From the human T2T-CHM13v2.0 reference genome, Homo sapiens: a stretch of DNA of 64,000 nt. Shown here one piece after another: positions 1-64,000 of the stretch. The stretch lies in the NCBI RefSeq assembly GCF_009914755.1, contig NC_060933.1; one strand, written 5' to 3'. A program made the position numbers and the translations under genes. Within the stretch, counting starts at the first letter, position 1. Each line of letters starts with the position of its first letter. The notes under the pieces were generated by a model. The model saw only the letters and a list, made by a program, of their open reading frames with translations. It had not been told where the DNA came from and searched no databases.

Positions 1-189
1 TTGCTCATCATTATGGTCCTCAACAGACAGCATGGCCATCATTAACCCTCGCTTAGGTTGATCATGTTCAGAGACACTTCTCAAGCCCCTACTTAGCCTT
101 AACCAAACTCTACTTCCTGACTTAACCTTCTTTCCTTTCCTTCCCTGCTCCACTTGGCTTCTCCAAAACTCATTCTTCTTGCAACTGAA

Positions 190-570
190 AGCTGCGTTTA
201 TTTTTTTCTGGCAGCCCCTTTCTCTCCTGGTTCTCTGCTGTGTCTCCTTCTTTCCCTTCTTGGAGTTCTTCAATGGCCACTATCTCTGTTATCTTCTTAC
301 ATGTTGGTAAATCCTAAAACTCCACCTCTACCTTCCTTTCTTACCAATCCTCACACTTCCCATGGGTAATCTCAGCCACCCCATGGGGTTTTAGCCACCC
401 AAATGCTAGCAACTCTTAAATCTCAGGCTCTAGCCCAGATGACTCTGCTGAACGAAAACCTGTATGTCTAACTGCTGCTGGGCATCTCCACCAGAATATC
501 TCCCAGGCATCTCTGATTCATCCTCTGAAAAATTTACTCTTTACCTTTCACCAAAATCTGTTCTTCTTTT
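190..570 (+). mobile_element. L2 LINE fragment
   Basis: Decayed L2 3' motifs (ccatggggtttt, ctctagcccagat, gcatctccaccagaatatctcccaggcatctc). Confidence 0.6.
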
Positions 571-774
571 TAATAACATCAAACTGTGTCATTGGGTATC
601 CTTCTTTCCCTTCCTGGGCTTCAGATTTTCCCATCTGTAAAATAAGGAAGTGGGAGTGATTTATTTCTAAAGCCCCTTTCTTTCAATTATGACATCTTGA
701 GATTTACCTTAAGATCCCAGGACTTTAAATGATGCTGTGTTCTATCAGCTTGGAAAGCAATATAATGACAAAAC

Positions 775-1000
775 AATACTAATAATAGCTGAACTTTATT
801 GAGAATTTACATGTGCTAGAAATGTTTGTAATCATTACCTATAGGTCATCTCCCTTAGGTGGTCCCACCACTATCATCTTCATTTTGAAGATAAAGAAAC
901 GAAGGCTAAGGGAGGTTAGGGGATCTGGCCAAAGACACACAGCTGGGAAGTGGCCACACTAAGAGTCAAACCTTCATGGTCTTACATTCCTGGGCTCTAG
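775..1000 (-). mobile_element. MIR SINE
   Basis: MIR core: cattttgaagataaagaaacgaaggct...ccaaagacacacagct. Confidence 0.7.
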
Positions 1001-1009
1001 ACCTGGGTA

Positions 1010-1168
1010 AGAGTCTTGAGTTTCTGTCTTGGCCCCAGATTTTGTTAACTCTGTGTCCTTGGGCAAATCTTTTGCTCTTTTATGGCTTCGTTTCTCTGTC
1101 TTTCAGAGTAATACTAGTAGCTAATATTAACTCTTGCAGACTTGCAAGATTAAATGAAATAACACGGT
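1010..1168 (+). mobile_element. MIR, 5' part (3' part resumes at about 4797-4860)
   Basis: tgtgtccttgggcaaat...gattaaatgaaataa; continues at about 4797 as gcatatgtgaagcactcagcccagtgcctggcaca. Confidence 0.6.
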
Positions 1169-1908
1169 GAGTTACAATCTAAGGATGTTTCTACCCATAT
1201 TCCTTTGTTCTCCATGGTGCTTAGCCCTTCTCACCCAGGCAGAAAGGTGGCTACTCTCCCAGGCATTCATTGCTGCAGGGAAGGGATACAAGCTAAGAAT
1301 TCAGAGAAAAGATTTGAAAGCTTAGACCTTATGGGAGCTAGGATATTAACACTGATTTGAGGAAAACAATGTGGAGTCAAAACAAGGCTTCCTGTCCCCC
1401 AAGCAGAAGAAAAGATTCCTCAGAAGCAAAGAGTAAGTAGATGTTGAGGCTTTCAGAGAAGGAGGTCCCATCCTCCCCAGCAGCACACATCTCTGTGTGT
1501 GGTAGATCGGAGGGAGGGTGACAGATGTTCTAGATAGACTCAGAAATCTGAAAGCAAAGGGGGCTTCTGTCCCCAACCACAGCTCAGAAATCTTCTCTGT
1601 AGAAGTAGCTGAGTCTCAGATCTAGGCAGAAGATCCTGAGACTACCTCCCAGCATTCGTGCTCCCCGGACAGTTCAGGCACTACAGAAAGATCCTGGGGG
1701 CCAGAGCAGTGGGGACACAACTGAGGGTGTTACAGGATGCCTTGCAATCAGGGTAAAGGAGAACCCAGCAGCAACCCACAGGACCCACGGGCTGAGAACC
1801 AGGATGTCCCAGCAGCTGGCACCATGGATAGATAACATACTTGACACTACATGCCATACTCTCTCCCAGTACCCAAATGCCTCAATTTCCTATAAGACCC
1901 CTGGAACT

Positions 1909-4632
1909 GGCCAGGATCACACCTGGGATTCCAGAACTTTGGGAGGCCAAGGTGGGAGGATCACTTGAGCCCAGGAGTTCAAGACCAGCCTGGGCAGCAA
2001 AGCAAGACCCCATCTCTACAAAAATAAAAATCAGCCAGTAATGTAGTTTGGATCTGTGTCCCCACCCAAATCTCATGTTGAATTGTAATCCCCAGTTTTG
2101 AAGGTAGATCCTGGCGGGAGATGGTTAGATCATGGGGGTGGAGTTCTCATGAATGGTTTAGTATCATCCCCCTTGGTACTGTATAGTGAGTGAATTCTCG
2201 CAAGATCTGCTTGTTTGAAAGTGTATAACATCTTCCCTCTCTCTCTCTTCCTTCTGCTCCAGCCATGTAAGATGTGCCTGATTCCCCTTTGCCTTCCACC
2301 ATGATTTTAAGTCTCCTGAGGCCTCCCCAGAAGCAGAAGCCACTATGCTGCTTGTACAGCCTTCAGAATCATGAACCTCTTTTTAATAAATTACTCAGTC
2401 TCAGGTATTTCTTTACAGCAGTATGAGAACAAACTAATACAGAAAATTGGTACTGAGGAGTGGGGCATTGCTATAAAGATACCTGAAAATGTGGAAGCAA
2501 CTTTGGAACTGGGTAACAGGCACAGATTAGAAGAGTGTAGAGGGCTCAGAAGAAGACAGGAAGATGAGGGAAATTTTGGAGCTTCCTAGAGACTTGTTAA
2601 ATGGTTGTGGCCAAAATGCTGATAGTAACAGGGACAGTGAAGGCCAGGCTGATGAGATCTCAGACGGAGATGAGGAACTTACTGGGAACTGGAGCAAACA
2701 TCACTTTTGTTACACTTTAGCAAAGAACTTTGAGGCATTGTGCCCCTGCCCAAGGAATCTGTGGAACTTTGAACCTGAGAGTGATGATTTAGGGTATCTG
2801 GTGGAAGAAATTTCTAAGCAGCAAATTGTTCAAGATTTGGCTGGCTGCCTCTAACAACCTATGCTTATGTGTGAGCAAATAAATGATCTGAAAATGGAAT
2901 TTATATTTAAAAGGGAAGCAGCGCATAAATGTTTGGAAAATTTGCAGCACAGCCATGTGGTAGAAAAGAAAAGCCCATTTTCAGGGGAGCAATTCAAGCA
3001 GGTTGCAGAAATTTGCATAACTAAAAGGAAAGCAAATGCTGATAGCCAAGACAATGGGAGAAAGTCCTCGGTGGCATTCCAGAGACTTTCATGGCAGCCC
3101 CTCCCATCACAAGCCCAGAGGCCTAGGAGGACTGAATGGCTTTGTGGGCCAGATTCAGAGCTCCACTGCCCTGTACAGCCTCAGGACACTTTTCCGCATC
3201 CTGGCCTCTCCACCTCCAGCTGTGGCTCAAATGAGCCAAGGTACACCTCGGACAACTGCTCCAGAGAGAGCAAGCTGTAAGCCTCTGCAGCTTCCACATG
3301 GTGTTAAGCCTGCAAGTGCACACAATGCAAGAGCTGAGGCTTGGGGTCCTCCACCTAGATTTCAGAGAAAGTATGGAAAAGCCTGGATGTCCAGGCAGAA
3401 GCCTGCTGCAGGGGAGGGTCCCTCATGGAGCACCTCTACTAGGGCAGTGTGAGTCGTAAATGTGGAATCAGAGCCTCCATACAGAGTTATTCTCACTGGG
3501 GCACTGCTTAGTGGAGCTGTGAGAAGACAGCCATCATCCTCCAGACCCCAGAATAGTAGATCTACCAACAGCTTTCACCCTGCACCTGGAAAAGCCACAG
3601 GCACTCAGTGCCAGCCTTTGGAAGCAGTAGCAGGGACTGAACCCTGAAAAGCCACAGGGACAGGGCTGCCCAAGGCCTTGGGAGCCCACCCCTCACACCA
3701 GTGTGTCCTGGATGTGGGACATAGAGTCAAATGAGATTGTTTTGGAACTTTAAGGTTTAATGAATGTCCTACTGGGTCTTAGACTTGCATGGAGCCTTAG
3801 GCCCTTTCTTCTGGCTGATTTCTCCCTTTTGGAATGGAAGTATAATATGCCTATAACCCCATTGTATCTTGGAAGTAACTAATTTGTTTTCACTTTTACA
3901 GGCTCATAGGTGAAAGTGACTAGCCTTGTCTCAAAGAGACTTGGGACTTTGGACTTTTGAGTAATGCTAGAATGAGTTAAGACTTTGGAGGACTGTTGGG
4001 AAGGTATGATTGTATTTTGAAATGTGAGAAGGACATGAGATTTGGGAGGGATCAGGGGTGGAATAAGATGATTTGAACGTGTGTCCCTACCCAAACCTCA
4101 TGTTGAATTTGGAGGTGGGCCTGATGGGAAGTGATTGGATCATGGGGGAAGAGTTTATACAAATGGTTTAGTATCATACCCCTTGGTACTGTATAGTGAG
4201 TGAGTTCTCACTAGATCTGATTGTTTTAAAGTGTGTGGCATCTTTCCCCTCTCTATCTTTCTCCTGCTCTGGTCACGTAAGATGATCTTGCTTCACCTTT
4301 GCCTTCTGCCATGATTGAAAGTTTCCTGAGGCCTTCCCAGTAGCAGAAGCTGCCATTCTTCCCTGTACAGCCTGCAGAACATGAGCCAATTAGACCTCTT
4401 TTATTTATAAATTACTCAGTCTCAGGTGTTTCTTTATAGTAGTGCAAAAATGGACTAATACAGCTGGGCACGGAGGTGCATGTTTATAGTCCCAGCTACT
4501 CGGGAGGCTGAGACAAGAGGATCGCTTGAATCCTAGAGTTCTAGGCTGTAATCAACTATGATCATGCCACTGCACCAGCCTGGACCACAGAGTGAGACCC
4601 TGTCTCTAAAACATTTAAATTTACATTTTAAA
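1909..4632 (+). mobile_element. AluJ split by MSTA provirus (Alu parts 1909-2038 and 4463-4632)
   Basis: Left arm with J-type ggatcacttgagcccaggagttc; right arm resumes at 4463; TSD aagacccctggaact (1894-1908) / aagatccatggaact (4633-4647). Confidence 0.9.
2039..4462 (+). mobile_element. Full-length MSTA-type ERVL-MaLR provirus (LTR 2039-2441, internal 2442-4063, LTR 4064-4462)
   Basis: Two LTRs ending ctaataca; internal part starts gaaaattggtactgaggagtggggcattgc; polypurine tract before 3' LTR; 5-bp TSD gccag/gctgg. Confidence 0.92.
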
Positions 4633-5242
4633 AAGATCCATGGAACTTAGACATATTCTGAGGCAAGGTAGGACCCAAATGAACTGAGATTAGGTTTCTC
4701 CTATTTAGCAAACTGGGGGCTCAAAATGATAAGGAAAAGGAAAGGGAGTTTTATTTTAGTTCTTGTTCATCTGGGTTTATAGACTGAAACCACAGCTATT
4801 GCATATGTGAAGCACTCAGCCCAGTGCCTGGCACAAAGTGGACACTTGATGAATGAGAACTGGTTCTCTTACCACCTCCTGGAAGAACCTCCTCTCCACA
4901 TAGGCTCTCTCCTGTCCCAGCCCTTCATGTCCAGTTGATATCTGTGCTCCCTAGGAGAGAAACAAAATGGGGAGATGAAGTAGATTTGCTCACTACTCTT
5001 TGCACCCACCATGATCTTTTATCTAACTCCAGGTGAAGAAATCACTTTCCTCTCCTCCTGACTGCAAATGTTTATTGATACTACTGTGAAAATTAAATGC
5101 TTTGCTGAAGATTACTCTTTAACCCTGGAATTCAAGTTGGTATGTGTCTGCTTGTTCATTAGTTAATTAGTTAATCAGTTTGTTTATTTAGTAACAGCCA
5201 GATTCTATGAAACAACAATGAGAAGGAAAATCCTTTACATTC

Positions 5243-5396
5243 ACACTTCTCAAGCATTAATGTGCCCACACATCATCTGTGGATCTTGTTAAAACAGAGA
5301 TTCTGATCCAAAGTATGGAAAAAGGGCCTGAGTTCTACATATCTAATACACTCCCAGGTGATACTAATCTTGCTGACCCATGGACCACATCTAGAG
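5243..5396. mobile_element. MER5A (hAT-Charlie MITE)
   Basis: ttctcaa...gatcttgttaaaacagagattctgat...gggcctgag...ctcccaggtgatactaat...ggaccaca. Confidence 0.8.
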
Positions 5397-5399
5397 GAT

Positions 5400-5610
5400 C
5401 TAGAGTCAGACACACTAGGTTCAAATCCCAACTCTGTAGCTGTGTGACTTTAAGCAACTTAAATAACCTCTCTGAGCCTTCATGTCATCTTTTATTAAGT
5501 GGGACTATATATAACTTCTTACTGGAAAGTTTGTATAGGTGAAGATTAAAGATAATTCAACAGAGCCCTTGCATGTCTTGGCCATTCTGCAAGTAGCAGT
5601 GTAAATTATT
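5400..5610 (+). mobile_element. MIR
   Basis: gagtcagacacactaggttcaaatccc...tgtgtgactttaagcaacttaaataacctctctgagcct. Confidence 0.75.
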
Positions 5611-5828
5611 AGGATAGTGTGGCCCCATTTATGCTAAATGTGGGGTTGCACCTTTCTACTACAGCCTTAGGATCCCTCTTGTCCTGACATTCTGCTATTC
5701 TGGGAGGACCGAATAGCTCTGGAATGAATAAAACTGTCACTGCCTATATGGAAGGGCAGCATCTTGTCTCTACTATCAGAGTGTGGTCATCATTTCAGAC
5801 CAGCTATGAGGCATCCTGCTCTTGAGAT

Positions 5829-6104
5829 GGGCTGAGAATCAGGATGTCCCAGCAGCCGGCAGCATGGATAGATGATGACATACCTGGTACTAAATGCCCA
5901 CCTAGTCCCCAAATGTCTCGATGTCCTGTAAGACCCCTGGAACTGGCTGAGCATAGTGATTCACACCTGGATCCCAGCACTTTCGGAGACCAAGGTGGGA
6001 GGATCACCTGAGCTCAGGAGTTCGAGGGCAACCTGGGCAACACAGTGAGATCCCATCTCTACAAAAATAAAAATTAGCTAGGACATAATGGTGCATGCCT
6101 GTAG
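5829..6104 (+). repeat. Diverged local duplicate of 1789-2038 + 4463-about 4490 (flank plus partial AluJ, no MSTA)
   Basis: Shares unique flank gggctgagaaYcaggatgtcccagcagcYggca...taagacccctggaactgg and the same Alu 5' junction. Confidence 0.9.
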
Positions 6105-6944
6105 ATCCTGCCCATTGCCGAGGCTGCAGCCTCTTTCCACTCCCCTCTTCAGGGATATTGATCCCCAGCCAGCTGTAGATGCATCTTTATTATTTGTGTG
6201 CCATAATCAGCACAGATATTAGGGCAATTCCCTGGCCTGGATCTATTTGTTCCCCCATGCTAGCCTGAATCTCTCTCTGAGGTCCCCAGAGTCAGTGACA
6301 GCTGTGCGGGACCCAACTATGGAAATAAAATTTCAGTTACATCTACTGGAAATTAGATTAGATTTTATTACTGGAAGGAAAAAGGAAAGATGACAACAAC
6401 CAAAGGCTCAGAGAGAAAAGACATGTGTACATCAACACACAAATATGAAATGAAAAGCCATTTTGCAGCCTCACTCACCAACCCAAAGGAGCCAAAGAGC
6501 ATCTGTCCTGCTTGGGGCGCTAGGAGGCTGCCTCAGCTCCAGCAATGGCCGTGTTGAAATGGAGGTGGCTCTCACCTCTGAGAAGCAAGGCAAGGCTCTG
6601 AAAATACAGTGGTCCTCAAGGCGACAATCAGGGCTCACTCAGATCCAAGTTCTCCCACTCCTGAGCTGCATGGACTTGAGGACAGGACTTCCCCACTACT
6701 GTGAGTCTTCGTACTGTCACCTGCATTATGGGATGATGCTAATATCAGTACATAGTTCGGAGGAGAGTGAGATGAAACAGTAAGTGATGTTCCATACATT
6801 CCCCCAAAGAGGCATAAACTGGGTGATCAGAATAAGAAATACACAACTCATGCTAAGAACTGTGTTTTATATCATAGCCCTGTACATGTACATGTATACA
6901 TAAATAGACAAAAACATTAAGTATTATGAAATAAGTTGTGTCAA

Positions 6945-7170
6945 TAATTGCAAACACATGTAGCATTTCCTATGTTCTAGGCTCTATTCTAAACCCTTAA
7001 TAAATATTAATTCATCCCTATGAAGTAACTACTATTATTATGCCCATTTTATAGGTAAAGGAAGTAAGACTCAAATTCCCTTGAGTAACTTGCCTATGGT
7101 CCCACAGCCAGAAAATGGCGAGGCCAGGATTCAAAACCAACTAGTCGGCCTCATCCACTGTGCTACCACA
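6945..7170 (-). mobile_element. MIR
   Basis: cccattttataggtaaaggaa...gtaacttgcctatggtcccacagc...ggattcaaa. Confidence 0.7.
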
Positions 7171-7294
7171 TCTGGTAATTCCTCTTCTATTCTAGTCAGA
7201 GGTCCCCTCCACTGATTTCATGGCCACTAAAAAAATCCCAATCTGAAATTTGAAAAATGCAGCTCTAATATATCCTCTAACTTTGGAAATTCTT

Positions 7295-10990
<3,696 letters not shown>

Positions 10991-11046
10991 CACTATATGT
11001 GGGATGATAAGGATGTATTAGAAACAAGTGCATTTCAAAAAACTGT

Positions 11047-11414
11047 TGATACGGTTTGGCTGTGTCCCCACTCAAAACTCATCTTGCACTGAAGTTTCCA
11101 TAACCCCCATACGTCATGGGAGGGATCTGGTGGGAGGTAATTGAATCATGGCAGTGGTTACCCCCATGCTGTTCTCGTGATAGTGAGTGAGTTCTCATGA
11201 GATCTGATGGTTTATAAGGAGCTTTTCCCCCTTTGCACAGCACTTCTCTCTGCTGCCATGTGAAGAAGGATATGTTTGCTTCCCTTTCCATCATGATTGT
11301 CCGTTTCCTGAGGCCTCTTCAGCCATGCAGAACTGTGAGTCAATTAAACCTGTTTTTTTAATAAATTACCCAGTCTCAGGTATGTTTTCATAGAAGCATG
11401 AACAAACAAATACA
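11047..11414 (+). mobile_element. THE1D-like solo LTR
   Basis: tgatacggtttggctgtgtcccc...aataca; TSD actgt/actgt. Confidence 0.9.
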
Positions 11415-11616
11415 ACTGTTTTTAGTGATAATAATGAAAGCCCCTATGTGTCAGGATAGAGTTGACTGTTTCCATTCATCAAATTATAGAATCCTCACAG
11501 TGACCTGTGAGAGAGGAATTTGAATCCCCTTATCACCAATGCAAGGCTTAGAGAAATGTAGTGACTTCCCCAGGCTCACAGTGACAGCAAATGGTTGCGC
11601 TAATATTCAAGCCCAG

Positions 11617-11918
11617 GGCTGGGTGTGGCAGCTCACACCTGTAATCCCAGTACTTTGGGAGGCCAAGGTGGGTGAATCACTTGAGCTCAGGAGTTCAAGG
11701 TCAGCTTGGGCAACATAGCAAAACCCCATCTCTAAAAGGATTATAAAAATTAGCCAGGCATGGTGAAGCATGCCTGTAGTCCCAGCTACTTGGAGTCTGT
11801 TGTGGGAGGATCGCTTGAGCCCAGAGGCTTGAGGCTGCAGTGAGCGATGATTGCACCACTGCACTCAAGCCTCTGTAACAAAATGAGACTCTGTCTCAAA
11901 AAATATAAATACATAAAT
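11617..11918 (+). mobile_element. AluJ within a MIR
   Basis: Full dimer with J diagnostics (ggatcgcttgagccc, gaggctgcagtgagc-atgattgcacc). Confidence 0.9.
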
Positions 11919-12184
11919 ATTAATCAAACTCAGAACTATTAGTTCCAACATGCTTGAACTCTCAAATTTCCTCAGCTTAGTAGATATGAGTCCTATAACC
12001 CTCCTTGTTAGAGGACAGTCTTCTCATCCTTGGAGCCTGAAGGGCAAAGATTCCATCTTTCACATCAAAGACCTGGCCTTGAGTGGCCCTGGCTCTACCA
12101 CTCTCTGATGGAGTAACTGGACAAGTCACTGAAATTTTCTGAGCCAATGTCCTTAGCTACAAATCAGGCATCATAATAAAAGCC

Positions 12185-12290
12185 ACACATAAGTTTCCCC
12201 AGGGCAAAGGGGTTTCCCAGGATATAGAACTTTCAGTGCTAAATGCCAAAGTCCCAGGCAAACCTGGTCAAGTTTTGTTTGTCACCAGAT
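12185..12290. mobile_element. MER94-like hAT-Blackjack MITE
   Basis: ggggtttcccaggatatagaactttcagtgctaaa...aaagtcccaggcaaacc...gtcacc. Confidence 0.7.
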
Positions 12291-12304
12291 ATGATGGTTA
12301 ATAC

Positions 12305-12520
12305 AACCATTCATTCCATTGTTCTTTCTTTCAACAAATATTGATTGAGTGTCCATTGTATGCCAGGCAGTGTTCTTGATGCTGGAGATATAGGGAAAAA
12401 AAAGAAAAAAAAATTGGCCTTCATGGAGCTTATATCCTAGCTAGGGCAGAACAGCACAAATAAAGAAGTAAGACATTTAGTATGTCAAGTAATGATAAAT
12501 ACAATGAAGAAAAAAAGAAG
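12305..12520 (-). mobile_element. L2 3' end
   Basis: ttcaacaaatattgattgagt...tatgccaggca...catggagcttatatcctag. Confidence 0.75.
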
Positions 12521-12524
12521 CAAC

Positions 12525-12970
12525 AAATTATTCAAATAGCCCCAAACTGGAAGTCACCCAAAGTATCCATCAGCAGAACAGTGAATAAACTGAGATCTAT
12601 TCATGCAATGGATTAGTGCAATGCAACAAAAACAATGAATTACTGATACACAAAATGTGGATGAATCTCAGACATTATGCAGAGAAAAACAAAACAGTAC
12701 ATGCTGGAAGCATCCATTTATATGAAGTTCAAAAACAGGCAAAACTAAGAGATGGTGATTATAGTCAGAAGAGTAATTACCTGAGGGTGATGCTAACTGG
12801 AAAGGGCCTAAGGAAACTTTTGGGGCACTGCAAATATTCAATGTCTTGGCCTGGATGGTGATCAGATGGAGAACACATAGGTAAACATTCACTGAAGTGG
12901 ATACTTGACACAGACCCAATAAGTGCACTTTATTGTGCGTAAGCTGTACCTCAATTATGAAAAAAAAATC
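12525..12970 (+). mobile_element. Old L1M (L1MD/ME-type) 3' fragment
   Basis: aatagccccaaactggaa...tggatgaatctcagacattatgc...ccatttatatgaagttcaaaaacaggcaaaacta. Confidence 0.75.
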
Positions 12971-13964
12971 TTAAATAGATAAATAAATCAACAAAGGTGA
13001 AACGGAGGCATGGAAGAGGTAGAATTAGGTTGGCATAGTTCATAGCGTGGAAGAAGAATTCACTACATGTTAGGTACATTTTATTATTATCTGGTGACTG
13101 TGAGGAGCCTATGGCCTAAGCTTCAAAGAGCAGAAGCCCCTCTGTTGGCTCTTTGGGTTTCCCTCAGCTAAGCTCAGGACCCTGGTACATCTCCAGGAGC
13201 CTCTTTGGGAAGGCTGTACTTTAAATGCCTTAACACTGGTTTCTAAACCCAGCTCATCAACAGGACTGGAAGGTTTCTGGCAGGACCATACTGGTTTGCT
13301 CTGCACAGTACATCCTAATCCCATGCCCCTGAGACTGTAGTGACAAAGATTTCTAACATTTTCCTATGCAATGGGATTGAATTATCCCAGGGATAATGGA
13401 AAGGTATTTTTCATCTTTAGGGTGTTAATGAATATAAATGGGATTTACAGCCTATTTCTCTGCTTTTTTTTCCCTCTGGGAAGTGAGATCATAGAAAACT
13501 TACAGTAGCAAAAGGAGAGTGAGAGACCCTTCATTCAACCCTCCCACCCAGAACACCCCCAAGAATGAGAAAGACTTCAAGAACCCCAATGCCTTCCCCT
13601 CCTTCCCAAATGGTCAAAAACTCCTCCAAGTAAAAAGTAATTGATCGATCATGTTACAAGTATTTTTAGCTACAAGGAATTGCTAACCAGCAAACTTTGA
13701 GTGAACCAGGACCCAGGGAAGTCAAGATGTAAACCTCTTTTCTAGATGGAATACTCTCTCTGCTCATGGCTTTCTTCTGGGAAGTAGGGAAGGTGTTGTC
13801 TTGGTCCATATTAGTCCACATCTCTTAGGGAATAATTCTGTCATCTCCCCACCTCTAATGCTCTATTCTATGCTGGAATAATTATAGGACGCAGAAAGGT
13901 CTTCTTCCCCTCTGGTCATTCATATGTTATTCTTTGTGCCTAGAATATGTCTCTCTTCTCTTAG

Positions 13965-14712
13965 CCAGGGAGAGTTGGGATTGGCTATAAAAGGGGTCAT
14001 CAGGGACAAAGACAAAATGGCATATATACACAATGGAGTACTATTCAGCCTTTAAAAAGAAGAAAATCCTGTCATAAGCGACAACATGGATGAACCTGCT
14101 AAGTGACATAAGCCAGGCACAGAAAGATGAATACCACATGGCCTCACTTACACTCACAATCTAAAAAAGTCAGACTCATAGAAGCAGAGAGTAGGATCAT
14201 GGTCACAGAGGCTGGGGGGTGTAGGGATTGGGAAGATGTTAGTCAAAGGGTACAAAGTTTCATTTAGATGGAGGAATAAATTCAAGAGATCTCTGTACAA
14301 CGTGGTGACTACAGTTAATAACAATGTATTGTATATTGAAAATTGCTAAGATAATAGATTTTAAGCATTCTCATCATAGAAAATTATAAATATCAGAGGT
14401 AATGCATATTATAATTAGCTTGATTTGGCCATTCCACAATGTATACCTGTATCAAAACATCATGTTAAGCACCGTATTTGTCAATGACAATAAATTTAAA
14501 AGAGGCATCAGGAAGGATCCCTTTGGAGATGGAACTGTTCTACATCTGACTATACAAAAGTCAATATTCTACTTGTGATCTTTTCCTAATGTATTACAAA
14601 ATGGTACCATTGGGGGAACCTGGGTAAAGAATGCACAGGATCTCTCTGTATTATTTCTTATAACTTTATGTGAATCTATAATGATCTCAAATTGAGACCT
14701 TTAATTTAAAAG
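13965..14712 (+). mobile_element. L1MC-type 3' end interrupted by an L1MA-type 3' fragment (about 14010-14495)
   Basis: L1MA 3'UTR flanked by taaaaggggtcatcaggga / taaaagaggcatcaggaa; L1MC tail ccattgggggaacctgggtaaag...gatctctctgtattatttctta. Confidence 0.75.
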
Positions 14713-14764
14713 AAAAATCTCCTTGGACAGTCTAACATGCAATCAGAGTTCAGAATGATTACTA

Positions 14765-15377
14765 CAGCTCAACACTAGCCAAGAGAAATTTCTGTGGTGA
14801 TGGAACTGTTTTCTATCTTCTTTATAATACAGTAACCACTGGCTGCGTGCAGCTATTGAGCTCTTGAAAGATAACTGGTAGGATTGAGGACCTAAATTTT
14901 TAATGCTGATTAATTTAAATTTAAATAGCCACATATGGTATATTAGTTTTCCAGGGCTGCCTTAACAAAGTACCACTCACTAGATGGCTGACAGAACAGA
15001 AATGTATTGTCTCCTAGTTCTGGAGGCTTGAAGTTCAAGATCAAAGTGTTGGTAGGGCATCTTTCTTCTGAATTCTGTGAGAGACAGTCTGTTCCATGCC
15101 TCTCACCTAACTTCTGGTGAGTTGCTGGCAATCTTCAGCATTCCTTGGCTTGTTGAAACATTACCCTGATCTCTGTCTTCATCTTCACATGATGTTCTAT
15201 GTGTGTGTCTGTCTCCAAATTTCCCCATTTTATAAGGATACGAGTCCTATGGGACTGCAAATAAAGACATACTCTGAGGAAGTGGAGGTTAGGACTTCAA
15301 CATATGGATTTTGGGAGAAGAGAATTCAACGTGTAACTTGTGTCTTGTGGCTACCATATTGGACAGTGCAGGTCTAG
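14765..15377. mobile_element. MER3 (hAT-Charlie) interrupted by MLT1C-like LTR (14939-15338, minus strand)
   Basis: MER3 ttaatttaaatttaaatagccacatatgg | LTR | tgtgtcttgtggctaccatattggacagtgcag; TSD tatgg/tgtgt. Confidence 0.8.
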
Positions 15378-15936
15378 CTGATCCCCTTCCTCAGTTCTGG
15401 TGCCTTAACTACAGACAGGCCACCCTGATAACAACTCCTAGCTACCTTCAATCACTGTCCCTTGTTTCAGCAAGTATTTATTGAACAATTACTATGAGTC
15501 AGACACAGTGCTAGGATCTGAGAAAGAGTAAATGTAACACAACCCTGCTCTCTCAAAACCTGCAGCCTCCTGGCGTACACCAGACAAGAAGTCAACCTTC
15601 CTTATGTCAAGTTACACATAGTTAATTAATGAATCTGCACAACCCACTAGAGTAAACAGAAGAGGCTACTTGTGGCTGAAGGAAGTAGATGGACCCAGGG
15701 CCCACCTGGCCACTCCAAGGGCTAAGGAACCCAGTATCTCAGCCTCCTGTTATCCATTCAGAGCCTGCTGGTTGACATGCTCTAAGGGAGCCAGTCAATT
15801 GCTACAAAGTGAGAGCAGTGCTGGGTTGCAGGGGTGTCAGAGAAGCCCAGGAAACTGAAAGAGGACAGAAGAGGAGCCCCACCTTAGCTTTCACAGGAGA
15901 CTCAAAGTCTTTACTGGATGGAGGAGAAGGGATTTA

Positions 15937-16833
15937 TGGTAGTTATTAATTTGTCATTAGTATTATTTAACAAAACTCTATTCCCCTCTCTTTCTAAATA
16001 CCAGAAATAGCACTTCCCCATACACTTTGAAATAGTTTATCAATTAGCTTTTGCTGTGTAACAAACCATTCCAAAACCTAGTAGCCTAACAACAACCATT
16101 CATTGGTCCATGAATTGGCAGTTTGGGCTGGGCTCAGTTGCGCCGTTCTTTGCTGGTCTCACCTACATTCTCATGTGACTTCCACTGACTGGCAGGTTGA
16201 TAGGGGATGGTGGGCTCTACAATATGGTTTCACACACCTGATGGCTGGTGCTGGCTGTTGGCTGGAGTGACTGTGGGCCATGGGTCTCTGGCAGTCTAGA
16301 CTGAGCTTATTTACATATTGTTGATTATGGGGTTTCCAGGAGTAGCAAGAGAGGGCAAGCTCTCTGTACAAGCACTTTTCAAGTCTCTGCTTGCATTGAA
16401 TTTGTTATTTTCCCATTGGCCAAAGCAAATCACAGAGCCACCCAGAGTCACTGTGGGTGGGGACTACCCAAAGGCATGGATACAGGGAGGAAATAACAAG
16501 TCACAGGCCATGCTGCAGCCATCTATGACAGTTAGTGAGGGATGGCTGTGTAGATTGCTCAGGTGAAATGTGACCAGAAGTGGTACATGTCACTTTTTGG
16601 CAAAAGTCTTTTGAGAGCCAGTGAGCTACTCACCATACCCTCTTTTCTTGCCTCAGAGATTATAGAAGTCTTGTGTTTCTATATATCTGGGTTCCTGTGT
16701 GGCTACAGTAAACAGAGACCTCCTGCCTACCCACATCAGACATGTCACAGAGTGAGAAGCAAGCTCTGTAGGCTACAGAGATCTGGGGTATGTTTGTTAC
16801 CACAGCATAAACTAGTCTATCCTGACTGATACA
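15937..16833. mobile_element. Nested old MLT1 LTRs (MLT1J-like host, second MLT1 at about 16038-16530)
   Basis: Host end tttgttaccacagcataaactagtctatcctgactgataca; insert begins tatcaattagcttttgctgtgtaacaaacc. Confidence 0.65.
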
Positions 16834-17026
16834 TAATCCAATGCTGAGTCCTGAAGGATTACAAGAGTTAGCAACGTGAAGAGTAAGAAGAGAAAAAAGC
16901 ATGATGGACATAGATAATAACATATGCGAAATCATGGAAGCAAAAAGGAGCAAGAGCATGGTAAATTCAGGCAACTGGGAGGGAGTTTGATCTGACTGGA
17001 GCATAAAAGGGGAGGAGTGAAGAAGT

Positions 17027-17402
17027 TATCTTAGTTAGCTTGGGTTTCCATAGCAAAATACCATAGAGTAGCTGGCTTAACCAAGATAAATTGTTTTTTT
17101 TTTCTTACAATTCTGGAGGCTGGAAGTCCAAGATCAGAGTGCCAGCACGGTCATTTCTGATGAGAGCTCTCTTCCTGGCTTGCAAATGGTCACATTCTTG
17201 CTATGTCCTCAGATAGCTGAGAGGGAGAAAGAAACCTCTCTCTTCCTCTTCTTATAAGGTTATAATCCTATCTGCTTAGGGCCCACCCTTATGACATAAT
17301 TAACCTTAATTACTCCTAAAATATCAGTCTCAAGATAGAGTCCCATTCAGGGTTAGAGCTTCAACATATGGGTTTTAGGGGGAAATAATTCAGTCCAAAG
17401 CA
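17027..17402 (-). mobile_element. MLT1A-like LTR inside an L2 fragment
   Basis: ttctggaggctggaagtccaagatcagagtgccagca...gggcccacccttatgac...aattcagtccaaagca. Confidence 0.8.
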
Positions 17403-17616
17403 GTAATGAAAGATGAGGCTGGGAAGATAGAGAAGCCCGGTCATGGCAGGTCTTAGAGGTCGTGGTCAGCCCTTAAGATTTTATCCTGAGCAGAAGGGAA
17501 GCCTCTGATAGGTTTTAAGGCTATGGATGGTTCTACTGTCTAGAAAGGTCACTCCAACTGCTGCCCTCACTTCTCACGTTCAGTAGATTCTCAAGCAGCA
17601 CCACTTTGTGGACCCC

Positions 17617-17980
17617 TGTATTAATCTGCCCTCAAGCTGCTGATAAGGACATACCAAAGACTGGGTAATTTATAAAGGAAAGAAGTTTAATTGATTCACA
17701 GTTTCACATGGCTAGGGAGGCCTCACAATCATGGTGGAAAGCAAATAAGGAGCAAAGTCACATCTTACACGGTGGCAGGCAAGAGAGCATGTGCCTGGGA
17801 ACTCCCCTTTTTAAAACCATCAGATCCCATGAGATTTATTCACTATCATAAGAACAGCACAGGAAAGACCCTCCCTCATGATTCAATTGCCTCCCACCAG
17901 GTCCCTCCCACAACACATGGGAATTATGAAAGTTACAATTCAAGATGAGATTTGGGTGGGGATACAGCCAAACTATATCA
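17617..17980 (-). mobile_element. THE1B/C solo LTR
   Basis: tgtatt...cagccaaactatatca; TSD acccc/acccc. Confidence 0.9.
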
Positions 17981-18754
17981 ACCCCCATAGCTGGTCTGTA
18001 GTTTTAACATGATTTCTGGGTTCTACCTGTCTGTCCCAGTGACAGGCAGTCCCAGCTCTGCCTCAGTGGGTGGGGAAGTTTCAGAGTCCCTGCCAAGGGG
18101 TCTCTTCCTGCCTCCAAGCATGACCTCTCCAAGTAGAAGTCAGGCAAAAGCTCCATTCTCAGTCCAGTGGAAAGTCACCTCTGATAAAACCACCTTAAAT
18201 TCCAGCTTTTCCTGTGCTCTGTGACATACTGAGTCACTAGAAGTCTGGAAAAGAAAAATCAGAGCATGCTTTTGCTTTGATTAGCTAGTTATCCTGTAGG
18301 TGCCTTTATTATTAGACCTCAGTTCAAATCTTGGCTGCTGCACTTCAAGCTGGTTTTCTTGAGCAAGCTACTGCACATCACAGAGTCTGTTTCCTCATCT
18401 AAACATAACCATAATAATAACAATGTAACAGGGCTGTTGGAAGAATTAACTCTAAGATAGATGTAGAGTACAGAGTACAGTGCCTGCCTGTCACATTATC
18501 CATTCTCAGCATGCAATCCACTATTATTAGTATTACTGTTATTAACAACAAGTCAAGACTTTTTACCAACCATTTCCCATGGATCCAGCTTTGTGTCATA
18601 CTAAAAGATACAAAGACATGAACCATTGTGGATAATGGAGAATCATTATCCAATTCTGTCTCCTCCTGCTGAAGTCTGGGTCAGTTTTGAAGCTTCAAGG
18701 TAGATCATTGGTCCAGGGGAAGCTGCCAGAAATGAGTAAAAGGAGTATGGGGCA

Positions 18755-21043
18755 TGCATTAGTCTGTTTTTATGCCGCTGATAAAGACATACCCAAGACT
18801 GGGAAGAAAAAGGGGTTTAATGGACTTACAGTTCCACATTGCTGGAGAGGCCTCACAATCACGGCAGAAGGCAATGAAGAGCAAGTCACGTCTTACATGG
18901 GGCAGCAGGCAAAAAGAAGAGAGAGCTTGCACAGGGAAACTCCCATTTTTAAAACCATCAGATCTTGTGAGACTCATTTACTATCATGAGAACAGCACAG
19001 GAAAGATCCACCCCTATAATTCAATCACCTCTAACTTGGTCTCTCCCGTGACAGTGGGAATTGTGGGAGTTACAATTCAAGATGAAGTTTGGGTAAGGAC
19101 ACAGCCAAGCCATATCATTCCACCACTGGCCCCTCCAAATCTCATGTCCTCACATTTCAAAACCAGTCATGCCTTCTCAACAGTCCCCCAAACTCTTAGC
19201 TCTTTTCAGCATTAACTCAAAAGTCCACAGTCCAAAGTCTTATCTGAGACAAGGCAAGTCCCTTCCAACTATGAGCCTGTAAAATCAAAAGCAAGCTAGT
19301 TACTTCCTAGATACAATGAGGTGTTCAGGTATTGGGTAAATACAGCCATTCCAAGTGGGAGAAATTGACCAAAATAAAAGGGCTACAGGTCCCACGCAAG
19401 TCCAAAATCCATCAGGGCAGTCAAATCTTAAAGCTCCAAAATGATCTCCTTTGACTCTGTGTCTCACATCCAGGTCACACTGACACAGGAGGTGGGTTCC
19501 CACAGCCTTGGGCAGCTCTGCCCCTGTAGCTTTGCAGGGTATAGCCCCACTCCTTCCTGCTTTCATGGGCTGGCATTGAGTGTCTGTGACTTTTCCAGGC
19601 ACACAGTACAAACTGTTGGTGAATCTACCATTCTGGGGTCTGGATGATGGTGACCCTTTTCTCACAGCTCCACTAGGTGATGTCCCAGTAGGGACCCTAC
19701 ATGGAGGCTCTGACCCACATTTCCCTTCTGAACTGCCCTGGAAGAGGTTCTCCATGAGGGCTCTGCCCCTGCAGCAAACTTCTGCCTGGAGATCTAGGAG
19801 TTTCCTTACATCTTCTGAAATCTAAATGGAGGTTCCCAAACATCAATTCTTGACTTCTGTGTACTTGCAGCCTCAACACCACGTGGAAGCTCCCAAGGCT
19901 TCGGGTTTGCACCCTCTGAATCCACAGCTCAAGTGCTATATTGATTCATTTCAGTCACAGCTGGAGTGGCTGGGATGCAGGGCACCAAGTCCCTAGACTG
20001 CACACAGCTTGGAGACCCTCAGCCTGGCCCACAAAACCACTTTTTCCTCCTAGGCCTCTGGGCCTGTGATGGGAGGAGCTGCCATGAAGACAGTGGAGAC
20101 ATTTTCCCCATTGTCTTGGTGATTAACATTTGGCTCCTTGTTACTTATGCAAAATTTCTGCAGCTGACTTGAATTTTCTCCTCAGAAAATTGGATATTCT
20201 TTTCCATTGCATTGTCAGGCTGCAAATTTTCCAAACTTTTATTCTGTTTCCCTTTTGAATGGAAATGCTTTAACAGCACCAAGTCACTTCTTGAATACCT
20301 TGCTGCTTAAAAATGTCTTCTGCCAGATATCCTAAATCATCTCTCAAGTTCAAAGTTCCACAAGTCTCTAGGGCAGGGACAAAAACCCGCCAGTCTCTTT
20401 TGTAAAACATAACAAGAGTCACCTTTGTTCCAGTTCCCAAGAAGTTCCTCATCTCCATCTAAGACCACCTCAGCCTGGATTTCATTGTCCATATCATTAT
20501 CAACATTTTGGTCAAAGCAATTCAACAGGTCTCTATGGAGTTCCAAACATTTCCATATTTTTCTGTCTTCTAAGCCCTCCAAGCTGTTCCAACCTCTGCC
20601 TATTACCCAGTCCCAAAGTCGCTTTCACATTTTCAGGTATCTTTTCAGGAGAGCCCCCACCCTCTCTACTGGTACCAGTTTACTGTATTAGTCCATTTTC
20701 ATGCTGCTGATAAAGACATACCCAAGACTGGGAAGCAAAAGAGGTTTAATGGACTTACAGTTCCATGTGGCTAGGAGGCCTCACAATCACGGCAAAAGGC
20801 AAGGAGAAGCAAGTCACCTCTTACATGGAGAGCAGCAGGCAAAGAGAGAGCTTGTGCAGGGAAACTCCCATTTTTAAAACCACCAGATCTCATGAGACTC
20901 ATTCGCTGTCACAAGAACAGCACAGGAAACACCCACCCCTATAATTCAACCACCTCCCACTAGGTCCCTCCCACAGCATGTGGGAATTGTGGGAGTTGCA
21001 ATTCAAGATGAGATTTGGATGGGGACACAGCCAAACCATATCA
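18755..21043 (-). mobile_element. Full-length THE1 (A/B-type) provirus (3'LTR 18755-19117, internal 19118-20683, 5'LTR 20684-21043)
   Basis: Paired LTRs and THE1-int with decayed ORF (20337-20582); TSD gggca/gggct. Confidence 0.93.
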
Positions 21044-21525
21044 GGGCTTGATAGAGGAACATGAGTTTTGACCCAAACAGGTTTCTATCTGTGACCAAAT
21101 GCTCCATGTTGTGGTCCCTGCCTCATTGCCCTGGTATCTTTTCTGTTGAAGCTGACCTTTAGCATTGGTATCCCAGTTCATCCATATCTCCTCCTCATTC
21201 CCATTCCCTGCTATCCATCTTCCAGCCCACTCTAGGATAGGGTCGAAGATGCCCCTTACAGCAGCCATCTCTGGCTTTGTATTTAGCCTCGGTGGATACA
21301 AAGCCTGTGGATAGCCTCGGTGAATGAAGCCTGTGACCCTGGCTCCATATTCTCCACCGACTCCATCTTGGGTGGGAAAAGTCTAGGATATGTGTCCAGT
21401 GAAGGACTCTAGGCAAGTTATTGGGTGGGAGGAGAGCCCCATGGAGGTATCTCTGAAGACTTGCTGAATGATTTGGGTTGAGGTTGGTCTTAAAAGATTA
21501 GCTAAGGAGACAAAAAAGGCTGGGG

Positions 21526-21820
21526 TACTGTTTTCCCAAAGGTTTTATAAAGAACACTTGTTCTTTGGGGTATCAATAGATAAGAATTACATAAGAAAGG
21601 GGTTCTCAAGTCAAAAAAGATTTTGGAAATATGTATTAGACAAAGTGAAATAGGTACATTAATACAAGATGTCTCAGAACCTTTCCCATGCTAACACACA
21701 CTGTGCTTCTCCCAGAGAAGGACAAAATGTTTAGCATTCCCCAAATGTGTGGGACCTTGCAAGCTTTTTCTCATCGCAGAGCATCTCTGTTGATCAATGT
21801 GCCACAAAGCGCATTATTTA
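21526..21820. mobile_element. MER103-like hAT element
   Basis: tgttttcccaaag...gaacacttgttct...ggggttctcaagtcaaaaaagattttggaaa...tttagcattccccaaa. Confidence 0.5.
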
Positions 21821-22041
21821 TAGGGATTTTGTAAGAGCAAAGGCTGGAGGCTGGATTTGGAAATACGGTTTTGAAGAGGGCAAGCAAATTCCTCTAGAGC
21901 AGAGGGTGAGGAAATGTGAGAAGAGATAAAACTGGAAAGGTAAATAGAGGCTAGACTATTGATCATTCAGGAAGTTGCCTAAAAGATGACTCTTTCATAT
22001 GTGTCATGTGCCACCCTGGACCTAGATTCAAGTGAGATTCA

Positions 22042-22190
22042 CTATCACCATTGTCATTGTCATTATCAATAACACCATCATCTTCACCTTCATCATTATC
22101 ACATCATAATTGTCATCATTATCAACATGATTATTAGCAATACCGTTAGCACTGCCATCATCATCATCATCATCATTATCATCATCATTG
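22042..22190 (+). repeat. Degenerate (CAT)n low-complexity tract
   Basis: catcatcatcatcatcattatcatcatcatt. Confidence 0.85.
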
Positions 22191-22542
22191 TAGCACAAGC
22201 CTCTTTTGAAGAGCTCTGTGACTCTAGGAGCTGTACTTAAGAAAATAACACTGGGCATGGAGTCAAACACGAATTGGAGTCCCAACTTCATCATTAACTG
22301 TTTGTGTATGTTTATGTAGTTTCCAGAAGGCATTTAGTTTCTAGAAGTCTTTGTTTCCTCACCTGGATAATGATGTGTGAAGTTTAAATTGAAAGAATCA
22401 ATGAGAAAATACTCTATCAATACTAAATAGTAAGGAGATTCTGTTCTCATTAATATTATTTTGCATCTCGCCTGATCTACCTTGTGCCTGATTTTCCCAG
22501 AATATTACCCTAAACTCAGACCTCAGCTCCTGTGGCAAAGTT

Positions 22543-22695
22543 GCTTCATGTTAATTTGTTTACGTTTGTAAAGTCCCTATCTCCAATATAAGGTCATATT
22601 CTGAGGTAATGGGGGTTAAGACTGCAACATATCAATTTTGGTAGACACAATTTAACACCTAACATGTGGCTAGCAGCTATCATCTCAACATCTCA
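22543..22695. mobile_element. MLT1C-end / MER3-end chimeric fragment
   Basis: aaggtcatattctgaggtaatgggggttaagactgcaacatat...cctaaca then tgtggctagcagctatcat. Confidence 0.65.
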
Positions 22696-24433
22696 ACAAC
22701 TTACCTAATGTGGTGGGGAAAATGTGGTCTCAAATCCTCCCAAGCTCTGTGACTTCAAATGAGTCATCTTCCCTCTCTAAGCCTGTTTCCTTGTATGGAA
22801 AAATAAAATCATAAGGTTGTTGTGAGTATTCTATGAGATAATGAATGTTAAGTGTTTGACACATAGAGGGTACTTCATAGATGTTCATTCTTCTTCCCCC
22901 ATTACTCCTTTAAGGATACTGTTAACATGGGACAGCCGATACAGCAACAGGGAGGGAGGGAGGGAGTTAGAGATAGTCATGACATTTAATCCGTTTGTTT
23001 TCCAGATGGGAATACTACAACCTAAAAAACGGAACTGACTTGTGCTGGCTTGCTCAGTGAGGCCCTGGACAAATTTAGACTCATAGGATATAGGTCCTCT
23101 GACTTCAGATCAGGGACCTGGACCTTTGGATTCGACCACAGCAGTGCAAGAGGAGAGTAACCCCCTCTTTCCTCATTTGCAGTGTGTGTATGACTAAGAA
23201 TTCCTGAAAGAAAGTAACTGGTGCAGACAGCTCTAAAATGAGAGAAGGACTGCCAACAGCTGGAGACATGAGGAGGGGGAGAATTAGTGTTATCTACCCA
23301 AATACACATAGGAAAGCATCATTTCATCTGCAGTTGCCTCAGTTATAAATAGAATTCTCCTTTCCAGCCACAGTTACTTCAATAGCCAGCCTAATGTCCT
23401 GTGGAAGGGACGTGTGCCTTGCATGCATGAGCTGTTATTGATTTCCCCACAAAGGCCAATTTGGGGATGCCAGACAGCATGCATAGAAAAGTTAAAGCAA
23501 AATGCTAGCTAAACTGCTGCACACAAAGGGAGCGTGTTCCATCCATTGGTGGGTAAATGGGAGGCTGGTTAATCTCGGGCAGAGAGGCAGGGTTCCAAGC
23601 CAGCTATGTAAGTTGTGGCTTTGGAAGAGCACAGTGGAAGATGGTGCTGTGAGCAGGGCAGACCACCAGACTAGAAATAGGGAAACCTGAATTTCAGTCC
23701 CAGATCTGCCAATGGTTCACCCAAATCCTTTAAATCAACCCAATTCCCCAACACATAGTGCAAAGAGCAAAGGAAGGTGTGTAGGATAAAAGTGATCAGA
23801 ATCACTGCTATTTATTAGTACTTGTTTTTACCCATTCATTAATCTCCTACTATGTTCTAGGCACTGTGCTAGATACAGACATTGTCCCAGCTCTCTCAAT
23901 ATGTAGAAACTGGTAGAGGAGATTTGGAGTAAACATTTAATAATACCTCCAAAAATTATACCTTTATGTCACTTCAAATTACTATAAATGTTATAAAGGA
24001 GAAATGGTTCTCTTCTGGAGTGGGAAAGTAGCAGTCAAGGGAGGCTTCTATGAGGAAGTGTTATCTCATATGAATTATAAAGAGTAAACAAGAGAATAAG
24101 AGCAAAAAATTAGGTGATAATTTTCAAGTAAAGGGAGCATCAGTCAGGCCCTCTGCTGAGCTTACATAATCACATTTCATTCTCAAATCAATCCTTTGAG
24201 GTTGGTTTTATAATTACACCCAATTTATAAGACAAGAGTTGGGTCAAAGACAGCTTGACCAATCTGCCCCAAACCACACAATGCATAAGTTGTAGACATG
24301 GAAAGCTGGGATGAATCCAGGAATGTTGAATTTAAAAGTTTCATTGCCTTGGCTGCTGTAAGCCACTACTTCCAGACTACTCAGATCATCTTCCCACTCT
24401 CCCTGGTCTTCATATTCAAACTCTCTGCCACCC

Positions 24434-24858
24434 TGTGTTAGTCAGCTATGATGGCAATAATGCTGTATAACAAACAGCCTCAAGGTGCTGGTGGTTTACA
24501 ATCCTTGCAGGTTCTCAGGGCTTCATATGGGATCACTGGGCTCAGCTGGGCTTGACTCCAGGCTGTGGGTAAAGTTCAAGTATGCTCCTTATATCTTTAT
24601 TCAAGAGCCAGAGGCTACCCGGGCTATGTTCTTTCCCACAGTGAACTACAGGAGTACAAGAGACCATCCTAAATCACACAAGAACACTTAAAATCTCTGC
24701 TCATATAATGTCTTCCAGCATTTCATTGGCCAACGCAAGTCACATGAGCAAGACCAAAACTACTGGGAAAGAGAAATATGCTCTGAAAACTAACTACTGC
24801 AAGGTCAAATGGCAAAAGACATGCATGCAAAATTAGTTAAAGTTATCCATTCCACCAC
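24434..24858 (-). mobile_element. Old MLT1 LTR
   Basis: tgtgttagtcagctat...aatgctgtataacaaac...cattggccaacgcaagtcacatg. Confidence 0.7.
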
Positions 24859-25167
24859 ACTCTCTGACACCTTGTCCCCTAACTTCTACTTCAGATCTTC
24901 TATAGAAAAATTCCTCACTTGATTCTTCCTTTTCCTCCTGGGAACACTACTGAACTATAATTTTCAAGCTTCCTTTCTTTTAGGAGGGACCACGTGACTT
25001 GCTCTGGCCAATGGGCTGTGGGCAGAATTGTTGCTTACTTCTTCCAGGCCTAGATCTAAAATCTGCCAAGCAATCCTCTCCTTTGTTTCTCCTCAATGTC
25101 AGTTGTCTGGAGGCAAATGATCTGATAAAGGACTCCAAGGCTCAGCTGGAAGAAGCTTGAATCTTTA

Positions 25168-25425
25168 CTTTTTTTTCTCTCTCTTTTTTTTTTTTGAGAC
25201 AGGGTCTTACTCTGTCACCCAGACTGGAGTGATCATGGCTCAATGTAGCCTCAACCTCCCAGGCTCAGGTGATTCTCCCATCTCAGACTCCCAAGTACTG
25301 GGACTACAGGCACATGCCACCACATTGAGCTAACTTTTGTATGTTTTGTAGAGGGAAGGTTTCACTATGTTGCCCAGATTGTTCTTGAACTCCTGGGCTA
25401 CAGCAATCCACCCACTTTGGCATCC
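25168..25425 (-). mobile_element. 5'-truncated AluJ inside an MLT1 LTR
   Basis: gagacagggtcttactctgtcacccag...atcatggctca...tatgttgcccag...ctcctgggct. Confidence 0.85.
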
Positions 25426-25544
25426 ATTTTGCTTGAAGGAGAGAGCCCAGGAGAGCCCACCTGACTAACACAAGCCACACTAGGCTTTTTGGAAACAAGA
25501 AATAAACTTTTTGCATTAAGCCTCTGAGACCTAAGGATTGATTT

Positions 25545-25907
25545 TATATTAGTCCATTGTTACAATGCTGATAAAGACATACCTAGGACTGGGTAATTTA
25601 TAATGAAAAAGAGGTGTAATGTACTCACAGTTCCACATGGCTGTGGAGGCCTCACAATCATGGCAGAAGGTGAAAGGCACTTCTTACATGGTGACAGCAA
25701 AGAGGGAATGACAGAGCCAAATGAAAGGGGAAACCCCTTATAAAATCATCAGATCTCATGGGACTTATTCATTACCACGAGAAGAGTATGGAGGAAACTG
25801 CCCCATTATTCAATGATCTCTCACCAGGTCCCTCCTACGACACATAGGAATTATGGGAGCTACAATTCAAGATGAGATTTCAGTGGGGACACAGCCAAAC
25901 CATATCA
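25545..25907 (-). mobile_element. THE1C-like solo LTR
   Basis: tatattagtcc...cagccaaaccatatca; TSD gattt/gattt. Confidence 0.9.
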
Positions 25908-27163
25908 GATTTCATAGCAGCCAACTCTAATACATCCTTCCCCTTTCTGGGTAGGCTGAACCAGAGTCTGGTTTCAACTTTCCAAGCCTCTTCTCTTGGC
26001 TCCCATATAGTGAACCTATCAGCCTTCAACTGTAGTTGGTGATTCCTCAGCATCCATGTCAGAGAAGAGATGAGAACAATTCCTATTCATATTTTAGCCT
26101 CCGTTTCCCCATCTGTGCAGACACTAAACGACACCTCAGGGCCCCTCTGACTCTGATATTTGCCCTTTATCAGACCAGAATGGATGATGTGTATACTTAA
26201 TTAAATGAGTTTGAGGACCGAAGAGAGGTCAACGTGCAAGGCTGGAAACTAGAGAAACTCCCGGGAGAGGACTCATCCTAGAGGAAGAAGGAGGAGGATC
26301 CTCAACTAAACAAAGCCTTAGTTTTCCCCGAGGAAGAGTGATTGTGCATATACCCTGATGGCTGTAGTCTGCCCAGAGCAGCCCCTGAGTACATGTTTAA
26401 ATCCTAAGGTGAGAGAAGGACCGTGCTTCACTAAAAACAAATAAATATCCAAAGAGTTGCTCCGTAAACTCTGTGGTGCACTGGAACCTAAACAGCACTG
26501 CCTTGCCCTTTTTCCCACCTCAGCGAGTAACCCCCATGAGGAGCAAGGTACCCCCCTCCCATCTCACCATAGTCCACTACCAGGATATCAGCTCTTCTAA
26601 AGTTGTTTGGTCCAAGCTCCTTTAAGGAAACCTCTCAAAAGGAGTGAAGAACACTGACCAGTGTCCCTGATCATCATAACTCATGTCATTTCCTAATGGA
26701 AATTGTTTTGGTTCCTCTCCACTGATTAGCAGTGAGAGAGAATTAGAGAGTATGGATTTGGGAGAATAGAAAAGCTATTCTCCCAAAGCAAGTAGAGAAG
26801 CCAGAGAAGCCCAAGCAAGGAGAGAAGGAAGTAGAGCACCCAGGGCAGGCATAGAAGAACAGAGGGTAGTGCAAGGAGCCCTTCTGGACCTGAGAAGGGA
26901 GTTAGCAAAGCATAGACAGCATCTGCTGAAGGTCATCAGAAGAGCTTTCTTTGGGGACCCAGTCAAGCCTGTTTCAGGTAGGGCCCTTCATTAAATGTCC
27001 TGGGTGTATCATGGCACTTCCTTGAACCCTTGTGTCCTTATTTACAAAATAATGCACAAAATAAACCTGCCTTGCTGGAGTATCCTATAGAATGAGATAC
27101 ACTGGAGGTGAAGCACCTGGCATAGAGTAAGTTCTCCATAAATTGCAGCAAGGATAAGGATGG

Positions 27164-27194
<31 letters not shown>

Positions 27195-27787
27195 GGCAGT
27201 GAGTCATGGTTAACTCCATAGTGCCCGCCTGCTCCCATGAGGTTACTTGTGTGTTAGGCCTCACCTGTCTTTATGGAATGAAATCTTATTGACCCCTGTT
27301 GAATTGAGCTGAGTTATCAGGAGCTAAGCAGAGGGAATTTGTATTTTGACTTTGACCCTTGCCCACCTTGAAAGCATGGTGTGCAGTCTGCCATTCTAGA
27401 GCAGATATATTAATATATATTAATACAGATAAATAAGCCATGTAATTAGCACATAGCACACAGCAGTTTAGATTCATCTTACACATCACAACAGACTGTG
27501 TTAAGAGTCCCAATTTTTCACCCCCTCTATATCCACACACTCTGATATGCAAATTTGAAACTCCTCTCGCTGAACAGGTAGAGTCTACTTTCCACCTCTT
27601 GAATTTGGGCCCAGTTGTATGAATTTATTAGAAAGCAGTTGATGTAAGGGTGGGCCAGGTACAAGCTTAGGCCACAAGAAGACTTGCATGTTTTTTGCTC
27701 ATTCTTGGGCTTCTGCCACTCCCATGAGAACATACACAGACAAGCCCACTGGTCCCACAAGGTGGATGAGAGATCCTACAAGCAGAA

Positions 27788-28272
<485 letters not shown>

Positions 28273-29619
28273 CTATTGCCATAGCAATAATTAACAAGAC
28301 ACACACCACTATAGATCCATTGGCCATGACTATCTGGAGTGTTACATTAGGAAAGATTCAGAGTCTACATCCAGGCTAGGCCGAGAAGGGTATCATAATG
28401 GATTCGTGATATCAGCCGTGAGCAGAGAAATACAGAAGAACAGCATACAGAAAATACATTTGCTATCTCTGATTGGCATGTAGCAAAGCAGATATTTTGG
28501 TTGGAGAAGATTTCACCTTTCTACAGGACAAACCCTCTAGTAAGAATTACAATAAAAATAAAATGTAAAGAATCTATTTATTTCTTTGTGAAGACCCTTG
28601 CCTGGAGTCAATTTTCCGATGCATCAATCATGCTCTGAGTATCACTAGAAACCATCTTTACCATCTATCTATTGATCTCTTTGTCCATAATTTTATTCAT
28701 TATCTTTATTCTTAATCAATCTCTCTCTATCTGTCTCTCTCTCTATCTCTTTCTATTCATCACTCTCTCTTTCCCCACTCAAATCCTTACAACTGGAGTG
28801 TTGGGTTCATTCTGCGATCCACATTTTGTAACAGACTGAACAACTATAATTCATGCAGTTGAGAGTGGCCAAGACAGCTCAAGACCCCATAGTCACATCC
28901 TGTTAAAATCAAGGAAAAAAAAATGCTGGCAAAAATCTAGCCACTGACTTCAAATCACTGAAGGGTTTTCTTGGGAAAGAGCAGACCAAGATTGTGTGGC
29001 TCCAAAGGGTTTAACCAAGAGGATCAAAGTTATAAGATGTCATGTTCCGTTCAACAAGGGAAGACATTTCTAACAACTGCAGTGCTTTGAAATTGGATTG
29101 GGTAACCTTGTCAGACAGGGAGCTCTTTTTACGATGCTCATTTGCTCTCCTGAACCATTGCTTGTCTCTGTCCCCATATGTCTGCTGGCCCCATTTGGGT
29201 TGCTTGACTTGTTCTTGTGTGGAAAAATGCAGAGTTGCATACAGTTTCTACTCATAAAGAAGACTGTGTATCATGAAACCCTACACTCTGAGGCTCAGCC
29301 CCCTTATGGTGCTCACACCACCACCTGTCCCACAGCTCTGTCCATCAGAACAAGACAAGCTTCTTCCAGACAAGGTCCCAAGGCTCTTATACCCAAAGTC
29401 AAGACCATCTACTATTGACTTGTTCCTCTTACTTGGGGAAAGACAGTTTGATTATTAGTAGAAATTCAAACATCACTTTGCCCATAATATGCTGACCAGT
29501 ACAAGGTTGCCTCATTCAACAGATATTCTAAGCCAAAAGCATGCCAATCCTGAACCATAAACATGGATAGTGTAACTGTTCCTTCTTGTACTCCAAGGAA
29601 AGAAAATGATGACTCCTAA

Positions 29620-30815
29620 GTTAAAGTTCCAGTTTCAGCCTCCTCCTCCAAGAAACAGACCTATATCTCTAGGTGCCTACTCCAGGTTTCTGTTGGGATA
29701 TCTTAATGACACAACATAACATGTTCAAAGTCCAGTATGCCATCTGATTAAGAAATATTGGTTATTTTGATGTTTTTATCCATTGAGGGATATCACTATA
29801 AAAATAATAATGAATGAGTATTAATTATATTCCAGACAGTGCTCCAACTACCAACCTATGCCAACTCATTTAATCCATGTCACGTGCCTATGGTGCAGGT
29901 ATTAGAAATGGCTCAATTTTTTTCATAAAGGGAATAAGTGCCTTGCCCAAGATCATCCATCTAGTAAATGGTAAGAGTTGTCTCAGAGCCTGTACACATA
30001 ACTACTATGCCATACTGCCACCTTCTGCCAATGCTATAAGCCAGAGGTCTGTGAGGTATCTTGAAACCCCTCCCTCACTCCACAACATGCAGTCCATCAC
30101 AAGACCTGTCGATTTTACCTCCTTTGATCCATCCGTTTCTCAACATTTTCACTGTCACCACCCAAGTCTAAGTTAGCACCATCTGGCATTTTCCAAAGCC
30201 TCAGAACTGACCTCCTGAGATCCACACCTGCTTCCCCAACCTGTTGTCCATGCTCCAACCAGAGTGGCTTTGCAGATTGCCCATATGATCATCTTTACTA
30301 CTGTCCTGCTTAAACCCCTTCAATATTTATCCACTGGGCTTAAAAGAAAAACAATCTTTTTGCTGCACTGCAGGACTCCTCTGTGCACACCTCTTCAGTC
30401 TGGTTCTCACCACTCTGAGCTCCAGGTAAACTGAAATGCTTTCAGGTCTTTTAATACACTATGTACTTTGATACAGAGCCTTAACACATGGTGTTCCCAC
30501 TCACTGAAATGCTCTTTCCCAGGCTCCCTACCATCTTCAACAACTTAGCATCTGCTCACCCTTCATGTTTCACTCGAAGGAGACTTCCTCAAGGAAAACT
30601 TTATTGAAAGACCCAGGCCACATCAGAATTCCTTTTTGTAGATTATTATACTTTGCCTTTCCATGGTCTGCAACTGTATTATTAGTACATTTATTTGATT
30701 AACATCTGTCTACCCATTAGACTGGAGCCCCAGGGCAGAGATCATGTCTGTTTTGCTAGCCACTGGGTCCCCAGCACCAAGCATAGTGTCTAGCATGTAG
30801 ACAGCACTCAAAGAG
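29620..30815 (+). mobile_element. L2 (with internal MIR)
   Basis: L2 3' region ending ctggagccccagggcagagatcatgtctgttttg...cccagcaccaagcatagtgtctagcatgtag. Confidence 0.75.
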
Positions 30816-33800
30816 TCTTTGAGAACAGGACAAACAAATGCATGCATGTATACACACATGATTGAAAAACTGTATTCCATGGGAAAATTCCACTGCACAG
30901 TCTAACAACTACTTTACCTTTCCATGTTCTTGAAGAATCAATAATCCTGAAGAAAACCATGTGGGCCTTGCTCCCCAAGGCACTGGCAGCCTCCCTGGAG
31001 AGGCAGACAACTATACAATGAGAGTTTAGAGTGTTCACTCTGACATCAGAGTTATGTACCAACATACAAAGAGCACAGGGGATGAGCATCTGCATTCTGC
31101 CTGAGCAACCAGGGCAGGCTTCTCAGAGGAGGTGAAAACATTGAGCTCAGTCTTAGAGATGGCATAAGCATTTTCTATGTGCATTGGTGGAAAGGAGAGG
31201 TAAGAGAAGGACATCTCTGGCCAAGGGAACATCACAGGTAAAAGCATGGAGTGAAAAAGCTCCAAGTAACTGAGGTGGAAAGTGCAAGACAGAGGAGCTA
31301 GATATGGACCAGAACAGATTCTAATGTCTATGTGGCTGTACACTCTATCATTTTGTGACTTGTAACAGCATGTTTATAAGAGTCCAATCACTAATAGAGT
31401 TGTTGCACTAAGTGTGTCACCCAGAGTCAGAAGAGATAGTTAGCAAGAAAATCTATACGACCCCGATGAAGTCATATGCAGAATATTGCATTTTGTTTCA
31501 GGGGCACCTCATTACCAGGCCAAAGCAGACAAATTGGAGGGAGTTCAAAAGTGAACAAGAAAAGATGATCAGGGGAATGGAGAAATTGATCTAGGCAGAG
31601 AGATTAAAAGAAATGTGTGTGTATGTGTGTCTGTGTGTGTGTGTGTATGTGTGTATAAGTGGACGCCAGGGCAACAGCCTGCAGCACGTGTGCAGGGGAG
31701 GTTGGCCAGGGGTGGAGTGGGGAGCCTGGGACACAGCATAGAGGCTAGACTGGGACCCAAGAGGGGGCTCAGAGTAAGAAAGTGCACCTGGAGCTTGAAG
31801 GTGCTGGAGCTGGGGCACCTGTGCTTGTAACAGAGGAGCCCTCCGTCACAGACTGCCAGGGTCTGCCTGGAGATTTTCCCCTATACTAAAGGGCCTGATG
31901 TGGCTCCTTTAAGAGATTCTTCAGTCATCAGAGATGTGCTAAGAGAACACGGAGCTCCAGAGAACAGGCTTACAGGTCAAACAGCCCTGAATTTGAAGCT
32001 ACCTTTTGCCATGTTCTAGCTACGTGATGCTAAGCAGAACCCTTAACCTGCCTGGGTCTCAGTTTTCTCTGGTGATGCTGAGCACTCATGGACCCATGCC
32101 TCTGGCTTTTATCTTCTTGTGGAGCTGCACTTGGCCTCATTGCAGCTGTAGTTGAAAGCCTGTTTTCTGTTCTCACCTGACCCAGGGTGAGGCTCTCCTA
32201 ACATCTGATAAGAGGTCCTCATTCTTTTCACTAACTTCATCTCTCTTGACTCTAATCATTGACTCCCATTTGAGACCTGATTCTGAAGGGTATTATATGC
32301 TACACACACACAACAGCCTTCAGGCCCTGGATGGCCCCACGGTGGCCCAGCTCCCTGTGGAGGACTTTGAACTGGGGCCTGGAATCCCGTCGAGGATCTA
32401 CCATCCACTAACTGCGGTAACATAGGCACGTTGCTTAACCTCTCTGGGCCTCAGTTATCCATCTGCACAATGGGCTCAGTAAGATCCACTTCTCTGGGGA
32501 TCCCCTAGTGTAGGAGAAAATTGTGAAGACTGAATACAGTAACGCACGTGGGGCATTGAGCACAGAGCCTGACGCACAGATAAGGCTCTGTAATGCTAAC
32601 CACTATGATGCTCTCATGAGGTCTCTGTTCCTTTTCTCAACTAATGGCTCACCCTGTCCACCAGGCTCAGGCTAGAAACCCCTGAAGCACCTGAATCCTC
32701 CTCTGTGTGCACTGACATCAGTCACATTATTTTTCACAACCATCTGAGGACTGCATCTCCACTACCATCTCCAGGGCCTGGACCACTGTTGTAACTCTAT
32801 AGCACATTTCCACTCAACTTGATCTCTGTGACCACTGCATGTCCATAGGCCAGTCTTCCTGAAACACGAGGTCCAACCACATCAAACTATTTCAATGGCT
32901 CCTTATTGACAGCAAAAATGTGAATACTTCAGCCTGGCATTCATTAGCCCTTACTAGGCCCTATGGTCCCTTTGTTCCCATGTCCTTCCATCTGCTCCTC
33001 CACCCCCTGCCTACCCCCTACACATACACATGGCCAGCATGCCAGCCACACTAATTTCCCAATGTTCCCCGAGTATGCCTTGTGCCCTAATACTTTCTGG
33101 CTTTAGTTCGCACTATTCCCATTGCCTGGAATGCTCCAACTCCTCATGCAGAATTATTGGCAGGCGACTCCACCTTCCAGTCTTCCCCAGCTCTTTGTTT
33201 CATCATAATCATTCATTTTCTCACTCAGCAAAAATTATGGAGTATCTACCTTATGAGAGGTATCTACTATACCATTTGGAGGCTGGAAATGATGCATTTC
33301 TCAACTAAGCTGGGAGCAACTTGAGATCAGGAATTGATGCATTCTCTTCATTTTTGTGTCCTGGGATGGACACATCATAAAATAAACCAGGTCACGCTTC
33401 ATTGATGCAGGAGAGAGTGTGACACAATGCAGGAACTTCACAGAATCCAGTGTGACTGTGGTATGGTGGGATGTCAGGAAGTGGCCAGAGGTGAACCTGG
33501 AGCAGAACTTGTAGGGCCTTGAATGTCATACTCAGGAGTTCCATTTTTATCCTATAAGCAACAGGGAACCTCACTGAGCTACTTTCTATAAACCAATGGT
33601 GCCGCTTTCTCTCTAGGTCTTTGCATGTGCTGTTCCCTCTGGTCGGAATACTTTTCCCCGTCTCCTCACCTGGATAATTCCTCGTCATCTCACAGACTCA
33701 AAGAAGCATCATTTATTCAGGAAGCCCTTCCTAGATCTTCCCCTGAATTAGCTCCAATGATCCTGTCTGATCATGGACTGCTGTCGTTGTGTGTTTCGTG

Positions 33801-34056
33801 CTGGTGCTGCTGACACTGTAAGATCCAATGAGATGTACGTATCTTGTTTCCTTTTGGACTTTCTGTCCAGTCAATGCCTGGTCCATGATAAAAGGAAAAA
33901 GAAAAGGAATAATGGACGAAATGATGAAAAGAAAGAGGGATTTATTAAATCTGTGTTTTAAAAAAAGTTGGGAGCTATAGAAGGATGGATTTAAGCATGG
34001 TAAGACACAGCCTATTAAGGGGCATTTGCAGTAATCCAGGAGGGACATATGTCTGT

Positions 34057-34243
34057 GGTTATTATGAGTTGAACTCTGTACCCCCAAAATTTATATGTCG
34101 AAGCCCTAACTCTCAGTACTTCAAAATGTGACCTTGTTCAGAAATAGAGTCATTGCAGATGTAGTTAGCTAAGATGAGATCGTACTGGAGCAGGGTGGGC
34201 CCCAAATCTAATATGACTGATGTCCTTATAAAAGGAGATATTT

Positions 34244-34287
<44 letters not shown>

Positions 34288-34530
34288 GGAGAATGCCATG
34301 TGAAGATGAAGAGAGGGATCAGGGTGATGCTTCTACAAGCCAAGAAATGGCAAAGATTGCCAGCAAACCACCAGAAGCTAGGGGACAGGCACAGAAAAGA
34401 TTCTTCCTCACAGCCTTCAGGAGAAAACAACCCTGATAACATCTTGATCTCAGACTTCCAGCCTCCAGAACCATGAGGCAACACAGTTCTGTTGTTTAAG
34501 CCACTCGGTTTGTGGCTGGGTTGTGGTACC
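34057..34530 (+). mobile_element. MLT1C LTR with internal (CA)n (about 34246-34283)
   Basis: gtcattgcagatgtagttagctaagatgag...caaagattgccagcaaaccaccagaagctaggg...gacttccagcctccagaac. Confidence 0.85.
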
Positions 34531-35228
34531 AACTGAGTTACAGCAGCTTTAACAAACTAATAAAGGGGCTCAGCCTGCTTTTTAGGATTGAATCCATAAC
34601 CTGACTGCCTCCCAGGAAAATTTCATACCTAGCAGGCCTGTGGCTGGTTTTTAACCTGACGCCTTCATAATGAAGAGAAAGCAGAGTCAGCAACGCCACC
34701 TTTGGCATCTGCAGAGGCTGAGAGGTTAGAGCGTCCATTTGTTTGGGAGGAAAGTCCTGCCTGGGTTGTTTGAGATCTGGCCTCCCCGTGCAGTTTGCCT
34801 TTGTGTCCTGAGCTTCACGAGAGAGAAGGAAAAAACCATCATGGGCAAACTGGCTTTTTCCCATGGGAAATTGGTGGCATCACCTGAAGAACTCTATCAT
34901 TCACGATATATTCTAAAGATGCATTTTTTCCCTTCTAACCCTAACGCCTCCTCTTCTCAGGGGCAGCAGTGGGGGGAGATGGCACTACCCCGGGCTGGAA
35001 ATGCACTTTGGAAATCAGGATGTCAATAAGACCATCTGGGTGCCCGCTCAGAGCAGAGCCTGGCCCTAGGAACTGTGGCTGACAACGTAGTTTAGCAGAA
35101 AAAGGAAAGGCAGAGGGTGTAGTTCAATTCCTGGCTCTGCAACTTTCTAGTTGTGTGGCTTTCAGCTTTCAAGTCATGCCACTTCTCTGAGCCTTGGTTC
35201 CTAGCTGCAAAATATCCGGTGATCGGCA

Positions 35229-35546
<318 letters not shown>

Positions 35547-35809
35547 TAATAAGATGGGGATAGTAGTACCACCTGGGCAAACTGTTGAAAAGTAGCAGGA
35601 TTCATAGAAAAGGTGGGAAGAACATGGGCATAGAGGCAGACCGACCCAGACTCAGATTCTGTCTCTTTTCCCCCTTTTAGGCTGTGTGACCTTGAGTTGA
35701 TGATGCAATGTGAAATCCAATTTCACCTTCTATCCAAAAGAGACTTCTCAAAGTCCAGAGTGAGTATGGGAGATGCTGCATGTACTGGCGTGGTACCCAC
35801 CTTTATCCA

Positions 35810-36320
35810 GCATTCCACCAATATTCATTGAGCACTTACTACATCCCGCACATGTTACTGGTTGGTGGGGAGATAGGCTAGTACCTGCCCTTGACCGGGG
35901 GGAGCTCACAGTCTGGCTGGGGAGACCCACAAGCTCAGAGACATGACTGCAAAGCCAGCTGATAAGGTCTCCTCCTTCTCATGGTGGGGCCATGAGATCA
36001 GAGAGCAGCAGTACCTCCCCCAAGTGCAGGATGAGGAAAGGCTCCTTAGAAAAAGGACATATAGCATGATCAGGAGTTAACCAGGCAAAAAAGGAGGGGA
36101 GGTTCCTGCCACACAGACGTGATCTCTCCCTGGAGATAGTAAAAGAACCCAGGAGACTCAGTGTGGGTGAATGGAATGCACGCTTGAGTGGGAAAAATGT
36201 GATATCTCAAGGAAAGGGGCCAGAAGACAAGAGAAACCTGGGGGACCATTCGTAGAAATTAGGACTTTATCCTGAGCACCCCTGAAGTATTTTAAAAGGA
36301 GGGTGATAGGATCCGACTTG
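35810..36320 (-). mobile_element. L2
   Basis: cattccaccaatattcattgagcacttacta...ggagctcacagtctgg...ggactttatcctgag. Confidence 0.65.
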
Positions 36321-37097
36321 AGGAGGCAGGCTGGTCTTCATGTAGAGTGATCTAGCTGAGTGCTGGTGGAGTCTGGACTCAGGAGGTTTCTGCCATCTCC
36401 AAATATGGGCTGGAGCGTCCCCCTCCCTCCATCTGGCTCTGGCAGTGGGGAAGGATTCAGGATAGATTCTAACGACTGGTGCCTGAGTATGAATAGCGGG
36501 ACGATATCAAGGACTGAGCACAGCTTCCCAGCCTGGGCAACTGGGGGAACTGAAGTGGGGAGTGTTCAGTTGCTGTTGATGGTCCTTATTTCAGTTGTTG
36601 ATATAAAGCATTCTGGAGAAACAAAGTCAGGTCCATCCTTCAGAGACTTCTCAGTGCACGAGGTCAAGCAGTGCCCCCTTGTATTGCAAATACCTAAGGT
36701 TGGGGGCCGGCTGCTCAGATGCAGGCTTCCAGACCTGGAGGGACTCTGAAGAGCAGCAAAGTCCACTGTCTCATGGCACTGATGAGGGAACTGAGGCCCA
36801 GAGAAGGGAAAGGACTTTATCAGGACCACACGGCCAGGCAGCCTGCACCCCAGCTACCCCAAACCAGGTCCTAGCCCCCTCAACCCAGAGTCCAAGAGAG
36901 AGCAGGCCTTCAGTCCAGCCATCATTTGGGTTTCAGCTGGTCTCTCCAGCATCACAAGATGAAGGCCCCTGCAGTGAGGCAGATGTCCAGCACCTCCCTG
37001 CAGATGCCACCCTGGAAGTTTATCCCCCCAAGGTCTCAGACTCACCATCCAACAAAACCATTGCAGGAATCCCACTGGCCCCCATTATCTGTTATTA

Positions 37098-37322
37098 CAG
37101 AAGTGGGAGGCTACAGCCTGCAGGCCAAATTCAACCCATCCCTTGTTTCGACAAATAAAGTTTTATTGGAACACGGCCACACCCATGTGCTTTTGTATTC
37201 TGAAGCATGGCTGTTTTCATGCTGAGTGACAGAGCTGAATGCTTATAACAGAGACTATATGGCACAAGGAGCCAAAACTATTTACTCCTTGGCCCTTGAC
37301 AGAAAAAGTTTGCTGAGCCCCA
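37098..37322. mobile_element. MER58A (hAT-Charlie)
   Basis: ctacagcctgcaggccaaat...aaataaagttttattggaacacggccacaccca...ggcccttgacagaaaaagtttgc. Confidence 0.85.
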
Positions 37323-37729
37323 GCCTAGGAGAAAGAAGGCAGCTTGGACTTCGGGGTCAGACCAAGCTTTGAGCCCCATCTCTGCCACCTGCCAGCAATC
37401 CAGACAAACCAGTCACTTGTATAACGTGCAGAGAATAGCAGTGTCTACCTCACGGGGCTGTTGTGGAGATTAAATGAAACAACACAGGTAAAGTGCTTAG
37501 CTCGGTGCCCAGCAGAGAAAGAGAGCGACAGAGAGACAGAAACAGGGAGAGATGAAAGGGAGGAATGAAGAGATCAGTGCATGACAGGCACCATTGCCTC
37601 CCAAGTTTATCATAGCCAGCTCCGTGCTATAAGGCCCTGGGGGCTACCACTTTCTTTAGGCTGTCTTTCCTTTTCCTGAGCCGGCATCGGTGCCTCTTCC
37701 ATCTATTCCCACACCCTCAAACATCAGCT

Positions 37730-38150
37730 CATAACCCTGTAGCCATTACGAACACAGCCGCCTCTCCTCGGCCCATTCACAAAAGGTTAAAAGCAGCAGC
37801 CGCCGTATGGAGCTGTAGCTGCCAGGGCTGGGAGCGAGATATTCTGTCAGCACGTCCTGAAATTCTTTTGGAAGTTTGACAGGATTAAGGGGATTAATAC
37901 ATTAAAGCATTATTACAGCATTCACAGGGGATTTTCAAAAGACTTTACACTGTGATCTATTTGTCCTGTTACATAAAACTCGCGTTAATAGGCTGATGGT
38001 GAGGGCCAAACAGAATATCTGTGGAATCAATAACCTTATTTTTTGGTAAACACATTTAGCAGGCAGAGCTGGTCATTAAGGCCTGCAGACCCTCCCACGG
38101 CGCGCATCAACGAAATTACCCTTGGAGAATCCATTTGCCAATTAAGCTGA
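37730..38150. promoter_or_regulatory. Candidate conserved developmental enhancer, copy A (core 37844-37977)
   Basis: Non-repeat; CTGTCA/TGACAG, two GGATTA, several ATTA, AATCAATA, GTAAACA; retained CpGs; gapless paralogue at 42263-42396. Confidence 0.7.
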
Positions 38151-39640
38151 GGGCTTGTCTGAGTCCTCAAGCCTGCTGATGGCAGGGGGCAGGAGAGAGA
38201 GTGTCTGCCTTCCGCCCTCCCTGGCTAACCCCCAAGTCCTGCTAAGCCAACACACACATCCCTGAGTCCCTGTTGCTGGGCAGAGGGGACAGTGCTGCAG
38301 GCAGGGGGAGTGGGATTGGTTCTGTGCCACAGTGCATTCTGGGTCTCCTGGACAACAGGAGGGGTGGCTTTAGAGTGGGTTGGGTGTGGCATAGCTTAGA
38401 TCACTCTACGGGTTAGATCACTCTACCCAAGGGGCTCTTTGTTTGTGCTGCTATCCTCTAAGCTTGATAAACAGCCTCCATTCTGCTCCCTCAACAACAT
38501 GGCTGATTTCTCCTGCTGATGCCTGCACAACACCCTCTTGCAAACTGCAAAGAATAAGGTAGCATCATAAAAAATATTAGCTTACACTTACGTAGCCCTT
38601 GCTGAGTGCCAGGCAGTATTCTGAGCACTCCACATATACTAGTTTGTTTAACAAGTACAGCAAACTTTTAAGGTAGGTTCCCCTATTATTCCCAATTTGC
38701 ATAAGAAGAAAGGGAGAGGCAGCAAGAAATTAAACTCTTGCCCAAGATAATAGAGCTGTTAAGTAACGGAATTGAGACTTGAACCCAGCAACCAGGCTCC
38801 AGAGTCCCAGCATGTAACCAGAATGCTATATCCACCAAGTTCTCCTGCTAACAAACAGTCACAAAGATTGTTTCCAACTACTAAGCAGTTACCAAATATC
38901 TAAGAACTCGTTATGGTACTTAATCCTTGCAGAAACCCACTAGCAGAGATTTTATTATAATATTCCCATTTTTTATATAAAGAAACCGAGGCTCACAGAG
39001 ATGAACAGTCAACTGGCCTAAAGTCATCTGACTGGCAAATGCTGAAGGAGAGATTAAAAGCCAAGAAGTCTGATGTCGGAGCCTAAGACTTAGTAACCAG
39101 ACCCAAGCCTGGTTGCTGGGTTCAAGTCCCAGGTCTATTATCTTGGGCAAGAGTCCTTCTGAATTCAAAGTGTAGCTATTAGGTAATGCTCAGCCATATT
39201 AACAATACCCTCAATAGTCTGTGCTAGGCCTTGGAGATGAGAAGAGGAAGAAGACATAGCCCCAGAAGAATGCTGGCCAAAGAGCTGGCACAGATCAAGG
39301 ATATGACACACACTTGGACCACCCTCAGCTCTATGCTCCTGGGGAGTAAGAATTGCTGTTCTGGTTAACATCATTGTACTCCTAGACTTAGCCCAGAACC
39401 TGGATGTAGTAAGATCTTTGTTAAATGTATTATTGAATGGATTCTCATTTTAGAAAGAAGGAGCTATAAAGCTCAGAGAGGTGACGTGACCTGTCCAAAA
39501 TCACATACCTACGACAAGGTAGGCAAAGATTTGAATTTGTATTTCTCTTCTTCCTCCTGCTTTATCTCGTCACAGTCCTCTATGCCTCCCTTTCTCCCCT
39601 CCATACACATATGCAAGCATGTAAACACACATGCATGTGT

Positions 39641-39645
<5 letters not shown>

Positions 39646-39679
<34 letters not shown>
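39646..39679 (+). repeat. (CA)n microsatellite
   Basis: Direct read. Confidence 0.9.
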
Positions 39680-39682
<3 letters not shown>

Positions 39683-40240
39683 CCACGCTCCTAAGCTTTG
39701 ACTACACCTTAACCAATTTATACTCCGGAAGGTAATGAACTCCCACTCACACAGGGCCTTTGCATGAGCAGTTCTCTCTGGCTGGTGCACTCTTCCCCAT
39801 GCTTCATCTTCACCCAGCTGATTCCTACTCATCCTTGGAGTCTCAGAATAGCTGTCATCACCACGAAGACACCTTCCCTTGACACAAAGCTAGTTTGGCT
39901 CATGGGCCCCTTTTCCTTGGCTGTCATAGCCATCTGGGTTCTCTAGTCCATCAATGTTCTATATTGTTCTGCCTATTCCCTCTAAACTGAGCCTCCTAGA
40001 CACTGGGTCTGTAATGCACCCATCTTCACCTACCCTATGCCTGGCTATGGGTCTTTAATAAATAGATGCTAAATAAGTGAACACAGTCTACCATTTTTGC
40101 AGGCTCACATACATACACATTGATGCTTATTGATGCTGTGGTCAGCCTGGTCTTGCTGTTGGGTGGTCCTTGAGGCTCCCAAGAGGCCCTTCAGGGTTAC
40201 TTATTGAAATACCAATTTGTGTTTTGTTTTTACTGTTAAT

Positions 40241-40775
40241 TATGTTAATTACCTACTGCTACATAGTATGTTATTCTCAAAACTTAGTGGGTTAAAACAA
40301 CAACAAACAATTTTATTATCTCATACAGGTTTTGAGAATCAGGAATTGGAAATGGCTTAGCTGAGTGGTTATGGCTTGGGGTCTTTCTTGAAGTTGCAGT
40401 CAAGATGTTGGCCTGGGCTGCAGTCATCTGAAGGTTGGACTGGTGCTGGAAGATCTGCTTCCAAGATGGCACACTGCATGGTTATTGGTAGAACGCCTTA
40501 GTTCCTCACCATGAGAGCCTCTCCAGAGGGCTACTTGAGTGTCCTCATGACATGAAAGCTGGCCTCCCCCACAGAGTGAGTGCTTCAGAGAGAGCAAGGA
40601 GAAAGTCAAATACTTTTCATGATCTGCACCATCACACACCACTGCTTCTGTCACATTCTCTTCATTATAATCAAGTCATTAAGTTCAGCTCACATTCAAG
40701 GGGAGGAGACTTAGGCTTCACCTGTTGGAGGGAGTAGTATCAACAAATTTGTGGACATACTTTAAAACTCTCACA
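40241..40775 (-). mobile_element. MLT1F-like LTR
   Basis: caaaacttagtgggttaaaacaac...gttgcagtcaagatgttggc...gcttccaagatggc...gagtgtcctcatgacatg. Confidence 0.8.
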
Positions 40776-40782
40776 CTACTCT

Positions 40783-40843
40783 AGGAAGGAAGGAAGGAAG
40801 GAAGGATGGGACGGAGGGAGGGAGGGAGGGAGGAAGGAAGGAG

Positions 40844-40912
<69 letters not shown>
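40783..40912 (+). repeat. (GGAA)n/(GGGA)n/(GAAA)n polypurine microsatellite
   Basis: Direct read; about 16 GAAA units. Confidence 0.95.
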
Positions 40913-40913
<1 letters not shown>

Positions 40914-42239
40914 CCTTTTCCCCTTGTCCCCATCCCAATAAACAGTCAAACCCTAGCTTTCTGTTTCTGAATGCCATTGCCAGAGGATATTTTTAAGAGT
41001 GTCTATATTTTAGCGCATGAAACCAAAATCACTTGGAAGGTAATAACCCTCAGTTCTTCTCCCTTATCAACCCCAACACTTGCTGGAAATGGAGGAAACA
41101 GAAGACTCTGACTGACTCTGAGAGAGAGAGGAGCTCCCCAAAACTGAATGGGCAATAGGGATGGGGGTATGGATTCTTCCCTTCCAAATTCCAACTCCAA
41201 AGAATGGCAGAGCCCTGCCTACAGATATCCACATGGTCTCCAACAGGGGAAATTGTTGGATGCCTGTGGAGGTGGCCACTAGGACTGAGGCCTCAAAGGT
41301 AGTAGGGGGTCTCTGTGGTATCGCCCACCATCCACTGAGAGGCACCTGCAAGGCCCTGAAGGGCCTTCTGGGAGCCTCAAGGACCACCAGAGAGCAAGAA
41401 CAGGCTGACCACAGCATCCCAACACCAAAACTACCCCAGTACCTTAGAGGCAGTCAGAGACTGAAGCCTCTTCCCCACTTGTAGGTGTCCAGGACCCATC
41501 CCAGCACCCTCCTCCCCAATCATTCTAACATGCCTGTAAGGAAGAATAGGACGACCCCATGTAGGCTGACCTGGGGAGGAAATTCTCTCCACCTTGAAGA
41601 GTGAGACTCAGAAAATATATGACCTGCTTTAGAACAAATGAAATATCTGAACAACTCATTGAGCATCACAGTCTTTGTTCCTAAGCTCTCTTGAAAGTCA
41701 GGCAGAATTTTAATCAAACAAAAACAACAAACAAGGGTGAGAAGGGAAAGAACTACTGTGTCTGTTAGCCCAACTGTCTGTCAGGAAATTGAGGCACGCG
41801 ATTTTATTTAACCCTCATGGTGGGAATTCTTATTCCCATTTTACAGCTGGAAAAAGGACAGCAGATTTATGGAATACCTTCATATGTCAGGCATTTGCCT
41901 GCAGCTTTAGAATCTTCCAACAACACTGCAATGAGCTATTATTACGTCTTACAAATGAGGAATTGGAGACTCAGAGAACCTAGAAAAGCAGCCCAAGACC
42001 ACAGAGCAAGCGATAGAGTCAGCTGCCCAGAGCTGAGTCTCTCCTTGCTGAGAAAGAATCAAGAAAGAATCTTTGTTTAATGCATCATCGTCTGTCTTTA
42101 AAAGAATCAATATTTATCTCCTGCCAAAAGTCCTCAGTTGCCATCCTGTCCTTGCAGCTCCTGAGAGCTTCCTGAGGAGTGTTGAGGGGGCAAAGGGTGG
42201 CCAGAGAGGAGTGCCCTGAGCCTCACAGACAGTGGTGCC

Positions 42240-42430
42240 CACCGCAGGGACCGGGAGAGCCACTGTCAGCTCCACAAAGCGCTTCTGTGGTAATTTGACA
42301 GGATTAAGGGGATTAATACATTAATGCATTATTAGCACTTTTATAGGAGATTTTCAGCGAGTTGAGCACGGTGATCCCTATTTCCTGTTATATAAACCGG
42401 CAGTAATTGTCTTAATTGGCCCATTGTTGC
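42240..42430. promoter_or_regulatory. Candidate conserved developmental enhancer, copy B (core 42263-42396)
   Basis: 40/41-nt identity to the copy A core plus four more conserved blocks at identical spacing. Confidence 0.7.
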
Positions 42431-43459
42431 TGATGGGAGCAGAAAGGGAACAGCCTGATTATCTCCTGGCCTGTGGTTCTGAGTCTGGCCACAGCTCCAG
42501 GCCAAGCCAGGAAGGCTCGGGGAAACTGAGTCTGAGTGTGGCTCTCTAAACATCTAGTTCTATGGGAGGTGCAATCCAGAGTCTCTGCTCCAACCAGTGG
42601 AGCAGAAAGTTACCCCGGGAGAACCCAAAGGCCAGGATTCCAGCTCCCACTGTGCAGCTCACTGACTGGCGACTTGGCCACCCTAAGCCTCCATTTCTAC
42701 ACCTACCAATGTGGATGGTGATTAAATCCACCTCATGGTGTTGCTGAAAAAATGCAGTGAGCCACTGTCAGTGAACATGCTTTGGCAATGGGGCAGGCCT
42801 GTGCTCATAGGAGGGAGGGTTATCATTTATTTGGATGGACTGAATTGGGGATTTTGCCTTTTGATGTTCATCTGTTGGGAGAGAATAATAACATCCCCCA
42901 AGGGAAAGTAGGTGGAATATGCAGGAGGGCCTGGAAGACATCCCTGGGGGCAAGGCAGCCAGGCAAGGTAAGGCCAGTGGGTTGTGAAGGGTCCAGCATG
43001 CTCCAACACTGAGGCCCAGACACCTCACGTCCCTCCTACCAGCCGAGCAGCAGGTCACACAAGAAGATGTCTGCAACTGTGGAACCCAGTTCCCTGGGGT
43101 TTAATTTTCTTTGCTAATTAAGTGTCTGAGTCGGACCCCCTGCAGGAGGTATGTGTCTGCAGCTTCATGGATGAGAATAATAATAAAGCCCTAGAATCAC
43201 AGCTTCAGAGGGGTCCTGAAAGGACTTTTCCTAGAAACAAACAAACATATCTTTTATCTTCCTCTCTCTACGAATCTAGGCTGGGTTGCAGGAAAGATGG
43301 TGTCAGAGGGCCCCAAGCTTTGTTATCTGGAAGAGAATGACCTGGCGGATTGGGAGGTCTGGGTGATCACTCTGACTGAGAAGCCAAGGATGAAATACAA
43401 GGTGAAGAGTAGCAAAGAGACAAGATTGGGGTGGATGCAATAGTTAGTGGACAAGCCTA

Positions 43460-43956
43460 ACTGTTGTGAAGTCTGAGCTCAAGTAGGGATCATAGCCATG
43501 GAGCAAAGGGGATGAGACTTGAATCACCTAGACTTGGTAACCCATCCAGGAAGCATGAGGAACAGAAATAAGATGCTGTGCACAAATATTTCTGGTTCCC
43601 CCATTTCTGGGCACATAGTGGGTTTGCAAGTTCTGCTCCCCTTGTGGTTGATGGAGCCATGTGGCCAGCTCTGGCAGATGTGTTGGGAGTGTAAGGGCCA
43701 GATGTCACTTCTTGGCTGAATAGTTAATTATCAGTGTGAGATCCTTCTTCTTCTCCAGGCCCAACAACTGGCAAAGTTTGCAATGGTGGCTCTTCCATTG
43801 GCCTAGGACCCTGAGTGGTTATAGTAAGCGTGGATCACCTGGCAAGCTGCACTATACCTGTAGCATGAACAACAAATAAACCCTTGTTGTTTTAAGCCCC
43901 TAAGAAATCGGAGTTATTTGTTATCAGTATACAACCTAGGCTGTCCTGACTGATAC
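43460..43956 (+). mobile_element. MLT1J-like LTR
   Basis: aaataaacccttgttgttttaagcc...tttgttatcagtatacaacctaggctgtcctgactgataca. Confidence 0.7.
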
Positions 43957-45456
43957 AGAAAATGTGAACTTTATAGCCAGGGGCCAGTGAACACCATCAG
44001 GATAGTAACATCCATATAAAAAAAAAAAAAAAATCCCAGTCCCAACTAAGGGCTTTTTTGCTTTAAGCCAGATTCACTGCCTCCAAACTTGAAAAGCAAT
44101 GAAGACTTTGGAGAGACTGTCTGAAATTTCTCTGTAGCTAACTTTTGCTTTGGGGTCCAGATGCTGGGAAAGAGGAGCCCTGTGTGTGTTTTACATACAT
44201 TAGTCACAGTGCACATGGTCCTGGATGTTGGCCATTGGAACTGGCCTCATATTTTAGCACATGCATCTGGACTAGGCAGATAGAAACCTAGCTATAATGA
44301 GCTTGCCCCTTGTCCGTGACATTTGTGCTTTGTAGAGGGTAAAATGAGGGGAAAATTTTTAATCCTAAAGTCTGTTTGCTTTCAGCACAGTAACTGGGAT
44401 GAGGTCTAGGAGTCTGACTTGGATTTTAACTTCCCAAAAAAGCCTGGGAATGAAGTTAGGAATAAATCAGCCACTCTTTAGAATCTTTTGTGGTTTTACT
44501 CAAATTTACAATTTTCTCTTTCCACTGATGAAGGTAGAATGCTCAGGAAAAATGTTGATATCTTTGTTAGAAAAGAAATGAAGTGCATGCCTGAGGACTC
44601 ACTGTGTGCAGGCCTTGGGTTACCTGCTCCATACATTATCTCCTTCAGTCGTCATATTACCTCTTTGAACGTAATGTATGTTACCTCTTTGAGGTAAGAA
44701 TGTTAATTCTGTTTTGAGAGAAAAAATGCAGAGATGTTTAATACTGGAAAATGTCAATGCCAGGCCATGAATCTAGGCTTGCCAACCCAATAATTCATAC
44801 TCTTTCCCCTATACCACCATGCCTTAGGATTCATGATTCAAGTTATGTCCTGATAAAACAAGTGCAACCCTCTAGTTATTGCTGTGTCTAGAGAACAGCG
44901 TAGTAAAGAAGAAACCATCGTTTGCAGAATCTGTCAGACCTGTTCAAATCTTGGGATGACTACTTAGTGGTGATGTGACTTCTGGTGAGTTACACTACAC
45001 TCCTGAGCATCTGTTTCCTTAAATGAAGCAGAGACTAAAGGGAGGTATGTGGTGATGATAACTGAGTGAGCAGGTAAATGGTCAAGATAATTTTAAGTAG
45101 TGGCAAAGGCCATTAAAGATGTAAACCATGAAGCTGTGATAGAGGTTGGACGACAGTTGATGGCGAGTTGGAGTCAACTGCATTTGACTGGGTGGTCAGA
45201 GAAGACTTCACTGAAGAGGGGGTGTCTGAAATAGAATTTGGTTAACAAGAAAAAAGACAGGCTTAGAAGATCTAGGGTTGGAGCAATCCAAGAGACCGTA
45301 GCAAGTATAGAGGCTGTAAGGTAGGAGTATGCCTAATGTGTTTGAAGAACAGAATAAAAGACCAAAGGTTTGCTTAGTTTAGTCATCCCACAACATATAC
45401 CTATTTCAAAACAACATGTTATCTGACATAAATATATACAATTTTTATCTGTCAAT

Positions 45457-45902
45457 TGATAGGGTTTGGATATCTGTCCCCTGAAAATGTCAGGTTGAAA
45501 TGTAATCCCCAGTGTTGGAAGTGGATCCTAAGTGGGAGGTATTTGGATCATGGGAGTGGATCCCTCATGAATGGCTTGGGTCATCCCTTTGGTGATGAGT
45601 GAGCTCTTGCTCTGAGTTCACACAAAATCTGGTTGTTTAAAAGTGTGTGGGCCTCCTCTTTCTATTTCTCTCTCTCTCTCTCTCTCTTGCTCTCTCACTC
45701 AATACCTCTCTTGCCGTGTGACTGCCTACTCCCCTTTCATCTTCTGCCATGATTGTGAGCTTCCTGAGGCCCTCATCAAAAGCAAATGCCAGCAACATAC
45801 TTCCCATACAGCCTACAGAACCATAAGCCAATTATACCTCTTTTCTTTATAAATTTCCCAGCCTCAGATATTCCTTTATAGCAACACAAACAGCCTAACA
45901 CA
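45457..45902 (+). mobile_element. MSTB-like solo LTR inserted in a short L1MA 3' end (about 45368-45965), itself inside L2
   Basis: tgatagggtttggatat...cctaacaca; TSD tcaat/gcaat; L1MA tail resumes after LTR. Confidence 0.85.
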
Positions 45903-46237
45903 GCAATTTTAAAAATAAAAATTAATAATTATTATTAAATAAATAATAAAAAATAAATTTTTAAAAAGACTACTGGTGGGGCAAAGTAATGAGAAAGGGA
46001 AAGTTGGAGGGATAGGTGAGAACTCAAGGCAGCCAGGAGGGCCCAGAGAGCTGTGTGAGCCATGATCAGGCAGTGATGGGTCAGTCTCACCTCTACCCTG
46101 TACTTGTTTTCTGAAATTTGGCAATTTAGAAGATTCCAGGACAGGGCCTCTTCACCAAAGACAGGTGAATGAGAATGACTATACCTTAGGAAGCAGATTT
46201 GGTGAGTCCCTATAAGTATATAACCTATGGCCAACAC

Positions 46238-46650
46238 TGTATTTTTCTAGGGAGATGCCAGCTTCTATAACAAATAAATCCCTTCCTGCCCAGGTAACAG
46301 GTCAATGTGGGTGCTTCTGGTTGGCAGGTAGCTCTCTGTGTGATTCAGTGACCCAGGCTCCTTCTGTCTTGTGGCTCTGCCATCCCTTAGGGCCTTGGAG
46401 TCCTCTGCATCTGGCTCATGAAAAAGGAAAATGAGTGTGTGGATCAGGCACAACCTCCTCTTAAACACTTTCGTCTAGACATGACACACATTGCTTCCAC
46501 TCACAATCCAATGTCAAGAACTAATTACATATTCCCCCGTAGATGCAAGGGGTGCTGGGAAATGTAGTTTTTGATTGGGTAGCCATTCCCTAGAAACAAC
46601 CCTGCACTAAGGAAGAAAAACATAAATTCTGGTAAACATTATGCCATAAA
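46238..46650 (-). mobile_element. MLT1K-like LTR
   Basis: gattcagtgacccaggctccttctgtcttgtggctctgccatccc...tgctgggaaatgtagt. Confidence 0.7.
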
Positions 46651-49243
46651 TACTGAAGGAAGAGAGTTGCTATGGTCCATTTGTGTTACCATAGAGGTGT
46701 AAAGTCGGGCTACATGCAAACCAGAAGACCATTGCCTACCCTGTGCCCTGAAGCCCTGCACAGGAACTTCACATGCCATGTGCTTCTTTGGGCTTAAGAA
46801 CCCTCATCTGCAGGTCACTAGGCCTGGGATCTAGGCTGACTCTTCATGAATGACCTTAAGCCAGTCGTTAAACTCATGCCTTTTTCTCAGCCTCAAACTT
46901 CTCATCTGGGAAAAAGAAAATCGGTAACAGTTGAATCTCAAGGGGTCTTTTCACCCTTGGAAGCCCATGATCCCACGACACAGAGGGTTTTCCTTGCCCT
47001 CTGGCTGCTTACAATCTAACTTGGAACATCAGATTGGCTTGTGGCTCCTGCGTAGGTAAGGGCCATGTGGTTTAGGATGAGAGGAAGAAAAGGAGGTGCC
47101 TGGTATCTGGAACAATGGAGTGCCCCATGCTTACGTCCCTAGTGGCGTCATCTCTGCCTTCATAGTGATAAGCGGGAAAGACAAGTTCCTTTCTCACTTG
47201 AAGTCCCTTCCACAGATTACTCGAGTCTAATACACATGGTTGGGAATTTGCAAAACCATATACCCTTCTATTGAATAGACTTGGAGCAGTCTGTTTCCAG
47301 AGAATGCCTGGCAAAGGCAGAGAGGTAGAGAGTGAAAGAGGTGAACAATCAGAGGGACTAGTGTGTGAAGAGACAGAAAAGCAGACAGACATTCAGACAA
47401 GTTCAAGGTAAGAAAAGAAAGAGCAAGTCAGGCCAAAAGTCCAGGGTGGAAAGGAGAAGGGAAGGGGAAGGAGGAGATACTGGATGGGTAGGCCCAGGCT
47501 GGAGGTATGGGTGCAAAGAAGACAGATACACAGAGAGACAGACTGCTTGTCCAGGGTACAAACAGAAGCTTCCCACACCCAGCCATGAAATAGAGATGCA
47601 GAGGCACCCACTGAGACAATGGTGTAGGGAGACAGATGGTAGTTAGTTCCAGGGAGACATGATTCCAATCAAGCCCATTGAAATGGATGTTGGCAAGTTC
47701 AGGAGGCAGCAAAGCGTGGGATTGGGAGGAGGTGGGAGGGGAGGGTCATGGCAGAACAGGTTGGGTGAGCTTCTGCCAGGGACAGGGCTAGGCGGCTGCT
47801 GATGAGATCGCAGCAGCATGGCCTCAGCGGGAAGAGCCCTCTGCCCACCCTCCCACTGCAACTGGACTCACCTGACAGTGGAATGAGTAATGAATTCATT
47901 AAAACCTCAGTACCCGTTCCTGAAAAGAAGATGAATGTGGTTGAGAAAGGGAAGGTGCGTGCCTGCGTGTGTGTGGTGCCCACAGCAGCCCTGGCACCCT
48001 GCTTAAAGCAACCACATCCTTCCCCTGCTTAGAAGTCTCCCATGGCTCCCCATCAACACTGAGGGTCAAGTCTAACCCCTTGGCCTGGCATTCAAGGCCT
48101 TTCCAGAGCTGGTCCCTGCTGCCCTCTTTGACCTCAGTTTGTACCACTTCCCTTTCTTACAGAGAAGCCAGTCTTTTCAACCTGCTTGTATCTCCCCACA
48201 AAGGCACAACTGTTGTGTGAGGCTGTCATTCCCTAGGAGGTCCACTCTGCCTGGAATGCCCTTCTCTGCTCACAGGTGTGTTTGTGTAGTAAGCTACTTA
48301 AATCACCATTCTGAACCTTGCTCCGGGTCTCTTCCTCTGTGGGGCCTCCCCTTGGCGGCAGAGCTGGCCGTGCCTGCTCTGTGATATTTAGGCTCCAAGA
48401 AGTCCTGTTACAGAATTGATCATTGTGAATATCGCTAGATGCCCACTTCTCTGTATCTCTGTATTTCATTCAAGTCTATATCCAGGAGGCATGCATAGTG
48501 AGGTTAAGTGCAGAATTTTACAATTGCAGGACACCATGGATTCAAATCCCTGGTTACACTACCTCAGAGGGGTTGGGACCCTGGGCAAGCCACCTTGCTA
48601 AACACTGGTTTTCTGGAACTGTGAAGTAGGGATGAATATATCTACCTCCAGGTCTGCTCTAAGGAGAAAATGAGATAATGTTTGCTTGGTGGAGTCAAAA
48701 AATAAGACGTGTTAATAATAGCACCAGATTTCAGGAGGTAAGAAGGGGGCTCTGATTTTTCAGACTTATGAGTGTGGGACAACCTGTCCCAGTCCCACTC
48801 CTGGCTCTGCCCCTCACCAGCCATGTACCTTGGAGGTGTGACTTCTTCCCTCCCAGCTTCAGTTTCCTCACATGGAAGATGAGGATAATAGTTTTCCATA
48901 TGTCACAGGGTCATTACAAGGATTAAAGAAGATTTTGCAGATTGCAAACCTGAAGTGCCGGACGGTGCCTGGAATTGAGGCAGAAAGTTCAAAGTAAATG
49001 TGGGTGTGAGTTTTGGAAAACACCTTGATAAACTATTTGGGTGGAAGGAAACCAGAAGGCAGGTCTGGAATTCAGGGCCAAGGGAATACAGAATTGCTCT
49101 GCATTAGTAAAGAAGAGGCCGCTCATTCTCTTTTGTTTCCTTCCTTCTCTCCTTCCTTCCTTTCTGTATGTTTTGTTTTGTTTTGTTTTCAGGTTTGATA
49201 TGGCATGTCATGTGGTGACTTTTTCTTTTTAAATGATGTCAAG

Positions 49244-49365
49244 AGCCAGGCATGGTGGCACAATTCTGCAGTCCCAGCTACTCGGGAGGCTGAGGCAGGA
49301 GGAGCACTTGAGCCCAGGAGTTCAAATCCAACCTTGGCAACTAAAAATAGGTAAATAAATAAATA
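49244..49365 (+). mobile_element. Free Alu monomer (FLAM_A-like)
   Basis: gccaggcatggtggcac...gtcccagctactcgggaggctgaggcaggagga-cacttgagcccaggagttc, A-rich tail. Confidence 0.8.
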
Positions 49366-49898
49366 ATGATAGACTTATGATTGGCTGGCTGGGTAGTTGG
49401 TTGATTTGTTGGCTGGCTGGGTGACTGGTTAGTCTGTGAATTGGATGGTGCATTGGCTGGTTGTTTGACAGGGAAGGGAGGAAAGAGAGAAGGGAAGAAA
49501 GAAGCCAGAGAGCTGAGGAGATGACCAGACTCTATGTAAGGTGGGATGGCCAGTACAGAATGCCCAAGAGTAGGGCAGTGAAAAAGCTCCTTTAAGAACT
49601 GGGGTGGCTGATATCCCTTGCTGCTTTCATCACCACAGCTTCAACCATCTCTCTTTTTTTTACCTTAAAGACCAGTGTGACAGTAAACTTAAGTCATCTC
49701 TGTGGCTGCAAACCTTTTGAACAGTCCATTACAGGCCCATCAGTGATTCTTTGTGGAAATCAAGTAATAAGACTGAGTTCCAAATCTTGAAACAGGAACA
49801 TGTGCAGAAAGTCCTTCCAGAAAGTGAACTGACTCAGTGGAAACAGAAACTCAGAGCTAGAGATGCCCTTGAGTGAACCCCTCCCCATGAAACATACA

Positions 49899-49932
<34 letters not shown>

Positions 49933-50127
49933 TGCCCATATATATACATACACACACTGCCCCGGAAATACAGAAACCATGAGGAGGGTTTTGGACTTTC
50001 TATAAATCCTGAAGGATCCAAATTGATCTTATCTAGCTCTTAAGAAGTAAAGCATGGCCCTCTGATATTTGAGTTGAATGAGAAAATTGCTTAGCCCAGT
50101 GCTTGGCACTTAAAATATGCCCAATCA

Positions 50128-50483
<356 letters not shown>

Positions 50484-51569
50484 TCAGTAGAAATGGTCAT
50501 GGTAAGCCTCTAGTATAGACAATAGGGTGAAGTTGGAATTAATTTCATGGGGTGACCTAGTCAAGTCCTTAGATGTTTGAGTCATCTCCTACCCTGCCCC
50601 TTCAGTACCTGGTAAGCAGCCCTTGTATACTTTTAGGAACTGGGACCTCACTCTCTCTCCAGAAGCCTGTCTTGCTGTTGGATGACTCTGGCTGCTGGAG
50701 GTCTTCTTTATATGGATTTAAAGCCGGGATTCCTGTGATTTTCACCCACTGGTTTTTCACAGATGTTCTCGTCTCTTACGTGTAGGTTTTTTTGTTGTTT
50801 CAGGCTTTGCTTTTTTATGTCACAAGAAATGTTGAAACAGTTTTTTCCAGCTGTGTAATCTTCCTTGTCATTTTTGCAGGCTTTTAGCAGGCCCTGCTGG
50901 CATCTTTCAAGCTTATCTCTAATTCCAAATACATTAAAGAGGGGAAAAGAAAAAGGAAAGAGAGTAAAGTGTTTGGAGTCAAATAAAGTTACATATACAT
51001 TTTTTTTCTAACTTGTAGGGCAGTCAATATGCTTTTACTCTGGTACCAGCTCTTTCTTTTTATAAACCTCCACCACGCCAAAGGCAGTGATGCAATGGAA
51101 ACCGGCCTGGACCTAGTAGCGGGAGGTCTGGGTTCCAATCACAGCACTTCCCCTCATGAGCTGGGTGACCCTGAGCAACCCACCCATCCCCTCTGAGCCC
51201 AGGAATAACAATGCCTACCTTGAAGTCATGGGTGGATTAAAGTATTTAGAGTGCTTAAGCCAATACCTGACACAGGCTGTGTGCTCAATGAATGGCAAGA
51301 TTTAAACAGAAATGTCTCCCTGTTTGATCTCATGGGGCTCTTAGCCTAGGGCAATACAAGCAAAGAAACATCAAGAAGCCTGGAATCTCCTTGAGGTGGT
51401 AGGGTAGAAGCATTTATCCATTTGTTGGTTCAGTCAATATACAGTAAGAACCTGAAGAGTCTTATCCTGAAACAAATTAGGAACATGGATGGAAAACATG
51501 GATGGGCAGTAATGTACACTAGAGAAAACGCCCTTGACAGCAGATATATCTGATTTTGAACCCTTGCCC

Positions 51570-52335
<766 letters not shown>

Positions 52336-52647
52336 CATTCGTGTTCCTAATTTGTTGCAGCATGGAACACTTCAGGTTCTTGCCACATACTGACCTAAAC
52401 CAATAAATGGATAAATGTTTATCCCCAGCCATTTCAAGGAAATTCCAGGCTTCTTGGTTATTGGGACCAAAGATCTCTTTGGTCACACCCTGTGACCTTG
52501 GCCAAGTCACCCTGCATCTCTGAGCCTTGGTTTTCTCATCTCAGGAACAGACATAGCAGGAGTTCCCACCATGTAGAGTCATCGTGAGGGTTACTGAAGT
52601 AACTTACATAGAGCACTGAAAAGACTAGGTGCTCTTTAAAAGTCTGC

Positions 52648-52735
52648 TGCAAAAGTAGTTGCGGTTTTTGCCATTAAAAGTAATGCCATTAAAAGTAATG
52701 GCAAAAACCGCAACTACTTTTGCACTAAACTAATA
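52648..52735. mobile_element. MADE1 (Hsmar1 MITE) palindrome
   Basis: tgcaaaagtagttgcggtttttgccatta...taatggcaaaaaccgcaactacttttgca, ends ctaata. Confidence 0.93.
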
Positions 52736-53650
52736 GTAGTCCCTTATCCTCCTATACCTATGTCTAGGACACATAAGAGTACACATAAAATTAAAGAAAT
52801 GTAAGGATTACCCTTAACAAGGCAGTTTAATGCAGTGGTTGTGCAAGAGGAACTCAGAGTCCGAAAGCCTAAGTTCAAAGCCTGACACCCCAACTTTCCT
52901 CTGGAGAACCTTGGGCAAGTTGCTTAACTCAAGTGACCAGGCCTCAGTTTCCACATCTGTGAAATGGCCACAGTAACAGTCATTCTAATCTCCTGGGATA
53001 GTTGCAAGAATTAAATGAGGTCTTGTATATAAAGGCACTCAGCATAAAGCCTGGCTCAGAACAAGTGTGCAATGAACTTTTGCTGCTAAACGCCACTATC
53101 CCTAGTGTTTCCTGGTTATAATGGAAAGATCTCATCTCAAATCCCAGCTTTGTCTTTTTTACTTACTGCGTGATCTTGTGGAAATCTCCTTCTCTCTGAG
53201 CCTCATTTTCTTCATAAGTAAAATGGGAATAAAACCTCTATCTTGCAGCACCTTTGTGAGGGTCAGAGGCAACATATAGTGTGTGTCTGGTGTGTAGAAG
53301 GCACTCTACAAGAATCCACACATATATCTGCATGATTTCAAACAAGTCATCTCAGGGCTCTGGGCCTCACTATGTGCTATGTTCCTTGGTGAAATGGAAA
53401 TGTTGTTATACATACTTCCAGGGCAGCAAGTGAATGGAATAGACACCTGCAAGAAGCTCTGGGACAAGACTCTGAAGGCAGCCTTCCTCTCCCATCAGCT
53501 GGATACATATTGTAGAGCCATTTGGCCCCAGTTAGCTTTCACACATCAAGGGTCCGAGTTCAGGAGATGCTGCCCCCAGCACCAGGAGGAGAGATAGGAG
53601 CCTTTTATATGAAGGTCATTAACCTGGGTCTGTGCGATCTGCAGTGTACC

Positions 53651-53675
53651 TGTGTGTGTGTGTGTGTGTGTGCGC

Positions 53676-53704
<29 letters not shown>
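53651..53704 (+). repeat. (TG)n(CG)2(TG)n alternating purine-pyrimidine tract
   Basis: Direct read. Confidence 0.95.
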
Positions 53705-53706
<2 letters not shown>

Positions 53707-54169
53707 GCCAGAAAAACAGGGACTCACTAAGTCAAATTTTTACACTGGATCTCCAGGTGGGCAGCAGCCCTGTCTGTGGTTTATAAATCGCCCTCAGAAA
53801 CTGGTCTGGCCAGCTGCCCATGGAAAGATGGAGAATTGTTAAACACAGGCAGAACCACCTGGCCTGGGTTCCAAATTCTGATCGTGAGAAGGACTTGGGG
53901 AGCCAAAGGAGGGGAAAATTTAGCTCTGTAGGCTGAGATCCATGCAAGGAATCTCTTCCACTGTCCCAACACGACAGGCTTAGTCCCACTTCCAGACCAC
54001 TGCCTCCACTGTTACCCCGGCTGGGGATGCCCTCAGCACCCCTCTTCTCTGCATACCCACCCTGTAACTTTGACCCACCCAAACTCCATAAATTCTATGT
54101 CTCCTTGAAGTCTTTGTTGAATACTAACGATTATCAAATTAAACTTTTTTCTTCTGCATTTTTCATGTG

Positions 54170-54430
54170 AAGTCATGTATCACTTAAGGACGGGGATACA
54201 TCCTGACAAATGTGTCAGGTACAGCCTATTGCTGCAGATTAAAAACCTGTATGATATGGTACTGTACTGAATACTGTTAGCAATTGTAATGCAATGATGA
54301 ATATTCATGTAACTAAACATATCTAAACATAGAAAAGATACAGTAGAAGTGTGGTATTATAATCTTATGAGACCACCATTGTATATGTGGTCCATCCTTG
54401 ACTGAAATGTCATTATGCAGCACATGACTG
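54170..54430. mobile_element. Tigger3a-like MITE, internally deleted
   Basis: Termini agtcatgtatcacttaaggacggggataca / gtcattatgcagcacatgactgta. Confidence 0.85.
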
Positions 54431-54799
54431 TACATTATCTCTCTTACACCTTCAGGCATGCTGTGTGGGGATAGAATTATCCCTTATTTTAACAATGAAA
54501 GAGACCAAAGTTTCCCAGCTGGTCATCTTGCCCAAAGTCACACAGAGATGGTCTCCTACCTAAACAAATAATCCTTTTTCTGCCACACTGTGGCTGCTCC
54601 ATTTGCACTCCCATTTCTTTTTTCTTTGAATTAACTTTGCATTATTGATATAATCCCTATCATCTAGCATTTGATTCAACCCCAGCCAGAATTATTCCCT
54701 AATGGTTTGGTAGGTGCAAGCATGTTGAGAGTGAGGATTCTGTCCTCTCCATCACACATGTCCATCCCTCAGGCCACCCAGCTGGGTGTTGGACACTTT

Positions 54800-55430
54800 A
54801 GTTGTAGTGGTCAGCAGCTACGTCGGTCTGCTCAGCATGGTTTTCCTCCTTCTTCCAAGAAATGGATCCTCTCTCACTTGAGTCATGTGGCTGAGGTTGG
54901 GAGATGTCTTTCTGAGTACCTGGAAACTCTTGTGCAGGAGGCTACATGCATGACTCAAGACAAGCCAATTAGAGTCTTTTCCAGATTGATTGGACCTCTA
55001 TATGTTGTAGCCACACATGGATCAGAGACTGGGAGAACTACCCCCCATCTCCAAATTCTCACCATTTTCAGAGCTCACAGACAAACTATAGTCCTCAGTT
55101 TGCCTTCGCATCTTGATGGGGCCATGGGTCTATTTTTCATTAATAGAATGTGACAGAAGTGATAAGTGTGGCACCATCTGGCCCAGGCAGTAAAGAGTGT
55201 CTGCATCTTTGCCGTTATCTATTTCTGCGGGTAAATGGTGAGAGAGTCCATGGACCTAGAGAAGAGCAGAGCTACAAAGTGGGAGGAGCCTGGGTGCCTG
55301 GATGACTGTATGGAGCAGAGCAACCCCCATCCCATGCTGTACTGTGGCATGAAAAAGAAACAAGCTTTAATTCCAGGCTAAGCCCCTGAAATGTCTGGGT
55401 TGTTTCAATCATTAGCCTACACAGACCAGT
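54800..55430 (+). mobile_element. Old MLT1 LTR(s)
   Basis: gggagcctgggtgcctggatgactgtatggagcagagc...aagcccctgaaatgtctgggttgttt. Confidence 0.6.
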
Positions 55431-55581
55431 AAAATGTAAACACACAACAATTTCTGTCTTTCTGATACTTATATAGAAAAGTACCAAACAGATAAGTTAG
55501 GGCCAGATAATGGAAGGCCTTGTTTGCCAGTGTTTGTCAGTGTTCATAAAGCCAGTAAAGAATTTTAAGGAGGTGGAGTGA

Positions 55582-55657
55582 TTTCTAGAAGGAAGAAAAA
55601 GAAGATCGTTTAAAATAGTTTTCTAGAAGGAAGAAAAGGAAGATCATTTAAAATAGT
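55582..55657 (+). repeat. 38-bp tandem duplication (36/38 identical)
   Basis: tttctagaaggaagaaaaRgaagatcRtttaaaatagt x2. Confidence 0.9.
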
Positions 55658-56149
55658 AACAACCATATATTGAATGCTTCAAAGTACAAAATACTATATG
55701 CCAGCACTTCATTAACACTCTCTCATTTCATCCGCCCAAAACCACATTCCCCATTTAACATATAAGGAAACTCAGTCCCGTGGTGTGCAATAGTTAAACA
55801 GCAGAACCCAGAGTCAGACCCAGCCCTGCCTATCTCCAAAGCTTGAGCTCTTTTCATTAAACCATATCACCTGTTAAGATTATTAGTTTGGCCCAATGTC
55901 TTTTCATATAGTTTTTTGTTTGTTTAGTTTTTCAGCAGTGGCTACATATTACTTTTATAATAGTAAAATGCACACTTAAATACACACCAATACAAAAATA
56001 AGTAAATAAAAGTTAATCTGGCCACAGAAGAGCATGCAAAATCCAACAGCCCAGTCACCATGGGGCTTGTCCTGACCAACACTTACATGTTCAGGAGAGC
56101 TTCTTCCAAGGACGCACCTTGTGTATCCAAGGCTTATGTGCATTCTTGG

Positions 56150-56750
56150 AAGAAGCTCTCCCAAACATGTAAGTGATGATCCAGTTGAGGAAAAGTGACA
56201 GCATCCTGTATTGCAATTTTCAATCATTCCAAGAAAATAAAGATTTCACACGAGTCTTCTAATTGCCGATTTGCAAACAGTATCTATGTAAACTCTGATT
56301 CCCATCACTTGCTAATCAGGTTGGGTTTGGAGAACCAAGTTAGGTTTGTTGTTTCGTTTCCTGCAAGAAGTCCTCTCTTCTGCTACCCACAGCCTCTCCC
56401 CCCGAGCCCCTCTCTTTCTTCTCTGTGTCTGTTTATGTCTTCCTGGTTTTCAATTTCTTAATGATGTTTTAACGAGATGCCAGTTACACATGCAAATTGG
56501 AAAGAGGCGACATTGAGAGATTGCTACCTGGTGGTAAATTTATTAAAATCAAGGCAGTTTTAATAACTTCCTTGCATATGCATCCGCCTCCATGTCTGTA
56601 ATATTAGTTTTGGGGGTTTTTTTAACCTTCTTATTAGAACAAGTGTGTTAGGAAAGTGTAAGGTGAAGTCATGAGGAGAAAATCTAATTGTTCCATGAGT
56701 GTTCGACTTGCTCCTCAAAATAGATTTTACAGGCGTAAACTATTCTCTTC
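56150..56750. promoter_or_regulatory. Candidate conserved non-coding element
   Basis: Repeat-free; TGACAG 56196, octamer ATGCAAAT 56490-56497, several TAAT/TTTATT. Confidence 0.35.
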
Positions 56751-58182
56751 TACTTTTTTGGACCTTGTCCAGCTTGATCTTCCTGTCTTCTTGCAACACT
56801 TGCAACCACTTTCTTCAATCTTCATCATCATCGTCACCATTATTTTCATAGCTACCATTTATTAAGTACCTAACTCGATATCACATAGCAAAAAAATGAC
56901 AGAAATACATGTCAAATCCAAGTTATTTAGGATCGAAGCCTACTGCTCTGTTCTTTCCCCTTCCAAAAACATTCTTTTTCTTTGCCTTTGTTGATCCCAT
57001 GCCCTCCTATTTTTCTTTTATCTTTTATCTACATTTTCTCGGTATCCTTCGAAGGCTGTTTTTTTTTCTTCTCATTCACATTCTGCCCTCTGCCTTCTCC
57101 TGTTTTTCAAGAAAGTCATCCCTCACCCTGGCTACCCTCGTTTATTACCATGATTCCAATCACTATTATCTGTTGACAGTTTCTATATCAATCTCTCCTG
57201 AGCTTTGGACTCTACAGAGCCAGCTAGCCATCTGCCAGCCGTCTCCACTGGGTGATACACGAGATCCTCACAAACACAGAACCAAGCTCATCAACTTCTC
57301 CCCAAATCTCCCCCATTCTGTGTTTGCCACCTAAATAAATGGCACAAATCAGAAACCCAAACTTTTCCCACTCCCAATGTTTGCTGCTATGAGAAAGAAG
57401 CCCAGCATCTCTCCACCCGTAACTCACGCCCGCCCTGGGGCACAAAGCTTATGAGTACAGACTCCTCTCTCCTTTCTCTTGGAAGCAAGTGGCCTCCAGG
57501 GACAAACCGTCCCATCCATGCTGCAAGATAAAGAGGTCTTCCGGATTCTAAGGTTCAGTATAAGGAAGCACCCGTGGCTGAGATGTAAGCCACATTCTCC
57601 TGCCTCTGTTATAGTTGTAATAAAAGTGCTATTTTTCTTTCTATGTTGCTCACCCCTTGCTTTATTTTCCAGTTGGTTAAAAACTTGGGCAGGAGGAAGT
57701 TGCTATTTACTAAGCCTATTCAAACCCCCTACAGCTGACAGTCACCTCAAATTTTGCCTCTCCTCCCATCAAATGCATCGGCAAGTCTCATTGAGTTGAA
57801 CTTGGGAATAGTCATGAGTCCTCTCCCTGTTCTCCACCTTAATTGATATCCCACCTGGATTATTGAGACAGCATCCCTCCAGCTTCCTGGCCTCTGTATG
57901 TTCCTCTCCTTTCCCAAGCTCCCCCTCCACACTGCCCAGAGTGGTCTTCCCAAAGCAGAACCGTAGACATGGCCACTCATTTTCTGATATGAAGCCCCAA
58001 CTCCCAATGGTGGCTTATAAGAAATTTGAGGACGGTGGAGCATATTGGATAGCAAGAATGGACTTAGTTGTTGAAAATAGTTGTGTGAACTTACCAAAAG
58101 TGGCACCTCTGTCTATCATCTGGAATCTAAGATAAATACCTAGCATGTACTAGGCACTCAATAAAACTTTGCTAGACAAATA

Positions 58183-58611
58183 AGCCCAAATGCCCATCAA
58201 TCAATGAATGGATAAAGAAACTGTGGTATATACATACGATGGAATACTACTCAGCCATAAAAAGGGAATGAATTAATGGCATTCACAGCAATCTGGTTAG
58301 GATTGGAGACTATTATGCTAAGCAAAGTAATTCAGGAATGGAAACCAAACGTTGTATGTTCTCACTCATAAGTGACAGCTAAGCTATGAGGATGCAAAGG
58401 CATAATAATGATATAATGGACTCTGGGGACTTGAGGGGAAAGAGTGGGAAGGGGGTGAGGGATAAAAGACTACACATTGGGTTCAGTGTATACTGCTCGG
58501 GTGATGAGTGCACCAAAATCTCACAAATCACCACTAAAGAACTTACTCATATAACCAAATACCACCTGTTTCCCAAAAACCTATGGAAATAGAAAATTTA
58601 AAAAAAAAAAA
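58183..58611 (+). mobile_element. L1PB1-like 3' end
   Basis: ctaagctatgaggatgcaaaggcata...gggataaaagactacacattggg; flanked by agacaaataa TSD. Confidence 0.88.
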
Positions 58612-59410
58612 TTGTCAGACAAATAATTGTTTCATTTGAAAGAATATTGAATTTGGATTCAGAAGCCCTTGAGTCAAGTCTCAGGTTTGCCAATTACCAG
58701 CTTTTTAATCCTAGAGAAGTCCCTTTTCCTTTGGGAGCCTCACCTCATCTGTAGAATGGGAACTACATTACCTACCTGATAAGGTCATGAAGCTTGATTG
58801 AAATACAGAAAAGCATTTTATCAACTAATTTTATACAATATGAAATTTAAGGCTCTGCCTCTATCTCTGGGGTCTTCTAGACCAATTCACATTTGTCATT
58901 GATGCATTAGATTCAGAAATTTTAATATGAGCTTAAACATCAAAACTCATGTTTCTAAAGAACCTACTTCACTTAAAAGCCATCATCCTCTCTCATTTTA
59001 ATCATAGGAGAGGCATGAAGAAAATCAATTTTTATTTGAAAACTGCCTTCGAAACTGCTGCAGCTTTGTTCTCAATCAGGAGTTTATAATGATGCAACTC
59101 AACTTCTGTTTGTGTACTTGATTTGATGCTGGTGTGTGTATGGGTTGCATATATTTGACTTTTATGATATTTTTATGTTTGCAAATAGCATTCTTTAACC
59201 TGAAATATCTCTCAGTTTAAATGCCAGTTGTTAAATACACAAGATGGCCAATCAATTTTTTCCATACTTATGGTCAATTCTTGGTTTCATGTGAACACTG
59301 AGAGTAGTCAGAGAGAAATCAAAGAAGCCAAGAGAATCAGATCTGAGGGAGAAGTGGCCTCAAAGAGCATCTCCAGTGTAGCCACTTTATTTAACAGATG
59401 GGAAATCGAC

Positions 59411-59698
59411 AGCTGGGTGCAGTGGACAGCTCATGCCTGTAATCCCAGCACTTTGGGAGACCGAGGCAGGCAGATCACTTGAAGTCAGGAGTTCAAGACC
59501 AGCCTGGCCAACATGGTGAAACCCCGTCTCTACAAAAAATACAAAAGTTAGCCAGACATGGTGGCACACACCTGTAATCCCAGCCACTCAGGAGGCTGAG
59601 GCACGAGAATTGCTTGAACCCAGGAGGTGGAGGTTGCAGTGAGCCAAAATCATACCCCACTGCACTCCAGCCTGAGCAACAGAAAGAGACTCTGTCTC

Positions 59699-59744
<46 letters not shown>
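59411..59744 (+). mobile_element. AluS with 45-nt pure A tail, inserted in a MIR
   Basis: Full dimer; TSD aacagatgggaaa on both sides. Confidence 0.92.
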
Positions 59745-59745
<1 letters not shown>

Positions 59746-60329
59746 AGATGGGAAACTGAGGCTCTGTGAGGAAAAGGGACTTAGCCAAGATCACACAGCT
59801 AATGAGAGAGACAGAACCTGGATGAAATCGCAGCACTTCTGCTTCCTCCTGCCCAACCCGTGTCCCCTTGCTTCCCCAGAGACATGAGCCAGTATGTGGT
59901 ATGAGTCACAAAGACCGAAGCACTTGTCACCAACTTAGAGGCGGAAACGGGGAGGTACAAAGCAGGCAGCCACCATGCCAGCAGGACCAAGCACCCACAA
60001 AGCAACATCTTTGTTTTATTTTGAGAGAATTCATAGGCAATTGACATTTCTATATTTCAGTATAGGAACATGATCTCATCCAAAAGAGAAACAAAGTCAA
60101 TCTTTTCTTTATCTGAGGCTTTGGATTATTTTTACCATCGCTTTCCATCCTGATAATGAAGCTCACTAAGCGTAGGCCTTGGAGTCAGACAGACTCAGCA
60201 CCAGGACCTTGGGCAAGTGGCTTCGTGTCTCTGAGCCTCAAGTTCTCTGTCCTTAAAATAAGGATAAAAATACCTCCTTCAGAAGGTAGTTGTGAGAATT
60301 TAAAAGTTTCTCCTTTAGGAACCAGCTTA

Positions 60330-60990
60330 GAATAAGGACGACTCAGTAAATATTGGCCACCCTTTCTGCCTGACTCCCCCCCTATTTATAAAGTTTGGAA
60401 AAGAAAGTGCCTTATATGTTGCGAAAAATGATGCCACAAAGCAAGTCAATGGTGGGGAGAGAACAATAGCTCCCGGAAGGAATGGTGCTAGTAATGGACC
60501 ACCGCACCCATAATATTCTGCAAGTGCTCCCCTACCCCATTCTTGCATTACAAAAAAAATTTAATTCCATTTATTGGTCAACTTTTCCCATGAGGACACA
60601 TCCTTAATTTAATCATGTAAATCAATGAGAAAATCTAATTCACTTTAGAGAAATTTGCTTCAAGGCTAGCCTTATGGGAATGAATCTGTTCCTTAAAGTG
60701 TATCCATAGCAAGTGACGTGTGTCTTTATCACAGTTACAAAGGGATATAAATTAATCTCTAGCCCATTTTAGAAAATAGAGAGTTGATTAAATAAATGGT
60801 GGCTCTAGTGATCCAAATGATCTGTCATTTTTAAACATTTCAAGCACCAGTTTTAATGTTAAATTTGAGCTTTTTACAACTGTAGATGCCATTTGCTTCT
60901 TTAATATCCAATTTGCCTGATTAACACTATATTAGCTCCAAATATATAATTTATTATTGTTCCTCTTTTTATTTGCCTGATGCTTGTTCC
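60330..60990. promoter_or_regulatory. Candidate conserved non-coding element
   Basis: Repeat-free, AT-rich, dense TAAT; PBX-HOX-like gtaaatca 60617-60624; ctgtca 60822. Confidence 0.4.
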
Positions 60991-61596
60991 AAAGCTTGTC
61001 TAGCTTAGGTTTGTGGAGCACTCCCTGAATGGGGAAAGGATGGCTCCCTTCCAAACCTGAGTGTCTCCTCCAGATGGGCAACCCTCGTGCTGTGTCATTG
61101 TCCTCCCAGGGAAGCCACCACCTGCCCAGTCTGTGGATTTATCGTGTGGATCAACTAAGAGGTTGGATGTGAAGGGGTGGTACAGTAGCCCATACATATT
61201 GTCCTTATACCCAACAGTGAAGGACAGGTAAATGAATAATTAATTCCATCCATAAACCTCTACTTTGAGGGTCAGGCCTCTAAAAGTAACAAAACAGGGA
61301 CCACTCAGATTCATTCTTAGCCTTAAGGAACTCATCATCTACTGCAGCAGATAGGCAAGTGAACACATGCTTGTCATCTAGCACCATATGTGCTCTGATT
61401 ACAGGATCCCAGAGGAGGTGCCTTTGACCCACACTTGGAATGAAGGAGGGCTTCTTGGAGGAGGTGAGTTTTAAAGGACATGTAGGAGTTAACCAGCCAG
61501 AAGAAGGTATCAATTAAAGGCAACATATTTGATTATACACTCCATTATGCACTTGGCCATGAGGAATGCAAGAAAAGGAAAAGACATTTCCATTAC

Positions 61597-62100
61597 TGTG
61601 TCAGTCTGAAATCCTGTCAGGAAAATGGACTTGACAGGGGTGCGACAGGAATAAAGGGTTTAATATGGGGATTAGCACTTACACACATATGCAAGGAGCT
61701 GGGAAAATAGAGGGGTAGAAGGAAAAGGGCTGGAGGATCAGAGTAATAGTCCCATAAGATTTCAGCCCCAAATGCTGGAATAGCTAGAGGAGCCAGAGCT
61801 CACGGGAAAGTCTAAGAAGCCACTACATTTAGGGGCCAAAGTGAGGTCCCAAAGTGAGGACTCCAGGAGAGGAGCTCCCATAACAGGACCATCATGAGAA
61901 TAATTGCTTCTGCTTTGCCATCTAAAGCATCTGCAGGTTCCTCTCATCAGCCAACTCTAACCTGGAACCCTACAGAGAAAAAGATTCTGGGAAACAAAGT
62001 TCTCAGCAGTGGATGGGAATGGGAACGTTGCCAAGTTCCTGCACACTACCCTTGGAGAGTCCCAGTCCAAGGTAGAGGTGGCATTAGTCAAATCATCACA
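61597..62100 (-). mobile_element. Old ERVL-class LTR (MLT2-like)
   Basis: tgtgtcagt...ccaactctaacctggaaccctacagagaaaaagattctgggaaacaaagttc...catcaca. Confidence 0.55.
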
Positions 62101-62559
62101 GCAACATACATACAAGCTGTGAAAAGTATTGGGACAGTATAGACTGGGGGTCTGATTCACCTGGGAGATGTGGGAAGCCTTCCTCTGGGAACTCATGATT
62201 GAGCTTGGATCTGATGGATGGAGAGATGATGCAAAATGGGCTCTAAACATCACACCACCATTTCTCTCTTAGGCTCATCCACCAACGCAGATGGTCCTTC
62301 CTTCCATCATGGTTCAAGGAAAGATCTGTCCAAGTCTCCCCAACAGCCAAAGGAAAGGTTTATTGCTCTGGGGACAAAAGGTGAACCCAGCTTAAAGAAA
62401 TATCCTGACCTTGGGAGTCATAAATAAAAGCCCTGAGCCAGGGCTCAAAAGTATCTGAGGGAGGGTTTCAGCCAATGAGGACTTCATCCTTAAGTGCACA
62501 CCTGAACTAAAGAATAGTTTGGGGCTCTGAGCTGACCTGGCCCTGGGGCCCCTCCTTTC

Positions 62560-62930
62560 CCAGTGCTGCAGCAAATGGATGAAAAATTGTATCATTAAAC
62601 TCTTTGATGTTCTCCTGTCTAATTGAACCTGTGAAATTTCCTAAGGTTATCCAGCCTCCAAAAATTCAATTTTCCATGTAACGCATGGTGACGTGTCAAT
62701 AAATCATGCTGTAAAATAAATGCGCAGATTCTTTTGTGCAGGAGCGAGTGAGGAATAAACCTTTCGTAATTGATAAATAATGTCATTGGAATCAATAGCT
62801 GGCAGAGGAGTTGGAGGAGTAAGCCTGAATCCTGTATGAGTGCTCCGGGGTGATCAATGCCTTTGAAACAGCCAGGAGCTCGGGAGCCAAGTGTATAAAT
62901 TACTGCCTTAATATTACAGCAGGGCCCAAA
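62560..62930. promoter_or_regulatory. Candidate conserved non-coding element
   Basis: TCF/LEF ctttgat 62602-62608; composite tgtcaataaatca 62694-62706 (TGATTTAT+TGACA on minus strand); retained CpGs. Confidence 0.45.
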
Positions 62931-63455
62931 AATTAAAAGATGGGTACATTGCTAAGTACTGTTGAGATGGGAAGATGAGTCTGGGATGTGGGTAGTGTGA
63001 GTTCTTTCATGGGCACCTTTTGGAGGGCTTGTGGGGTCCCTGCAGAATGGAGATGAGAGCAGATTGTGCAATCTGGGACTTCGGATGGAGACAGCATGAA
63101 TCCAGCTCTGGTCATTCCTGCCAACATCCTATGTTGGCAGCAAAGGAAGTGAGCTGCCACAGACACTACTTAGGAAAATGGCCCAGCTGCCCTCAGAGGC
63201 CTCAATACCAGGAGCCAGTGCTGACATACAAAGTGAAGGACAAGCCTGGGAATCATTGGATCAGGTTCCAAGTGGCAGCCACAGACCCTGCTAGACCAAG
63301 AGGAAGGGTCACTATGCAGTGGTCAGGAGCACTAGCTTGAGTCAGACTGCTCAGCTCTGCCACCAGCTGTGTGACTCTAAGCAAGTTACTTAACCTCCTT
63401 GTGCCCCATTCTTCTCCTCTGTAAAACAGAAGGCAATAATGCCAACTTCACTGAC

Positions 63456-64000
63456 TTTTTTAAAATTATTATTTCTTCTTAAAAAAAAAGGGATACATGT
63501 GGAGAACGTGCAGGTTTGTTACATAGGTATATGGATACCATAGTAGTTTGCTGTGCCTATTGACCCATCCTCTAAGTTCCCTCCCCTCACCCTCCACCCC
63601 ACAACAGGCCCTGGTGTGTATTGTTCCCTTCTCTGTGTCCATGTGTTGTCAATGTTCAACTCCCACTTTTGAGTGAGAACATGCAGTGTTTGGTTTTCTG
63701 TTCCTGTGTTAGTTTGCTGACAATGATGGCTTCCAGCTTCATCCATGTTGCTGCAAAGAACATTATCTCATTCCTTTTTATGGCTGCATAGTATTCCATG
63801 GTATATATGTACCACATTTTCTTTATCCAATCTATCATTGATGGGCATTCGGGTTGGTTCCATATCTTTGCTATTGTAAATAGTGCTGCAATAAATATAC
63901 GTGTACATGTGTCTTTAAAATAGAATGATTTATATTCCTTTGGGTATATACCCAGTAATGGGATCCCTGGGTCAAATGGTATTTCTGGTTCTAGATCCTT
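63456..64000 (-). mobile_element. L1PA8-like 3' end (runs off window)
   Basis: tattgacccatcctctaagttccctcccctcacc...caacaggccc 3'UTR; ORF2 C-terminal peptide at 63656-63838. Confidence 0.88.

What the first reader, a model, noticed from the sequence alone, without database searches (positions are those of the whole stretch)
37844..42396. Anciently duplicated enhancer pair with fixed motif spacing and randomised spacers
Seen: 37844-37977 and 42263-42396 (same strand, offset 4,419) align over 134 nt with no gaps. The five blocks are CTGTCAG, TTTGACAGGATTAAGGGGATTAATACATTAAWGCATTATTA (31 nt identical, 40/41 overall), AGGRGATTTTCA, CACKGTGATC and TCCTGTTAYATAAA. By hand count they match at 80/84 positions, while the spacers of 24, 10, 10 and 6 nt match at only 16/50 but keep exact length. 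The flanks show little similarity and I recognise no repeat family. Established: TGACAG is the MEIS/TGIF/PKNOX site (here an inverted pair); GGATTA is the K50 homeodomain site (OTX/PITX/CRX/GSC), here twice 9 nt apart and abutting TGACAG; TTAYATAA resembles PAR-bZIP/NFIL3 sites and YATAAA posterior HOX/CDX sites. Inference: near-saturated spacers with frozen lengths imply a very old tandem duplication with continuing selection on both copies. This would be an enhanceosome-like shadow-enhancer pair whose own alignment footprints the functional code. Alternatives are two exapted copies of an ancient repeat or a duplicated ncRNA. This is the best candidate for an undescribed system in the window.
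Basis: partly seen in the sequence, partly recalled or inferred. Interest (0 to 1): 0.88.

Follow-up and report, generated by a model that had tools for sequence, protein, structure and literature searches.

The report
Twin conserved non-coding modules near BRINP1
Two 134-base non-coding stretches 4.4 kb apart in a human gene desert are old copies of one another that kept five short blocks and their exact spacing while the DNA between the blocks was scrambled, the pattern expected of a duplicated gene-control element, though its activity and its age in other species remain untested.

Summary
The pair is unique in the T2T genome. Similarity stops at the 134-nt borders. The elements are not coding, match no Rfam family and fold no better than shuffles.

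Mismatches are clustered (permutation P 2.6e-4). Spacer identity is no higher than background (P 0.20). It lies far below the 71-78% seen between copies of two old repeat families. An absence of indels in 50 scrambled bases is unlikely under neutrality (P 0.065 to 7e-5 by calibration). So I read the pair as an old local duplication with selection on both copies, most likely a homeodomain-type cis-regulatory module.

Enhancer activity, transcription-factor identity, the shadow-enhancer role, the target gene and conservation beyond human could not be tested, because no vertebrate genomes or chromatin data were available.

One new lead: the 41-nt core weakly resembles the 3' part of MIR SINEs. 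The evidence is mixed (for; 52, 54 against). This is a tandem variant of the known duplicated-CNE kind, of moderate interest.

The parts
37844..37977 (+). Copy A of the 134-nt module
   Evidence: gapless 96/134 to copy B; one of only two genomic places; stops in all six frames, 35% GC against 46-51% in the flanks.
42263..42396 (+). Copy B of the 134-nt module. It lies inside the last intron of lncRNA LOC124902260, on the opposite strand.
   Evidence: the 2 kb around it matches nothing else in the genome but copy A; 38% GC.
37844..37850 (+). Block 1 of copy A (partner 42263-42269). It is 7/7 identical, and 8 nt are identical in fact. It is the reverse complement of the hexamer that starts the core, so the two form an inverted pair 24 nt apart.
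   Evidence: The hairpin this pair could form is no more stable than spacer shuffles (P 0.18 and 0.17).
37875..37915 (+). Block 2, the core, of copy A (partner 42294-42334). It is 40/41 identical and holds the 31-nt exact run. It is dense in TGACAG, GGATTA and TAAT/ATTA-type half-sites (motif names recalled).
   Evidence: MIR-like resemblance is confined to about module positions 30-81.
37926..37937 (+). Block 3 of copy A (partner 42345-42356), 11/12 identical
37948..37957 (+). Block 4 of copy A (partner 42367-42376), 9/10 identical
37964..37977 (+). Block 5 of copy A (partner 42383-42396), 13/14 identical. It marks the 3' border of detectable homology.
38124..38418 (.). RefSeq functional element 'tiled region #9522; HepG2 Activating ...', 147 nt 3' of copy A. 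It is a neighbour, not part of the repeat.
   Evidence: annotation table only; the underlying paper was not read

Best explanation
Copies A and B descend from one ancestral non-coding module of about 134 nt that was duplicated locally. They lie in tandem, in the same orientation, now 4.4 kb apart, with younger repeat insertions between them. The duplication is old enough that unconstrained positions have been randomised.

Both copies have since been under purifying selection on five short blocks and on the distances between them. The most likely reason is that the blocks are binding sites for a fixed set of transcription factors that must sit in a defined geometry. The AT-rich 41-nt core reads as a packed array of homeodomain-type half-sites: TALE-class TGACAG, K50-class GGATTA and TAAT/ATTA pairs. 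On this reading each copy is the core of a distal cis-regulatory element in the BRINP1-CDK5RAP2 desert, and the two act on the same target with overlapping or partitioned activity.

Shown: paralogy, uniqueness in the genome, the mosaic of divergence, the absence of indels, and the absence of coding or RNA signals.

Inferred: selection, transcription-factor binding, enhancer function, redundancy and target gene.

The ancestral module may itself have been seeded by a MIR/L2-type retroposon fragment. That point is unresolved.
For: - Paralogy: E 3.4e-17 and only two places in the genome.
Tests free of block definitions: permutation P 2.6e-4 for a run of 31 or more, and P 1.8e-3 for 41 or fewer runs.
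- Spacers: 16/50 against a background of 0.257 (P 0.20). Jukes-Cantor distance is 1.78, and at least 0.93 at the 95% limit.
- Calibration: copies of two old repeat families are still 78% identical (45 of 45 pairs) and 70.6% identical (15 pairs of 6 MIR copies).
- Indels: those families show 0.028 and 0.022 gap events per aligned nt. By my arithmetic this predicts 2.7 to 9.6 indel events in the 50 spacer bases. None is seen, giving P 0.065 to 7e-5.
- Not coding: 1-5 stops in each of the six frames of both copies, and mismatch phase 12/14/12.
- No RNA signal: none of the 13 sub-threshold Rfam matches in 36500-43800 touches either copy. Folding z-scores are -0.7 to -1.8.
- Context: an AT-rich island in GC-richer flanks. 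The 8-kb bins that hold the pair have 3-5% masked repeat, against 14% for the desert and 19% for chr9 100-130 Mb. A RefSeq MPRA-activating tile lies 147 nt from copy A. The locus is a 1-Mb gene desert upstream of the neural gene BRINP1.
Against: - No cross-species conservation, chromatin, ChIP or reporter data could be consulted, so selection is inferred from one paralogue pair only.
- Only 50 spacer bases carry the age and spacing arguments. At the mildest calibration, the absence of indels has P 0.065.
- The blocks were defined after looking at the alignment.
- The masked-repeat table misses old repeats, so 'repeat-poor' is overstated.
- No RefSeq functional element overlaps either copy.
- The motif-to-factor assignments are recalled, and AT-rich homeodomain-like words are common.
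- If the core derives from a MIR of mammalian age, randomised spacers are hard to reconcile with neutral rates. So either the MIR resemblance is coincidental or from an older relative, or the age argument is flawed.
Confidence: 0.6

Rival explanations
1. A and B are two independent insertions of one rare, now extinct retroposon family, MIR/L2-like. Both were exapted, rather than arising by local duplication. The blocks are the parts of the family sequence that were kept by selection.
For: - The core resembles the 3' part of natural MIR copies. 9 of 28 fetched near-matches to the 22-mer core sit in MIR copies at the same position and orientation (7 with score 17 or more, controls 11 or less).
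- Against 29 MIR copies chosen on their 5' half, scores exceed reversed and reverse-complement controls: P 0.010 and 0.004 for A, 0.024 and 0.034 for B.
- The best alignment is 35/48 with one gap.
- Homology ends sharply at both borders, as expected of element ends.
Against: - Only two copies exist in the genome, 4.4 kb apart and in the same orientation.
- The register test is not significant (P 0.075 for A, 0.32 for B).
- Only about 25-50 nt align, and nothing in the rest of the module or its flanks aligns to full natural MIR copies.
- A's scores (median 11.5) are below MIR-to-MIR scores (median 18).
- The two copies share every one of their departures from the MIR copies across 40/41 nt, which independent insertions would not do unless the family differed from MIR.
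Confidence: 0.15
2. The pair encodes a duplicated structured non-coding RNA, for example a small hairpin RNA, and the blocks are stems or protein-binding parts of the RNA.
For: - Block 1 and the start of the core are reverse complements and can form a 7-bp stem.
- RNAalifold places 3 (+ strand) and 1 (- strand) pairs with changes on both sides.
- Copy B lies in an intron of a lncRNA.
Against: - There is no Rfam match at either copy, even at E up to 10.
- Folding z-scores are -1.50, -0.67, -1.42 and -1.77, and 11-47 of 200 shuffles fold as well.
- The 39-nt hairpin is no better than shuffles of its spacer (P 0.179 and 0.169).
- With two sequences and randomised spacers, a few 'compensatory' pairs are expected.
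- Copy A lies outside the lncRNA, and copy B is on its opposite strand.
Confidence: 0.04
3. The blocks are kept alike by repeated short gene conversion between two old homologous sequences, not by selection on function.
For: The copies are close (4.4 kb) and in direct orientation, which favours conversion. The 41-nt core is nearly identical.
Against: Five separate tracts of 7-41 nt, interleaved with randomised spacers of 6-24 nt, are much shorter and patchier than usual conversion tracts (recalled). Conversion needs flanking homology, which is absent.
Confidence: 0.03
4. The pair is a neutral relic with no function, and the mosaic is a chance pattern of decay.
For: No direct functional evidence was available.
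Against: - Clustering of matches has P 2.6e-4 and 1.8e-3.
- 16/50 in the spacers is incompatible with the 95% identity of the blocks under one rate (Fisher P 2.5e-15, post hoc blocks).
- Neutral DNA this diverged should carry indels.
Confidence: 0.03

Closest known systems
Duplicated conserved non-coding elements (dCNEs), as described in passages of PMC1896008 and PMC2020477 that cite McEwen et al. 2006 (that paper was not held)
   Same: These are non-coding sequences with more than one significantly similar copy in the human genome. They have conserved cores with diverged surroundings and are thought to be developmental enhancers retained after duplication.
   Different: Published dCNE families are described as products of the early vertebrate whole-genome duplications and as lying near paralogous trans-dev genes. 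Here both copies sit 4.4 kb apart in one intergenic desert, with no copy at any paralogous locus. Conservation in other vertebrates, which is part of the definition, could not be tested.
Shadow (redundant) enhancer pairs (recalled concept)
   Same: Two elements in one locus that could bind the same factors and drive overlapping expression.
   Different: Shadow enhancers are defined by activity, usually without alignable sequence. Here sequence paralogy is shown but activity is not.
Retroposon-derived enhancers: MIR-derived enhancers (PMC4090950, seen as search listing and start of abstract) and the CORE-SINE-derived POMC neuronal enhancer nPE2 (PMC2000970, seen the same way)
   Same: An old SINE fragment may have supplied the core. 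The resemblance is to the 3' part of MIR.
   Different: The resemblance is short (about 25-50 nt) and statistically mixed (against 52, 54). No other SINE part is recognisable. The pair is unique rather than one of many copies.
Enhanceosome-type (rigid grammar) enhancers and indel-purified segments (both recalled)
   Same: Spacing between sites is preserved while spacer sequence is free.
   Different: This rests on one paralogue comparison with 50 spacer bases. Cooperative assembly is not shown.

Membership tests
Duplicated CNE (dCNE) | More than one significantly similar copy in the human genome (PMC1896008 methods passage: BLAST E of 1e-4 or less) | tested here: met
   E 3.4e-17, two places
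Duplicated CNE (dCNE) | Each copy conserved across vertebrates (fish-mammal) | not testable with these tools
   No vertebrate genome other than the human reference is reachable
Duplicated CNE (dCNE) | Copies lie near paralogous developmental genes (whole-genome-duplication origin) | tested here: not met
   both copies lie in one desert between BRINP1 and CDK5RAP2, with none elsewhere
Duplicated CNE (dCNE) | Non-coding | tested here: met
   stops in all six frames and no codon periodicity. No annotated exon overlaps.
Shadow enhancer pair | Both elements drive overlapping expression of one target gene | not testable with these tools
   No reporter, chromatin or contact data. Only a neighbouring MPRA tile is annotated.
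Shadow enhancer pair | Both elements lie in the same regulatory locus | tested here: met
   offset 4,419 nt; same intergenic desert.
MIR / CORE-SINE-derived element | Significant similarity to MIR copies in a consistent register | tested here: inconclusive
   Score excess with P 0.004-0.034, and 9 of 28 near-matches lie in MIR copies. But the register test gives P 0.075 and 0.32, and scores are below MIR-to-MIR scores.
MIR / CORE-SINE-derived element | Other SINE parts (5' half, tail) recognisable next to the matching part | tested here: not met
   with 120-nt flanks, only the core aligns to three full natural MIR copies. One of the three, L045, had been found through the core pattern.
MIR / CORE-SINE-derived element | Annotation by curated repeat models (Dfam/RepeatMasker) | not testable with these tools
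   No repeat library is available, and the masked table lists only stretches of 100 nt or more, without names
Interspersed repeat family | Many dispersed copies | tested here: not met
   two copies only (closed regions not shown)
Structured RNA family | Match to a curated covariance model | tested here: not met
   13 sub-threshold matches in 36500-43800, none at the copies
Structured RNA family | Stability beyond shuffles, and covariation | tested here: not met
   z-scores -0.7 to -1.8 and hairpin P 0.17-0.18. Covariation cannot be judged from two sequences.
Rigid-grammar (enhanceosome-type) enhancer | Invariant spacing of sites while spacer sequence is free | tested here: met
   four spacers of 24, 10, 10 and 6 nt keep their length at 16/50 identity. 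The neutral expectation is 2.7-9.6 indels.
Rigid-grammar (enhanceosome-type) enhancer | Cooperative factor assembly that depends on that spacing | not testable with these tools
   Needs binding and reporter assays

The most novel reading that the evidence does not exclude
This is a tandem pair of enhancers that has been retained since before the mammalian radiation, possibly since early tetrapods or earlier. Both copies obey one rigid, helically phased homeodomain grammar, a TALE-class site abutting K50-class and paired-type sites. The paralogue alignment then acts as a natural mutagenesis screen that separates required bases, required distances and free sequence in a vertebrate enhancer. The pair may have been seeded by an ancient L2/MIR-type retroposon, and it controls BRINP1 or another gene of this desert.
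Probability: 0.3. Interest if true: 0.6.

Novelty: new variant of a known kind. Interest (0 to 1): 0.42.

Why it matters
If both copies are functional enhancers, their alignment gives a base-resolution footprint with no experiment needed. It shows which bases must stay, which distances must stay and which bases are free. That bears on the open question of how rigid vertebrate enhancer grammar is.

It would also be an example of enhancer redundancy that arose by local duplication of the element itself, rather than by whole-genome duplication or independent origin. And it would point to regulatory DNA for BRINP1, a neural gene linked to behaviour in mice (PMC3928644, title and start of abstract only), in a desert with no described elements.

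If the MIR-like seed is real, it adds a case of a retroposon fragment that was first exapted and then duplicated.

Tried and rejected
- Common repeat: rejected. There are two copies genome-wide, and the 2 kb around B matches nothing else.
- Larger duplicated segment: not found. No colinear hit appeared in +-5-7 kb, and the flanks are no better than shuffles.
- Paralogous copies elsewhere, for example at BRINP2/3: none at BLAST sensitivity.
- Third copy in the window: the best non-self nhmmer hit, 61641-61684, has E 0.25. I thought by eye that it was a decayed MIR, but pairwise tests against three natural MIR copies scored 9-11 against controls of 9-13. It is therefore neither a copy nor a MIR on this evidence.
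- The 28 fetched near-matches to the 22-mer: profile hits extend little beyond the pattern, and the E-values are biased by how the loci were chosen.
- Coding exon: rejected.
- Structured RNA: not supported.
- Wider MIR/L2 panel: a query with the 3' part of a natural MIR copy returned only 2 places, because common words are skipped, so the panel stayed at 29 copies. Single natural MIR copies as BLAST queries against held loci found few further copies.
- Literature:
  - The 17-mer core string is in 0 papers.
  - BRINP1/CDK5RAP2/desert/enhancer terms gave 240 papers, none of the 15 listed on this locus.
  - BRINP1 plus CNE gave 24 papers, none of the 15 listed relevant; the 'cne' hits are journal DOIs.
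  - Two searches were poorly chosen and gave nothing useful.
  - One review had no relevant passage.
  - McEwen et al. 2006 is not held, so whether it lists same-locus dCNEs rests on recall and is unverified.
  - Supplementary tables of CNE papers, which could list this element, are closed.


Full report
OBSERVATION. The two stretches were read directly and compared base by base. Window 37844-37977 and 42263-42396 are on the same strand, 4,419 nt apart, and align without a gap at 96/134. The four spacers of 24, 10, 10 and 6 nt score 9, 4, 1 and 2 (16/50). The longest exact run is 31 nt.

Genome-wide BLAST with either copy finds only the two places in the 3.1-Gb T2T reference, and the pair scores E 3.4e-17. 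The 31-mer with up to three mismatches has 2 forward, 0 reverse and 0 control hits. The tool does not show matches in closed regions, so 'only two' carries that caveat.

EXTENT. MAFFT of +-100-nt flanks and BLAST at word 9 or 7 stretch the alignment by about 20 nt on each side, with gaps. Smith-Waterman on the 120 nt beyond each border is no better than shuffles (P 0.52 for 3', 0.63 for 5'). No other colinear match exists among the 53 HSPs from +-5-7 kb. Among 12 self-matches of the window that avoid masked repeats, the pair is the second strongest. The 2 kb around copy B matches nothing else in the genome except copy A. The 2 kb around copy A matches, apart from B, only through an old interspersed repeat at 37111-37336 (567 candidates, 40 scored). 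Recognisable homology is therefore a sharply bounded 134-nt unit.

LOCUS. The window lies in a 1.02-Mb desert. It is 745 kb upstream of the BRINP1 start (a minus-strand gene) and 211 kb beyond the 3' end of CDK5RAP2.

- Copy B is in the last intron of lncRNA LOC124902260, on the opposite strand. Copy A is outside that gene.
- No RefSeq functional element overlaps either copy. One MPRA tile annotated as HepG2-activating lies at 38124-38418, 147 nt from copy A.
- The two 8-kb bins that hold the pair have 5% and 3% masked repeat, against 14% for the desert and 19% for chr9 100-130 Mb. However, the mask table lists only stretches of 100 nt or more and misses old repeats, so this is weak evidence.
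- The copies are AT-rich islands (35% and 38% GC) in 46-51% GC flanks.
- Between the copies lie an old interspersed repeat (40238-40784; 1,589 candidates, 40 scored at 68-77% identity) that carries the lncRNA's last exon, and a microsatellite. The original distance between the copies was therefore shorter.

WHAT IT IS NOT.

- Not coding: each of the six frames of each copy has 1-5 stops, and mismatches fall 12/14/12 by phase.
- Not a known RNA: a permissive Rfam scan of 36500-43800 gave 13 matches, all below their gathering scores, and none touches the copies.
- Not detectably structured. RNA folding z-scores are -1.50, -0.67, -1.42 and -1.77. The hairpin that the inverted block-1/core pair could form is no more stable than shuffles of its spacer (P 0.179 and 0.169). 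RNAalifold's 3 and 1 two-sided changes are what randomised spacers would give by chance with two sequences.
- Not a multi-copy repeat.

EVIDENCE FOR SELECTION. The matches are clustered. In 200,000 permutations of the match string, a run of 31 or more occurs with P 2.6e-4, and 41 or fewer runs with P 1.8e-3. These tests need no block definitions.

Spacer identity (16/50; 95% interval 0.20-0.47) is not above the background of 0.257 obtained from 516 out-of-register comparisons (P 0.20). The Jukes-Cantor distance is 1.78, and at least 0.93 at the interval's limit. The distance in the blocks is 0.05.

For scale, copies of the old repeat next to copy A are 78.0% identical, with 0.028 gap events per aligned nt (45 of 45 pairs). 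The 3' parts of six well-kept MIR copies are 70.6% identical, with 0.022 gap events per nt. The spacers are thus far more diverged than two of the older repeat families of the genome.

Scaling the measured gap rates to the spacer distance predicts 2.7 to 9.6 indel events in the 50 spacer bases (my arithmetic). None is seen: P 0.065 at the mildest combination and 7e-5 at the strongest. Local alignments under-count gaps, so these figures are conservative, but the lower bound is only suggestive.

Together, these results say the split is old and that both copies have been held in their blocks, and probably in their spacing. It follows by inference that the blocks should be conserved among mammalian orthologues. 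That is the first thing to check.

A NEW LEAD: A MIR-LIKE CORE. A 22-mer from the core with up to 3 mismatches hits 46 places genome-wide, against 27 for the reversed control. Of the 28 non-self hits that were fetched, out of 44, 9 have a MIR 5' half immediately upstream in the same orientation. Seven of these score 17-56, while all controls are 11 or less.

To avoid this ascertainment bias I took 29 natural MIR copies found through the 5' half of one copy and compared their unselected 3' parts with A and B, pairwise.

- A scores a mean of 10.4 against 9.0 (reversed) and 8.9 (reverse complement), P 0.010 and 0.004.
- B scores 9.9 against 8.9 and 8.9, P 0.024 and 0.034.
- Against the six copies that clearly keep the region, A scores 15, 12, 10, 10, 11 and 19 against 7-10 for reversed controls (P 0.004). 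The best alignment is 35/48 with one gap.

Against the lead:

- The count of alignments sharing one register (6 for A, 5 for B) is reached by shuffled elements with P 0.075 and 0.32.
- A's scores are below MIR-to-MIR scores (median 18).
- With 120-nt flanks, only module positions of about 30-81 align to full natural copies.
- A random 22-mer window of a 134-nt element has a fair chance of a 16/22 match somewhere in a 260-nt SINE (my estimate).

There is also a logical tension. A and B share all their departures from MIR copies across 40/41 nt, so they split after those departures arose, yet their spacers are more diverged than MIR copies are from each other. That fits a seed from an older relative, or coincidence, better than an ordinary MIR. 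I could not build a profile of MIR copies (barred), and no repeat library was at hand. The lead is unresolved. I give a retroposon seed about even odds.

MECHANISM (INFERRED). The core reads as a dense array of homeodomain-type words: a TGACAG abutting a GGATTA, a second GGATTA 9 nt on, and TAAT/ATTA pairs. In copy B this includes a perfect 10-nt palindrome that copy A breaks at the core's single mismatch. An inverted TGACAG lies 24 nt upstream. The factor names (MEIS/TGIF/PKNOX, OTX/PITX/CRX/GSC, paired-type dimers) are textbook recall and were not tested.

The best reading is a compact cis-regulatory module whose factors need a fixed geometry, duplicated in tandem, with both copies retained as overlapping or partitioned enhancers of a gene in this desert. 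BRINP1 is the obvious candidate. Steps shown: paralogy, mosaic, absence of indels, absence of coding and RNA signals. Steps inferred: binding, enhancer activity, redundancy and target.

COMPARISON WITH WHAT IS KNOWN. Passages of PMC1896008 and PMC2020477 describe 124 families of duplicated CNEs. [quoted passage not shown] The duplicated ones are attributed to the early vertebrate whole-genome duplications and lie near paralogous developmental genes. The present pair meets the copy-number and non-coding criteria but fails the 'near paralogous genes' criterion, and vertebrate conservation is untested. It therefore works like a dCNE pair but is a tandem, same-locus variant.

Retroposon-derived enhancers are known: PMC4090950 and PMC2000970, both seen as a search listing and start of abstract. 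Shadow enhancers, enhanceosomes and indel-purified segments are cited from recall.

Nothing on this element was found in print: the core string is in 0 papers, and the locus searches gave nothing relevant among the 15 papers listed each. Closed supplements of CNE catalogues could still list it.

VERDICT. The pair is very probably a real, old, selectively maintained duplicate of a non-coding module (about 0.85) and probably cis-regulatory (about 0.6). Its factor code, shadow-enhancer role and deep vertebrate age are open. It is a new variant of a known kind and of moderate interest, mainly as a natural footprint of enhancer grammar.

Noticed in passing
window 40132-40196 and 41354-41418: A 65-nt inverted repeat, 90.8% identical, whose two arms are the only copies in the genome. 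It brackets 1.16 kb that holds the last exon of lncRNA LOC124902260 and a microsatellite, and it lies between copies A and B. It looks like a much younger local inverted duplication.
   Followed up: partly
window 40238-40784 (lncRNA exon 40243-40721) and 40780-40918: The lncRNA's terminal exon lies almost wholly inside an old interspersed repeat (1,589 candidate copies, 40 scored at 68-77% identity). A GGAA/GAAA-type microsatellite follows it. By recall the repeat looks like an LTR of the MaLR kind, but it was not named by any tool.
   Followed up: partly
window 37111-37336: An old interspersed repeat (567 candidates, 40 scored at 71-75% identity) lies 500 nt 5' of copy A but is absent from the table of masked repeats of 100 nt or more. 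That table therefore misses old repeats, and 'unmasked' does not mean 'unique'.
   Followed up: partly
window 61641-61684 (context 61600-61700): This is the best non-self hit of the A/B profile in the window (E 0.25; 19/22 to the core 22-mer). It is on the same strand, 19.3 kb 3' of copy B, with a CTGTCAG and a TTGACAGG just upstream. It is not significant, and pairwise tests do not show it to be a MIR.
   Followed up: partly
window 38124-38418: A RefSeq functional element, 'tiled region #9522; HepG2 Activating non-DNase unmatched - State 10:DNaseD', lies 147 nt from copy A. It is the only annotated regulatory element within 35 kb of the pair.
   Followed up: no
window 51372-51508 and 52319-52456: An inverted repeat, 77.5% identical over 138 columns, flanks a masked repeat at 51895-52215. 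It may be an old palindromic element split by a younger insertion.
   Followed up: no
window 2030-4317 and 18856-21052: A long inverted similarity, 70% over 2,342 columns. It is presumably two copies of a long interspersed element in opposite orientation.
   Followed up: no
window 39606-39676 (- strand): A sub-threshold Rfam match to mir-297 (43.7 bits against a gathering score of 90). It was not examined and may be low-complexity sequence.
   Followed up: no
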